The notes: generated by a model from the letters alone, not told the origin. A DNA stretch of 64,000 nucleotides from Myxococcota bacterium (GCA_036012755.1 DASCPX010000189.1:32001-96000); one strand, 5' to 3'; positions 1 to 64,000 are shown, counted from the first letter of the stretch. Numbers and translations are program-made.

Positions 1-168
1 CAGGTGCCGCACGTCGTCGCCGGGCTGGTAGTTCCGGTGGTCCTGGAACTCCGTCGAGGAGCCCGTGCCTCGGCCCTTGTGCATTCCCGCGGGGCCGTGG
101 GCCGGCGGCAGGCGCAGGCTCAGGACGTAGCGCTCCGCCAGCGCGGCGGCTTCAGCGCGTGGCCGCAC
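1..168 (-). CDS. DUF58-family protein (MoxR-associated), 5' part only, runs off the window start
   Basis: Not in the ORF track. Manual translation from GTG at 168 gives MRPRAEAAALAERYVLSLRLPPAHGPAGMHKGRGTGSSTEFQDHRNYQPGDDVRHL, which has the DUF58 G-x-S-x-EF-x-DHR-x-Y-x-PGDD-x-RH signature. It lies in the MoxR operon. Confidence 0.85.
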   Translation of the reverse strand, partial: MRPRAEAAALAERYVLSLRLPPAHGPAGMHKGRGTGSSTEFQDHRNYQPGDDVRHL

Positions 169-1627
169 GGTCTCGGGCCTCCTTGCTGGCCAGCCCCAGG
201 CGGCGCAGCCCGCGCACGACGCGCGGCAGGTTCACGAGCGCGGTGACCGCGACGCCGATGGCCAGGATCTCCGGGAGGGACTCGTGGCCATCGATGGCGC
301 GCTCCAGGGTGTGGAAGGGGTTCCCGACGTGCTCGAACTCCTGGAGGTCCCAGTCGCCGATGACCGCGCCGATGACGCTCGGGACGAAGAGGCAGGCCAG
401 ACAGAAGACGGGCACGCTGAACACCGCGGCGATGCGGCCCTTCGTCATGTGGGTCCAGCGGTTGAAGAAGGCGGTCGGGAAGCCGACCCCGATGAAGAGG
501 TACGAGGTCGAGATCAGCACCGCCGCCTGGACCTCGTAGTAGTCCCAGTCCAGGACCGCGACCGAGCTCAGCGGTGGCGCGGACAGCAGGAGCACCACGA
601 TGCCGGTGAGCAGCGCGCCCAGGAGCAGCACGGCGTGGGAGCCGCCGGGCTGGAACGGAGCCGACAGCAGCGCCCCGCGGCGGGGGACGTCGATCCAGGC
701 CCTCCGACCCATGCGCTCGGGCTCGGTCAGGAAGCCGGTGAAGGGGACGAGCAGGACCATGCAGAGGTAGGCCGTGACGATGGCGATTCCTTCCTCTTCG
801 CTGTGCCCGGCCTGGTCGATGGCGTAGAGCCCGGCGATGGCCGTGAGGCTGACCAGCACCGTCAGGATTCGCAGCGGCCGCGTGCGGTTCTCCTCCGGGT
901 GGGCGATGCGGGCGACAGCCGCGGCGAAGCCGAAGGCCCCCGCGGCGCCTCCGTGGAAGGTGAGGGCCCCCCAGACCCACCAGAACTCGTCGTGGGTGAT
1001 GGTGTCCGGGCTCGAGATCAGCTCGCTCGCCAGCGCCACTGCGATGCCCACGCACCACAGGAGTCCGCCGCCGAGCACGGTCATCAACAGCACGCGCAGC
1101 AGGCGGTTCGTGCCCAGCCACGAGGCCGCTATGGTCACGCAGGACAAGAAGCCGCCGAAGAGCACCACCGTCAGGACGCTCACGCCGAAGGCGGCGATGT
1201 CGACCCCCGGGAGCAGGAAGGCCAGCCCGAGGAAGGGCAACAGCGCCAGGAACATCAAGCCGATCTGGACGAGGGACGCCAGGAGCCGGCCGAGCACCAC
1301 CTGGCGTGGACTCAGCGCCGTGAGCAAGAGGACCTGCGTGCGTTCGGTGTCCCAGTTGCCGCCTGCCGCGAGGAAGGCCTGGAAGGGGACGAGCCCCATG
1401 ACGCAAGCGGCGAGGCAGAAGAAGACGACGCCGAAGAAGATCTTGCCGAGCTCGTCGGGGTCATCGACGACGCTCAGGAGGAAGCTCCCGGCGAGGCAGG
1501 CGATGACCAGCGCCAGGGCGTAGGTCCCCCAGAAGTACTTGCTCCGGACCGCTTGCCGAACCTCCTTGACGAGGATCGGGTTGATCCGGTCGTCGACCCA
1601 GGTCAGGACTCCCGAGACCAGGATCAC
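152..1627 (-). CDS. Multi-pass membrane protein, ABC-2-type permease-like
   Basis: 491 aa with many hydrophobic helices, N-terminal NPILVKEVRQAVR and LLLTALSPRQVVLGRL motifs typical of ABC-2-like permeases. Overlaps the ABC ATPase gene by 4 nt. Confidence 0.75.
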   Translation of the reverse strand: MILVSGVLTWVDDRINPILVKEVRQAVRSKYFWGTYALALVIACLAGSFLLSVVDDPDELGKIFFGVVFFCLAACVMGLVPFQAFLAAGGNWDTERTQVLLLTALSPRQVVLGRLLASLVQIGLMFLALLPFLGLAFLLPGVDIAAFGVSVLTVVLFGGFLSCVTIAASWLGTNRLLRVLLMTVLGGGLLWCVGIAVALASELISSPDTITHDEFWWVWGALTFHGGAAGAFGFAAAVARIAHPEENRTRPLRILTVLVSLTAIAGLYAIDQAGHSEEEGIAIVTAYLCMVLLVPFTGFLTEPERMGRRAWIDVPRRGALLSAPFQPGGSHAVLLLGALLTGIVVLLLSAPPLSSVAVLDWDYYEVQAAVLISTSYLFIGVGFPTAFFNRWTHMTKGRIAAVFSVPVFCLACLFVPSVIGAVIGDWDLQEFEHVGNPFHTLERAIDGHESLPEILAIGVAVTALVNLPRVVRGLRRLGLASKEARDRAATR

Positions 1628-2559
1628 TGGACGTTCCCCTCGGTCAGGGAGAGGAAGACCTCCTCGAGATCGGCCTGCAGAGACCGGAACTCGATGACCT
1701 CCAGGCCCCGGGTGATGGCAGCCGCCAGGACCCTCGCGGCTCCCCCCTCGTCCTTCACCGAGAAGACGACCGCGTCCCCGTCGCAGCGCACGTCGTGGAC
1801 CTCGGGCTGCTCGGCGAGGAAGCGCTCGAGCTCTACGGCATCACCGAGGTGGCGAATCGAGAAGACCGGGTCGGGCTGCAGGCGCTTCTGGATGTCGGTG
1901 ACCTTTCCGGAGGCCCTGACGCGCCCTTGCTCGATGACCGCGACGACGTCGCAGATCTCGGAGAGCTCCGTGAGGATGTGGGAGCTGATGAGCACTGCCT
2001 TTCCGAGCTCGTTGGCAAGCACGGCCAGCAGCTCGCGCAGCTCCACCCGGGCGCGGGGGTCGAGGCCCGCGGCCGGTTCGTCGAGGATGAGCAGGGCCGG
2101 ATCGTGGAGCAGGGTCACGGCCAGGCCGGCGCGCTGCCGCATGCCCTTCGACAGGGCCGTGCAGTCCTTGCCCACCAGCGGACCCAGGCCAGTGAACTCC
2201 ACCACGTCGGCGATGGCTTTTCGGCGACCCTTGCCGCGCAGGCCCTGCGCCCTGGCGTGGAAGTCGAGGTAGTCCCCCACCGGCATGTTCGGCTCGGAGG
2301 CGTAGGCATCAGGCATGAAACCCAGCTGACGCCTGGCCTCGCGGGGGTGTGTCAGGACGGAGAGACCACCGATGAGCACGTCGCCGGCGTCCGGGAGGTC
2401 CAAGGTCGCGGCGATGCGCATCGTCGTGGTCTTGCCTGCCCCGTTCGGCCCGATGAAACCGCAGATCTGCCCGGCTTCGACGTGGAAGGAGACATCATCG
2501 ACCGCCTTGACGTCACCGAAGGCGCGGTGCAGCTCGCGGATCGTCAGGGCGCGGCTCAC
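1624..2559 (-). CDS. ABC transporter ATP-binding protein
   Basis: Walker A GPNGAGKTT, signature LSKGMRQR, Walker B LILDEP, H-loop ISSH. Confidence 0.95.
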   Translation of the reverse strand: MSRALTIRELHRAFGDVKAVDDVSFHVEAGQICGFIGPNGAGKTTTMRIAATLDLPDAGDVLIGGLSVLTHPREARRQLGFMPDAYASEPNMPVGDYLDFHARAQGLRGKGRRKAIADVVEFTGLGPLVGKDCTALSKGMRQRAGLAVTLLHDPALLILDEPAAGLDPRARVELRELLAVLANELGKAVLISSHILTELSEICDVVAVIEQGRVRASGKVTDIQKRLQPDPVFSIRHLGDAVELERFLAEQPEVHDVRCDGDAVVFSVKDEGGAARVLAAAITRGLEVIEFRSLQADLEEVFLSLTEGNVQ

Positions 2560-4247
2560 GAGTCCTCCATCACGCCGACCACCCAGTGCTCGCCGGCCTC
2601 TTCCTTCACCTCGACGCCTTCCGTGTCGAGGAAGGGAGAGGTCTCGATGCGGGCGACGTAGGTCCCCACCGGCCAGTCCATCGCGCGGTCGGGCCAGGGC
2701 GAAGGGGTCTTCGTGGCCATCTCGCTTTCCCAGAGCATGGCCAGCTCTGGCTCGAGATCCTCGATTGGTTCGAGGACGGCGCTGTCCCCCTCCTCGAGGT
2801 CCTCGATGAGGAACCAGCCCTCGTCCGTCCTCACGATGGCGGTGAGGATGTCGGCTCCGAGCGCGTTGGCGGCCTCGTCACCGACCAGGTCGAGGCGCTG
2901 GCGTGCGCTGCCCTCGGACAGCACCACCTGTCGCGTCCCGGTCCTGACGGGGGCGAGATCTCCGCCGAGGACACGTCCCTGCTCCCAGGTGATCTGGGGG
3001 TTGAAGTCCCAGTCCGGGGAGACCGGGAAGTGGAGGGTCTCGGCGGCTGGTCGCAGGCCTCCTCGCGGGGAGAAGCCGATGTAGAGCTGGCGCACGTTGT
3101 GGGTGGCCGCCGTGTGTGTGCGCTGGTCGAGCATCGTCATGCTGTGGCTCGCGGTGCGCACGCCGAGGCCGTTGTGTGCGATCCCGTAGCCGACCATCAC
3201 GGCGGTGGAGCTCAGGGCGATGATCGGGGTCGTCGCGAGCAGGCTCGCGGGACGCTTCAGCAGGCGCACGACGAAGGCGTTGACGGGGCCGAGCAGGATC
3301 GCGATGCCGAAGATGAGGAGCGCGAAGGCGCCGCGCGGGAGGTGGCCGACCCCTGGGATCACGGGCAGGGCTCCGGGGTCGTTCCCGGTGGGCCCTCGCG
3401 GGAGGCGGCGGGACAGCGGGCTGCTCCAGGCGGGCTGGACGACAGAGCGGACGATCAGCGGCTGGTCGAGCTCCTCCTCGCTCAGGAATGCGAGCTGTCC
3501 GAGCCCCATCGACCGGCTGTTCAAGCCGGGCAGCAGTCCGGACTCCAGCCAGGGCGTCCAGGCGAAGCGCTCCTCCATCCAGGGCGAGAGCAGATCGTCC
3601 GCCGCGGCGAACCCGGGGCCTTCGTCACCCACGACCACGAGGCTGCCGCCGAGGCGGACCCAGCTCGTGATCGGCTCGAGCTCCTCGCGCGCTGGCGTGC
3701 CGTCGCGGACATCGAGGATGACGAGCCCGAGGCTGCTGTAGGCCCCCTGGTTCTTGGGGAGGTCCTCGAAGCCCACGGCGCCGATCGCGTTGATGTCCGA
3801 CAGCACCAGGCGGTCGACCCAGGCGTAGGTCGAGTCGTAGTCGGGCTCGCTCGCCGAGACGAGGAGCACGCTGCCACGCCCGTCCGTGGAGCGCTCGTAG
3901 GGTCCGATGGACGACAAGGAGGTGATCCAGTCGTTGCCTTCGAAGACGGTGAGCGAGTGCTGGGCGGAGTGGTCCAGGTAGCCGGGCAGCAGGAACTCGA
4001 GGGTGCGACGCTCCCCGGGCTCCAGCACGACGGTGCGGGAGGTGTTCGCCGAGTAGCCATAGGACTCGATCAGCTCGATGCGGATCTCGCGGGTCGCCTT
4101 GGAGCTGTTGTCGACGCGAATCTCGACGGGCACGTAGCCCCGCTCGACCTTCAGCGGCCAGGCGTAGCGACTCTCGATGGCGATGCCGTTGTCGCCGCCG
4201 GAGTAGACCTGCGCCGCCATGGCGCCCGCGAAAAAGGCGAAGAGCAC
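2556..4247 (-). CDS. Exported/membrane hypothetical protein of the MoxR operon
   Basis: 563 aa with an N-terminal signal, a class-I glutamine-amidotransferase-like segment (WVRLGGSLVVVG) and two TM helices (ILLGPVNAFVV). Coupled to its neighbours. Confidence 0.65.
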   Translation of the reverse strand: MLFAFFAGAMAAQVYSGGDNGIAIESRYAWPLKVERGYVPVEIRVDNSSKATREIRIELIESYGYSANTSRTVVLEPGERRTLEFLLPGYLDHSAQHSLTVFEGNDWITSLSSIGPYERSTDGRGSVLLVSASEPDYDSTYAWVDRLVLSDINAIGAVGFEDLPKNQGAYSSLGLVILDVRDGTPAREELEPITSWVRLGGSLVVVGDEGPGFAAADDLLSPWMEERFAWTPWLESGLLPGLNSRSMGLGQLAFLSEEELDQPLIVRSVVQPAWSSPLSRRLPRGPTGNDPGALPVIPGVGHLPRGAFALLIFGIAILLGPVNAFVVRLLKRPASLLATTPIIALSSTAVMVGYGIAHNGLGVRTASHSMTMLDQRTHTAATHNVRQLYIGFSPRGGLRPAAETLHFPVSPDWDFNPQITWEQGRVLGGDLAPVRTGTRQVVLSEGSARQRLDLVGDEAANALGADILTAIVRTDEGWFLIEDLEEGDSAVLEPIEDLEPELAMLWESEMATKTPSPWPDRAMDWPVGTYVARIETSPFLDTEGVEVKEEAGEHWVVGVMEDS

Positions 4248-4250
4248 TTC

Positions 4251-5267
4251 TCAGGCGACCTCGCCCGGGAGGGCCTCTGGGAGCTCGTCGACGTGGGCCA
4301 GCACCGCCTCGGAGAGGCTCCTGCCGTCGTGCCCGTCGAGCTTGCCGCGGTAGTCGACCACGACGCGGTGGCCCAGGGCGTGCGGGGCGACGGTGCGGAC
4401 ATCGTCGAAGCCGACGTTGGGTCTGCCAGCGAGCAGGGCGTGAGCGCGGGCGGCCTCTGCTATGCCGATGGCTGCGCGCGGGCTGGCGCCGTAGCGCACG
4501 TTTCGCTTCACCACGTCCGGGGCACCGGGAGAGCCCGGGTGCGTCGCGTCGACGAGGCGGGCCGCGTAGCGGGCGACGGCCTCTGGCAGGAAGATCGCGT
4601 CCACCAGGGCGAAGAGCTCGTCGAGGTGCTCGGAGTCCGTGACCGGTGTGGCCTCCGGGGGACGTCCGCCGCGGCGCTCGCGGATGATGGTGGTGAGCGT
4701 GTCGGGACCGACGCGGTCGACGGTGAGCTTGAACAGGAAGCGGTCGAGCTGGGCCTCTGGGAGGGGGAAGGTGCCCTCCAGCTCGATGGGGTTCTGGGTC
4801 GCGAGGACCCAGAAGGGAGCTGGCAGGACGTGGGTCTCTCCGAGCACCGTGACGCGGCGCTCCTGCATCGCCTCCAGGAGCGCGGACTGGGTGCGCGGCG
4901 AGGCCCGGTTGATCTCGTCGGCGAGCACGACGTTTCCGAAGATGGGGCCCTTGTGGAAGACGAAGCGTCGCTGCCCGTCCTTCTCCTCCAGCACCTGTCC
5001 GCCCGTGATGTCGCCGGGCAAGAGGTCCGGTGTGAACTGGATGCGGCGGAAGTCGAGGCCGAGCAGGCCGGCGAGGCCCTTGACGAGCTCTGTCTTTCCG
5101 AGGCCGGGCAGGCCCTCGAGCAGCACGTGACCACGGGCCAGCGCGGCGACGACCGTGAGGTGGACCAGCGCCCCCTGGCCGAGCAGGCGCGTGTTGAGAC
5201 CGTCGAGCAGGCCCTTGGCGAGGTGCTGGCCCCGCTGGACGTCTTCGGGGGAGAGCAGGTCGGACAT
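4251..5267 (-). CDS. moxR: MoxR-family AAA+ ATPase
   Basis: GHVLLEGLPGLGKT, RIQFTPDLLPGDITG, VLADEINRA, ATQNPIELEGTFPLPEAQLDRF, GASPR. Confidence 0.95.
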   Translation of the reverse strand: MSDLLSPEDVQRGQHLAKGLLDGLNTRLLGQGALVHLTVVAALARGHVLLEGLPGLGKTELVKGLAGLLGLDFRRIQFTPDLLPGDITGGQVLEEKDGQRRFVFHKGPIFGNVVLADEINRASPRTQSALLEAMQERRVTVLGETHVLPAPFWVLATQNPIELEGTFPLPEAQLDRFLFKLTVDRVGPDTLTTIIRERRGGRPPEATPVTDSEHLDELFALVDAIFLPEAVARYAARLVDATHPGSPGAPDVVKRNVRYGASPRAAIGIAEAARAHALLAGRPNVGFDDVRTVAPHALGHRVVVDYRGKLDGHDGRSLSEAVLAHVDELPEALPGEVA

Positions 5268-6536
5268 CTAGTCGTCTTCCGAGTCTGAGCTGAAGAAGGT
5301 GGCGACGGCGTCGCGGTGTTGAGGAGCCAGGTCCCGGCGCCAGGTGTTGGCGCCGTGGCTCTGGGCGGTGGCGCGGGCGGCGTCGCCCTCTGCGTGGACG
5401 TCGACCTCTGCGTCGGCGAAGGCCTCGCCGAGCAGCATCGTGTGCTCGAGGTCGATGTTGGTGCCAGGTGGCAGGACCGTCGGGGCGAACTGCTCGGAGT
5501 GATCCGCGCGCTCGTCCCCGAACTCCAGCGGAGCGGTGCCCGGGCCGCGGGTGATGCCGCCCTCGCCGGGCTCGCCGTTGGCCAGCGCGAGCGCCATCGC
5601 GTCACCCTCGCACTCCCCGCCGGGCTGATCGCACTGGCCCTCGCCCTCGATGAGCTGGGCGGACTCGAGGCGCACGCGGCCCTCGTCGATGGCTTTCTGG
5701 AGAGCATCGGCCATCGCCTGGGCCTGCTCGGGGCTCATCTGCGGCAGCCCGTCGAGGCCGTCGAGCTTCGAGGCCATCTCTGCGAGCTCCGGCGGCAGCT
5801 TGCGGGTCAGACCGGCCGCTGCGAGCTCCGAGAGGGCCTTCTCGATGGACTCCTGGAGCGGGTCGGTGCCGCTGCGTCCGTTGGCCAGGGCGTCCTCGGC
5901 GCGCTCGGCGGCCTGGTCCAGCTCCTGCGCCAGCTGCTCGAGGCGCTCTTCGGTCGCGTCGACCGCCTCGAGGTTGGCCTCGCTGGCCTCTGTGGCGTCC
6001 GCGAGGTCCTCGATCGTCTCCTCGATCGCCTCGACCTCGTCCTCCTCGATCTCTGCGACCTCTTCGATGGCGTCGAGCTGATCCTCCAGCTGCTCGATGG
6101 TCGCGTCGGGGAGTCCCGCTCCGGGACCCCTCGGCAGGTCGCTCACCGGGATGAGGAAGGCCAGGGCGGAAAAGGCGAGACCGGGGATGGGCCATCTCCA
6201 GGGGAGGCGCATCGTCGGAGTCCCGCTGGCGCTGGCGATCCAGCGCAGGTCGGGCTTCTCCAGCGCGGTGAGGACGCGCCCGTCACCGCCGTCGAGCCAG
6301 GCAGCTGCGGTGCCCTCTGAGACGAAGCGGGTGCGGGCGACGAGCCACGCAGAGGCCGGGACGATCGCCAGCGGCAGGAAGCCGGGCCACCAGGCCTCGC
6401 GCAGCCAGAGCCGGAACATCAGGACGACGGCGCCGACGATGAACAGCGCCACCCCCGTGTGGCGAAGGAGCTCGCCGGTGTAGGCCGCCACGGCGATGCG
6501 GCGCTGAACGAAGCGGACGTGGTCGCGGAGGCTCAC
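5268..6536 (-). CDS. Membrane-anchored acidic coiled-coil hypothetical protein
   Basis: 422 aa: N-terminal TM helices, Glu/Asp-rich coiled coil, GEGGITRGPG motif, C-terminal RDAVATFF. First gene of the MoxR operon. Confidence 0.7.
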   Translation of the reverse strand: MSLRDHVRFVQRRIAVAAYTGELLRHTGVALFIVGAVVLMFRLWLREAWWPGFLPLAIVPASAWLVARTRFVSEGTAAAWLDGGDGRVLTALEKPDLRWIASASGTPTMRLPWRWPIPGLAFSALAFLIPVSDLPRGPGAGLPDATIEQLEDQLDAIEEVAEIEEDEVEAIEETIEDLADATEASEANLEAVDATEERLEQLAQELDQAAERAEDALANGRSGTDPLQESIEKALSELAAAGLTRKLPPELAEMASKLDGLDGLPQMSPEQAQAMADALQKAIDEGRVRLESAQLIEGEGQCDQPGGECEGDAMALALANGEPGEGGITRGPGTAPLEFGDERADHSEQFAPTVLPPGTNIDLEHTMLLGEAFADAEVDVHAEGDAARATAQSHGANTWRRDLAPQHRDAVATFFSSDSEDD

Positions 6537-6757
6537 GGGCGAATCCTAATCGCGGGTCGCAGAGAAGACGTGCAAGCTCTGCGGACTCTTTCAGCGCGGG
6601 CTGGTTCCATGCCTGACCGACTGGGCTCTCCGGGCTCCTGAAACACCCCCGTCACCTGTGGCGTTTCGCACAGGCCGCTGGGCGTGTCGACTCGATCCCT
6701 GGATGCGTGCTCCCAGAGGACCCGCGTCATGGCGTCGTTTCCGCGAAACGGACGGGC

Positions 6758-6773
6758 TGGCACGCTCCGTGCG
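6758..6773 (+). promoter_or_regulatory. Putative sigma-54 (-24/-12) promoter
   Basis: TGGCACG-ctcc-GTGCG matches TGGCACG-N4-TTGCW spacing. It lies ~50 nt upstream of an AAGGAGG RBS and ATG 6826, with a palindrome CGTTTC-cgc-GAAACG at 6736-6750 just upstream. Confidence 0.55.
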
Positions 6774-6825
6774 GCCCCTGAGCGTGCAGGAGCCGGCTCC
6801 TCGGTCCCCGCGTCAAGGAGGCAAC

Positions 6826-7275
6826 ATGCCCGCTCTCGATCCCCGCATCCTCGCCGTGCTCGGTGTCACCGCACCGCTGGTGCTCCTCGGGTGCAACAAC
6901 GGCGACGACTCCGGCGACAGCAACGCCGCCTGCGCGGACGGAATCTCCGCCGACACCCTGAGCTCCAAGGCGGTGAGCGCCGGCCCCACCCTGGACGGGG
7001 TGGCCGACGAGGCAGCCTGGGACTGCCTGGACACCTTGGAGATCGACCTCGCCGCCAACATCGTCTACACCCCAGAGGGCGCCCCGGTCCAGGAGGACGG
7101 CGGGGTCTGGACGCTGGAGATGTCCCGCAGCCTGACCACCAGCGCCGGCGCGGAAGAGGACGTGCAGTTCGACGACCTTGGCGCCGAGTACCTCTTCGGC
7201 GTGGCGGTCTTCGACAACACGCAGATCAACCACGCGGTCCACGACGGCGTGTTGAAGCTGGTCTTCCTCGAGTAG
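6826..7275 (+). CDS. Lipoprotein with ethylbenzene-dehydrogenase-related (DOMON/cytochrome b558-like) domain termini, apparently internally deleted
   Basis: RBS-supported ATG, lipobox LLGC, N-terminal PTLDGVADEAAW and C-terminal WTLEMSRSLTT..DVQFDD..YLFGVAVFDNTQINH motifs. Only 149 aa. Confidence 0.55.
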   Translation: MPALDPRILAVLGVTAPLVLLGCNNGDDSGDSNAACADGISADTLSSKAVSAGPTLDGVADEAAWDCLDTLEIDLAANIVYTPEGAPVQEDGGVWTLEMSRSLTTSAGAEEDVQFDDLGAEYLFGVAVFDNTQINHAVHDGVLKLVFLE

Positions 7276-7290
7276 TCGGACGATTAGACC

Positions 7291-7318
7291 CGCTGGGAGC
7301 CGGGGGGGGCTCCCGGCG
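7291..7318. terminator. GC-rich hairpin between convergent genes
   Basis: CGCTGGGAGCC-gggggg-GGCTCCCGGCG forms an 11-bp stem with one G-U pair. No clear U-tract. Confidence 0.45.
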
Positions 7319-7332
7319 CCTGCTCTGGGCCC

Positions 7333-7836
7333 TCAGCCTTCCGGCGTCCACCCGTCGAGGCTGACCGTTGCCTCCAGTAGATCCATGTCTCCGGTGACCT
7401 GCTGCAGCTTCTGGTTGCCGAGCTCGAGCTGGCGGTTCATGCCGACGATGAGCAGGCGGCGGAAGACGTGGGCCTCTCCGGTCTGCTCGGCGAGCAGCGC
7501 GTAGAAGCGGGTCGCCGGCATGCGAAGGAGTTCGCATCTCCCCTTGGCCTGGCAGGAGGCGCTGCGCTGGGTCCCGTTGACCAGGCCCATGTGGCCGAGC
7601 AGCGCCGGGGCGCGGACGATCGCCAGGGGTCCGTCGCCGGGGATGCCGCGCTTGCGGACCTCGATGAGACCCTCCAGCAGGACCCACATCTCCTGGGCGA
7701 TGCCGCCCTCTGCGCAGAGGTGCTCGCCGTCCTCGAGCACGAAGGCCTCGCAGTCATCCAGGGCGAGCGTCAGCATGCGCGGGTTCATGCCGATCCCGTG
7801 GCGGTCCAGGAGGAGGCGCGCGGCGGTGTCGATCAT
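7333..7836 (-). CDS. Stand-alone cyclic-nucleotide-binding domain protein
   Basis: GEHLCAEG, MWVLLEGLIEV, LLGHMGLVNGTQRSASCQA (phosphate-binding cassette). No HTH. Confidence 0.85.
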   Translation of the reverse strand: MIDTAARLLLDRHGIGMNPRMLTLALDDCEAFVLEDGEHLCAEGGIAQEMWVLLEGLIEVRKRGIPGDGPLAIVRAPALLGHMGLVNGTQRSASCQAKGRCELLRMPATRFYALLAEQTGEAHVFRRLLIVGMNRQLELGNQKLQQVTGDMDLLEATVSLDGWTPEG

Positions 7837-8339
7837 CGGCCCACCTCTCGCAGGAACCTCTTGAGGCGCTGGGCCAGGGTCTCCTGGGGCGCGTCTTCCT
7901 CCGGAGGCTTCGCGGCGCGCTGGATGGCGTGGTTGCTGGCGTGGATGCGCCGGGAGAGCATGGCGACGAGGTGGACCTGCATCGAGACCACCGCAGGGTC
8001 GGTTCGCCAGTCGTCCAGGAGTGCCGGCGTTATGACCACCGCGGTGCTCTCCACCACCGACAGGACGAGCGCTTCACCGCGGTGACCGTCGCGCATGAGC
8101 GCGGTCTCTCCGACCAGCTCGCCGGGCCACACGTCGGCGACGATGCTCTCCACCCCTGGCAGCTTGATGGCCAGGCGGCCGCTGGTCAGCAACAGCGCGT
8201 GGTCAGCCTCGGCTCCCGGCTCGAAGAGCAGCTCACCGGGCGCGAAGCTCCTCTCTTCTCCCGAGAGACGACACAGCGCCTGCATGTCGCCCTCGGGGAG
8301 GCGTGACAGTCCGCGAATGGCGCCTCGACCCAAGCTCAT
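7833..8339 (-). CDS. Stand-alone cyclic-nucleotide-binding domain protein
   Basis: FAPGELLFEPG, LLLTSGRLAI, PGELVGETALM. The cassette Arg region is divergent (HRGEA). Confidence 0.8.
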   Translation of the reverse strand: MSLGRGAIRGLSRLPEGDMQALCRLSGEERSFAPGELLFEPGAEADHALLLTSGRLAIKLPGVESIVADVWPGELVGETALMRDGHRGEALVLSVVESTAVVITPALLDDWRTDPAVVSMQVHLVAMLSRRIHASNHAIQRAAKPPEEDAPQETLAQRLKRFLREVGR

Positions 8340-9484
8340 GGTGCGGGTGTACCACGAGCGAAGACCTCGTCGGCGAGCTCGACCATCGCGCCTCGGAACG
8401 CGGGCGCGTGTTTCGGATCGACGAGGCGGGCCCTCACGATCCAGACGTCGCGCTCGCCCGCATCGCGGTGGACCTCTGGGGCGCGATCGGGGGCGAGGTA
8501 GGGGGAGAGCAGGGCGAGCTCCTCCAGGGCGTGCCGGACCCGACTCGCGTCATGACAGAGGGGGACGTGGATGCGTACGCGCACGGGGACGAAGCGATCC
8601 GGGTCCGTGTGGAGGGTGGCCTCGAGGAAGACCCGGTTCGGGACCGTGAGGAGCTGCCCGCCGTCCTCCAGCAGATCGACGTGGCGCAGCCCGATGGCTC
8701 GGATGACGCCCTTGTGCTCGGCCAGCTCCACGCGCTGGTCCACCACGAGGCGGTGCTCGACGACCAGGACCACGCCGGCGACGAAGTCGCGGAGGACATC
8801 GCGCGAGGTCCATCCGACAGCAAGGGCCACTCCGATGAAGACATACGCGGGGGCGGGGTTCAGGCCCTGGGGCAGGAGCATCAGGGCGGTGATCAAGACG
8901 GCGGACAGCGTGCCGATCCGGAGGCACACGACGGTGCCGCGAAGCAGCAGTGGAAGCAGGCCGCGACTGGGAAGTCGGACCAGGAGCCCTCGCTCGATGC
9001 CGCGGGTGGCCAGCAGCATCAGGACTGCGAGCAGGGCGGCGACCAGGGCCTTCCTCAGGCTCGGCTCGGGGGTCACCGGGAGCTGGCGGGCGACCTCCCG
9101 CTCGGGCTCCGGAGCGTCCACGGTGGGGGCCGTGGGCGCGACCGCCTCCGGCGCCACCGGCTCCTCGGGTTCGACGGGCTCGGTGAGCTCGGGGAGGGGC
9201 TCCTCGGGGACCTCTGGCTGGCCGAAGTCCGGGGGGAGCTCCGGCCCGAAGACCTCGCCGGAGATGTAGGGATCGCCTGCCTCGACGACCCTGCCGGAGA
9301 GGGGGTCGATGACGTCGAGTCCGCGCTGGAAGCCCTCGCTTGGGGTGTAGCCGTCGGGCCAGGGGCCCAGGACCCCGCTGCGGCCCGCGTCGTCCTCTGG
9401 CGTCACCCACGGGCGCGGCTCGGCGACCTCGACGGGCTCGGTGAGACCGGTGTCCTGGGCAAGGGCCAGAGCGAGCAGGATCAT
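8336..9484 (-). CDS. mscS: MscS-family mechanosensitive channel with Pro/Glu-rich exported N-terminus
   Basis: True start is MILLALALAQD at 9484 (ATGA overlap with the upstream gene). Three TM helices, RDVLRDFVAGVVL, GVIRAIGLRHVDL, LTVPNRVF. Confidence 0.85.
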   Translation of the reverse strand: MILLALALAQDTGLTEPVEVAEPRPWVTPEDDAGRSGVLGPWPDGYTPSEGFQRGLDVIDPLSGRVVEAGDPYISGEVFGPELPPDFGQPEVPEEPLPELTEPVEPEEPVAPEAVAPTAPTVDAPEPEREVARQLPVTPEPSLRKALVAALLAVLMLLATRGIERGLLVRLPSRGLLPLLLRGTVVCLRIGTLSAVLITALMLLPQGLNPAPAYVFIGVALAVGWTSRDVLRDFVAGVVLVVEHRLVVDQRVELAEHKGVIRAIGLRHVDLLEDGGQLLTVPNRVFLEATLHTDPDRFVPVRVRIHVPLCHDASRVRHALEELALLSPYLAPDRAPEVHRDAGERDVWIVRARLVDPKHAPAFRGAMVELADEVFARGTPAP

Positions 9485-12400
9485 CCCTGGAACCCTCGCT
9501 CGACGAGGACCCGGTGCAGCGCCGCGACGAGGTGGTCGGCGAGCACGTAGCGTCCCTTTCGGGTGCGCTCCACGAGGCCCAGGTGGCCCAGCATCGCGAG
9601 CTCGGCCCGGGAGCGGTCTTCGTCCTTGCGGAACTGCCGCGCGTGGAGGTGAACGTCGATGCGCCCCTGGCGAGCCAGCTGGCGGAGGGTGAGCAGGGTC
9701 TCGTCGCTGAGGCTGCGCAGGGCCGACAGGGGGGTGTCGGGGACGTCCCCGATGACGATGAGGTCGTTGCGCGAGTCGACCTCCGTCGCCGACGCCATCC
9801 ACAAGGCGAGCGCGTCGGAGAGCACGCCGCCGGTAGCTTCGTGGAGGTGCTCGAAGTAGGCCTCCTCGTAGAGCTCGTCGCGACCGCGACCGCGACCGCG
9901 GGCGAAGGCCTCCTTCAGCGACCAGCCCAGGCTGCTCTCTGGGGCCGCGAAGCGCAGGCCGTAGCCGCTCATTCCGTGGCGCTGGAGGATGCTGGAGCGC
10001 AGGGCGTGGGGGCTCAGCGGGCGCAGCCGGAGGGTGTGCGGGAAGACCTCTGAGAGCGAGACGACGCGGTCGGCGTAGGCCCACACGGTCTTCTCTATCG
10101 ACAGCAGGAAGGCGTTGAGACCCTGGTCCTCGACGACCAGCCTGGCGAAGGCCCGCAGGGGCGCGAAGCCGCCGGGCTCGATGGTGAAGAGCCAGTGGGC
10201 CCCCTCGACGACGACCACCACGCCGCCGGTCGCCTTGGCTGCGATCTGCTCGATCTCGTCTGGGTCCTCGACGTAGCCGGTGAGCGTGTGGCGCACGACC
10301 TTCACGTCCAGCCCGCGCAGCACGAAGTTGACGGCGGCTCCCCTGGTGTCCTGGCCGGCGCCGAGGATCGAGACGCTGCGTGAGGCCCCGGTCTCGTGCC
10401 CGGAGAGCACCCGGCGGATCCGGCCCAGCTCCTGCTCGCGGCCCTCGAGCAGGTCGGCGGCCTCCAGGGTGGCGTCGCTGAAGAGCCTGCGGAACACGAC
10501 CGGCAGCTCGACGGGGCTGACCGGGGCGGTGAAGTCGTCCGGACCGATGGTCTCTGGCGGCGCCTCCGGCAGACCCAGGCGGCGGCGGGCATCCTCGTAG
10601 GCCTCTGTACCCATCGTCCGTCTCAGGGCGTCGTCGAGGTAGCTGCCGAGCTCGCCGAAGCTCTCTGCACCTCCGGTGATGATGCGCCGCCGCCGCTCGA
10701 TCTGCCCGCGCGCCAGGCGACGGCGGACCTCGTCCCAGCGCCCACCGACGAGGAGGTCGTGGAAGCCCTCGATCTGGTCGAAGACGGCGGCCCGGATGCG
10801 CTCGTGTGAGAGCCGGCCGAGATTCTCGTGCTGGGTGTGGAGCTGGCCGAGGCGCGCGGCGAAGCGCTCCATCGTCGCCAGCAGCGTCTCCCGGAGGACC
10901 TCCCTGGCGCCCGCGGGGACTCGATCCCCCTGGGCGGCCACGACGCCCAGCTCGGTGTGGGCGAGCTCGACGTTGAAGCTGAGGCTGCGCTGGAGCTCCT
11001 CGGTGGCCCGCACGATGACCTCGACCTCCTTCAGGAGCTGCTCGAGGATCAGCGACAGGTCCCGCCCGACCTCGGCGTCGAGGTAGCCGGTCGCGAGCTC
11101 GCGGAAGGGGATGTCCTCCAGCCGGGGCGGGGCGGGCAGGCGGCGTCCGGTGAGCCCCGGGGGGTTCAGGGCGACCTGGAAGTGGTCGGTGAGGTGGTCC
11201 ACGCCGTCGGCGAGCGCATCTCGCAGGGGCTCCACAACGGACTCGCTGCGGAGGCTGTCCCGCATCGCCTCGGCGATCGACAGGGCGTCCTCGATCACGT
11301 GCAGCGTGGGCTCGCAGCAGGCCTCGATCCTCGAGAGCATCGGGTCCGGACCGAGCTCCTCTTCGAGCACACCCACCAGCGTCTCGATCCCGGAGTCCAG
11401 TCCGGTGACGATGCGCCCGAGCTGGACCACGACGCGCCCGTGGAGCTCCCGCTCCAGCTGGTGCCCGTGCTGGTCGACGGCGTCCTCGGCCAGGTCTCGC
11501 AGGCAGAGCAGCTGGAGCTCCATGGCCATTCCGTTGGCGATGGCCCGGGTCAGGTCCCGGCTGTGGGCGAGGCCCGTCCCCAGCTCTTCGAGGGCTTCCT
11601 TGCGCGCCGAGTAGACCTTGCTGAAGCGGTAGTCCCGCGTGGTCAGACTTGGCGTCCCGGCGGTGCCGAGGAAGCGATTGAACTGCTTGTAGGGGCGTCC
11701 GACGGCGGCAGCTGCGACTCGCACGGTCTCGTCGGCCAGCCGGTCGACCTCGCGCTGGGCGATCTGGAACTCCTCCTCGATCTCCTCGAGCAACAGAGCG
11801 AGCAGGGACTCCCACTTCTCGGCCACGAAGTCCTCGTGCTCGAGGAGGTTGTCCTCGCTGCGGCGGAGGAGCTCGAAGACGTTTCGGGTCCGGGCCAGCA
11901 GGTGGCGCTCGGACAGCGCCATGAGCCCGGCTAGCTCGCCGAGGTGCTGGGGGGCGTGACCAGACAGCGTGTACCGCGCGAGCGGTCGGATCTCGACGAC
12001 GCGCAGGTCGTGGCCGAGTCCCAGACCGCGCACCCCTCGGGCCAGGAGCTTCGAGGCCCGCACCAGCCGCGAGTCGCCCTCCAGCGGCCGCAGGAATCCA
12101 TCTTCGTAGGGCACCTCCGTCGCCTGCGGCAGCGCGTCGACGGCCTTGTCGATCGCTCGCACGAGCTCCAGGAGCACCTCGTGTTCGTGGCGGAAGTCCA
12201 CCGTGGCGGCCCGGTCGAGGATGTGGTTCTCCCAGCTGGTGGCGAGCCGCCGGCGGCTCTCGCGGACCGCCTGGGCCATGTCCTCCGGGGTCGTGTTGGG
12301 ATCGGACGCCTTGGCCGTCAGCCGTCGGTGGTAGCGCAACATCTCGCGCCGCAGCTGGCTGAGGAAGTCCTGGGCCGAGCGGCGGCGACGCGCCGTGGTC

Positions 12401-13962
12401 GAGCTCCGCAGCTCCCTCGTGAGGTGCTGGAGCTCGGCCTTCAGCTCCCTGGAGAGCTCCAGCAGCCTCCGCCAGCTGACCAGCGGCGGCTCGCCCCAGG
12501 GGTCGAAGTGCGTGTGGCCCGGCTCGGGCAGCCACTCGGGCAAGGGCCTGTCGATCTCGGCGGTGGCGTCCTCTGCGAGGCTGTAGTCCTCGGACAGCGT
12601 GGGGTCGTCCTCCCGCTGCGTCTCCCCCGCGAGGCCGAGGGTGACCTTGAGCAGCACGGGCCCGAACATCTCGTTGATCGCGATGCCGGCGACCGCCATG
12701 GTGGCGAGGCTGGCTCCGGTGTCGCCGAGCTGGGAGATCGCGGTGGCCATGGCCAGGGCGATGCCGGCCTGGGCGCCGAAGCCGAGGAAGCCCCAGCGGC
12801 TGAAGATGCGTGGCCCCCGAGCCAGGATCGAGCCCGCGGCGGTGCCGGCGTAGAGGCTGGCCAGGCGCGCCGCGAACAACAGCGCGGCGAAGGCTGCGCT
12901 CTCACCGAGGCCGCGCAGGTCCAGGTGGGCCCCGGCGAGGAAGAAGAAGACGACGTAGATCGGCAGCGACAAGCGGTCGACGGCAGCCTTCAGGGTCCCG
13001 TGGGCGCGGGTGAAGTTGCGCACGACGAAGCCGGCGAAGAGGAAGGACAGCAGCGGATCGACGCCGATGAGCCCGGCGAGCCAGGTGACCCCGAAGCAGA
13101 GCCCCGCGAGGATCAGCAGGAACTCCTGGCCGACCCAGCGGATGCAGGCGGTGACGCCCACGCCGAGGGCCCCTCCCAACAGCACGCTCCCGCCGATCTT
13201 CAGCAGCAGCTCGACCGCCAGGCCCTGCTCGGAGGGCTCCGCTCCCAGCGAGGTGCCGACCACGCTCATCGCCACCGCGAAGAGGACGACGACCACGACG
13301 TTGTTGAGGACCGAGACGCCGAGCACCGTGTCGGTGACCGGCCCCTTGGCGTTGGTCTCGTGCACGATGGCGATGCTGGCGGCGGGGCTCATCGCCGAGC
13401 CGATGACGGCCAGCAGGACCGCTGCCGCGACCTTCACCTCTGTGGGCTGCTCCACGAGGAAGGGCACCGCGAAGCCGTCGATGGGGCCAGAGAGCAGCCA
13501 GACGAGTCCGCCGAGCACCGACAGCAGCAGCAGGAACTGGAAGCCGAGGATCCCGCTGAGCAGCTTGGCGCCTCGCTTCAGCGCCGGCAGCCCGAGGGCC
13601 CCCCCGGCGCTCAGGGCGATGAGGGCGACAGCCAGGTTGTCGAAGAGACTCAGGTCCCGGATCGTGTGCTCGTCGAGAACGACCATCCAGTCGGGCGTGT
13701 GGAGCACCTCGTGGGCGTGGTGCCCGCAGAGGATGCCGGTCACGAGGTAGGCCGTGATGTGCGGCAGCTTGACGGTCTCGAGGATCTCGCCGAGGGTGAA
13801 GGCCGCCAGGATGATGAACCCGAAGGTCGCCATCGAGACCGGGTTCAGCAAGCCCTCGTGGGGCTGGTGCACCGCCTGGAGGAAGAGCATCAGGACGAAG
13901 AGCAAGACGACGATGAGGCCCTTCGTGAGGCCCTCTCCGAGGCTGAGCCTGTCGCCGACCAT
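9481..13962 (-). CDS. Cation:proton antiporter (CPA) fused to a ~1000-aa cytoplasmic helical / degenerate P-loop NTPase / winged-helix region
   Basis: Start MVGDRLSLG at 13962 (TGATG overlap with trkH), 1493 aa. CPA motifs LPHITAYLVTGIL, SPAASIAIVHE..AKGPVT, FFFLAGAHL, QAGIAL, NEMFGP. C-terminal LEGREQEL..SVSILGAGQDTRG and VVVVVEGAHWLF. Confidence 0.85.
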   Translation of the reverse strand: MVGDRLSLGEGLTKGLIVVLLFVLMLFLQAVHQPHEGLLNPVSMATFGFIILAAFTLGEILETVKLPHITAYLVTGILCGHHAHEVLHTPDWMVVLDEHTIRDLSLFDNLAVALIALSAGGALGLPALKRGAKLLSGILGFQFLLLLSVLGGLVWLLSGPIDGFAVPFLVEQPTEVKVAAAVLLAVIGSAMSPAASIAIVHETNAKGPVTDTVLGVSVLNNVVVVVLFAVAMSVVGTSLGAEPSEQGLAVELLLKIGGSVLLGGALGVGVTACIRWVGQEFLLILAGLCFGVTWLAGLIGVDPLLSFLFAGFVVRNFTRAHGTLKAAVDRLSLPIYVVFFFLAGAHLDLRGLGESAAFAALLFAARLASLYAGTAAGSILARGPRIFSRWGFLGFGAQAGIALAMATAISQLGDTGASLATMAVAGIAINEMFGPVLLKVTLGLAGETQREDDPTLSEDYSLAEDATAEIDRPLPEWLPEPGHTHFDPWGEPPLVSWRRLLELSRELKAELQHLTRELRSSTTARRRRSAQDFLSQLRREMLRYHRRLTAKASDPNTTPEDMAQAVRESRRRLATSWENHILDRAATVDFRHEHEVLLELVRAIDKAVDALPQATEVPYEDGFLRPLEGDSRLVRASKLLARGVRGLGLGHDLRVVEIRPLARYTLSGHAPQHLGELAGLMALSERHLLARTRNVFELLRRSEDNLLEHEDFVAEKWESLLALLLEEIEEEFQIAQREVDRLADETVRVAAAAVGRPYKQFNRFLGTAGTPSLTTRDYRFSKVYSARKEALEELGTGLAHSRDLTRAIANGMAMELQLLCLRDLAEDAVDQHGHQLERELHGRVVVQLGRIVTGLDSGIETLVGVLEEELGPDPMLSRIEACCEPTLHVIEDALSIAEAMRDSLRSESVVEPLRDALADGVDHLTDHFQVALNPPGLTGRRLPAPPRLEDIPFRELATGYLDAEVGRDLSLILEQLLKEVEVIVRATEELQRSLSFNVELAHTELGVVAAQGDRVPAGAREVLRETLLATMERFAARLGQLHTQHENLGRLSHERIRAAVFDQIEGFHDLLVGGRWDEVRRRLARGQIERRRRIITGGAESFGELGSYLDDALRRTMGTEAYEDARRRLGLPEAPPETIGPDDFTAPVSPVELPVVFRRLFSDATLEAADLLEGREQELGRIRRVLSGHETGASRSVSILGAGQDTRGAAVNFVLRGLDVKVVRHTLTGYVEDPDEIEQIAAKATGGVVVVVEGAHWLFTIEPGGFAPLRAFARLVVEDQGLNAFLLSIEKTVWAYADRVVSLSEVFPHTLRLRPLSPHALRSSILQRHGMSGYGLRFAAPESSLGWSLKEAFARGRGRGRDELYEEAYFEHLHEATGGVLSDALALWMASATEVDSRNDLIVIGDVPDTPLSALRSLSDETLLTLRQLARQGRIDVHLHARQFRKDEDRSRAELAMLGHLGLVERTRKGRYVLADHLVAALHRVLVERGFQG

Positions 13963-15449
13963 CAGCGCCTCCAGAACCCTGGCGTCAACAGCGCCAGGAC
14001 TGTGAGGAACTCGAGGCGACCCAGGAGCATGAGCGCCGAGAGCACCAGCTTGGTCGGGCCCGAGAAGAAGCCGAAGTTGTCCGTCGGGCCCACCATCCCG
14101 AAGCCCGGACCGACGTTCGCCACGCAGGCCAACGAGGCCATGATCGAGGTCGTCCCGTCCACGTCCTCGACCAGCGCAACCCAGATGGCGCCGAGGCCGA
14201 CGGTCATCACGTAGACGCCCATGAAGGCGAGGATTCCCGTGAGCGACTGGTTGGACACCACCGCCCGCCCGACGCGGACCGGGTCGATGAGGTGGGGTCT
14301 GAAGCTCCGCTTGAGCTCCGAGACCGCCGCCTTCACCAGGATGATCACGCGGATCAGCTTCATGCCGCCGGCGGTGCTGCCGGAGCAGCCGCCGGTGAAG
14401 AAGAGGATGAGCAGCAGCATGCGCGTCGCGCTGGGCCAGAGCTCGAAGTCCGCGGTGCCGAAGCCCGTCGTCGACATGATCGAGGCGGTCTGGAAGCTGG
14501 AGAAGCGGAAGGCGTCCCCGACGCTGCCCGCCTCTGGGAGGATCACCACCGCACAGAGCACCGTGACCGCCGCGAGGATGCCGAAGTAGGCCCTGGTCTG
14601 GATGTCCTTCCAGATGACGGAGGGGCCCTTTCGGAGCGCCTCGTGGAAGAGGCCGAAGTTCATCCCGGCGACGACCATGAAGACGAGGACGATCATCTCC
14701 ACCAGGACCTTGTCGAAGCCCCCGACAGACGCGTTCTGTGTCGAGAAGCCCCCGGTTCCCATCGTCGAGAAGGCGTGGACGACGGCCTCGAAGATGGGCA
14801 GTCCGGCCAGCCACAACAACACGATCTCCACCGTGGTGAAGAGCACGTAGACCTTCCACAACACGCTCGCCGACTCGCGGATGCGGGGAGACAGGCCCTT
14901 GCTCCTGGGGCCGGGGACCTCGCTGCGGAAGAGGTGCTTGCCCCCCACGCCGAGGGCCGGGAAGACAGCGACGAAGAGCACGACGATGCCCATTCCGCCC
15001 AGCCAGTGACTGAGCATTCGCCAGAAGTGGAGGGCCGGGTTCAGGCGCCCCTCGATCTCTGGGAGGATGGTGGCTCCGGTCGTCGTGAAGCCGCTGGTGG
15101 ACTCGAAGATCGCCTCGCTCGGTCGGAAGTCGGCCCCGATGAGGAAGGGGAGGCCGCCGACGACGCAGAGCGTTGCCCAGGACACGGTCACTACGAGCAG
15201 GGCGTTTCTTCGCGAGAGGTCGTCGAGTCGCGCGTTTCGGCCGAGCCAGAGCGCGATCCCCGCGAGGACCCCCACGATGAGGGCGGAGACACCCATGTGA
15301 ACCGCCCCCTCGCGGCTGCCCATCGCGACGCCCACCAGCCCGCTCGCCGCCATGGCGATGGCCACGCCGATCATCAGGAGCCCGACCGGGCGGGCGACCT
15401 GGGGCAGGTCTCCCTTCAGCTCGCCGAAGCGCCAGCCGGTTCGACTCAA
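13962..15449 (-). CDS. trkH: Trk-system potassium uptake membrane protein
   Basis: FESTSGFTTTGAT, WLGGMGI, TMGTGGFS, STTGF, GGCSGSTAGGMK, NVGPG, MLLGRLE. Confidence 0.95.
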   Translation of the reverse strand: MSRTGWRFGELKGDLPQVARPVGLLMIGVAIAMAASGLVGVAMGSREGAVHMGVSALIVGVLAGIALWLGRNARLDDLSRRNALLVVTVSWATLCVVGGLPFLIGADFRPSEAIFESTSGFTTTGATILPEIEGRLNPALHFWRMLSHWLGGMGIVVLFVAVFPALGVGGKHLFRSEVPGPRSKGLSPRIRESASVLWKVYVLFTTVEIVLLWLAGLPIFEAVVHAFSTMGTGGFSTQNASVGGFDKVLVEMIVLVFMVVAGMNFGLFHEALRKGPSVIWKDIQTRAYFGILAAVTVLCAVVILPEAGSVGDAFRFSSFQTASIMSTTGFGTADFELWPSATRMLLLILFFTGGCSGSTAGGMKLIRVIILVKAAVSELKRSFRPHLIDPVRVGRAVVSNQSLTGILAFMGVYVMTVGLGAIWVALVEDVDGTTSIMASLACVANVGPGFGMVGPTDNFGFFSGPTKLVLSALMLLGRLEFLTVLALLTPGFWRR

Positions 15450-16789
15450 AGGACCTTCTTGCGGAAGAGGCGCTCGAGGGCCGGGCGGGCCGCGGCCCTC
15501 GCCACGACGACGACGATGTCTCCCGGCTCGATCTGGTCTGTGCCGGACGGAACGCGCACCTCGCTGCCGGAGACGATGCAGCCGAGCAGCGCTCCCCTGG
15601 GCAGGTTCAGCCGCCTCAGCGGCGTGCCGACGATGCGGCTCCCGGTGCGGGCGAGGAGCTCGATGACCTCTGCCTGGCCGTGCTCGAGCAGCGTCAGCGA
15701 CTGGACCTCGGCCTGTCGCACGTAGCGGAGCACGTTCTCGCTGGCGACGGTGCGTGGGGACAGGACGGTGTCGATGCCGAGCTGCCGGTAGATCTCTGCG
15801 TAGTCGGGCCGCTTCGCTGTCGAGATGGTGCGGCCGACGCCCACGCGCTTGGCCAGGAGGCCAGCCATGAGGTTGACCTCGTCGTCGCCGGTCACCGCGG
15901 CGAAGATGTCGAAGCTGCCGGCGGCCTCCTCCTCCAACAGTCGGAGATCAGTGCCGTCGCCGTGGATGACCGTGACGTCGGCGAGCTCTTCTGCGAGGTG
16001 CTCGGCCTTCTTCCGGTCTCGCTCCATGAGCATGACCTCGACGTCCGACTTCGCGAGGATGCGGGCCAGCGCTCCGCCGATCACGCCGCCACCGACGACG
16101 CAGACCCGCGATGCCTGGCGCCCGCCGCCGAAGAGGTCCTCGACCGCCTCCATCCGCCCGGCGTGACCCAGCAGGTAGACCCGGTCACCGGCGAGCAGCA
16201 CGTCAGCGCCGCCGGGCACGAAGAGCTCGCCTTCGCGCACCACCGCGGCGACCAGGGTCTGGTCGGGGAGGGAGAGGTTCGCCAGGGTCTTGTGGAGCAT
16301 CTTGGAGCTGGCTGGCAGCTCGACCTGGATCATCTCGACCCTGTTGCCCGCGAGCCCGAGGACCTCGATCGCTCCTCGGCTCCTGGCGATCTTGGCGATC
16401 TCCTGGGCGATGAGGATGCGGGGGTTCAGCACCACATCGATGCCGAGCAGTCCGTAGTGGATGCCCTGCTTCGAGGAGGAGTACTGCTCCCCCTGGACCC
16501 GGGCGATGGCTCGGCGAGCCCCCAGGTCCTTCGCCGCCCGCGCGGCCACCAGGTTGACCTCGTCGTTGTCGGTGACAGCGACCAGCAGGTCCGCCTTGTT
16601 GGTCTCCGCCTCTCGCAGGACCCGCGGGCTGGAGCCGAAGCCCAGCAGCGTGCCGACGTCTTCGGCCTCTTCGACGGCCTCGAGGTTCAGCGGGTCGTTG
16701 TCGATGGCGACCACGTCGTGGCCGTCATGCTCCAGCTCGCGGACGACGTGACGCCCGACCTGTCCCATTCCGACGACGACTACGTACAT
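15446..16789 (-). CDS. trkA: Trk-system RCK regulatory subunit
   Basis: 447 aa with two RCK_N/RCK_C pairs (GMGQVG, GGGVIG, AVTDNDEVN, AVTGDDEVN). Confidence 0.95.
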   Translation of the reverse strand: MYVVVVGMGQVGRHVVRELEHDGHDVVAIDNDPLNLEAVEEAEDVGTLLGFGSSPRVLREAETNKADLLVAVTDNDEVNLVAARAAKDLGARRAIARVQGEQYSSSKQGIHYGLLGIDVVLNPRILIAQEIAKIARSRGAIEVLGLAGNRVEMIQVELPASSKMLHKTLANLSLPDQTLVAAVVREGELFVPGGADVLLAGDRVYLLGHAGRMEAVEDLFGGGRQASRVCVVGGGVIGGALARILAKSDVEVMLMERDRKKAEHLAEELADVTVIHGDGTDLRLLEEEAAGSFDIFAAVTGDDEVNLMAGLLAKRVGVGRTISTAKRPDYAEIYRQLGIDTVLSPRTVASENVLRYVRQAEVQSLTLLEHGQAEVIELLARTGSRIVGTPLRRLNLPRGALLGCIVSGSEVRVPSGTDQIEPGDIVVVVARAAARPALERLFRKKVL

Positions 16790-18021
16790 CAGCTGGCCTC
16801 CGTTGTGGGCGTCTCGGCGCGGATGTCACCCGAGTCGATGAGCAGGCCCTTCATGAGTCGCGCGGACCAGAGCTCGTTGAGCAGGACGCTGGCCAACACG
16901 CAGGTGACCACGAGTCCGGCCAGGGGCTCGTGGGGGTAGACGATGCCGAAGTTGAGCGCCATCGCGACGGCGACCTCGCCCTGACCGAGCAGCCCTCGAC
17001 CGACATCTCTGCGGATGTCGCCGCTGGCGAGGGCCGAGAACCAGCCGCTGGTGATGCGGGAGCCTCCGCGCACGATGGCGTAGCCGACCGCGAAGAGCAG
17101 GATCGGCCAGGCCACACCTGTCCAGGTCGCGCCCGCGAAGATGAGCAGGAGGATGTACATCGGGCCGCGGGTGCGCTGGAGGACCTCGAGGATCGCCTTG
17201 CTCGAGGCGTCCTTGGCGTTGAACAGCATCACGAAGCCGAGCACGAGGTTGACCAACAGCGGCGAGAGCTCGAGGTAGTGGGCGGCTCCGGAGGCGAAGA
17301 CGATGATGCCGACGAGCGCCAGGAACTGCTTGTCGACGTCGTCCTCGTCCTTCATGAAGAAGCGGAACAGACCGCCGAGCACGACTCCGAGGCCGACGCT
17401 GACGCCGTACCACTCGGGGTGGGTGACGGGCGTGTCGCGCCAGGGGATGGGGTAGTCCTCGCGGAAGATGCAGAAGAGTCCGCCGAAGACGGCGATGGCG
17501 AGGAACTCGTCGAGACGGATGGACTGGGCGAGCGTCTTCGTCGTCTTGCCCTCTGCTCCGAAGCGGCGCTTGACGAGGTCGAGGATGCCCGGCGAGGTGG
17601 CCATCGCTGCGCTCGCGAGGACCAGGGAGGCCAGCAGGCGGCCGCCTCCTTCGACCTCTGGCACCCCAGGCAGCAAGAGGGCGAACCAGACCACCACGAA
17701 GGTCAGGGCGAAGGTGACGAGGCTGCCGAAGAAGGCCAGCATCACGGCGCCGCCGCTGCCTTCGGCGAGCAGCTTGCGAGGGCTCAACAGCGCCCCGTAG
17801 AGCAGGCCGACCCAGCCGATCGCCAGGCTCATGAGCGGGCTCAGCTGACGGATGGTGGGCTCGTCGATCAGGTGGAGAACCACCGGTCCGACCAGCACCC
17901 CCAGCAGCATGTATTCGCTGCCGGTGGTGAAGAGGTAGCGGTCCTGCAGCCACTTGACGACGAAGTGGAACAGCAGGTAGGCGATCGCAGCGATCGCCAA
18001 GAACGGGAGCACGGTCGTCAT
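16789..18021 (-). CDS. Cation:proton antiporter (CPA) family membrane protein
   Basis: 410 aa with about 12 TM helices. YMLLGVLVGP, ATSPG, LSPLLVNLVLG, GLLGQGEVAVAMAL. Confidence 0.8.
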   Translation of the reverse strand: MTTVLPFLAIAAIAYLLFHFVVKWLQDRYLFTTGSEYMLLGVLVGPVVLHLIDEPTIRQLSPLMSLAIGWVGLLYGALLSPRKLLAEGSGGAVMLAFFGSLVTFALTFVVVWFALLLPGVPEVEGGGRLLASLVLASAAMATSPGILDLVKRRFGAEGKTTKTLAQSIRLDEFLAIAVFGGLFCIFREDYPIPWRDTPVTHPEWYGVSVGLGVVLGGLFRFFMKDEDDVDKQFLALVGIIVFASGAAHYLELSPLLVNLVLGFVMLFNAKDASSKAILEVLQRTRGPMYILLLIFAGATWTGVAWPILLFAVGYAIVRGGSRITSGWFSALASGDIRRDVGRGLLGQGEVAVAMALNFGIVYPHEPLAGLVVTCVLASVLLNELWSARLMKGLLIDSGDIRAETPTTEAS

Positions 18022-18049
18022 CAGCTTCTACGGGGGTTGCAGATCCTCC

Positions 18050-18718
18050 TCAGCCATCGAAACACATACTGGTCTCATAGACATAGTTGGCCGGCGGGCC
18101 ATGCTCGGACTCGTCCTCTGGGGTGATCGTGCCTCGGCCATAGTCAGACGCGCCCCAGGTGAAGCTGGGGCTCTTCCCGAAGTACATGTACACCAGCATG
18201 GCGTTCTCCAAGTTCGGGTTCCCGGAGGGCGTGAGCGTGTCGTAGAAGGTGACGAAGTCCATCTTCATGGTGTCGCCGTACTCGAAGTCGTCCTCGTCCG
18301 GGTGCTTGAAGGTCGCCAGGTAGTTCATGTGGGGACACTGGTCGTCGGTCTTCTCGACCTCGCCGGCGTAGCCCTCCTCCGACTCGGTGGCCTCGAAGGT
18401 CTGGTGGTAGCTCTGGCTGACCCGCTCGCCCGCGTACTCGAGGGTGTCGATGCAGTCCAGGTCCCAGCTGGTGTCGTCGAAGAACCAGTACCACTTCTCT
18501 TCGAGCAGCAGGTTGCCGTCGGCGTCGGTGTTCCCCTCCGCGACGATGTAGACGATGGTGTCCGCGCCGTCGTTGCAGCCTTCGTGTTGCCAGATTCCCC
18601 ACTTGTCGTCCGGCACGTTGGGGTGCCTCAGCTCACCGCTGTCCGCGCTGTCGCTGCTGCTGTCGTCGCCCGGGTCGCGGTCCAGGAGCTTGGTACAGGC
18701 CAGGGCCAACAGCAGCAT
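18050..18718 (-). CDS. Acidic lipoprotein of unknown function
   Basis: GGAGG RBS upstream of ATG 18718. Short signal/lipobox MLLLALAC, acidic Cys-containing mature domain. Confidence 0.7.
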   Translation of the reverse strand: MLLLALACTKLLDRDPGDDSSSDSADSGELRHPNVPDDKWGIWQHEGCNDGADTIVYIVAEGNTDADGNLLLEEKWYWFFDDTSWDLDCIDTLEYAGERVSQSYHQTFEATESEEGYAGEVEKTDDQCPHMNYLATFKHPDEDDFEYGDTMKMDFVTFYDTLTPSGNPNLENAMLVYMYFGKSPSFTWGASDYGRGTITPEDESEHGPPANYVYETSMCFDG

Positions 18719-18751
18719 CGACGCCTCCACGGCGATGCAGTCTACCTCGGC

Positions 18752-20935
18752 TCAGGCTCGGGCGGACTCCCGACCAGAGTCGAGGACGTAGAGGCAGCTG
18801 CCACGAGCCTTGAGGGGGACCTCCGCGCACCACGCCAGGTTCGGGGTGTCCCGCTGCAAGCCGAGGATCGACAGATCCGCCACGGGCGCTCGGTCGAGGG
18901 CCTCGTCGAAGGAGCCCACCATCACCCGACGGCTCACGCTGGTCGGAAGCCGCGCGAGATCACACAGCTCCTCGAGGAATGCCTGGGCGGCAGCACGATC
19001 CCCTTCATCGGCGATCACCGTCGCGAGGTTCAGCTCACCGCCCCAGAGCCGCTGCAGGCGGAAGCCCATGAGCAGGATGAGGTTGAGGTTCCCGCTCTCG
19101 AAGGCGTGCTCCGCAGTCCAGCCGTCCCGTCCTGGCCTCACCCAGAGGTTCACGTTGCGGCGCTGTCCGAGACCGGCCGTGGGGTGGTTGGCGTAGAGCA
19201 GGACGCCGACCTCGCAGTCCTGGGCGAGGGGGATGAGCTCGAGGTGCTCGTCGAAGCGCTGCTGGGAGAGCTGCACCAGGAGCAGGTTGGGCCGGAAGAA
19301 CGCCCCTTGCAGGGCCATCAGTCCGACACCGATCGCGTGGACGTAGCCGGGCAGCGCGATGGCGCTCCAGCTGCAGTCGATGCCCTGGCGCCTGAACGCG
19401 CCGGCGAGCTTGCGAAGGCGTGGTCGCAGGACAGCCCCCTCGAAGCGGGTCGCCAGTCCGAGGAGCTTCACGCTGCCCTCCGGCCGCGTGAGGTCGGTGA
19501 GCAGGTCGAACTCGCCGCGCAGCTCCTCGACGTCCTCGACGGGCACCAGCAGCGAGGGCTTCCAGGCCCGCTGGTTGTCCTGATCCTCTTCCGTGACCTT
19601 GCTGGCGGCCCACTCGGCGAAGGCCACGAACATGCTGCTGCGCACGTCTTCGTGGGAGTCCTCGAGCCGCCTCGCCCGGAAGCTGAAGTACAGCGCGATG
19701 ACGACGCCGATGGCGACCAGGCCGAAGGTGGGGTTCACGATGAACATCGAGAACAGGCAGCCCAAGAGGCCCAACAGCGGCACGATCAGTGGCACGCGCA
19801 GAGATGGCCGGAAGCTGACCAGGCCAAGGCTCCCCTCGATCAGCACGACCACGTTGATCATGCAGTAGGTGATCAGGAAGAACATCGTGACCATCGGCGC
19901 GATGGCGTTGAGATCGCGGAACATCACGCAGGCCAGGGTCAACACCCCGGTCAGGATCAGGGCCTTGCGCGGCTCGCCGTCGGTGGTCTCCGCCAGGTGC
20001 TCCGACATGGGCACGATACGGTTCTGGCCCATCGCCATGAGGATGCGCGGTCCGCCGACGAGACCGGCAAGGGCCGAGCTCGCTGTCGCACCGAGCAGGC
20101 CCGCCAGCACCAGGGGGGGGAACAGGGAGGTGTCGATGACGTGGTTGTAGTTCTCTACCAGCGTGTCGAGAGAGGCCGAGCGCTCGCACCAGATCGCCAC
20201 GGCCACGTAGATGACGCTGGAGATGGCGATCGCGGCCAGGGTCCCGCGGGGGATCGCGTGCCTCGGGTCCTTCAGGTCCCCCGACATGTTCGCCCCGGCC
20301 AGGATCCCGGTCGTGGCAGGGAAGAAGACGGCGAAGACACCCCAGAAGCCGGTTCCCGAGAACCCGGTGTCCACGTCCCCCGGGAAGTGGCCGAGCCACT
20401 GGATGTCGTGGGTGGCCTGCCAGGGCGCCGGGCTCGCGAAGATGGAGACCAGGGACAGGGCGATGACGCCCATGATCAGGTACTGCGCCTTGAAGGCCAG
20501 CTCCGCGCTCTTGAAGGCGATGGCGAAGAGCACCGCCAGCACCACCAGGTCGATCAACAGGGCGTCGTGGCTCGGGAAGATCCAGTTCCAGCCCTCGCGG
20601 AAGCCGAAGACGTACATCGCGACGCCGAGCGGCCGCGTGAGGTAGAGCGGGATGCCGATGGAGCCGCCCACCTCCAACCCCAGGGACTTGTTGAGGATCG
20701 CGTAGGGGCCGCCGTGGCCGATGCGGGTGTTGGTCGCGATCGACGACAGCGACAGGCCGGTGCACAGGGTGATCCCGATGGCCAGCCCGAAGATCGCGAA
20801 GGTCCAGGCCAGGCCGCCGTTGCCCACCACCCAGCCCGTCCGCACGTAGAGGATGACGCCGAGGATGGTCAGCAGCGTGGGCGTGAAGACACCCGTGAAG
20901 GTCCCGAACCTGGTGGGTGCCTCCGAGCTGTTCAT
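18752..20935 (-). CDS. SLC12/cation-chloride-cotransporter-like APC permease (Na-K-Cl cotransporter homolog)
   Basis: FGTFTGVFTPTLLTILGVILYVR, FAVFFPATTGILAGANMSGDLKDP..IPRGT, FRPS, plus a C-terminal cytoplasmic domain (WKPSLL, FRPNLL). Confidence 0.9.
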   Translation of the reverse strand: MNSSEAPTRFGTFTGVFTPTLLTILGVILYVRTGWVVGNGGLAWTFAIFGLAIGITLCTGLSLSSIATNTRIGHGGPYAILNKSLGLEVGGSIGIPLYLTRPLGVAMYVFGFREGWNWIFPSHDALLIDLVVLAVLFAIAFKSAELAFKAQYLIMGVIALSLVSIFASPAPWQATHDIQWLGHFPGDVDTGFSGTGFWGVFAVFFPATTGILAGANMSGDLKDPRHAIPRGTLAAIAISSVIYVAVAIWCERSASLDTLVENYNHVIDTSLFPPLVLAGLLGATASSALAGLVGGPRILMAMGQNRIVPMSEHLAETTDGEPRKALILTGVLTLACVMFRDLNAIAPMVTMFFLITYCMINVVVLIEGSLGLVSFRPSLRVPLIVPLLGLLGCLFSMFIVNPTFGLVAIGVVIALYFSFRARRLEDSHEDVRSSMFVAFAEWAASKVTEEDQDNQRAWKPSLLVPVEDVEELRGEFDLLTDLTRPEGSVKLLGLATRFEGAVLRPRLRKLAGAFRRQGIDCSWSAIALPGYVHAIGVGLMALQGAFFRPNLLLVQLSQQRFDEHLELIPLAQDCEVGVLLYANHPTAGLGQRRNVNLWVRPGRDGWTAEHAFESGNLNLILLMGFRLQRLWGGELNLATVIADEGDRAAAQAFLEELCDLARLPTSVSRRVMVGSFDEALDRAPVADLSILGLQRDTPNLAWCAEVPLKARGSCLYVLDSGRESARA

Positions 20936-21900
20936 CCGGCTGGGTCGGCCTCGGCGGGCCAGTCGACCGACGTGGCCGGGGAGTAGCCGAGCACCTGGCG
21001 TGCCCGGGTCCCGTCCAGCACCGAGCAGTAGTGGAAGCGGCGGCTGTTCATGCCGAAGCTGAAGTCGTGCCCGCGGAGGCGGCGCCGGGCCTTGTACCAG
21101 TAGGACGCCACGGCGCCGGGCATGGGCACGCCGACCCGACCCCAGCGCCGCACGGCGGCCGTGAGCGGCAGCGTGTCCACCCCGGGGATGTTGAAGACCC
21201 CCTGCACGCCGAAGGCCTTCGTCGCCAGCTCCAGGGCGACCACGCAGTCATCGATCGACAACAGGTTCATCATCGGATCGAAGCCCAACGGCCGCAGGCA
21301 GACCGCCGAGTCGAGCCAGTCGAAGATCTGAGAGCCGGTCCCCGGGGCGAGTACCTCGGCGCAGCGCAAGACAGCGATCTCCAGGCTGGAGAGCCCCATG
21401 CGGGTGCAGGCCGTCAGGTCCGCTTCGACCCGATCCCGGATCCACTGGGGAGCGTGCCCCTGCATGTTCAGCGGGTGGTTCTCCTGGATGAGGATCGGGA
21501 GGTCAGCTTGGACCTGGTATACCTCGGCGTGGCTCCTGAAGACTAGGCGCCGGATGGTCGGGTGGCGCTCGCCGAGGTCGAGCAGGGTGCGCAGGGCGTC
21601 GACGTTCTGGGCGTGTACGCGGCCGCCGGTGTGACGGGCGTCCCGGTGCATCGAGGTGTGGACGACGACCTCGACCTCGAGGTCCTTTGCGATGCCGAAG
21701 AGCAGCTCGTGGGCCCTGCGGGTGCGCCCCAGGTCGACCTTCTTGTAGACGAGCTTGGGGTGCTCCAGGGGGAGCTCGTCCTCGTTGGCGACCGCGAGCA
21801 CGTTGTCGATGCCGCTGTCAGCGCAGAGGCTGCGGACCAGGCGCTCGCCGATTGGGGTCGTCGCGCCGGTGACGAGCACGCCTTGGATGTGCACCCTCAT
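20932..21900 (-). CDS. NAD-dependent epimerase/dehydratase (extended SDR)
   Basis: Rossmann motif VLVTGATTPIG, NVDAL, VFRSHAEVY, IAVLR, GVFNI. The YxxxK motif is not evident. Confidence 0.8.
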   Translation of the reverse strand: MRVHIQGVLVTGATTPIGERLVRSLCADSGIDNVLAVANEDELPLEHPKLVYKKVDLGRTRRAHELLFGIAKDLEVEVVVHTSMHRDARHTGGRVHAQNVDALRTLLDLGERHPTIRRLVFRSHAEVYQVQADLPILIQENHPLNMQGHAPQWIRDRVEADLTACTRMGLSSLEIAVLRCAEVLAPGTGSQIFDWLDSAVCLRPLGFDPMMNLLSIDDCVVALELATKAFGVQGVFNIPGVDTLPLTAAVRRWGRVGVPMPGAVASYWYKARRRLRGHDFSFGMNSRRFHYCSVLDGTRARQVLGYSPATSVDWPAEADPAG

Positions 21901-22754
21901 GTGAACAGGCGTCCTCCGCGCTGGGCGAGTCCATCGTCGATCAGGGCCTGCACGGCGTCGCCCACCTTCGCAGCGGCCTCGGCCACCGCCTCGGGATCGT
22001 CGGCGTCCTGGGGCCGGTAGTCCTTGTCGAGCGGGATCGGCTCACCGTAGAAGATGCGGTAGCGCACCGGCAGCGGAAGCGGCGTCGCGGGGATCGGCAT
22101 GTACGGGAGGCCCAGGACCTTGCCGAGACCGTCGAGGCGGGCGATCTGGGGCATCTGCTCCTCGGGACCGACAAAGGCCACAGGGATCACCGGCGCACCG
22201 TGCCGCATCGCGAGCTCCGCGTGACCGACCCGCCACCTGGCGAGCTTGTAGCGATCCCGGAAGTGCTTGCCGATTCCCGGGGTTCCCTCTGGGAAGATCA
22301 TCAACAGCTCACCGGCGCCCAACAGCGCCCGGGCGTTTCCGCGGGAGCCCCCGACCATGCCTCCGCGTGAGAAGAAGGTGCCGATGACGGGCAAGGTGGG
22401 GACGAAGTGATCGGCGATGGGGCGCGGGATGCGGCCAGCGCTGAGGATGACGTCGCACCACAGCATCATCCCGTCGGTCGGCACCGTGCCGGAGTGGTTC
22501 GCGGCGAGGACCCCCGGCCCATCCTTCGGGATGTTCTCCGAGCCGTAGCTCAGGACCCGCCAGTAGCGGTCGTAGAGCGGCTTCGCGATGCACATGCCGA
22601 GCTTCACGAAGTCGCGGTGCAGTCCGAAGGGGTCGTAGCCATGGCCCGCGTCCCCGGGCAGGGGGAGTGAGTCGATGTGCTTCAGGGTGTCCTCGTCGAG
22701 GCGGGCCTGCGCGATCGCCCGGGCCATCAAAGGAGGAATCGGCATCATCGCCAT
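21897..22754 (-). CDS. Lysophospholipid/glycerol acyltransferase (PlsC-like)
   Basis: NHSGTVPTD (HxxxxD), IFPEG, APVIPVA. The exact start Met is uncertain (22745-22754). Confidence 0.9.
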   Translation of the reverse strand: MAMMPIPPLMARAIAQARLDEDTLKHIDSLPLPGDAGHGYDPFGLHRDFVKLGMCIAKPLYDRYWRVLSYGSENIPKDGPGVLAANHSGTVPTDGMMLWCDVILSAGRIPRPIADHFVPTLPVIGTFFSRGGMVGGSRGNARALLGAGELLMIFPEGTPGIGKHFRDRYKLARWRVGHAELAMRHGAPVIPVAFVGPEEQMPQIARLDGLGKVLGLPYMPIPATPLPLPVRYRIFYGEPIPLDKDYRPQDADDPEAVAEAAAKVGDAVQALIDDGLAQRGGRLFT

Positions 22755-22775
22755 CTATCACGTAGGCTTCACCGC

Positions 22776-25067
<2,292 letters not shown>

Positions 25068-25082
25068 AGCCCACGGTCCGGC

Positions 25083-25307
25083 TCAACCGTCGGGACCGCC
25101 CACGATTCCCTGGCAGGACGGGTCGAAGACCACCTCGGCGACCTCTGCGTTGCGCTCCTCGCAGACCATGTCGGCTTCGAGGTCGCAGGCGTTCTCAGGC
25201 TGGGCGCCCATCTCGACGACGTGCCCGTCCGCGCATCGGTAGCTGCAGCACCCACCGGGCTCGGGGACCTCGGCGGGGGTCGAGCAGGCGAGCGTCCAGA
25301 GCAGCAT
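25083..25307 (-). CDS. Small Cys-rich lipoprotein
   Basis: 74 aa, MLLWTLAC lipobox plus six more Cys. Starts directly after the upstream gene's stop (TAG-ATG). Confidence 0.6.
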   Translation of the reverse strand: MLLWTLACSTPAEVPEPGGCCSYRCADGHVVEMGAQPENACDLEADMVCEERNAEVAEVVFDPSCQGIVGGPDG

Positions 25308-26627
25308 CTACCTGGCTCGGTTGAGATTCGCCGCCGTCGTGTAGGCCCGCTTCGCGCCTTCGGTGTCGCCCCGCTGTTCCAGGGCGAGCCCCTCGATGTA
25401 GTAGAGGTTCGCGCGGAAGGCCGTGTTGGCCGAGGATCTGCCCTGTCCTCGCCTGGCGTAGCCGAGGGCCGCTCCGGCGTCCCCGCTCGCGAGCGCCGCT
25501 TGGGCTGCGCGGAAGGCCATGTCCTGGCCGATGAAGGCGTTGGAGTCGTCAATGAGCGAGGCGTGGTCCCCGCTGGTGACGGCGGCGTCGAAGCGATCGA
25601 GCTCGTTGTCGTCCAGTCCCCGCAGGTACCAGCTCGGGCTGTAGTCCGAGGGGACCGCGGAGGCGCGGAGGCCGTCGAGGTCGGTCGGGATCGGCTCCGG
25701 CTCGCTTGCCGGCTCGTCGAAGTCGTCGATCGAGGAGGTCTTGCTGGAGCTCGAGGTCGCACCGCGTGTCGAGCGCTCGTCCTTGGTCTTGCGGTCGAAG
25801 AAACCGCCGCTGGCGGACTGTTGGGTCAGCTCGTCGACGGAGTCGGCGTCCTCGAAATCGGTGTTCGCCACGACCGCTTGTGGCGCAGCGTTGTGCTCTT
25901 GCACTGGCTCGGGACCGTAGCTGGCGCCGCCCTCGGGGGCTGCCTTGAGCTCGGCCTGGGTCTGCTCCTCCGCCTCGAGGTCGACGACGTCGTAGCGGCC
26001 GCTGCTCAGGGCGCCTTCGTCCCACTCCGAAGAGGACGAGGTGCGCTGGCGTGCAGCGTTTGGTGCGGCGGGAGGCTCGGCCATCGGGGCGAACTCCTCC
26101 AGGACGGCCTCTGCATCTGCGAGGTCCATGTTCGGGTCGGCGCCCTCCTGAGGCCTCTCTGTCGTCATCTCGGCTGGCATCTCCTCGACGGCCAGGTTCT
26201 CGAGCTCGTCGCTCTGGGGGAAGACCGTGAACAGCGCCAGGGCTGCCGCCGCGACCACTCCGACTCCACCCCAGATGCGCTGGCGGCGCCGGCGTGCCGT
26301 CGCGAGGTCCACGACCTCACCGCGACCGGTCTCCGGGTCCGCTTCCTGGAGGATCTCCCCCTGGTCTTCCGAGATCGGGACCTCCGCGATTCGCGCAGCG
26401 GGCCCAGAGTCCGTCTCGGAGATCGGCACCTCTGCGATGCGGGCGAAGGGACCCTCCGACACACCCGCGAGGATGTCGTCGATGCTCACCCTGGGGGCAG
26501 GCGCCAGCTCCGGACGCAGGGCGTAGACCGCCTCGATCGCGTCGGCGTCGACTCCGACTGGCGGAGGCGTCCCCGGCGGCTTCTCGAGCCACTCGGCAAG
26601 CAACGATGCTTGTTTCTCGGGAGTCAT
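25308..26627 (-). CDS. Putative membrane anti-sigma factor with C-terminal TPR-like helices
   Basis: Start MTPEKQA overlaps the sigma stop (ATGA). One TM helix after RRRRQR, an acidic low-complexity linker, and a TPR-like end (LYYIEGLALEQRGDTEGAKRAY). Confidence 0.6.
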   Translation of the reverse strand: MTPEKQASLLAEWLEKPPGTPPPVGVDADAIEAVYALRPELAPAPRVSIDDILAGVSEGPFARIAEVPISETDSGPAARIAEVPISEDQGEILQEADPETGRGEVVDLATARRRRQRIWGGVGVVAAAALALFTVFPQSDELENLAVEEMPAEMTTERPQEGADPNMDLADAEAVLEEFAPMAEPPAAPNAARQRTSSSSEWDEGALSSGRYDVVDLEAEEQTQAELKAAPEGGASYGPEPVQEHNAAPQAVVANTDFEDADSVDELTQQSASGGFFDRKTKDERSTRGATSSSSKTSSIDDFDEPASEPEPIPTDLDGLRASAVPSDYSPSWYLRGLDDNELDRFDAAVTSGDHASLIDDSNAFIGQDMAFRAAQAALASGDAGAALGYARRGQGRSSANTAFRANLYYIEGLALEQRGDTEGAKRAYTTAANLNRAR

Positions 26628-27217
26628 CTTGGGGGGTACTTGGTGCGAAAGGCCTTTGTGGCGCGGTGAAGGATGACGTCGAAGTTGCCGACGGTCACAC
26701 CCAGGATGGCGGCGCACTCCTCGCGGTCCTTGTCCTCGAGGAGCCGCAGGCGCAGGGCCTGGGCATAGCGTGGGTTGATCAGCTCGAGAGCCTCCTCGAC
26801 GAGTTCACGGGTCTCTTCGACTTCCTGGCCGCGGTCCGGCGAGGGAGGGGGGACCCCCATGGTGCGGTCGACGTTCTGCTCGACCTGCTCCTGGAGTCGC
26901 TCCCGTCGCTTGTGGGCGCGGTGGACGTCGATGGCCCGGTTGATTGCGATGCGACGCATCCAGAAGAAGATGCTGCGGTCCTTTGGGTCGTACTGGTGGA
27001 TGCGCTCCACGGTGAGGCGGAAGGTGTCCCTCAGGACGTCCTCCGCGAGCTCCGTGATGGGCAAGCGAGGCAGGATCACCTGGCGGAACAGGCGGTCCCC
27101 GTACCAGTCGTAGAGCGTCGCCAAGGCCATGCGATCGCCGTCCTTCATGCGGAGGACCACTGCACGCTCGACATCGAGCGGGGCGAGTCCTCGATCCGCA
27201 TGGGCGGAAGGCTGCAA
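26624..27217 (-). CDS. ECF (sigma-70 family) RNA polymerase sigma factor
   Basis: GDRMALATLY, AEDVLRDTF, WMRRIAINRAID, region 4 (ECAAILGVTVGNFDVILHRA). Confidence 0.92.
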   Translation of the reverse strand: MQPSAHADRGLAPLDVERAVVLRMKDGDRMALATLYDWYGDRLFRQVILPRLPITELAEDVLRDTFRLTVERIHQYDPKDRSIFFWMRRIAINRAIDVHRAHKRRERLQEQVEQNVDRTMGVPPPSPDRGQEVEETRELVEEALELINPRYAQALRLRLLEDKDREECAAILGVTVGNFDVILHRATKAFRTKYPPR

Positions 27218-27272
27218 GTCTCAGCGTCCTCATCGGACCTCCACCACGACAACGGCGGAGGATGGGGGATCC

Positions 27273-28652
27273 TTACACGTCTCGATCGATCAGGGTGCCC
27301 CTGCCCAGGATCCACGCTGGATCGACGTGTCGTTTCAAGGTCTTGAAGGCGGCGTAGGCGTCGGGGCCCACCATCTCGGCGAGGTACTCTCGTTTCAGCT
27401 TGCCGACCCCGTGCTCGGCGGAGAGAGTGCCTCCGAGCGACAGCGCCAGTCGGTACAGCGCACGCCAGGTCTCCCAGGCCTGCTCCAACTCCGACACCGA
27501 GCGCGGGAGGAGGTTCAGGTGGAGGTGGCTGTCGCCGACGTGGCCGAAGAGAACGTGCGGCAGCTCGACCGCTCCATAGGCGGCCATCATGTCTCGCAGC
27601 GCTGCGTCCGGCACCGCGAAGTCGGTGCCCACCTTCGGCATGCCGTTGGCGACGACGACCTCTGCGACTCCGGCGGGCACGGCGTGGCGAAGAGCGCGCA
27701 GCCGCTTTCGACCCCTGTCGTCATCGGCGAAGAGCGTGTCGTCGACCAGCGCCCCGGTCTCCTCCAGCAGGGAGAACCAGGCCTCCATCTCCTGGTCGGG
27801 GTCATTCGCCTCCTGCTCGCACCAGACGGCGGCGACCGCAGGCGAGGGGATGGCCCCGATACGCCGTCGGATGAGCTCCAGGCTGTTGTCGTCGTACCAC
27901 TCGATGCAGCGTGGCCTGACCCGGGTCCGCGGCCTGGCCTTCTCGACGAGGTCCAGAGCCCCATCGGCGGAGTCGAAGAAGGCCAGGACGGAGAAGACCC
28001 GCTCCGGTCGATCGCACAGGCGTAGCCTCGCCGAAGTCACGACGCAGAGAGTGCCTTCGCTGCCGATGAGGAGATCGAGCAGGTTGTCCGCCGGCGCGTA
28101 GCCCACCGCTGTCTTCACCGAGGGTTCGGTCCAGCGCGGCACCGGCCAGTCCGGTGGGATCGGGGTCCGGCGCGAGGCCTTCACGACCTCGCCCGAGGCG
28201 AGCACGGCCTCGACCTCCTCGACCCACCGCCGTGTCGGCCCGTAGAGGAAGGAGCGCGCCCCCGAGGCGTTGCACGCGATCGAGCCGCCGAGGGTGCACT
28301 CGTGCCGCGAGGTGGGATCAGGAGGGTAGAGCCGGCCCCGTGCCTCGAGGTCGTCCTGGAGCGCGCCGAGCATCACGCCGCCTTCGGCCAGGACGTGCTC
28401 CTCGCCGATCTCGATGACGCGGTCCATCCCCTCCATCGACAGCAACCAGCCGCCCTCGGGCACCGGCCCTCCGGTCGTCGAGGTGCGCTGGGCGGTCACC
28501 GTGATCGGGATGCACTCTGCCTGGCAGTGCGACAGCACTTCTCGGACCTCGTCCATGCTGCCAGGCCGAACGAGGGCCTCTGCGTGACCCCTGGTGTTGC
28601 TGGCGTCGCTGAGGTACCCGGCGATTATCGCCGGATCCCGGATGACGTCCAT
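27273..28652 (-). CDS. FAD-linked oxidoreductase (D-lactate dehydrogenase / glycolate oxidase GlcD-like)
   Basis: Start MDVIRDP. YPPDPTS, TLGGSIACNASG, GSEGTL, FGHVGDSHLH, SAEHGVG, DPAWIL. Confidence 0.9.
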   Translation of the reverse strand: MDVIRDPAIIAGYLSDASNTRGHAEALVRPGSMDEVREVLSHCQAECIPITVTAQRTSTTGGPVPEGGWLLSMEGMDRVIEIGEEHVLAEGGVMLGALQDDLEARGRLYPPDPTSRHECTLGGSIACNASGARSFLYGPTRRWVEEVEAVLASGEVVKASRRTPIPPDWPVPRWTEPSVKTAVGYAPADNLLDLLIGSEGTLCVVTSARLRLCDRPERVFSVLAFFDSADGALDLVEKARPRTRVRPRCIEWYDDNSLELIRRRIGAIPSPAVAAVWCEQEANDPDQEMEAWFSLLEETGALVDDTLFADDDRGRKRLRALRHAVPAGVAEVVVANGMPKVGTDFAVPDAALRDMMAAYGAVELPHVLFGHVGDSHLHLNLLPRSVSELEQAWETWRALYRLALSLGGTLSAEHGVGKLKREYLAEMVGPDAYAAFKTLKRHVDPAWILGRGTLIDRDV

Positions 28653-28656
28653 GGGA

Positions 28657-29730
28657 CTAGAAGCGGCCCGTGACGCCCAGCATGGCGCCGTCGTCTTCGA
28701 GGATGATGAACACGCCGGCGCCGCCGGCGATGGCCAGTCCGCCGACACCGAAGAGCGCCGCTGACTGGACCTTCCGAGGTCGGATCTCCTGTTCCCAGAG
28801 GCGCTTCGCCTCGGCCTCGTTCTCGGGGTCGATGAAGCCGTCTCCGTCGCCGTCGAGCGCTGAGTAGTGATCGTGGAACTCGAGGCCCTGGAGGCGGATG
28901 GCGGTCCCGGCACCCAGCGCGGCCACACCCACGCCGATGAGCGCGCTGCCGCCGGCGATCTTGCCGAGGTTCACGTCCCTGGGCTCTCTCTCGGGCTTGG
29001 GCGCGTCGGTGATGGGATCGGTGACGACCAGCTCGGTGGGCGCGTCGGAGGCGCCGGTCAGGTCCAACTCGACGCGAGCGGTCTTTCCCTCTTCGACGAC
29101 GACGTCGGCCTCGCGCGGGGGGAGGTCGTCCGCCGTGGCGCCGACGAGGTGCTTGCCCTTGGGGACCTCTGGGATGGTCGTCGGCCCGGTGGCGACCTCG
29201 CTGCCGTCGAGGAAGACCTTTGCGTCGATCGGCGTCACGATGACGCTGAGGCTGCCAAAGCCCTCGAGGCCGAGCTCGACGTTGACGCTGTAGGCGCCAC
29301 CCATCTCGACCACGAACTCGCGCTCGTCCGTGAGGTAGCGGTCGGCCTTGGTGACCAGTGTGTGGCGGCCGCAGGACAGCTCGATAGCCGCCGGTGTCTC
29401 GATGAGGCTCCCGTCGAGACGGACGGCGGCCTCCGCCGGCGTCGCCGTGATCTGGGCGAAGCCGCCGAGGGGCTTGAGCTCCATGTCCAGCCGGGTCACG
29501 CCGTTGGCGCCGACGTCGGCGGAGCGCGTGTCGGAGAGACAGTCACCCTTGACCTGGATCATGTGAGTGCCTGCTGAGACCTGCACGGTCCCCGGGGCGG
29601 TCGCGCCGGAGGGCTGGCCGTCCACGAAGATCTCGCCGACCTGGTCCTTTGGCAGGGACACGAAGACGTCGCCGGTGTCCTGGGCGCGCGATTCAGGGCT
29701 CGTCAGCAGCAGGAGCGCAAGCGGTGTCAT
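28657..29730 (-). CDS. PEGA-domain exported protein
   Basis: Signal peptide, three PEGA-like repeats (IFVDG, VRLDG, VFLDG), C-terminal hydrophobic segments ending GVTGRF. Confidence 0.8.
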   Translation of the reverse strand: MTPLALLLLTSPESRAQDTGDVFVSLPKDQVGEIFVDGQPSGATAPGTVQVSAGTHMIQVKGDCLSDTRSADVGANGVTRLDMELKPLGGFAQITATPAEAAVRLDGSLIETPAAIELSCGRHTLVTKADRYLTDEREFVVEMGGAYSVNVELGLEGFGSLSVIVTPIDAKVFLDGSEVATGPTTIPEVPKGKHLVGATADDLPPREADVVVEEGKTARVELDLTGASDAPTELVVTDPITDAPKPEREPRDVNLGKIAGGSALIGVGVAALGAGTAIRLQGLEFHDHYSALDGDGDGFIDPENEAEAKRLWEQEIRPRKVQSAALFGVGGLAIAGGAGVFIILEDDGAMLGVTGRF

Positions 29731-29827
29731 CGCGCATTACTGGCACGCCACGGCGAGATTGACAAGTGCCCCGGCGGCTACACTCCGCGTTTCGCGGCGT
29801 TTCGGCTCAGGCCGCGAAGGAGACCGC

Positions 29828-30229
29828 ATGACCCCGTTCAAGATCCGCGACCGGCTCAAGCGCTTGCTCGGGCTGGAGTCCACCGGGAGGTCACCCGACG
29901 CCGGGCCTCCCTCGCCCCGCGAGAAGGTGACCCTGATCCTGGTCGATGGAGACGGAAACGAGCAGACCGCGGAGGGTGGCGCGGGGGACACCCTCCTGTT
30001 CATCAGCGGCAAGATGAAGAAGCCCATCGGCACCGGCTGCAACGACAGCGGCTGCTCCACCTGTCGCGTCGACGTCCTCGAAGGTGCGGAGAGCCTCGCT
30101 CGTCAGGACAGGCGGGAGCGGGGCACCCTCGCGAGGCACGGCCACCCCAAGACGATGCGGCTGGCCTGCCGAGCGGAGCTCCAGAAGGGCACGGTCAAGG
30201 TGCGAGCCCACGAGTTCCTCGAGCTCTAG
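29828..30229 (+). CDS. 2Fe-2S ferredoxin
   Basis: Cx4Cx2C (CNDSGCSTC) and RLAC. GAAGGAG RBS upstream. Confidence 0.85.
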   Translation: MTPFKIRDRLKRLLGLESTGRSPDAGPPSPREKVTLILVDGDGNEQTAEGGAGDTLLFISGKMKKPIGTGCNDSGCSTCRVDVLEGAESLARQDRRERGTLARHGHPKTMRLACRAELQKGTVKVRAHEFLEL

Positions 30230-30630
30230 TCCTCGACGAGGTCGATCTGGCCGGCGCAGGGGGAGTCGAAGCTCTCCCAGCGGCCGCTGAGGCTGTCTCC
30301 GCGCTGCACCAGCTCGAAGTCCCCGTGGCGCCAGGTCGTGGTGTCGGTCTCGTGGACCACCTCGATGCCGACCTGGCGAAGGCTCAGGACGTCCTCGTCC
30401 CAGCGGCCCTCGACCACGTAGTTCGCCCTGTAGACACCCCGACGATCGCCGGTGGAGACGTAGAAGTAGTTTCCTCGTACCGCGCCGTCCTCGTCGGGGG
30501 CCTCGAGCACCAGCGTGACGTCACCCGAGATGCAGGTGCTCTCGTCGATCGTGACGGTGCCCTCCCATGTGCGCTCCGGGACGAAGGTCTCGGGAATGGA
30601 GTAGGCGGCGAGGAGCGTGGCGAGGAGCAT
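30226..30630 (-). CDS. Small secreted hypothetical protein (beta-rich)
   Basis: GGAGG RBS, short signal MLLATLLAA, WEGT..LSGRW..C motifs. Confidence 0.6.
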   Translation of the reverse strand: MLLATLLAAYSIPETFVPERTWEGTVTIDESTCISGDVTLVLEAPDEDGAVRGNYFYVSTGDRRGVYRANYVVEGRWDEDVLSLRQVGIEVVHETDTTTWRHGDFELVQRGDSLSGRWESFDSPCAGQIDLVED

Positions 30631-30680
30631 GGACGGACCCTCCGTTGAACTCTCCGACAACGCCTCGACGTCGCGGTTCG

Positions 30681-31166
30681 TTACAGCGGCAGGTCCGTGT
30701 CCGGGAAGAACAGGATCTGGATGCCCTTGATGAGGGCGTAGGCGCCGACGACACCGGTGGCGCTTCCGGCGATGCCCCCGAGGAGCGCGGCTCGGGTCGT
30801 GCGTCGCTTGCCGGTCTCCTGGTAGCCGTAGAGGTAGCCGGCCCGGTACTGCTCCTCTCGCTGTTCCCAGGGCCCTGGTTCCGGGATCGGGGGGTTGGAC
30901 GAGGCCGCGACCGGTGGGACGATGCACCCCGCGACCGCCAGCGGCGATCCGCAGATCCCACAGCTGAAGGTGGCGGTGCCGGCGATGACCAGCCCCGCCG
31001 CGCCGCCCAGCACGGCCGGCCTGAGCACGCTGCGCCCCTCCGCGTCCTGGCGCCCATCGACGTAGCCCTGCTCGTACTCTGTGATCGCCCTGGCCGAGCA
31101 CGTCAGCGTGTAGGGATTGGTCTCCGGGAGTCCCGCGAGGGCTCCGCCGACGAGGAGCAGAAGCAT
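30681..31166 (-). CDS. Hypothetical membrane protein
   Basis: 161 aa with a signal, two hydrophobic segments and YEQGYVDG / YRAGYLYGY motifs. Confidence 0.55.
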   Translation of the reverse strand: MLLLLVGGALAGLPETNPYTLTCSARAITEYEQGYVDGRQDAEGRSVLRPAVLGGAAGLVIAGTATFSCGICGSPLAVAGCIVPPVAASSNPPIPEPGPWEQREEQYRAGYLYGYQETGKRRTTRAALLGGIAGSATGVVGAYALIKGIQILFFPDTDLPL

Positions 31167-31216
31167 GCAGGGAAGGCTACTCGGTAATCTCGGCCCATCC
31201 CAAGTCTGGAGCCCCC

Positions 31217-33829
31217 GTGGCCTACGAGAAGTTCACCGTCAAGGCCGTAGAGGCCATCGCAGAGGCTCAGCGCATCGCTGGGCGCCTCGGCAATCCGGAG
31301 ATCAGACCCGCTCACCTCCTCCTGGCTCTTCTGGAGCAGGACAAGGGCGTCGTCCCGAACATCATCTCCCGCGTCGGCGCCGACCCGCGGACAGTGGAAC
31401 AGGGCGCGGCCCAGATCGTGGACGCCCTGTCGAAGGTCAGCGGCGGCGCGAAGGCCGACATGTCTCGCGAGCTGCAGAAGGCGCTCGAGATCGCCGAGAA
31501 GACCTCGCGCCGGTACAAGGACACCCACGTCGCCAGCGAGATGCTCCTGCTGGGCCTCGAGAAGGCCAAGAGCAAGACCAGGCAGCTGCTGCACGATCAT
31601 GGTCTCAGCGAGGATCGGCTCGTCAGCGCGATCGAGGCGCTTCGCGGCGGCCAGAACGTCGACGGCCGAGAGGCCGAGGGCAACTACGAGGCCCTCGAGA
31701 AGTACACGCGCGACCTCACCCAGGACGCTGCCGACGGCAAGATCGATCCCATCATCGGGCGCGACGAGGAGATCCGTCGCACTCTGCAGGTGCTCTCTCG
31801 ACGGACGAAGAACAACCCGATCCTCATCGGCGAGCCCGGTGTCGGAAAGACGGCGATCGTCGAGGGCATCGCCCAGCGCATCGCCAAGGACGACGTGCCC
31901 GAGTCCCTCAAGGACAAGATGGTCCTGTCCCTGGACCTCGCCGCGCTGGTCGCCGGGGCCAAGTTCCAGGGGGAGTTCGAAGAGCGACTCAAGACCGTCC
32001 TGAGCGAGATCGAGAACAGCGACGGCGCCGTGATCCTGTTCATCGACGAGGTCCACATGATGGTCGGCGCCGGAAAGGGCGCCGGCGGCATGGACGCCGC
32101 CAACATGCTCAAGCCGGCGCTGGCTCGGGGCGAGCTGCGCTGCATCGGCGCCACGACGCTGGACGAGTACCGCAAGCACCTCGAGAAGGACAAGGCCCTG
32201 GAGCGGCGCTTCCAGCCGGTGCTCGTCGAGGAACCCAGCGTCCAGTCCACCATCCAGATCCTGCGTGGGATCAAGGACCGCTACGAGGTCCACCACGGCA
32301 TCAAGATCACAGACGACGCCATCCTCGCCGCGGCCCAGCTGTCCCACCGCTACATCGCCGACCGCCACCTGCCCGACAAGGCCATCGACCTCGTCGACGA
32401 GGCAGCCTCGCGGCTGAAGATGGAGATCGAGTCCGTTCCGCAGGAGATCGACATCCTCCAGCGCACCATCACCGGGCGGAAGATCGAGCTCGCGGCGCTC
32501 GCGCGCGAGAAGGACAAGGCCGCGGTCGAGCGCGCGAACAAGCTGCGCGAGGAGATCGCCAACCTCGAGGAGGACACCAAGGGCAAGCGCAGCAAGTGGC
32601 AGGCGGAGCGGGAGCAGATGGAGCGCATCACCGACAGCCGGGAGAAGCTCGAGCAGCTCCAGCACCGCCTCGACGCAGCGACTCGCGGCGGGGACTTCGA
32701 GACCGCCGGCAAGCTCCAGTACGGTGACATCCCCCAAGCCGAGGCGGACATCGAGAAGGCCAGGGGGATCCTCGCCGAGCTGCAGAAGGACGGCGCGGTC
32801 CTGCGCGAGCACGTCACGGACGACGACATCGCCTATGTCGTGTCGAAGTGGACCGGTGTCCCCGTCACGAAGCTCCAGCAGTCCGAGCAGGAGAAGCTCC
32901 TGCGGATGGAGGACAACCTCCACAAGCGGGTCATCGGCCAGGACGAGGCCATCGTGGCCGTCAGTGACGCAGTGCGCCGAGCGCGCGCGGGGCTGCAGGA
33001 CCCGGACCGGCCGATCGGCAGCTTCATGTTCCTCGGCCCGACCGGTGTCGGAAAGACCGAGCTCGCGCGGGCGCTCGCCGAGTTCCTCTTCGACGACGAC
33101 TCGGCGATGGTTCGCATCGACATGTCCGAGTACATGGAGAAGCACTCGGTAGCGCGCTTGATCGGCGCTCCTCCTGGCTACGTCGGCTACGACGAGGGCG
33201 GGCAGCTCACCGAGGCGGTGCGACGGCGCCCCTACAGCGTCGTGCTCCTCGACGAGGTCGAGAAGGCCCACGGCGATGTCTTCAACACGCTGCTCCAGGT
33301 CCTCGACGATGGACGCCTCACGGACTCGAAGGGGCGCACCGTCGACTTCAAGAACTGCGTCCTCATCATGACGAGCAACGTGGGCTCCCGGCACCTCTTC
33401 GAGCACCAGACGGACTACGACACGGCCAAGGCCATGGTGATGAAGGAGCTGCAGGCCCACTTTCGGCCGGAGTTCCTCAACCGCATCGACGACATCGTTG
33501 TCTTCGAGGCCCTCCGGCGGGAGCACATCGACAAGATCTTCTGGATCCAGCTCAAGCGCGTCCAGGCCCTGCTGGCCGAGCGGGATCTGAACATCGAGGT
33601 GACACCGGCGGCGGCGGCGGCGCTCTCGGAAGCTGGTTTCGACCCGGCATACGGCGCGCGACCGCTCAAACGCGCCATCCAGAACTACATGCTGAACCCG
33701 ATGAGCAAGGCCATCGTCGGCGGCGGTTATGGGCCGAAGGACACGATCGTCGTGGACCTCGTCGAGGACGACACGGCTCCGGATGGCAAGATCACCTTCA
33801 CGAGGATTCCATCGCCGCCCGAGGAGTGA
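31217..33829 (+). CDS. clpB: ATP-dependent disaggregase ClpB
   Basis: 870 aa: Clp N-domain, AAA1 (GEPGVGKT), coiled-coil middle domain, AAA2 ([40 protein letters not shown]). Confidence 0.97.
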
Positions 33830-33854
33830 GCGCGCCCGCCCGGGAGGGCCAGCA

Positions 33855-34462
33855 GTGATCGAGACCCTGAATGCAGTCCAGTACGCGCAGCGGGTGCGAA
33901 AGCGCAGCGTCGGGCCAGTGATCCTGGCAGCGGCCGGGAGCGCAAAGGACGGCGCGGCCCGCATCGTCTCCTACTCGATCGTCGGCCACGGCTTGAAGCT
34001 GCTCGACGATCGCCACGTCGAGGCCAAGATCCCCCCCAGATCCGCAAGATCCTCCTCGGCTCGTCCATCGCCACCTGTGACGCGAAGGCCGGGGAGAGCG
34101 CCCGCTGGGTCTGGGCGGAGCAAGGCGACAGCATCATGCTCTGGTCCGAGCTGAAGCTGCGCGTCGGCGCTCGGGCTTCGGGGGTCGAGCTTCGAGGCGC
34201 CACAGGCACCCGCACCATCCCGCGCGCCTCGATCCTGGGACTGAAGGTCGAGGTGAGCGAGATCTGGGACACGGTCCGCGTCATGGCCACGACCAGACAC
34301 GGCCCGGTCGGGCTCGTCGCCAAGACCGACCGCTCGGTGCTGCGGGACCCGGACTACGATGAAGACTCTCTCGTTCGCGACACCTACTGGGTCACGAGCT
34401 TCGCAGAGGCTGTCGCCGACAAGCTGGGCGTGCCGCTCGAGCTGGCGGAGGAGCTTCGTTAG
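33855..34462 (+). pseudogene. Hypothetical protein split by a frameshift at a C7 run
   Basis: GGAGGG RBS and GTG at 33855. One extra C in the run at 34031-34037 would give ...KIPPQIRKILLG... continuing into ORF 34136-34462. Confidence 0.55.
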
Positions 34463-35187
34463 AAGTCCGGGTCGACCTCGACGAGGTTGCCGATCAGCGT
34501 CAGGTTGTCGCCGTTGTCGTACTTGCCCGTGTCGTCGATGAAGCTGAAGTCGCCGATGACGACCACGTCGCCGCCCCAGGCCGGACGCTCTGCCGTTCCG
34601 TAGGTGTAGCGGCTGGAGGTGAACAACGGCGTCGTGCCGTTGACCTCCACGATGCAGGGCTCCTGCAGGTAGACATCGCCCACACCCTCAGTGATCTGGG
34701 AGCCTGCCGTGGCCGGGATGATCTCGGTGGTCTCGGAGTTGTCACCGACGAGCCGGGCGCTGGCTCCCAGCTGCTCCAGCAGCGGGTTGACCGTGCTCCC
34801 CACGCAGTTGCCGACGTCCACCAGCACGATGATCCGGGTGCCAGCCTCCATGGCGTCGGTCAACAGCGCGACGTCGTCCTCCTGCCAGCTGTAGGGCTCA
34901 CGGGAGCCTGGGTCCATGAGGAACACAGCGCGGAACTTGGAGGGGGTGCCGAGGGTGTCACGAGCCTCGACCGCGAAGCCGTAGTGCTCCCCGATCCAGT
35001 CCTCCATGTCGTCGCTGTCGCCGCGCCCGCTCGACTCGCCGGGCTCCCCCCCGTGGCCGTCGTAGAAGAGGACCTTGTTCTGGGTGGGGTAGACGATGTC
35101 GTGTTCGACGGGGGTGCTGTCCTCTCCTCCAGACTCGACGGTGCTGTCGTCCTCGCTGCCGATACACGCGCAGAGCCAGATGAACAC
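34459..35187 (-). CDS. Acidic lipoprotein, GldG/DUF4350-like (class-I GAT-like fold)
   Basis: AGGAGG RBS, MFIWLCAC lipobox, VLFYDGHG, GGDVVVIGDFSFI, DNLTLIGNL. Confidence 0.6.
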   Translation of the reverse strand: MFIWLCACIGSEDDSTVESGGEDSTPVEHDIVYPTQNKVLFYDGHGGEPGESSGRGDSDDMEDWIGEHYGFAVEARDTLGTPSKFRAVFLMDPGSREPYSWQEDDVALLTDAMEAGTRIIVLVDVGNCVGSTVNPLLEQLGASARLVGDNSETTEIIPATAGSQITEGVGDVYLQEPCIVEVNGTTPLFTSSRYTYGTAERPAWGGDVVVIGDFSFIDDTGKYDNGDNLTLIGNLVEVDPDF

Positions 35188-35207
35188 GGGGCCTCCTCGC
35201 CCTCAAC

Positions 35208-36671
35208 CTACCCCGAGCGCAAGACCCGCACGAGCACCTTGCGCAGCTCGTTTGCGTCGATGGGCTTTCCGAGGATGTCGTTCATCCCAGAGGCCAGCGC
35301 TGCTGGCCGCTCGTCCGCCACGCTGCTGGCTGTCACGGCGATGATGGGCAGCTCAGCTCCGGCGGCACGCATGGCTCGGGCGGCGTCGTAGCCGTCCATC
35401 ACCGGCATCTGGCAGTCCATCAGGACGAGGTCGTAGGTGTGGCGGTGGAGGGTCTCGACCGCCTCTGCGCCGTTGTGGGCGTAGCTCACGGTGCAGCCGA
35501 GGCGCTCGACCAGGCGCCCGAGGACGATCTGGTTCACCGGGTTGTCCTCGACGACGAGGACGCGTGGACCCTGGGCCGGCATCCTCGCCAGTCGGTCCGG
35601 AACTCGGATCGCGGCCCGTCCCATCGGCAGCGTGAACCAGAAGCGCGTCCCTCGGCCGGGCGCGGACGAGGCCTGCAGGTTTCCGCCCATCAGCTCCACG
35701 AGCTGCCGGGAGATGGCCAGCCCGAGACCCGTGCCGCCGTAGCGCCGCGTCGTCGAGGGGTCCGCCTGGGAGAATGGCTGGAAGACGCGGGCCATGGCGG
35801 CATCAGAGATGCCGATGCCGGTGTCTTCGACCTCGAAGCGCAGCAGCACGCCGTCGTTGCTGTCGCGAAGGAACTCGACGCTGACCTCGACGGAGCCTGT
35901 TTCGGTGAACTTCAGCGCGTTGCTGACGAGGTTGGTCAGGACCTGACCGATCCGGATGGCGTCGCCACGCAGCGCGTTCGGGACGGCCTCGTCGATGCGG
36001 ATGGCGAAGTCGAGACCTCGCTCCTTCGCCGCGAGCTCGAAGGGACCCAGCACGCGGTCGATGACATCTCGCAGGCTCATCGGCACGCGCTCGACCTGCA
36101 TTCGACCCGCGTCCAGCTTGGCGAAGTCCAGGATGGCGTTGAGCAGCGACAGGAGGCTCTGGCCGGAGTCCCGGACCATCTCCGCGTAGGCCGACTGCTG
36201 TTCGTCGAGCTCCGTGTCCAGGAGCAGATCGGCCATGCCGATGACGCCGTTGAGCGGCGTCCGGACCTCGTGGCTCATGTTGGCGAGGAAGGCGCTCTTC
36301 AGCTCGCTCTCGCGGCGCGCCTCCTCTCGCTCTCGCTCCAGCTCGTGGGTCTGGGTGCGGCGCTGCGTGACGTCCTCGAACACGATGAGCCATGCCCTGG
36401 CGCCGCCCCACTCCACGGGACAGCTTCGTGTGCTGAGGATGCGGGGCTCTGGCCCCCCGACCTCGAGGTCGATGCCGTAGTCCGCGCCGAGATCGAGCGG
36501 GAGGGGCAGACCGGAGAGGGCTCCAGCCTCGACCTCGAGGAGCCGCTCCGAGTAGGGGTTGGCGTACTGGACGCCGCCCTCGCACAGGACGGCCACCCCG
36601 AGAGGCAGGCGGTCGAGGATCTCCAGGTCGGCGCCTGCTGTCATCTTCGGCGGCACGCCAGATTGTCTCAT
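35208..36671 (-). CDS. Hybrid sensor histidine kinase / response regulator with N-terminal PAS-like domain
   Basis: H-box [16 protein letters not shown]-box [22 protein letters not shown], receiver VLVVEDN..LMDCQMP..KP. Start uncertain (36644 or 36671). Confidence 0.93.
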
Positions 36672-36708
36672 GGCAGGCAGCGCCGCCGGCTCTGTGCTAC
36701 CCGAGCGC

Positions 36709-37563
36709 ATGCGCCACGCCGACTACATCGAGGCTGTCGCCGGCTTGCCCGCTCCGGCGCATCTGCGCGCGATGATGGTCTGGCTCGCAGGTCAGGAGCA
36801 GCTGGCCATCGTCGAACCGCAGGCCCGGGCCGGGCTGCACCCACTGCTCGTCCCGCTCGCGCGCTCCGACGAGGGCACGATGGCCTTGTTGAGGTGGCCG
36901 ACCCCACCGAAGGGCCTGCCGATGCCGCTCGTGCTCTGCGGCGAACACATCCGCCTGCTGTCGCTGTCAGTGGACCAGTGGCTCCACCGCCAGCTCGCCA
37001 GACGCGACGCCGCGGGGCTGTCCCTCGGTGGCCTCGGGCGGGTCTGCGAGGACCTCTACGTCCAGGGGATGCTCGAGGCCTCCTCGCTCCCCCTGACGGC
37101 CTATGTGCTCCTGAAGGTGGGGGGGCAGCCGGATCTGTACGAGGAGCTCGCGGCGGCGCATCTCGACGGGGGCGACGAGCTGGCTGCGCTCGTGACCGCC
37201 GACCGCGCGACCACCGCGATCGCCGGTTGGGGGCAGCCGCTGGTCTTCCGCATGCGGCTGCTGGCCCAGCTCGGCCGTGAGGAGGCCGCGAAGGAGGCGG
37301 CAAAGGTCGCTCTCTTGGAGCCGGTCTGGACCTTCGGCGGTCCCTTCGCGCCGGTCGCGGAGATGGCGGGCTGGTCTCAGATCTCGAGCGCGCCCTATCG
37401 CCGACTCGTGGACGACGCGGAGCTGCCCTTGGACCGGGCGGCGCACCTCATGGACGCCCTCGCGGTGGAACAGGGTGACTGGGACGGAGCCCGCGAGGAG
37501 CTCGCCGGGTGCTATCGCCAGGCAGGCCTTGCAGAGCTCGCCGCCTTCGTCAGTTCAGCTTGA
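36709..37563 (+). CDS. Protein resembling the plant chloroplast ATP-synthase assembly factor PAB
   Basis: GLHPLLVPLA, ALLRWPT.P.G..MP, LYxxG, YVLLKVG..PDLYE, HLDGGD..AALVT, GWGQP, GR..AKEAAKVAL..P.WT.G, LDRAAHLMD, CYRQAGL. These are collinear with PAB as recalled from memory. Confidence 0.75.
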   Translation: MRHADYIEAVAGLPAPAHLRAMMVWLAGQEQLAIVEPQARAGLHPLLVPLARSDEGTMALLRWPTPPKGLPMPLVLCGEHIRLLSLSVDQWLHRQLARRDAAGLSLGGLGRVCEDLYVQGMLEASSLPLTAYVLLKVGGQPDLYEELAAAHLDGGDELAALVTADRATTAIAGWGQPLVFRMRLLAQLGREEAAKEAAKVALLEPVWTFGGPFAPVAEMAGWSQISSAPYRRLVDDAELPLDRAAHLMDALAVEQGDWDGAREELAGCYRQAGLAELAAFVSSA

Positions 37564-38521
37564 CCCGGGCCCGAACGGCGCGATGGTCTGCCTCTGGAAG
37601 TCGCAGGTAGCGGATTGCGCTGATGTCGACCTCACCAGCCAGGACCTGGTCGAGGCGGAAGAACGGGGCGTTGGGCCAGCCGCCACCGGCGGGCCACGTC
37701 GAGCCCCAGATACCGAACCAGCGGGTCTCGTCGACCAGGCCGGTGTCGGTGAGGCTGCGGTGTACGCGGCTGCCGGGCACGTAGTTCATGTCGCCCATCA
37801 CCAGCACCGGATCCTGGTCGACACAGGGTCCCCAGTCGCCGGCGATGCGGCCTTCGTCCACGTGTTCGACGACCTCTGAGACATACGGACTGATCCCTTC
37901 GCTGCAGGTCGGCAACGGCGGCGGCGCGTGCATGCCGACGATGCAGATCGCGGCCTCGACCCGGACCAGGGCGATGGGCATGCCGCAGCCGGGCAGGTCG
38001 CCGAACTCCTCTGTGATCTCGCCCTGACAGAAGAGCTCCTTTCTGCAGAAGACCGCGGATCCGTGGGAGTCGCGCGGCAAGTCGCGATCGTAGTTGTCGG
38101 CCACCCGCTGCATGCCCGGCACGCGTTCGCCGCGCTTCTCCACGGTCACGACGACGTCGGCGTTCAGCTCGCCCAGGGCATCTTCCAGGGGTCTATCGGC
38201 CTCTGAGTAGGCCTGGACGTTGGCGACGACGACGAGCAGCGCTTCCTCGTCATCGGGACCCAGCGGCGGTACGCCGGCCGCCAACAACGCGAAGACGGCC
38301 CAGGCGACGTAGACCTTCCGGCGGTCTCTCCATGCCCAGTAGAGTGCCCACGGCACCCATGCCAGCACGAGCCAGCGGGGCAGGGTGAGCAGGACCGAGC
38401 GGGCCGCGGACCACCAGAGGGCGTCCTCGGAGAGCAGGGCGGCGATGCCTCCGGAGCAGAGCATCGCCAACAGCGGCAGCGAGAAGCCCGCCCAGAACTT
38501 GAGTCGGGCGAGGGACCTCAC
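37550..38521 (-). CDS. Membrane-anchored endonuclease/exonuclease/phosphatase (EEP) family protein
   Basis: N-terminal TM helices, VANV, VGMH, VMGDMN, TWP, LDQVL, ADHRAV. Confidence 0.85.
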   Translation of the reverse strand: MRSLARLKFWAGFSLPLLAMLCSGGIAALLSEDALWWSAARSVLLTLPRWLVLAWVPWALYWAWRDRRKVYVAWAVFALLAAGVPPLGPDDEEALLVVVANVQAYSEADRPLEDALGELNADVVVTVEKRGERVPGMQRVADNYDRDLPRDSHGSAVFCRKELFCQGEITEEFGDLPGCGMPIALVRVEAAICIVGMHAPPPLPTCSEGISPYVSEVVEHVDEGRIAGDWGPCVDQDPVLVMGDMNYVPGSRVHRSLTDTGLVDETRWFGIWGSTWPAGGGWPNAPFFRLDQVLAGEVDISAIRYLRLPEADHRAVRARVKLN

Positions 38522-39024
38522 TCTTGCCAGGCGGGCGGCATGGCGTCGTTGACGATGACCTTGCCGCCCTCGCTGCGGACCAGCCGGGCGACGGTGTCGG
38601 TGTCGCTGCCGAAGAGCAGCCGACTCACGAAGGGGCGATCAGCGCGGCAGAGGTAGACCACGTCGAAGTCCACCGCGGCTTCTCCAGCCAGCTCGGCGTA
38701 GTCTCCCTGGATCTCCTCTGCGCTGAAGACGACGCCGTCGAGCGTGCTGGCGCCACGCTTCGCGCGCTCGAGGCGACGCATCGCGGTGGCGTGGTGCTGC
38801 TTCTCCAGCGACTCCAGGATGTGGTCCTGCGGGCTCATGCCGAGGAAGGCCCGGTCATCGACGCTCGACTTCACGCGGGCGAGTTCCTCTGTCTCTCTGA
38901 TGTAGAGGATGTGAAGGCCCGCGGAGCCGTCCACGCTCGCGATGCTGGCCGCTTCGGAGAGCGCGCCGTCCAGTGATGCCTTCGCGTAGCGTGTCGTCGA
39001 CAGGATGAGGAGCACGCGCTTCAC
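38518..39024 (-). CDS. Universal-stress-protein-like protein
   Basis: GTG start overlapping the DASS stop. KRVLLILST, LHILYI, SRLLFGSDTDTVAR. Confidence 0.7.
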   Translation of the reverse strand: MKRVLLILSTTRYAKASLDGALSEAASIASVDGSAGLHILYIRETEELARVKSSVDDRAFLGMSPQDHILESLEKQHHATAMRRLERAKRGASTLDGVVFSAEEIQGDYAELAGEAAVDFDVVYLCRADRPFVSRLLFGSDTDTVARLVRSEGGKVIVNDAMPPAWQE

Positions 39025-40424
39025 GTCAGCACCCCGAGTCCGAGGAGGGGCCAGGCGTACATCACGACGAGCACCAGGACGCCGAGGGACACCAGGGACA
39101 GGACCGAGCCGACCACCACCGCACGACGAATCCCGACGTAGCCGGTACCGAAGACCATCGCCATCGCCGGGGTAGAGGTGGGCATCGAGAACGCCAGACC
39201 GCAGGCGACCGACATGAGGATGGTGACCGTCCGCCCGTCCAGGCCCAGGTGTGGGGAGATGGCGAGCACCGCCGGGAGAGCCAGGGCGATGACCGCGGCG
39301 TTGCTGACGAACTCGGTCATGAGCATGGCCAGACCGGCGATGACCAGGACGGCGACGAAGACCGGTGCCGAGCCCTGGGGCAGGACCGAGTCGACGACCC
39401 AGCCCATCGCGCCGCTCTTGTCGACCCCCGCGCCGATGGCGATGGCGCCGCCGTAGAGCAGCACGATGCCCCAGTTCACGTAGCGCTCGGCGATCTTCCA
39501 CTGGAGCACGCCCAGGGCAAAGAGCGAGGCACCACCGAGCAGGGCGACGGTGCCCAGGCCGTAGGTGGGCCCATAGATCACGAGGCACGGGATCACCAAC
39601 GCGAGGACGAACAGGGTGCGGATCTCGAGCGAGGACACGGCGCCCATCTCCGCCACCTCGGCGTCCAGCTTTGCCACCGCCGGGGCCAGGGGGACGCCCT
39701 CCTCGGGGAAGGCCCGCCGCAGCCACAGGAAGACCAGCGGCAAGAGCGCCGTGCAGATGAGCGCGGTCGCGCTGCTGAACTCCAGGAAGCCGATCGGTGC
39801 CGCGTCCTGGTTGTTGTCTGCCATCCAGGTCGAGTAGGTGGAGAGCGCCAGCGAGGCCCTCGCCGACGAGAACAGCGTCAGGTTCGAGCCCACGATCGTC
39901 CCCCACGCCATCGACAGCAAGAGTCGGCGAGCCAGCCGGGAGCGGGGTCCGAGGTCAAGCGCCTGGATCAGACCCAGCACGATCGGCAGCATGAGCGCCG
40001 CCACCGCGTGGCTGACGACCACGGCGCACAGGCCCCAGCTCAGCAGCAGCACCGCCCCCGCCAACTGGTCCTCTGAGCGGGCCATCCGCCGCATGCACCA
40101 GAGTGCGAGGCGCTTCGAGAGCCCGGTTCTCAGCATCGCCGCCGCGACGAGGAAGACGCCCACCACGAAGAACACGGCCTGGTTTCCGAAGAGCGAGAAG
40201 GCCTCGGCGGGCTCGAGTACACCGAGCACGGGCAACAGGGCGAGCCCGACGAGCGCGGTCACCGGGAGCGCGACCGGGGTGAGCAGCCACCAGACGACGC
40301 AGAGCGCGAGCACGGCGAGTCCCCGCTGGCCTTCGACCGTCAGGCCCTCTGGCGTGGGCGCGACCATGATGGCCGTAGCGAGTATCGGCCCCAGGAACAG
40401 GCCGATCCGGGCCGGCCACTTCAT
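39021..40424 (-). CDS. DASS/SLC13 family anion transporter
   Basis: Start MKWPARIG. PVALPVTAL, RTGLSKRLA, VNWGIVLLYGG, TEFVSNAA, AFSMPTSTP. Confidence 0.9.
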   Translation of the reverse strand: MKWPARIGLFLGPILATAIMVAPTPEGLTVEGQRGLAVLALCVVWWLLTPVALPVTALVGLALLPVLGVLEPAEAFSLFGNQAVFFVVGVFLVAAAMLRTGLSKRLALWCMRRMARSEDQLAGAVLLLSWGLCAVVVSHAVAALMLPIVLGLIQALDLGPRSRLARRLLLSMAWGTIVGSNLTLFSSARASLALSTYSTWMADNNQDAAPIGFLEFSSATALICTALLPLVFLWLRRAFPEEGVPLAPAVAKLDAEVAEMGAVSSLEIRTLFVLALVIPCLVIYGPTYGLGTVALLGGASLFALGVLQWKIAERYVNWGIVLLYGGAIAIGAGVDKSGAMGWVVDSVLPQGSAPVFVAVLVIAGLAMLMTEFVSNAAVIALALPAVLAISPHLGLDGRTVTILMSVACGLAFSMPTSTPAMAMVFGTGYVGIRRAVVVGSVLSLVSLGVLVLVVMYAWPLLGLGVLT

Positions 40425-40855
40425 TCGGGCAAGAGCCGGTGGGCCACGACGTTGTAGGCGGCGCGGACCTGGGCCAGCGGTCGAGGATCGCCGTCTTGGA
40501 AGAGGTCGACGTTGACCACACCGACGCGGTTCCCGAGCCGCACGACCTGGGCCCGCGCGACGAGATCCCGATCGGCCTTCGCCGGGCGGAGGTAGTCGAT
40601 GCGCAGGTCCAGAGTCGCGCAGCTGTGTGCCGGAGGCAGGCGGGAGAAGACAGCGAGGCCTCCTGCGGCGTCTGCCATCGCGCTCATCACCCCGCCGTGG
40701 ATGGCGGGCAGGAGGAAGTTGCCGATGTGCTCGGGACGCGCGGGGAGGCGGATCACGCAGGTCCCGTCCGCGACGGCGTCGACCTTCATGCCTAGGGTCT
40801 TGTTGAAGGGGATGAGCTCTTCGAACAGCTCTGCCAGGCGCTCGCTCCGCTCCAC
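40421..40855 (-). CDS. PaaI-family hotdog thioesterase
   Basis: IPFNKTLG, IHGGVMSAMADAAGG, TLDLRIDYLRP. Confidence 0.9.
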   Translation of the reverse strand: MERSERLAELFEELIPFNKTLGMKVDAVADGTCVIRLPARPEHIGNFLLPAIHGGVMSAMADAAGGLAVFSRLPPAHSCATLDLRIDYLRPAKADRDLVARAQVVRLGNRVGVVNVDLFQDGDPRPLAQVRAAYNVVAHRLLPE

Positions 40856-40932
40856 ATCGTCTCCGCGTCGGGAGTGTATTCTGGCTTTTGCGGAAGGCGA
40901 CGATGTCCCGGTGGCGCACCAAGAGTGATCAG

Positions 40933-42302
40933 ATGGCTCCGGATGTGGCGGAGGCGATCGACGAGCAGCTCCTGGAGATCCGCGAACTCGCCGCGCGCCA
41001 GGGGTCGGATCCGCACCTCACCGGCATCCTGCTGGCTTGTTTCGGCCGCCTCGAGAAGACCGCACAGGACAACGGGCTCCCGGACCTCGCCGAGGTCGCC
41101 GCGGCGCCCTGCCCCCGATCGTCGTGATGGCCGTGCCTGCGCACGGTGTCCGCATCCGCGAAGAGGCCGACTGCTGCGTGGAGCGCATCGCGGTCGTCAG
41201 CGACGTGAGTCAGCTCCGCGAGGCCGTGGCCACCCTCGAGCCCAGCCGCGTCCTGCTCCCCAGTGACGCGCTCCAGGAGGTCGAGGGCTTCGCGGACGAC
41301 TATCGCCGAAGCGTCTGGCTGTACCAGCCAGGGGCCGCCATCGACACAGAGGCCCGGGGTGGAGCGTTGCGCAATGGCGCGTCCGGCTTCGTGCCCTGGC
41401 CGCTCCAGCTCTGCACGGCACTGGCCCGGATGCGCGCCCCGATCGCCGGTGACTGCGACCTGCCCTTCCGGGCGCTGCTACTGGAGGGCGGTCGCGTCGA
41501 CAAGGTCGCCGACGTCCTGGAAGGCGGCGACGTCGAGGTCTTCCGGGAGAAGAGCTACGACCGCGTGCTCGATGCGCTGGAGCGCGAGGGGAGCGAGATC
41601 CTCGTCGTCGACCTCGACAAGCACGGTGGCCGGGGGTTGAACCTCGCGAAGGCGGTCGGAACACACGAGCGTCTACACCCCGTCGAGGTCGTCGGCATCT
41701 CCTCGAAGGGCGCGATGGCGGCTCACGCCAACCAGGCTGGCATCCGCCACTTCGTGCGCCTCCCCATCGCCGACGCAGGGCTTCGCGGTCGAGCCCTCGC
41801 GGCCCTTCGCGAGGTCCGGTCGGCCTTCGACAACGGCGAGCGCGATCCGCGGACCGGGGCCTACAACCGGGCGGCCTTCCTGGACCGCGCGGACGAGTGC
41901 ATCGCCCGCTGTCGGCGGACCGAAGAGCCGCTGGTCGCCGCCGTCGTCGACGTGGTCGGGACCACCGGGATCAACGCGACCCACGGCCTCAGCGCTGGCG
42001 ACCGGGTGCTGCGCCTGGCGGCCGAGGTGCTCGTCGAGGAGCTCCGGCGGACCGACCTGGTCGGGCGCATCGGCGGCGACGCTCTGGGTGTCCTCTTGCC
42101 AGGCTGCACCATGCAGAAGGCGTGGACCCTGATCCGGGACGCCCAGGAGAGCTTCACGGCCTGGTTCCGCCCGGGATCGCCCCTGGCCGACACGGAGTTC
42201 ACCGTGGGTGTCGCCGACGCCGGCGACGGCACGGCCGGCCTGCTCTACCGGGCGGAGCAGGCGATGTTCGACGCCGAGCCCGGGGCCATCAAGGTGGGCT
42301 GA
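40933..42302 (+). CDS. Degenerate REC-GGDEF protein, frameshifted near 41100
   Basis: The N-terminal frame (MAPDVAEAIDEQLLEI...) shifts into the ORF ending at 42302. RDPRTGAYNR, GDRVLR, RRTDLVGRIGGDAL, TVGVA, AEQAMF. Confidence 0.7.
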
Positions 42303-42354
42303 GCGTCAGTGCAGGGCGCTGATTCCGACGTTCTCCGGCACCACGATCTCCACC

Positions 42355-42492
42355 TCAGACCTCGATCACCGGCGACTGGCGCGGCGTGATCACGGTGACC
42401 TGGGGGGCAGGGGGTGGGACCTCGAGCACGGTCGGCGGCATGACGATCGTCGCGGGTTCCTGGGCGAAGGCGGCACAGACGAGAAGGAACAC
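42355..42492 (-). CDS. Small secreted Pro/Val-rich peptide (45 aa, possibly 61 aa with a 1-nt indel)
   Basis: Below the ORF-track cutoff. AGGAG RBS and GTG give MFLLVCAAFAQEPATIVMPPTVLEVPPPAPQVTVITPRQSPVIEV. Confidence 0.5.
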   Translation of the reverse strand: MFLLVCAAFAQEPATIVMPPTVLEVPPPAPQVTVITPRQSPVIEV

Positions 42493-42520
42493 TTGGACTC
42501 CTGCAGCAAGGATCGGACCT

Positions 42521-43060
42521 TCAGGCCTTCTCCTTGTTCCTTTTTCGTGAGAGCCCGAACTGGACCAGCGTGCCCAGCGCGGCGATCCCGCCCACGACGA
42601 GCAGGTTGTCCTGCATGGCCAGTGCCCACGCGAGCGACAGGGCCCCGAGGCAGGCGGTCAGGGGCTTGAGCAGCGCTCGGAAGGCCCGTGGGAACAGGAA
42701 GACACCCACGAGCGCACCGACCAACGCCACCCACCATGGGGTCTCACCGGACATCACGAAGGGCCAGGCCGTGTAGACCGCGCCACCGCTGAGCACCGCG
42801 CCGAAGCTCGCCACGGCTGCTCGCTCGACGAAGCGACAGACCAGGGCACCGAAGACCGCGACGGCGACAGCGGCGATGGCCTTGATCGGATCGTTGACGC
42901 TGTCGGGCAGCGCCAGGCCGACCACGACCCCCAGGAGCAGCCCAGGTGCCATGACGGCGAGCTTGTAGAACCGAGCCCCCGCCAGGGCAAGCGTCGCGCC
43001 CACCAGGCCGGCGACGATTCGAAGGCCCAGGCCTGTCTCCAGATCGTTCATGAAGTCCAT
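42521..43060 (-). CDS. DUF4203-like multi-pass membrane protein
   Basis: About 6-7 short TM helices, LALAGARFYKL start, GTLVQF followed by a basic tail. Confidence 0.7.
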   Translation of the reverse strand: MDFMNDLETGLGLRIVAGLVGATLALAGARFYKLAVMAPGLLLGVVVGLALPDSVNDPIKAIAAVAVAVFGALVCRFVERAAVASFGAVLSGGAVYTAWPFVMSGETPWWVALVGALVGVFLFPRAFRALLKPLTACLGALSLAWALAMQDNLLVVGGIAALGTLVQFGLSRKRNKEKA

Positions 43061-43102
43061 ACATCACGATACGGAGCGCGGTCTCCGATGATTCCGTCCG
43101 CT

Positions 43103-43477
43103 TCAGCGGATGACGGCACGCATTCCGTCGAGCTCGGCGGCGTGGACCTTCAAGGGCTCGACGATCTCTGCGCCGATCGCCACGATCCTGGCCCGGTCCC
43201 GCCCCTCCATCGCGCATCGGAGCAGGCCGAAGCGGAGCTCCAGCTCGACCGACTCCCGGGGTCCGACGAGCTCCCTCAGCGCCGGCTCCAGCTCCGGCTC
43301 GAAGCTGCCCTCGTAGACCATCTGCACCGTCTTGGCGGCCTCGGCGTCGTCTCCGGCGTCCCAGGCCACCAGCGCCTCGTCGATGCCGGCTTCGACGGTG
43401 AGCGCCCGGGCCTCCCACATGCCGGGGTGGTAGGTGGCGTCAGAGGCCATCACGGCGCAGCCGATGAACAGGAGCAT
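43103..43477 (-). CDS. Small helical lipoprotein (resembles FTR1-associated helical-bundle domains)
   Basis: MLLFIGC lipobox, YEGSFEPELEPALR..ELELRFG. Confidence 0.5.
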   Translation of the reverse strand: MLLFIGCAVMASDATYHPGMWEARALTVEAGIDEALVAWDAGDDAEAAKTVQMVYEGSFEPELEPALRELVGPRESVELELRFGLLRCAMEGRDRARIVAIGAEIVEPLKVHAAELDGMRAVIR

Positions 43478-43521
43478 TTGTTGAATCTACCAGATGAACA
43501 GTGCTCTTGACGAGTCAACTG

Positions 43522-44193
43522 ATGTTGTTGGCGTGCACCAGGGCCCCGCCGTGTCCTGCGGACATGCTGCTCATCGAGGGTGGCACCTTCGAGCTCGGCG
43601 AGGTCAGTCCCGGCAAAGGGCACGAGGGTCTCGTCATCACGAGACGCACCATGGTCATCGAGGACTACTGCATCGCGACCCATCCCTTCCCCGGCGAGGG
43701 CCTCGACTGGCCATCTGACGGGTTGAGCCTGTCCCAGCTCCAGACGTGGGAGCCCCTCGTGAACGAGCGGGGCCGTCGGGCCTGCACCGTCGAGGAGCTC
43801 GTCCGGGCCGCGGCGGGTCCGATGAACCAGCCGCGCTCATCCACGCGCGAGGACTGCGAGTCCAAGGACCACCAGCCGGGACCAATCGGCAGTCACCCCG
43901 CTTGTCGGACCGCAGAGGGCCTCGTCGACTTTGGCGTGCGCAGCTCCTGGGCCCACCTCGCCAGCCTGGATGCGGAGTTCCCGCGCTACGAGCGCTGGGC
44001 CAGCTGGGGTCACACCTGGCGCGACGACACCTTCTACCCCACCACGAACTTCGCGATCCACAGCCACGATCCCGCCGAAACCAGCTACCTCGACGATGGC
44101 TGGCGAAGCTGCGCGAGTCCGCGCCGGGACAAGGGTCGCTGGGCCGAGTTCAGCCAGGCCTTCCCTGGCTCTTTTGCGGCCTTGCTCGACTAG
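43522..44193 (+). CDS. Lipoprotein with divergent FGE-sulfatase (SUMF1/EgtB-like) domain
   Basis: CPADMLLIEGGTFELG, YCIATHPFP, GRRACTVEELVRAAAG, IGSHPAC, GLVDF, GWRSCA. Confidence 0.7.
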   Translation: MLLACTRAPPCPADMLLIEGGTFELGEVSPGKGHEGLVITRRTMVIEDYCIATHPFPGEGLDWPSDGLSLSQLQTWEPLVNERGRRACTVEELVRAAAGPMNQPRSSTREDCESKDHQPGPIGSHPACRTAEGLVDFGVRSSWAHLASLDAEFPRYERWASWGHTWRDDTFYPTTNFAIHSHDPAETSYLDDGWRSCASPRRDKGRWAEFSQAFPGSFAALLD

Positions 44194-44490
44194 GGCGCTT
44201 CAGGATCCGATGGGGGAGTCATGGCACTGTTCCGCCGCCTGCTGTCGTGGTTGTCCGCCCCCTTCCGGGACGAGCCGGTCCGCCGCAAGCGGATCGCCAG
44301 GCGGGCCGACGCCCCCGCTCCAGAAGCCGAGGCTCCAGCGGACCCCACGGCGCCGTGGGAGCGTGGTCGAGCCGCACCGTGCTTGCAGGCCCGCGCGGTG
44401 CGCCGCCACGTCATGGACGTGCTCCACCAGATGGAGGTAGAGAGGCCAGGACCTTCGACGACCGGGCGCTCCTGAGGCGGCTCCAAGGGG
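44184..44490 (+). repeat. Direct repeat, left copy (307 bp)
   Basis: Matches 48054-48358 except two substitutions (44310, 44372) and a 2-nt AG insertion near 44441. Confidence 0.95.
44221..44490 (+). pseudogene. Truncated, frameshifted duplicate of the HDOD gene 5' end
   Basis: Same MALFRRLLSWL start as 48091. The AG insertion shifts the frame to a stop at 44475, and similarity ends at 44490. Confidence 0.85.
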
Positions 44491-44570
44491 GGCGCATCCG
44501 CCTCCCTCCGATCCGTCGGGGGGCGCGAGGCGACGCGCGGAGTCTGTCCGATGCAACCAGCCCCTAAGTA

Positions 44571-44598
44571 TCGACAGGATATAATTTCAACGTATGAT
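44571..44598 (+). promoter_or_regulatory. Putative sigma-70-type promoter for the insert gene
   Basis: TCGACA-N16-TATGAT in an AT-rich patch, followed by short CCGGAAA repeats, an AGGAGG RBS and ATG 44651. Confidence 0.4.
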
Positions 44599-44650
44599 AC
44601 CTCCTGACACCGGAAACCGGAAACCGGCTATACACTCGTGAGGAGGGGAT

Positions 44651-46657
44651 ATGCCCACGAAGTGCAGGTATCCTCCCCCGGCATGTCTGCTCCTGTGGCT
44701 CGGCTGCACATCCACAGACCCGCCCCCCCATGACGGAGGGGGCACCACCCAGGCTCCCCAAACCACCACGACAGACTCCGGAACACCGCCAACCGGGAAC
44801 ACCACAGCACCCACGGACTGTGCGCTCATCATTACGGAGCCCGATGAGACGGGGCTGCCCTCCTTTGTCCTGACATGGAGTGGCCCCGAAGACCCGTCTG
44901 TCACCTTCACAGCACCCAGCGAGCTCACCGCCACGACCTCGTTCTTCGGATCTACCTCTCCAGCCGTCACCCTAGTGGCCACGTACCAGGTCGACCCAGT
45001 CGGAGAGCCCCGGCTCGAACACGTTGTACCGACCGTTCCCGTCGAGCGAAGCGACGAGCAATACCTCCAAGAGTATTTTCGCGAAGATGGCCTTTTGATG
45101 GCAACGGTCACTGTTTCGGCCACCTGGAACGGTGGACCACAATGCACAACCGAAACAACCGTTCCCTTTCGCCAGTGGAGTCACGTCGATGAGCATCAAC
45201 GTGACTGCAACAAAAACTGCGTTCAGCCAAGCGACTTGTTCCTTCCCACAGTGATCGAAACCGACGCCCTCGTTCATGCCGTCACAGAGTCCATGAGCGA
45301 TGTGGTGACACTCCAAACCTATGATCGCTCCCGCCCAGACAAGGACAACTACGTCCTGGCACAGATCCCTCTGACTGGAACGCCCCTGCAATTCACCCGA
45401 ATCGGGCCTGGTATTTTCGATGTCTGGGATCCCCAGCACGAGACATCGGGCGGTACCACGCTCAGCTGCAGTGTCTGGCACGATGGCACCGAACTGGCCA
45501 TCACACAGGCGTTTCCCAATGTAGAACAAGCTGTGAGCATCACCCTCGATGCCACCGAGACCGTCAGCGGCCTCAGCTACACCCAGTCGGACTACAAAGC
45601 ACTACCCAAAATCGACAGACCTTGGCTTCACCACAACTGCCTGATCGACCCAACCAGCCCCCACGACAGTACAATCGCCACGGTCTTTGGCCTCAACTGG
45701 GAACCGGCGGGCAACGGTGACGGCAGCTGGGGAAGCACCTTGGTTCGGTTGACAATCGACCAAGACACCAGCGAGCTGGTTGGAGACCTCGAGCCAGTCT
45801 TTTCTCCCTTTGACCTCACGGAAGCCCGCTACAGGTACGGAAACGCGCTCTCGCTGAGCCCTCCAGGATCCGACATGCGCAAGTGGATGAGTCTTTCCTA
45901 CGCCAACGATCACCGGGAAATGACCGAAAAGGAGCGAGCGTTCTATCTCTCTTTCCCATTGACGGACTCAGGACCCGAAGCACCCCGTTTCCTCTTTGTC
46001 AACGACACACACTTCGACGACAGCTCCCTGGTCCAAGGTTGGCAGGAAACATTCCCTGAGCTTGAGTTAATCAGGCTGCCCGACGACCCCCTGACGTCGG
46101 AATATCCCATTCATTTTCCCCACGCCGCCGAGTTTTTCCAAGTTGAAGCGTCCAGAGATATAGATGGGCAGACCTGGGCGATCTACCGACTGGTCATGGC
46201 CAGCCTCGGAGGCTCCGGCAATGACAAGAGTCCGTCGTCCGACCTCTATCCAGAGGTGTACATGTTCGATCTGTATGTACCGAACAACGACAACCCCGGC
46301 ACATCCTACGTGGACTTTTTCTGCGGTCTATCCCTGCCCATAGAAACTTGGTCACACTTCGACTTCGTGCTGACCGCCGGTCCCGAAAAAACACAGCGGC
46401 CTGAATGGATCGCAGCCTACACCTCCAACCCCCACGGGGAGTGGTTTTGGCTGGATCTCTGGCAAACCGATCCCGATGCCTCCGACCGCTGCAGCATCGT
46501 AGGGGCTCAGCGACATCAAACACAGAAAAGTACGGCAGGGACCGCTGTCCCAATCTGGACCACCGAGATCGATCCCACAGGTTTATACGGCCCCCCCATC
46601 ACCGATGTGCAGATTCACCTGAATGCAGACACATTACTGCCCGGATTGGTTCCCTGA
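44651..46657 (+). CDS. 668-aa lipoprotein, possibly a divergent arylsulfotransferase-like beta-propeller
   Basis: RBS, lipobox WLGC, Thr-rich linker, motifs WLHHN / YRYGNAL / FPHAAEF in the order of the ASST HH / HxN / QH motifs. Confidence 0.55.
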   Translation: MPTKCRYPPPACLLLWLGCTSTDPPPHDGGGTTQAPQTTTTDSGTPPTGNTTAPTDCALIITEPDETGLPSFVLTWSGPEDPSVTFTAPSELTATTSFFGSTSPAVTLVATYQVDPVGEPRLEHVVPTVPVERSDEQYLQEYFREDGLLMATVTVSATWNGGPQCTTETTVPFRQWSHVDEHQRDCNKNCVQPSDLFLPTVIETDALVHAVTESMSDVVTLQTYDRSRPDKDNYVLAQIPLTGTPLQFTRIGPGIFDVWDPQHETSGGTTLSCSVWHDGTELAITQAFPNVEQAVSITLDATETVSGLSYTQSDYKALPKIDRPWLHHNCLIDPTSPHDSTIATVFGLNWEPAGNGDGSWGSTLVRLTIDQDTSELVGDLEPVFSPFDLTEARYRYGNALSLSPPGSDMRKWMSLSYANDHREMTEKERAFYLSFPLTDSGPEAPRFLFVNDTHFDDSSLVQGWQETFPELELIRLPDDPLTSEYPIHFPHAAEFFQVEASRDIDGQTWAIYRLVMASLGGSGNDKSPSSDLYPEVYMFDLYVPNNDNPGTSYVDFFCGLSLPIETWSHFDFVLTAGPEKTQRPEWIAAYTSNPHGEWFWLDLWQTDPDASDRCSIVGAQRHQTQKSTAGTAVPIWTTEIDPTGLYGPPITDVQIHLNADTLLPGLVP

Positions 46658-46881
46658 GTATCTCGGGCGGTAAGTAGCGCTGTGCCTGGCCAAAGATAAG
46701 ACCATCCCTGATGGCCACTCACACTCTGTCACAAAAGCCACGTTCTTCTTCGGCGCCTTCCCACGAGCCACAAACACTTCGACTGTAAAACGGCAACATC
46801 GGGTCCCCGCACCGGCCAACCAGGATCTACCTCGTGCCCATCCTTCGCCCACTTCACACAAGTCTTGGCAGAAAACCACCC

Positions 46882-48039
46882 ATGCAACCCACTCTCCTCG
46901 GCCACGGTCTTGCCTGCGCTGGCCTCCTCATCGTTAGCTGCGGGACACCCAACGCCAACGAAGCCGACATCTGCTGGATCGGCGAGGCGGTTCCATCTGA
47001 GCCCACACCACAGCTACCCGAAGACGCCTGCGACGACCCTCCCTCCGCAATGTCGAGCGTGGCCGAGGCCGTCGCCAGTGCTGCAGCGAAGCAAGCCACA
47101 GCCATCGAGGCTGAGCTGTTCGCTCCCGAGCGCATCACCGTCATCACCTGTGGCACAGGCAGCCCCATTCCCTCGGACCGGGCGCAGTCCTGCACAGCGG
47201 TCTTCGCCGGTGGCCAAGTTCCTCCTCTTCGACGCGGGCGATGGCGCCCAACGCTCCATGGAGTCCCAACAGCTTCCCATCGCGGACATCGACGCCGTCT
47301 TCCTCACCCACTTCCACTCGGACCACATGGCCGATCTGGGTGAAGTGATCAGCCGAAGTTGGATCTTGGGACGCCAGCACCTGCTCCCCATCTACGGCGG
47401 ACCAGCAGTGGACCGGGTCGTTCAAGGCTACAGGTCGGCCTATAGTCCCGACGTCACCTATCGGAATGCCCACCACGCTAGCGAAGTGTTCCCTGAGCCC
47501 TCGCTTCACGCCGAAGCCGTACAGCTCGAACAAGCCCCAGCCACGGGTGTGGTGATCTATGAGCAGGGTGGGGTCAGGGTCTGGGCCTATGGTGTGGACC
47601 ACTCGCCGGTCTCACCCGCCGTGGGCTACCGAATCGAGTACGGCGGACGCGCCATCGGCATCTCGGGTGACACCGTCGACAGCGATGGCCTGCGCAACCT
47701 GGCCTCGAACGCAGACCTCCTGGTCAGCGAGGTGATGGACAAGACCTTGGTCCTGGATACCGCATGCGCCTTGGAGATGACCGAAACGAACTATTGTTCA
47801 GGGATATCCGCACATATCACACCGACCTCTTGGAGCTGGCCAACACCGCCGCCGAGGGCGGCATCGACACCCTGATGCTCACCCACATGGTGCCCACCAC
47901 CGACGCCGCACAAGCTGAGCTTCTCTTCGGTGATCCCATCCGAGACGTTTTCAGCGGCGAGGTTATCGTGGCTTCCGGCGATACCTGGTTTACCCTCGAC
48001 GTCGACCCACAACAGGAGACTCAGGGGCTCAGCGAGTAG
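46882..48039 (+). pseudogene. MBL-fold hydrolase (RNase Z/AtsA-like lipoprotein) with two frameshifts
   Basis: CGTGSP, LLFDAG, THFHSDH, VDHSPV..AVGYR, ISGDT, ADLLVSE, YHT, LMLTHMVP are spread over three frames. Shifts near 47215 and 47775. Confidence 0.85.
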
Positions 48040-48053
48040 TCAAACCCCGAATC

Positions 48054-48358
48054 GCTCGACTAGGGCGCTTCAGGATCCGATGGGGGAGTCATGGCACTGT
48101 TCCGCCGCCTGCTGTCGTGGTTGTCCGCCCCCTTCCGGGACGAGCCGGTCCGCCGCAAGCGGATCGCCAGGCGGGCCGAGGCCCCCGCTCCAGAAGCCGA
48201 GGCTCCAGCGGACCCCACGGCGCCGTGGGAGCGTGGTCGAGACGCACCGTGCTTGCAGGCCCGCGCGGTGCGCCGCCACGTCATGGACGTGCTCCACCAG
48301 ATGGAGGTAGAGGCCAGGACCTTCGACGACCGGGCGCTCCTGAGGCGGCTCCAAGGGG
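48054..48358 (+). repeat. Direct repeat, right copy (305 bp), containing the RBS and 5' end of the intact HDOD gene
   Basis: Matches 44184-44490. Confidence 0.95.
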
Positions 48359-49143
48359 TCGTCGCCATGGAGAACCTCGGCCTGCCGCCCTTCCCCGGCA
48401 CGGTGGTGGAGCTCAAGCGCATGCTGGGGAGGGGGGTCGAGGTGCCTTCGTTCCGCCTGGCGAACATCGTCGAGAAGGACCACGCCCTGGTGGAGGAGGT
48501 GCTGCGGCAGGCTCGCGGCCCCAGCTGGTCGAGGCCTCCGGAGAGCCTGCACGCCGCCGTCACGCGCATTGGCAACAACGCGCTCTGGCGCATCTCCATG
48601 CGCTTCGCGCTCGAGGCCACGGTCTTCTTCGTGCCCGGCTACCAGGAGCAGGTCGAGCGCGTCCGCGTCCACAGCCTCGTGACCGCCGAGGTCGCCGCGT
48701 GGATGCTCGGTGACGCAGAGGAGCGAGGCGGCGCCTGGCTCGCGGGGCTCCTGCACGATGTCGGCAAGCTCATCGTGCTGCGCGAGGCCGGGGGCCTCGG
48801 TGCCCCCCTGAGCCCGGGACTGCTCGACGAGATCATGGACAAGACCCACGCGTCGATCGGCTTCCTGGTGGCCCGCGCATGGGAGTTCGAGGACCTGGAG
48901 TGCGGCGCGATCGCGCTGCATCACGGCGAGCGCCGCAACAGCAGCTCCGAGGCGCGCCTGGGCCACTACCTCCATCTCGCGGACGTCGCGGCCCACGGGG
49001 TCGAGGCGCGGCACGCGCGCCAGGCCAGCCCCGCCCGCACCTACATCGTCCACGAGGCCAGGGGCATGGGCTTCGACGGTGACCAGGCCCTGACCGTCGC
49101 CGACCGTGCATACACCAGGCTCAGGGCGCTGCGCGCGGCGTAG
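48091..49143 (+). CDS. HDOD-domain protein
   Basis: LPPFP, LANIVEKD, SLHAAVTRIG, HSLVTA, LAGLLHDVGKL, HASIG...W, IALHH. Confidence 0.9.
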   Translation: MALFRRLLSWLSAPFRDEPVRRKRIARRAEAPAPEAEAPADPTAPWERGRDAPCLQARAVRRHVMDVLHQMEVEARTFDDRALLRRLQGVVAMENLGLPPFPGTVVELKRMLGRGVEVPSFRLANIVEKDHALVEEVLRQARGPSWSRPPESLHAAVTRIGNNALWRISMRFALEATVFFVPGYQEQVERVRVHSLVTAEVAAWMLGDAEERGGAWLAGLLHDVGKLIVLREAGGLGAPLSPGLLDEIMDKTHASIGFLVARAWEFEDLECGAIALHHGERRNSSSEARLGHYLHLADVAAHGVEARHARQASPARTYIVHEARGMGFDGDQALTVADRAYTRLRALRAA

Positions 49144-49173
49144 GCTCCGGGGAATCCGACTACGCTGATGTGA

Positions 49174-51189
49174 GTGTTCCTCCTCGCGCTCGCCTGCTCG
49201 AGATCGCCGCCGCCGTCGGTGTTGGTCATCACCCTCGACACGACCCGCGCCGACCGACTCGGGCCATACGGCCACGCCCTGGCGAACACCCCGACCTACG
49301 ACCGCCTCGCCGAGGCCGGCACCGTCTTCCAGCGGGCCTACTCCAGCTGCCCGCTGACCATTCCGAGCCACTCGACGATCTTCACCGGGCGCTATCCGCC
49401 TTCCCACGGCGTGCGCGACAACGGCGACTTCATCCTCGGCGCCGAACAGCTCACCCTCGCCGAGCGCCTGCAGGAGGCCGGCTACGCGACCGCTGCGTTC
49501 ACGGCTGCCTTTCCGACACAGGCGCGCTGGGGCTTCGACCAGGGCTTCGAGGTCTACCACGACCCGCTGAAGCGCCGGCCCACCCAGCTCGACTGGCGGG
49601 ATCGTCGCGAAGCGCGAGAGGTCATCGACGACGCGCTGGCCACCTTGCCGACCCTGGGGGATCGCCCCCTGTTCGTCTGGGTCCATCTCTTCGACGCCCA
49701 CTGGCCCTACGAGCCTCCCGAGCCCTACCTCTCCGAGCACGCCGGGCGCCCCTACGACGGTGAGATCGCATACGCCGACGCTCAGGTCGGGCGGCTTCTG
49801 ACCTGGTGGGACCAGCAGAGGCCCGGCGGGCTGGTGATCCTCACCGCGGATCACGGCGAGGGCTTCGGAGACGGAGGGGAGCGCACCCACGGCTTCCTGC
49901 TGCACGACGGCACGATCCACGTCCCGCTCATCGTGCGCGGCGAGGGCTTCGAGGCCGGCGCTGTCGAGGACGACGTCGTCGGTCACGCCGACATCGTGCC
50001 CACGGTGTTGTCCTACGTGGGTCTGGAGAAGCACGACGGGCTCCAGGGTTGGGAGCTGGGCCTCGGTGGCTCCGACGAGGTCTACAGCGAGGCCCTCACC
50101 GGCCAGTTCAACCTGGGGCTGGCGCCTCTGTTCGCAGTCTCCGACGAACAAGGCCGGTACACGGAGGGTGCGTGGGGAGCCTTCTACGAACACCGGGCCT
50201 TTGGCGTCTCCACCGTGCCCAGCGAGCACATCGAGGCATCTCCACACCAGGCGGCTCTGGCGGTCTTCCGAGGCAGGCTCGACGAGGTGGTCGCGCCCAC
50301 CGCCGCCCTCGACGAGCAGGCCTTCGCGCAGCTCGCGGCGCTCGGCTACCTCGGAGGGGACATCAACGCCGTGGCTGGAGAGGTCGATCCACGGGACGTC
50401 ATCGACCTCGTGCCCCTGACCTGGGAGGCTCGCCAGTGGATGGGCAGAGGTCGCCTCGACGAGGCGGAAGCGGCCATCTCGAGGCTGGAGGAGGGCATGC
50501 CCGGAACATACGGTGTCGACCTTCTGCGCGCCCAGCTGCTGCGCTCCCGTGGAGACCTGGGCGAGGCCGCCGAGCACTTCGCCGCGCTGTACCTGCGCAG
50601 CCCCTCCAGCACTGTCTCCCTCCAGCTGGCCGCCCTGCATGCGGCCCGGGGGGACTGGCGGGAGGCCGAGTCCTGGTACGCCGAGGCGCTGTCTCTGCAG
50701 CCGGCGAGCCCCGAGGCGATGGCGGGCCGAGTCCACTGCGCGCAAGCCCTCGGCGAGCCGGAGCGGGCTCGGGAGCTCGCCAACGAAGCCCTGCGTCTGT
50801 ACCCCGACCACGCCGAGCTGCGGCTGGTCCTCGCCGAGATCCACCTCGGCGACGGCGACCTCGACGCCGCCGAGCGCGAGGTGGAGTTGGCCATCCAGTA
50901 CATGGCCCGCTCCCCTTGGGCTCACGCGACCCTCGCCCAGGTGCGCTGGGAGCAAGGTCGGGCGGACCTGGCCATCGAGGCCCTCCAGGAGGCGCTGGCG
51001 CTCGACCGGTTCAACGTCCCGGTCAGGGTCCGCCTCGTCGAGTGCCTCCTGGACGTGGGTCGCAACGCAGAGGCGGTCCGAGCGATCACGCCGCTGGCGC
51101 GGCTGATGCCGGAGGAGGACGAGGTCCAAGGCCTCGCACGTCGCGCCCAGGCGGCGCTCGATCTGGAGCGGGGCCTCACATCTCCTTGA
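49174..51189 (+). CDS. Sulfatase-like (alkaline phosphatase superfamily) lipoprotein with C-terminal TPRs
   Basis: VITLDTTRADRL, PLTIPSHSTIFTGRYP..HGVRDN, WVHLFDAHWPY, YDGEIAYAD, TADHGE..G..H, LAALGY, then TPRs. Confidence 0.92.
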   Translation: MFLLALACSRSPPPSVLVITLDTTRADRLGPYGHALANTPTYDRLAEAGTVFQRAYSSCPLTIPSHSTIFTGRYPPSHGVRDNGDFILGAEQLTLAERLQEAGYATAAFTAAFPTQARWGFDQGFEVYHDPLKRRPTQLDWRDRREAREVIDDALATLPTLGDRPLFVWVHLFDAHWPYEPPEPYLSEHAGRPYDGEIAYADAQVGRLLTWWDQQRPGGLVILTADHGEGFGDGGERTHGFLLHDGTIHVPLIVRGEGFEAGAVEDDVVGHADIVPTVLSYVGLEKHDGLQGWELGLGGSDEVYSEALTGQFNLGLAPLFAVSDEQGRYTEGAWGAFYEHRAFGVSTVPSEHIEASPHQAALAVFRGRLDEVVAPTAALDEQAFAQLAALGYLGGDINAVAGEVDPRDVIDLVPLTWEARQWMGRGRLDEAEAAISRLEEGMPGTYGVDLLRAQLLRSRGDLGEAAEHFAALYLRSPSSTVSLQLAALHAARGDWREAESWYAEALSLQPASPEAMAGRVHCAQALGEPERARELANEALRLYPDHAELRLVLAEIHLGDGDLDAAEREVELAIQYMARSPWAHATLAQVRWEQGRADLAIEALQEALALDRFNVPVRVRLVECLLDVGRNAEAVRAITPLARLMPEEDEVQGLARRAQAALDLERGLTSP

Positions 51190-51283
51190 GCAGTGTTCGG
51201 ACTCCTGTGGTAGTACGGCTCAGTTCGCCCGATGACGGGATCGAGGTGCGGGACGCACGTTACGATCCAAGCTGGGAGGGTTC

Positions 51284-52549
51284 ATGCGGCGAGAGACTCA
51301 CACACCGAAGTCCGTCCGCCACCCGGCCGGCAAGGCATCGATAGAGACACTCCTCGGCCTGGCTCGCATCTGGATGGACGCTCGCACGGGCCTCCTGCAG
51401 ATCGGAGGCGAGACGGCGACCCTCGTTCGTGGCGAGCCCCTCGACATCGACGACCTCCAGCTGATCATCGACGGGCTCTACCGCGGCGGGAAGCCCGCCT
51501 TCTCCGAGACCGACCATCCCTCCAGGGGCGTGACGAACCGCCTCGGACTGGAGATCTGGAAGGCGGTGAGCCGGATCGCGCGCAAGACCCAGATGCGCGG
51601 GACGGCCAGCTGCACGATCCACCCCGCCGGCCTCTTCCGCCGGCTCTCGGCCTTTCCGATGCAGCCCGAGACGGTGGTCCTGCTCGCTCGGGTCGAGTCC
51701 GGGCGGGTCCGCGTCGGCGACACGGTGCGCCTCGACAAGCCGACACGGATGGAGGTGTTGGAAGACCTCGCGCGACTCAAGATGCTGGGTGTGATCCGCC
51801 TGGAGAAGGCTGACGAGCGTCTGGCGAACACCCGTCGAGAGGCTCGGCGGAAGCCCAGCTCCGAAGGTGTGGGGGGCGGTCGGTCGGGCGCGCGCAGCGA
51901 CCCGAGGCTCGGGGGGCGCCTGAGTCGCGAGCTGGAGAGAATCGAGGGACTCGACGACTGGGCTGCGGTGGGATGCAACCCCAGCATGGCTCCGGGGGCG
52001 ATCGCAGCTCAGTGCCAGCGGATGATCGACCGCTACTCGGCGATCATCAAGGACCGGAGCCAGACGGCGGATTGCCGCGAGCTCGCTCGGGACATCTTCG
52101 ATCACGTCGTGGCCTCGGCCGACCGCATCCAGGAGGGCAAGGCCCGCCGAGAGGCCCGGGGTGCGAACCCCTCGACCGCCTATGACGACGGCATCAGCCT
52201 CGTCGCCCAGGGTCGCTTCGACGAGGCGGTGAAGGCCTTCGGTCTTGCTCAACAGTACGAGCCCTACGCGCCGCGCCACACGGCCTGGCTCGGCTACGCC
52301 GTCTTCCACGACCCCACTCGCGATCTCGCCGAGCGCCAGCGCAAGGGCCGGAAGCTGATCGAGAAGGCCCTGCTGATGGGTACCGGCAACGGGGATCCGA
52401 ACTTCGTCCAGGCAAAGCTGCTCGTCGAGGACAAGGACCTCGTCCGCGCCTGGAACCACGTCGAGGTGTGCCTGCGGGCCAATCCAACCCACAGCGGCGC
52501 CACCACTTTGAGGGACTCGATCCAGCGCGAGATCAAACGTGACAACTAA
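51284..52549 (+). CDS. Hypothetical protein with a degenerate J-domain-like segment and C-terminal TPRs
   Basis: DDWAAVGC..IAAQCQRMIDRY (J-like helices without HPD), followed by TPR-like repeats. Confidence 0.55.
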   Translation: MRRETHTPKSVRHPAGKASIETLLGLARIWMDARTGLLQIGGETATLVRGEPLDIDDLQLIIDGLYRGGKPAFSETDHPSRGVTNRLGLEIWKAVSRIARKTQMRGTASCTIHPAGLFRRLSAFPMQPETVVLLARVESGRVRVGDTVRLDKPTRMEVLEDLARLKMLGVIRLEKADERLANTRREARRKPSSEGVGGGRSGARSDPRLGGRLSRELERIEGLDDWAAVGCNPSMAPGAIAAQCQRMIDRYSAIIKDRSQTADCRELARDIFDHVVASADRIQEGKARREARGANPSTAYDDGISLVAQGRFDEAVKAFGLAQQYEPYAPRHTAWLGYAVFHDPTRDLAERQRKGRKLIEKALLMGTGNGDPNFVQAKLLVEDKDLVRAWNHVEVCLRANPTHSGATTLRDSIQREIKRDN

Positions 52550-52612
52550 AGAAGTCCAAATTCTCCAGGAATCTGGATAGAATCGTCTCCGTTGGCACCG
52601 ACACGAGGGCCC

Positions 52613-56638
<4,026 letters not shown>

Positions 56639-56644
56639 ACCACC

Positions 56645-56675
56645 TGTTCCAGTCCGGGCCAACCGGTCTGGAACA
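56645..56675 (+). terminator. Stem-loop after the large repeat-protein gene
   Basis: TGTTCCAG-t-CCGG-gccaa-CCGG-t-CTGGAACA. No U-tract. Confidence 0.45.
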
Positions 56676-56712
56676 CCCGGAGACGAGACACCTGATCTCA
56701 GCCACTTGGAGC

Positions 56713-56728
56713 TGGCACGAGGCTTGAA
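56713..56728 (+). promoter_or_regulatory. Putative sigma-54 promoter
   Basis: TGGCACG-aggc-TTGAA (variant -12 element), upstream of an AGGAGGT RBS and ATG 56755. Confidence 0.45.
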
Positions 56729-56754
56729 CTCCCAAGGACCGACAGGAGGTCCTC

Positions 56755-57721
56755 ATGGTGGTTCCCTTCACCACAAGCTCCAGGCAACCCCGGCCAAGCC
56801 CAACAGTCCTCGAATCGTGGAGCGCTTGCGCCGCCGCGAGCTCACCCTCGCGCTCGTCGAGGGCCCGGTGAAGAGCGTGCCTCGTGGCTTCCACGCCGAG
56901 GTCGCGGCGGTGGAAGGCTCGGGCCTGTTGCTCGCCGCTCTGCCGCTCTGGCGGTTCGCCGCGACCTTGCACGCCCTCCGCTGCGGGGACGCAGATCCGA
57001 TCGGCTTGTCCCACGTGCCGGAGTTCATCGAGGCCATCGACGACATCCCGGCGCCGTTCCTGGCCAAGCCCGCTGGCGCTGCCCGCATCCGCGAGGCGGT
57101 CGAGGAACTCGTCGATCCTCGACCGGTCGTCCTCGAGGCCGAGAACGGCCTGCGAGCGCTCTACGTCCTGCGGGAGCGTCGCGTCGACCTCGTCGTTGCC
57201 GACTGGAGATGCCGGTCCTCGACGACGTCGACATGGCCGAGCGCCTGCGAGGAGACTCCCGCTTCGACCGGATCCCGCTGGTCGCGCTCACCGGCCACGA
57301 CACGGAGGAGCCCCGAGAGGACTGCATCGCCGCGGGTTTCGATCACGTGCTGGTCAAGCCGGTCCGCCGAGACGAGCTCGTCGCCTGCGTGGACGGCCTC
57401 CTCATCGCGGGGGCCCAGGCCACCGGCGAGGTCGTCCTGGTAGACCCGGACATCGAAGACCTCGTCCCCGCCTACCTCTCCGAGCGTAGAGAGGAGATCC
57501 CGATCCTCCGAGGGGCGGTGGATGACGGCGACGCCGAGCGCTGCCGCCGCATCGGCCACAGCCTCAAGGGAACCGGGGGCGCCTATGGCTTCCAGCGCCT
57601 CACCGACCTGGGCGCCCGGCTGGAGGAGGCCGGCCAGCGAGAGGACATGGAGGACTGCGCGGCCTCGGTGGATGCGATCGAGGGCTACCTGGCTACAGTT
57701 CGCGTCCGCTACGCCTCCTAG
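56755..57721 (+). pseudogene. Receiver + Hpt domain protein, disrupted
   Basis: EAENGLRAL..VDLVVAD / EMPVLD..ALTGH..KPV is split by a frameshift at ~57204. Hpt motif HSLKGTGGAYGF. The 5' part also appears frameshifted near 56815. Confidence 0.7.
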
Positions 57722-57754
57722 CCCGGCTACGATGCCTCCTTGCCGGAGGCAGAC

Positions 57755-58759
57755 ATGTTCGCGCTCCTCGCCTGTGTTGGTGCCATCGATCTCGACACCG
57801 GCGGCGACGGCGTGGTCTCCGGTGAGACTGGCGTGGACCGCTTCAGCGTCGAGATCGACGAGGACGTCCTGTCCCGGCTGGGGGACCGCCTCGCGGAGGT
57901 CCAGAACGACGACGGGAGCTACGACTGGCAGCGAGCCGAGGACGAGGAGCTCATCCCGGAGCTCACGGGCTACCAGAACGTCACCGGCGTCAGCGCGTGG
58001 GGCTTCTACGCCGCCCAGGAGCGCGTGGGGGAGCGTGAGGACTGGCAGGAGGCCACCGCTCGGGCGGCGGACTACTTCGATGGACTGCTCGACGCCGCCA
58101 TCGCCGATGGCAGCGGACTGTCCTGTCCAAACTACACGGTCCTGGTCTGGGAGCTCGAGTCCAACCCGGATCCCGTGCTCGAGGCTCGCACCATCGCCGG
58201 CTTCGAGGCCATGCTCTCTGCCCACGACGACCGCGCCCGGGGCTTCCTGGAGAACCTCGCCGAGCGGCGCTCCGCCATCCCCGGGATCATCCCCTGGGAC
58301 GACGCCCTGTGCGTCGAGGCGGCCCGCGAGATGAGTGAGCTGTCGCCTGTGTTCGCGGAGGACGCCGCGGACGCCGAGGCCGTACTCGTCGCCGAGCTGG
58401 AGGACACCTTCCTGCCCGCTTGGGACGCCGATCCGAGTCTCTTGTGGGGGGACATCTCCATCGGCTGGTCGCTGCGGGTCCTCGCCGAGAGCCAGGACGC
58501 CGAGCTCATCGACGGGCTCACCGAGCGGCTCGTCGTGCTCGTCGACGAGGAGGGTCGGATCACCAACGGGTCCGACGACGACGGGCCCCAGCAGGCCACC
58601 GCATACGGACTCATGGGCCTCAAAGCCGTCGAACACGACCTCTCCCAGAGGGTGCAGGACTTCGCGGAGAGCGAGGTCGATCCGGACGGCATCGTGCTCG
58701 GAGGGGCCGGCGAGACCTACGAAGTCTCCGGCGAACTGCTGCGCGCGCTGGCGGAGTAG
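57755..58759 (+). CDS. Acidic lipoprotein, alpha/alpha-toroid-like hypothetical
   Basis: GGAGG RBS, MFALLAC lipobox, QNDDGSYDW (QW-like) motif, QATAYGLMGL. Confidence 0.6.
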   Translation: MFALLACVGAIDLDTGGDGVVSGETGVDRFSVEIDEDVLSRLGDRLAEVQNDDGSYDWQRAEDEELIPELTGYQNVTGVSAWGFYAAQERVGEREDWQEATARAADYFDGLLDAAIADGSGLSCPNYTVLVWELESNPDPVLEARTIAGFEAMLSAHDDRARGFLENLAERRSAIPGIIPWDDALCVEAAREMSELSPVFAEDAADAEAVLVAELEDTFLPAWDADPSLLWGDISIGWSLRVLAESQDAELIDGLTERLVVLVDEEGRITNGSDDDGPQQATAYGLMGLKAVEHDLSQRVQDFAESEVDPDGIVLGGAGETYEVSGELLRALAE

Positions 58760-58760
58760 C

Positions 58761-59850
58761 CTAGCGGAGCCCGTAGGCCTTGAGCTTGCGATAGATGGTC
58801 TGCGACTCCACCGGAGGCAGCGCGTGGAGGTGCCTGCGCGGGGTCTGGCGGCGCATGCGCGGAGGGAGGCCATCGACGGTGAGGACCTGGCCGTCCGCGG
58901 CGACGAGCGCGCGGTGGATGGCGTTCTTCAGCTCCCGAACGTTGCCGGGCCATCCGTAGGCACGCAGCAGCGCTTGCAGCTCCTGGGCGAGCTCCGGAAC
59001 AGGCCGCTCTGGGGGCGTGAGCGCCTGGGCGAAGGCCTTCGCCAGCTCGATGATGTCCTCGCCGCGCTCCCGCAGCGCGGGGAGCTGCATCTCGTAGACC
59101 GCGAGTCGGAAGTAGAGGTCCTGCCTGAAGCTCCCGGCCTCGACCGCCTCGAGCAGATCTATGTGGGTCGCTGCGACCACTCGGACATCGACCTCGAACT
59201 CCCGGCTGCCACCGACCCTGGTGATGCGGCGCTCCTGCAGGACACGGAGCAGCTTGGCCTGTAGGCCCGGGCTGAGCTCGCCGACCTCGTCGAGGAAGAG
59301 CGTGCCACCATCCGCCTGCTCGAAGCGCCCGATGCGTCGCTCCTCGGCACCGGTGAAGGCGCCCTTCTCGTGCCCGAAGAACTCGGACTCCTGCAGGTTC
59401 TCCGGGACCGCTGCGCAGTTCAGCGCCACGAAGGGGGCCCGGCTGCGACCGCTGTGGTCGTGCAGCGCTCGGGCGACGAGCTCCTTGCCGGTTCCGGACT
59501 CGCCGAAGACCAGGACGGTGATCTCGCTCTGCGCCAGTCGCGTGATCTCGCGGTAGACGCGCCGCATGGGCTCCGAGTTGCCGATCAGCTCGCCGAAGCC
59601 GGTCTCGGAGGCCTCTCGCTCGAGGTCGTGGAGCCGGCATCGCATGCGCCGGTGAGCGACGGCGTTGCGAACCGTCGCCGTCAGCTTCGGGCGGCCCATC
59701 GGCTTGGCCAGGTAGTCCCAGCCGCGCGAGGCACTCTCCGCCGGAGCAGGCCTCGATCACCCGGTGCCCGGCCCGCTCGAGCCAACGGGCGGTCAGGCGG
59801 CGGTGCGCGTCGTCATCGTCAACGACGAGGATGAGCCCTGGGGCGTCCAT
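58761..59850 (-). pseudogene. NtrC-family sigma-54-dependent response regulator with internal deletions in the REC and HTH regions
   Basis: The AAA core is intact (GESGTGKE, GAFTGA, FLDEVGE, FRQDLYFRL, WPGNVREL). The REC start ILVVDDD joins out of frame to WDYLAKP near 59722, and the C-terminus jumps to TIYRKLK. Confidence 0.8.
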
Positions 59851-59906
59851 GTACAGGTGATCAGCGAGCCGGTCCCTCTTCCTTAGTCCGAAGGGGGGGC
59901 CCGAGC

Positions 59907-61709
59907 TCAGCCCAGGTCGGCCACGTCCGAGTCGCCCATCTCCACGCCGCCGCCCGGGAAGTACTTCTTCCACCGATCCGACACGGTCTTCGCCGTGTCC
60001 TCATCGCAGAACAGCTCGTCCGGGTATGTGGGCTTCATGCGGGCGTCGATGAGTACGCACCCTGAATAGACGATGTGATTGCGATGGATCCGACCCCGGG
60101 CGTGAATGTCGGCAGCGGGCTCGAAGCGGGTGAACGTGGTCCACAGGAAGCGCTCGGGTGTCCGGGTCGCCCTCTTCGCGTCGTCCACCAACACCACCAG
60201 CGGCCAGGCCTGGAGATGATCCAGCAGTTCGTCTGCGATATCAGGCTGTTCCGCATAGCTTGGGCCGTCGACGACGAGGCAGCCACCGCAGAAGACCTCC
60301 GCGGTTCGCAGGGGTCGCGGCAGCGCCTCCCGGTAGTCTCGCAACAGCTCCCGGACAGGGTCGCCGAGGCCGACCATCACGCCCTTGCTACCCTGGTTGA
60401 TCTCTGGCCCGGTGTAGTCCAGCGAGTCCATGGAGAGGTTGGCGAACACATACAGATCTGTCTCGGGGCGGAAGCGCTCCAGGACCGTCTCGAGAGTCTG
60501 TGTGAAGTTCTTCAGATCGACGTCCTGATCCGTGATCAGCAGGAACTTCTGGAGGCTGAGCTGACCCTCGCCGAGGATGCGGAAGGCGGAGACGAGGGCC
60601 TCGCGCTCGAAGCGCTCGCGGACGACCGCGCCGGCCAGGCTGTGGTAGCCGGTCTCGCCGTAGCTCCAGAGCTGCTTCACGGTCGGCATGACCAGCGGGA
60701 ACAGGGGAGAGAGCAGCTCCTGGAGGAAGTCCCCGATGTAGAAGTCCTCCTGCCGCGGCTTGCCGACCACGGTCGCGGGGAAGATCGCGTCCTTGCGGCG
60801 GGCCAGCGCCGTGCAGTGGAAGACCGGGTAGTCGTGCTGCAGCGAGTAGTAGCCGTAGTGGTCACCGAAGGGGCCCTCCGGACGCCGTTGACCCGCGGCG
60901 ATGTGGCCGCAGAGAGCGAACTCGGCGTCGGCCACCAACGCGTGCGGGTGTCCGTCCGTCGACGTCCGGCCGAGCTTCTCGCCCAGGAGCAGCGACGCGA
61001 GCAGCAGCTCCGGCACGTTCTCGGGCAAAGGCGCGATCGCGCTCAACATGAGGGCCGGGGGGCCACCCAACAACACGGTCGCCGTCAGGTCCTCGCCGCG
61101 CTCTTCGGCGACGTGCAGGTGAGCCCCTCCGCCGCGGACGATCTGGATGTGCATGCCGGTGGTCTGCGCGTCGTAGCGCTGCATCCGGTACATGCCGAGG
61201 TTGTGCGTGCCGTCGTCCGGGTGCTCCGTGTAGACCAGGGGCAGGGTGATGAAGGCTCCGCCGTCCTCCTGCCAGGTCTGGAGCATCGGCAGCCGGTCGA
61301 GGCCAGCCGGTCGGTCCACGACGTCGAGGACCGGCCCCCGGGCCACACTCCGAAGCCCCACTCGGAGGGCATCGGCGACCCAATCCCGTTGTTTCCAGAT
61401 GGTTCCCAAGGAGGGGGGGAGGAGGTCCTGAGGGATCCTGGCTGTGCGCTCGATGAACTCGACCGGCTTCCTGCCGAATGCGAGCTCCACCCGCCGGGCT
61501 GTCCCGAAGAGGTTCGTGACCAGCGGAAAGTGGGCCTCGACGCCCTGGTGATGAGGCTTCGTGAAGATCAACGCGGGCCCGCCGGCGGCGATGACGCGGC
61601 GGTGGATCTCGGCGGCTTCGAGGTAGGTGTCGACCGGCACGTCGACCTCGACCACATCGCCGCTGTCGCGCAGCAACTCGAGGAAGACGCGGAGATCTCG
61701 TGGCGGCAT
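59907..61709 (-). CDS. ubiD: UbiD-family prFMN-dependent decarboxylase
   Basis: Start MPPRDLR. TNLFG, NLGMYRMQ, EGPFGDHYGYY, TVVGKPRQED, IDARMK. Confidence 0.92.
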   Translation of the reverse strand: MPPRDLRVFLELLRDSGDVVEVDVPVDTYLEAAEIHRRVIAAGGPALIFTKPHHQGVEAHFPLVTNLFGTARRVELAFGRKPVEFIERTARIPQDLLPPSLGTIWKQRDWVADALRVGLRSVARGPVLDVVDRPAGLDRLPMLQTWQEDGGAFITLPLVYTEHPDDGTHNLGMYRMQRYDAQTTGMHIQIVRGGGAHLHVAEERGEDLTATVLLGGPPALMLSAIAPLPENVPELLLASLLLGEKLGRTSTDGHPHALVADAEFALCGHIAAGQRRPEGPFGDHYGYYSLQHDYPVFHCTALARRKDAIFPATVVGKPRQEDFYIGDFLQELLSPLFPLVMPTVKQLWSYGETGYHSLAGAVVRERFEREALVSAFRILGEGQLSLQKFLLITDQDVDLKNFTQTLETVLERFRPETDLYVFANLSMDSLDYTGPEINQGSKGVMVGLGDPVRELLRDYREALPRPLRTAEVFCGGCLVVDGPSYAEQPDIADELLDHLQAWPLVVLVDDAKRATRTPERFLWTTFTRFEPAADIHARGRIHRNHIVYSGCVLIDARMKPTYPDELFCDEDTAKTVSDRWKKYFPGGGVEMGDSDVADLG

Positions 61710-61780
61710 GCGCCCGCCTAACCGAGTTCCTTTGCAAGCCAGCCAGCTTCGCGGCATCATTGACTCAGAGGTGGTCCACT

Positions 61781-62677
61781 ATGCTCTTGCTCTGCTCGCT
61801 CGCTGCTGCTGAAACGGTCGATGGTTGGTCGATGGACGACTTCGGCTCCCCGGGAGACGAGATCGTCGGAAACGACGGCTGGGAAGGGGGATATCGCGAC
61901 GATCCCTGGTGGGTGACGAGCACCGGGTCAGCCGCCTCGGCGACGGACGATTTCGCCGAGACAGAGGACTACGGGGACGATGCCCCGCAGGACAACTGGA
62001 TCATCCGTGGTGACGACTTCGAGGATGTCGTGGTCGAGGCCGAGCTCTTCGCCTACGACGATGACGCGGTCGGCATCGTCAGCAACCACGACGGCGATGA
62101 CTACTACGCCTGCATCTACGTAGAGGACTCGGCGCCGCCGCCCATCTGGGGTGTGGACGAAGGCACGGTCCTCATCATGAAGATCTCCGACGGCGAGGCC
62201 GAGCTCCTCGACGCTGGACACGGGGAGCGCGACGACTACGACTTCGAGCTGCGCCTCGAGGTCAACGACGGCGAGCTCAGCTGCTCCCTGAACGGGCGCG
62301 AAGAGGCCAGCGCCAGCGACTCGGATCCCCTCGGCGCGGGGCAGGCGGGGCTCTATGCCTACAACTCGGGCTACGGCGAGAGCGGCTACTACAGCGGCTC
62401 CACCTGGATCGAGGTGCTCTGGCAGGACGACGACGGCGACGGTGTGGCTGATGATCTCGACAACTGCGAGGACACCGACAACGCCGACCAGGAAGACCTC
62501 GACGACGACGGGATCGGTGACGCCTGCGACGACTCGGTCGAGCTCCCCGACACCGGCACGCCTGATGACGACGGCGGCGGAGATCTCGCGACGGGCGGCT
62601 GCGGTTGCGGTGCGATTCCGGTGGCCCCGCTCGCGCTGGGGCTGCTCGGTGTGATCCTGATCCGGAGGCGCCTGTGA
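61781..62677 (+). CDS. Exported protein with a lectin/TSP-C-like beta domain, TSP3 repeats and a MYXO-CTERM-like tail
   Basis: Short signal, DDDAVGIV, AGQAGLYAY, DDDGDGVADDLDNC..NADQEDLDDDGIGDACD, GGCGCG..TM..IRRRL. Confidence 0.85.
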   Translation: MLLLCSLAAAETVDGWSMDDFGSPGDEIVGNDGWEGGYRDDPWWVTSTGSAASATDDFAETEDYGDDAPQDNWIIRGDDFEDVVVEAELFAYDDDAVGIVSNHDGDDYYACIYVEDSAPPPIWGVDEGTVLIMKISDGEAELLDAGHGERDDYDFELRLEVNDGELSCSLNGREEASASDSDPLGAGQAGLYAYNSGYGESGYYSGSTWIEVLWQDDDGDGVADDLDNCEDTDNADQEDLDDDGIGDACDDSVELPDTGTPDDDGGGDLATGGCGCGAIPVAPLALGLLGVILIRRRL

Positions 62678-62764
62678 GCCGATCCGCGGCGCCGCTCTAC
62701 GCCGTCTCCGTGCTGAGGCGCCTGTGAGCCGATCCGCGGCGCCGCTCTACGCCGTCTCCGTGCT
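62665..62764 (+). repeat. Perfect 50-bp tandem duplication
   Basis: GAGGCGCCTGTGAGCCGATCCGCGGCGCCGCTCTACGCCGTCTCCGTGCT at 62665-62714 and again at 62715-62764. Confidence 0.95.
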
Positions 62765-64000
62765 CCTGCGCGACGGCCCGCTGGGGCCGCTGTGGGCAGG
62801 GAGGTACCGCGGGAGCGAGTGCCTCTTTCGGGTCTTCCCGCCGTCGATCTCCGGACCCTACTCGGTGGTGCGAGAGGCGGTCCGGAACGCTGCGCGGATC
62901 GACCACCCCGGTGTCGCACCCGTGCTCGACTTCGGCATCGCCGGACCCGAGCACGCTCGCGGGAGCGGCGGCCTCATCCCCGAGGGCCAGCTCTACGCGA
63001 TCACCGCGGCGCCCACGGGCCCGAGCCTCCAGGAGCACGAGGTCCGCTGGCGGGAGCTGCGGGAGGTCGCGCTCGAGCTGCTCGACATCCTGGCCCATCT
63101 CCACGCCCGCGGTCTCGTCCACGGTGACTTCGGCGCGGGCGGTGTCGAGCTCTGCGCCCGCGGCGGCGTTCGCCTGAGAGACCCCGGCATTCGACTCGCG
63201 GCGATGCGCGAGGGACGGATCAGGAACCTCCGCTCCGAACCGGATCGGCGGCCCCCCGAGATCGTCCTGGGACGCTGGCGCGAGGTCGGTCCGTGGACCG
63301 ATCTCTACCTCCTCGGGCGCCTCATCCAGAGCGTGCTCGGACCGAAGGCCGTGGCGGAGAACTCGGTGGTGCACACCTGGGTCGATCGACTCCTCGATCG
63401 CAGGAATCGCCTGCTCCGTGCGGCTGATGCCCGGCGCGTCCTGTTGTCTTTGGAGGGCCGCAGCGCTGACGTCTACGCTCCGATGCTCTCGACGAAGCGG
63501 GACGCCCCCGTGGCCTCCAGCAACGAGCTGGTGGGACGCGACCAGGTCTGTCGCGAGCTCTGGGACCTGCTCGGCCAGGTTCAGAAGAGCCGCCAGGTCC
63601 GCCTGGTGCTGCTCCAGGGGCCCTCTGGAGTCGGCAAGACCGCGGTCGTCGACTGGCTCTGTCGTCGGGCCCACGAGACTGGCGTCGCGACGGTCTTGCG
63701 CGGCGAGTACGGCCCGTCCCGGTCTCGCCAGGCCGGGCTGGCGGCGATGATCATGGACTACCTCGACGTCCGCGGGCTCGAAGGTGACCAGCTCCAGTGG
63801 CGAACGCTGGCCGGCCTCTCGACCATGGGCATCGACTCGGTCTACGAGCAGCGAGGGATCGTCGACCTGATCGTGCGCTGTCGTCGGCGGTCACTGCGCT
63901 CTGATGGGAGCCTCCGCGACGCCCTCGTACATCGCTTCCTGGAGGCCTGCTCCGACCCGCCCGGCGGCCCTCGTCGCCCGGTCGTGGTCTGTCTCGAGGA
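62724..64000 (+). CDS. Ser/Thr-kinase-like (pseudokinase) domain fused to a P-loop AAA/STAND-like ATPase, partial
   Basis: Not in the ORF track. Open from GTG 62724 to the window end. IDHPGVAPVLDFG, LAHLHARGLVHGD, PPE, GPWTDLYLLG, LVGRD, Walker A GPSGVGKT (63618-63641), Walker B VVVCLE. Confidence 0.85.
   Translation, partial: MSRSAAPLYAVSVLLRDGPLGPLWAGRYRGSECLFRVFPPSISGPYSVVREAVRNAARIDHPGVAPVLDFGIAGPEHARGSGGLIPEGQLYAITAAPTGPSLQEHEVRWRELREVALELLDILAHLHARGLVHGDFGAGGVELCARGGVRLRDPGIRLAAMREGRIRNLRSEPDRRPPEIVLGRWREVGPWTDLYLLGRLIQSVLGPKAVAENSVVHTWVDRLLDRRNRLLRAADARRVLLSLEGRSADVYAPMLSTKRDAPVASSNELVGRDQVCRELWDLLGQVQKSRQVRLVLLQGPSGVGKTAVVDWLCRRAHETGVATVLRGEYGPSRSRQAGLAAMIMDYLDVRGLEGDQLQWRTLAGLSTMGIDSVYEQRGIVDLIVRCRRRSLRSDGSLRDALVHRFLEACSDPPGGPRRPVVVCLE

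Follow-up and report, generated by a model that had tools for sequence, protein, structure and literature searches.

A bacterial homolog of the plant chloroplast ATP synthase assembly factor PAB in a Myxococcota lineage

The protein known as PAB (short for PROTEIN IN CHLOROPLAST ATPASE BIOGENESIS) is one of the factors by which plants and algae build the chloroplast ATP synthase. According to passages in papers that cite the work of Mao et al. (2015, PNAS), plant PAB binds the γ subunit of CF1 directly and promotes its incorporation into α/β after folding by the Cpn60 chaperonin, and the γ subunit is the only partner reported in those passages. In a review passage, PAB is called "specific to photosynthetic eukaryotes" (PMC5224682). 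A PAB-like gene in a genome labelled Myxococcota raises the questions of whether it is a genuine bacterial gene and a true member of this family, how bacteria and algae came to share it, and whether the bacterial protein could serve the γ subunit as well.

The gene and its bacterial host

The window, by which we mean the whole stretch of 64,000 nucleotides that was analysed, contains on its plus strand one open frame at 36559..37563, which corresponds to 334 aa if it is counted from the first TTG. Within this frame, two ATG starts have to be distinguished.

36709..37563, plus strand: PAB-family gene with the product P0001; 284 codons, then a TGA stop; full-length homology to named PAB
36670..36708, plus strand: putative 13-codon N-terminal extension; the alternative ATG at 36670 leads to a 297-aa form, P0002

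The N-termini of bacterial homologs line up with the start at 36709 (MRHADY...) and not with the ATG at 36670, where the database form of the product, P0002, begins. A preliminary description of this DNA had reported a 284-aa ORF with nine motifs, and on translating 36709-37563 all nine were found, namely GLHPLLVPLA, ALLRWPTPPKGLPMPLV, VDQWLHR, YVLLKVGGQPDL, HLDGGDELAALVT, GWGQP, AKEAAKVALLEPVWTFG, LDRAAHLMD and CYRQAGLAELAAFV. The host-like GC content noted there is likewise apparent: the gene has a GC3 of 0.877 against 0.81-0.92 in its neighbours, and its overall GC is 0.713 in a 64-kb window of 0.685. The ATG at 36709 lies in a CATG palindrome, the opposite strand of which provides the annotated start of a divergent hybrid histidine-kinase ORF, and the 3' end of the gene overlaps by 14 bases with a convergent EEP-family ORF. 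These two are annotated neighbours, together with ClpB, a member of the Na/sulfate symporter family, a GGDEF protein and an FAD oxidase.

Such a gene might be an artefact, that is, algal contamination, an ORF that arose by chance in GC-rich DNA or a pseudogene in decay. GC-rich DNA indeed gives many long chance ORFs, and the host assembly (6.73 Mb, 96% complete, 1.6% contamination) consists of 250 contigs. The gene, however, is internal to a contig of at least 96 kb (C189), where it lies amid ordinary bacterial genes including those for ClpB, the hybrid histidine kinase and the GGDEF protein. Its surroundings are syntenic in four related genomes, all of them within one family (f1), it is intact in 18 genomes, and its GC3 is that of the host. 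P0001 has neither a transit peptide nor a signal peptide and begins at the conserved core, and its structural model is of high confidence (pLDDT 97.3). We therefore regard an artefact as extremely improbable: what the ORF represents is a genuine bacterial gene that is stably inherited, and its product is cytosolic. It was not matched in plasmid sequences by tblastn. No reaction-centre gene (Photo_RC) was found in the 96% complete genome, and the host is a non-photosynthetic, myxobacterium-like bacterium. Conserved surroundings carry no functional signal for PAB in this case; ClpB, a 242-aa putative lipoprotein and the EEP-family gene are common neighbours only among the loci of family f1.

Family membership and domain architecture

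Homology to PAB is established because P0001 can be aligned end to end with both the moss PAB and a homolog from Cyanophora. In BLASTP, the Physcomitrium protein P0180, which carries the NCBI name "protein IN CHLOROPLAST ATPASE BIOGENESIS, chloroplastic", shows 38% identity (E 2e-62) between residues 3-284 of P0001 and its own residues 55-355, which bears out the full-length collinearity with PAB that had been proposed for this ORF. The Cyanophora homolog shows 45% identity (E 1e-75). Of the 322 matches with E<=1e-3 that phmmer gave in 1.84 billion representatives, 177 had E<=1e-10 and 35 had E<=1e-30, and the cluster P0039, which contains the Physcomitrium PAB, was matched with an E of 7.7e-49 over query residues 2-284.

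The assignment to Pfam families leads to the same result. All 32 relatives from an indexed search carry precomputed PF28502.1 and PF28503.1, which in Pfam 38.1 are PAB_middle and PAB_C (names as given in the protein atlas). For the product itself, this assignment was precomputed on P0002 as the representative of its 90% cluster; P0002 is 100% identical to P0001 over the whole query in BLASTP, and the printed sequences differ by one residue. When P0001 was compared with copies of Pfam and NCBIfam from which PF28502 and PF28503 are absent, zero families were matched. The profile of the PAB family is matched by 220 out of 220 collected relatives, and conserved motifs span the full length in bacterial and eukaryotic members alike. 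That P0001 belongs to the PAB family is thus practically certain. It is a bacterial, apparently non-cyanobacterial PAB homolog, of a kind that is already caught automatically by the newest Pfam models and apparently not discussed in print; literature searches found no paper mentioning bacterial PAB homologs.

Among the named eukaryotes that were matched are Physcomitrium, Cyanophora paradoxa, Galdieria, Rhodosorus, Purpureofilum and three Gracilariales, and furthermore Trebouxia, the brown algae Scytosiphon and Ectocarpus and one cryptophyte, which means that members of each of the three primary algal lines have PAB, and so do algae with secondary red plastids. Plant PAB and P0001 agree in both Pfam families and in their conserved motifs, and they are collinear end to end. 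They differ in that plant PAB is plastid-targeted and works in a photosynthetic host, whereas P0001 comes from a bacterial host in which no Photo_RC was found. Eukaryotic PAB proteins possess 17-262 extra N-terminal residues, whereas the bacterial protein has no transit peptide. Ahead of the LDRAA motif, green, red and brown-algal PAB also have about 12-17 inserted residues, which are missing from P0001 and from the Cyanophora protein.

An AlphaFold2 model of P0001, computed from a 107-sequence alignment, has a pLDDT of 97.3 and a pTM of 0.93 and consists of two domains.

36709..37026, plus strand: N-terminal alpha/beta domain, SUKH/SMI1-KNR4-like, residues 1-106; models with pLDDT 97.3 and 92.2; structure and profile matches
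37027..37560, plus strand: C-terminal all-helical TPR-like repeat domain, residues 107-284; helices at 107-282 in the model; TPR fold matches

The N-domain is modelled with two helices, four strands and one long helix, and is followed by helical hairpins up to residue 282; when modelled alone, it reached a pLDDT of 92.2. A sequence search of solved structures with P0001 gave no match at E<=1. With the whole model, Foldseek returned TPR proteins only (E 6e-3 to 5e-2), and an exhaustive aligner returned TPR chains at Z 5-6 and HPF1 at Z 6.4. For the N-domain the top structural matches were 2icg (Z 6.2), the SMI1/KNR4 protein 3d5p (Z 6.1) and YobK 2prv (Z 5.8), and Z values of about 6, for SUKH as for TPR, are modest, within the range that common arrangements can also give and, for the N-domain, lower than what the aligner counts as safe. 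The next matches were 2pag (Z 4.7), yeast Knr4 (Z 4.6), the immunity proteins Tdi1 and RhsPI (Z 4.6) and FBXO3 (Z 4.3). The SMI1/KNR4-type matches cover 89-103 of the 106 residues, and the first Foldseek match of the N-domain was again 3d5p, with an E of 0.52. We take 2icg, 2prv, 2pag and Syd to be members of the SUKH superfamily, presumably as delineated by Zhang, Iyer and Aravind in 2011.

Profile comparisons point in the same direction. In hhalign, the PAB-family profile matched 30 SMI1_KNR4 domains from the same order with a probability of 79% (E 1.6e-5, 54 columns), and the N-domain profile matched SMI1_KNR4 domains with a probability of 31%, over 88 columns and in register. The relation is remote, with about 15-17% identity between SMI1_KNR4 domains and the PAB N-domain; the best hmmsearch value for it was an E of 0.003 among 338 ORFs, and P0001 itself has no SMI1_KNR4 match at E<=1 and no TPR match in Pfam. 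A Galdieria PAB homolog does carry precomputed TPR Pfam matches. By language-model features, what lies closest to P0001 beyond its own family are TPR and SMI1_KNR4+TPR clusters from bacteria. In three of these clusters Myxococcota is the commonest phylum, and the neighbours with both SMI1_KNR4 and TPR families are 100% bacterial and often Myxococcota. The SMI1_KNR4 proteins encoded in the host genome have architectures other than that of PAB.

Each of these lines of evidence is weak when taken separately, but they agree in giving PAB the look of a fusion between a SUKH-like and a TPR-like domain. As modelled, both domains appear to be protein-binding modules without catalytic features. Bacterial SUKH (SMI1/KNR4) proteins, including SUKH+TPR fusions, may have an N-domain fold like that of P0001; they differ from it in that P0001 fails the Pfam SMI1_KNR4 model and has no conserved adjacent toxin gene. 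A literature search for SUKH together with chloroplast ATP synthase yielded no SUKH reading of the PAB fold among the 10 listed of 117 matches, which did not concern SUKH domains and several of which seem to have been matched through author names. The SUKH+TPR reading would give PAB a structural ancestry.

Distribution and transfer between bacteria and algae

The bacterial range of PAB is narrow. Among 401 genomes sampled from the phylum, matches at E<=1e-3 occurred in 40, and six of these, the host included, were full-length (E<=8e-90); all six belong to one Myxococcota-labelled order. The remaining 34 matches (E 3e-7 to 8e-4) are short and comprise the TPR part only, and weak TPR-type matches of this kind in other genomes fall at about positions 82-238 of the PAB profile. 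Their use as an outgroup was considered and rejected, as the two that were inspected are TPR proteins of about 230 aa that align to the TPR part only.

Within the order, an intact full-length PAB is present in 18 of 154 species genomes, which are distributed over two families (6 of 21 genomes plus the host genome in f1, 11 of 49 in f2). It was not found in the families f3 (n=22), f4 (10), f5 (16), f6 (33) and f71 (2). Presence is consistent within genera, with 4 of 4 genomes in g6, 5 of 5 in g18, 2 of 2 each in g260 and g264, and 2 of 2 plus the host genome in g1. When one genome from each of 185,579 species was scanned on the basis of motifs, eight loci came to light, seven of them full-length, and all seven coincide with genomes of the same order.

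The database labels of the full-length loci read Myxococcota, Deltaproteobacteria and Proteobacteria, and one reads "Enterobacteriaceae", which is contradicted by the GTDB placement. The eighth locus of the scan is a 46-residue C-terminal fragment at a contig end, in a MAG labelled Phycisphaera, with 57% GC and no common neighbours.

Cyanobacteria do not occur among the source-named matches of any search, and it is by these named matches and by the literature that cyanobacteria would appear to lack PAB. The earlier statement that PAB belongs to photosynthetic eukaryotes and not to cyanobacteria agrees with this lack of named cyanobacterial matches and with the review passage quoted at the outset (PMC5224682).

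For the phylogeny, 128 full-length PAB proteins with a single matched stretch were collected, from which P0002 and 14 near-duplicates were removed and to which nine genome-derived sequences were added, resulting in 122 rows. A quick tree was calculated from all 122 rows with LG+G4, and a careful tree with LG+C20+F+G4 from a chosen subset of 68 rows (28 bacterial-type, 2 glaucophyte-type, 16 green and 22 red/secondary). Thirteen rows carry eukaryote names and ten come from bacterial genomes; the rest were labelled by their N-terminal extension and their position in the quick tree.

In both trees, all ten rows from bacterial genomes form one clade together with the unnamed rows that have a short N-terminus. 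Its support is an SH-aLRT of 94 in the quick tree and 92/61 in the careful tree, and it was recovered in 923 of 1000 bootstrap trees. This clade groups with the glaucophytes, represented by Cyanophora and its unnamed relative P0045, with full support (100/100; 1000 of 1000 bootstrap trees). On the opposite side of the tree lie green PAB (100/99) and the red and secondary lineages (96/89), the monophyly of "green" and "red" being partly circular because unnamed rows were labelled from the N-terminal extension and the quick tree. P0045 shares 48% identity with the Cyanophora protein, and its low-GC, Ser/Asn/Lys-rich composition, as judged by eye, suggests that it is eukaryotic. That Cyanophora and all bacteria lack the insertion next to the LDRAA motif agrees with the tree.

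The median patristic distance is 1.70 within the bacterial clade (maximum 3.25), 1.87 within green and 1.94 within red PAB. The bacterial proteins have thus diverged about as much as the green or the red ones, and bacterial PAB is therefore old and no recent acquisition from plants. Very probably, one ancient transfer connects the bacterial PAB clade with the PAB of the Archaeplastida. The bacterial genes make up a single deep clade from two families within one Myxococcota-labelled order, and a single ancient horizontal transfer would have joined this clade with Archaeplastida PAB.

The direction of this transfer is a matter of where the tree is rooted. The PAB tree is unrooted, and as the midpoint roots of the quick and the careful tree disagree, midpoint rooting settles nothing about the direction. 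No outgroup is close enough for rooting, SUKH domains having only about 15% identity. The bacterial stem is very short (0.07), and rooting there makes the bacteria sister to the Archaeplastida, within which glaucophytes branch earliest, followed by red plus green, and needs no added assumption. A root inside the eukaryotes would instead make bacterial PAB an offshoot derived from glaucophytes.

The latter rooting corresponds to a eukaryotic origin, which rivals our reading with regard to direction only: PAB would have arisen in the ancestor of the Archaeplastida, and an early alga of the glaucophyte lineage would have given it to the ancestor of the two Myxococcota families. A transfer from alga to bacterium would yield exactly the strongly supported grouping with glaucophytes and fits the tree about as well. 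Indeed, the bacteria are placed with the glaucophytes at 100/100 and not outside all eukaryotes on a long branch, their range is restricted to 18 of 154 genomes of a single order with no strong match elsewhere in the phylum sample, and PAB occurs in the three primary algal lines as well as in secondary red-plastid algae. This is opposed by the divergence of the bacterial clade, which equals that of green or red PAB, and by its stem of 0.07. The SUKH+TPR build moreover has look-alikes in bacteria, many of them Myxococcota, and the N-domain profile matches SMI1_KNR4 domains of the very same order. Transfers from bacteria into the plastid proteome are common, and the reverse is rare. We consider the eukaryotic origin a serious possibility that stays somewhat below an even chance, and for the transfer from a bacterium to an alga we have a slight leaning at what is roughly an even call. 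As to the proposal in the preliminary description that bacteria were a possible source of plastid PAB, the tree provides one ancient link but is unrooted and does not give the source, and the bacterial side amounts to two families of one order.

The client of bacterial PAB

By homology with plant PAB, the bacterial protein is most likely an ATP-independent assembly chaperone. It would act through two protein-binding modules, the SUKH-like N-domain and the TPR-like C-domain, with no enzyme-like domain, and would keep a free client, most plausibly the F1 γ subunit AtpG, until this is built into its complex. Comparable holders of single F1 subunits are known. Atp11 and Atp12 from mitochondria and α-proteobacteria and BFA1 and BFA3/CGLD11 from chloroplasts are described, in the source passages, as ATP-independent, and the role proposed for PAB is analogous to theirs. 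They are set apart by their targets, since Atp11, Atp12 and BFA3 bind α or β and BFA1 binds β plus γ, while plant PAB binds γ.

The genomic context does not tie bacterial PAB to F1. No atp gene was detected in the 64-kb window by tblastn with the host AtpA, AtpG and AtpD, or by Pfam scans of the ORFs at 27-47 kb of the window, so that the lack of nearby atp genes noted earlier is upheld. Likewise, the flanks of nine bacterial genome loci and 13 metagenome loci of PAB contain no F1 genes. In the host, γ is encoded by a single gene, which stands in a canonical atpA-atpG-atpD operon on another contig (C87). Its product has 289 aa and, at this length, presumably lacks the chloroplast/cyanobacterial insertion. 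Of 61 genomes sampled from the order, 58 had a γ subunit, with or without PAB; as γ is near-universal and PAB is present in only 18 of 154 genomes, most relatives must assemble F1 without PAB. Altogether, for the F1 assembly factor that the preliminary description proposed, neither gene neighbourhood nor co-occurrence gave a signal that connects bacterial PAB with F1, and because no atp gene is nearby, the role as a γ chaperone in bacteria would follow from homology alone.

A flagellar client, the F1-like ATPase FliI/FliJ, was considered and rejected. The fliI gene is the only ATPase match in the flanks of the bacterial and metagenome PAB loci, where it appears at two loci; in these two g18 genomes the FliI ATPases are 1.2 and 6.6 kb away from PAB, in one case after fliF-G-H-I. 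Across the order, these ATPases do not co-occur with PAB: 10 of the 18 genomes with PAB have a T3SS ATPase, as against 87 of the 136 without it, and a PAB-bearing genome that is 97% complete has none.

The family could also have a different job in bacteria. P0001 would then be a SUKH-TPR adaptor that serves something else, such as a partner of an immunity-like or regulatory kind or a different complex, and the γ role would have come about only after the plastid lineage had gained the gene. The best matches of the N-domain include YobK (2prv), Tdi1 (8g0k) and RhsPI (8bd1), and solved SUKH structures are mostly those of immunity or binding proteins; the atlas neighbours are bacterial SMI1_KNR4+TPR proteins without an assigned role. 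The missing atp linkage at PAB loci and the fact that 136 of 154 genomes of the order lack PAB, with γ present in 58 of 61, speak for such a role as well. On the other hand, the 38-45% identity to eukaryotic PAB and the motifs conserved in both domains are typical of proteins that keep their partner. There is also no conserved toxin-like neighbour, the adjacent EEP-family gene being kept in family f1 loci only, and the flagellar version of this alternative is at odds with the T3SS ATPase counts given above (10 of 18 against 87 of 136). We think that a different bacterial job is a real possibility, though less likely than not.

That bacterial and algal PAB have kept an identity of about 40-45% for more than a billion years points, as far as sequence can speak for function, to a conserved partner. 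That this partner is the F1 γ subunit in the bacteria, too, we hold to be only slightly short of evenly balanced. The explanation that we favour as a whole, in which P0001 is a family member and a γ chaperone and one ancient transfer took place, with a lean from bacterium to alga, seems to us about as probable as its opposite. A stronger version of it is unlikely in our view: a myxobacterium-like lineage would have invented PAB from a SUKH-TPR scaffold as an F1 γ chaperone and donated it to the common ancestor of the Archaeplastida, in which it came to be directed to the new plastid, so that its origin would be neither in the cyanobacterial endosymbiont nor in the host.

With its compact build, its lack of a transit peptide and its confidently predicted fold, bacterial PAB is a tractable protein for studies on the PAB structure and its client-binding surface. 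For plastid evolution, the data present a biogenesis factor that would be neither a cyanobacterial nor a strictly eukaryotic invention and that, through an ancient transfer, is shared with a narrow group of Myxococcota. This transfer could serve as a datable marker for the early evolution of the Archaeplastida, with the glaucophytes in a key position. If the myxobacterial-origin reading were true, a core assembly factor of the chloroplast ATP synthase would be myxobacterial, and there would be bacteria with an unrecognised F1 γ chaperone. In any case, the finding raises the idea that some bacteria may use a dedicated chaperone for the γ subunit.

Genes kept beside PAB

The gene for PAB, the bacterial homolog of the chloroplast ATP-synthase assembly chaperone, lies 3 kb downstream of a ClpB disaggregase gene in the window, and an acidic protein, P0223, is encoded nearby.

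31217-33829, +, ClpB disaggregase gene, 870 aa, with AAA_2, ClpB_D2-small and Clp_N domains
34459-35187, -, P0223, acidic protein of 242 aa, N-terminus lipoprotein-like as judged by eye

ClpB is kept near PAB in the four loci of f1, the family of the window genome (L002, L003, L032 and L033), and this proximity is not conserved in the loci of f2, the second family with full-length PAB. The P0223 gene, which could be assigned to no Pfam family, is kept beside PAB in all f1 loci and is directly divergent from it in L032 and L033. An opposite-strand ORF at 31103-33964, longer than the ClpB gene, is spurious.

Boundaries of the PAB frame

The palindrome CATG at 36708-36711 contains both the ATG of PAB and, on the other strand, the first ATG of the hybrid histidine-kinase ORF, which is divergent from PAB; the true start of the kinase therefore probably lies further downstream. 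At the 3' end, the last 14 bases of PAB (37550-37563) are shared with the convergent EEP-family ORF.

At another PAB-bearing locus, L007 (G112:C19, 6354-8861), the PAB frame remains open for 547 codons further upstream, which results in an ORF of 835 aa. Its upstream part matches no Pfam family, and homologs begin at the internal Met; the extension probably reflects a frame left open by chance in GC-rich DNA and not a fusion.

Flagellar genes in the order

Flagellar genes are present in members of the Myxococcota-labelled order that carry the PAB loci L005 and L008, and a T3SS/flagellar ATPase occurs in 97 of its 154 species genomes.

L008, 1857-6482, fliF-fliG-fliH-fliI
L005, 100-2428, fliI and a sigma factor

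Partial and distant relatives

A distant PAB relative, which was left out of the PAB tree, is found at 6001-6918 of two metagenome contigs (L103 and L104, 64-66% GC), with 30% identity across residues 11-230. Loci L106-L109 (about 50% GC) match PAB residues 35-66 only, extending to 35-160 in L106. At L009, a 46-residue PAB C-terminus (6-143, 57% identical) stands at the very end of a contig of 57% GC, in a 2.4-Mb MAG labelled Phycisphaera, and shares no neighbours with the other PAB loci. This locus may mean that PAB also occurs in a second lineage of bacteria, or the contig may have been binned wrongly.
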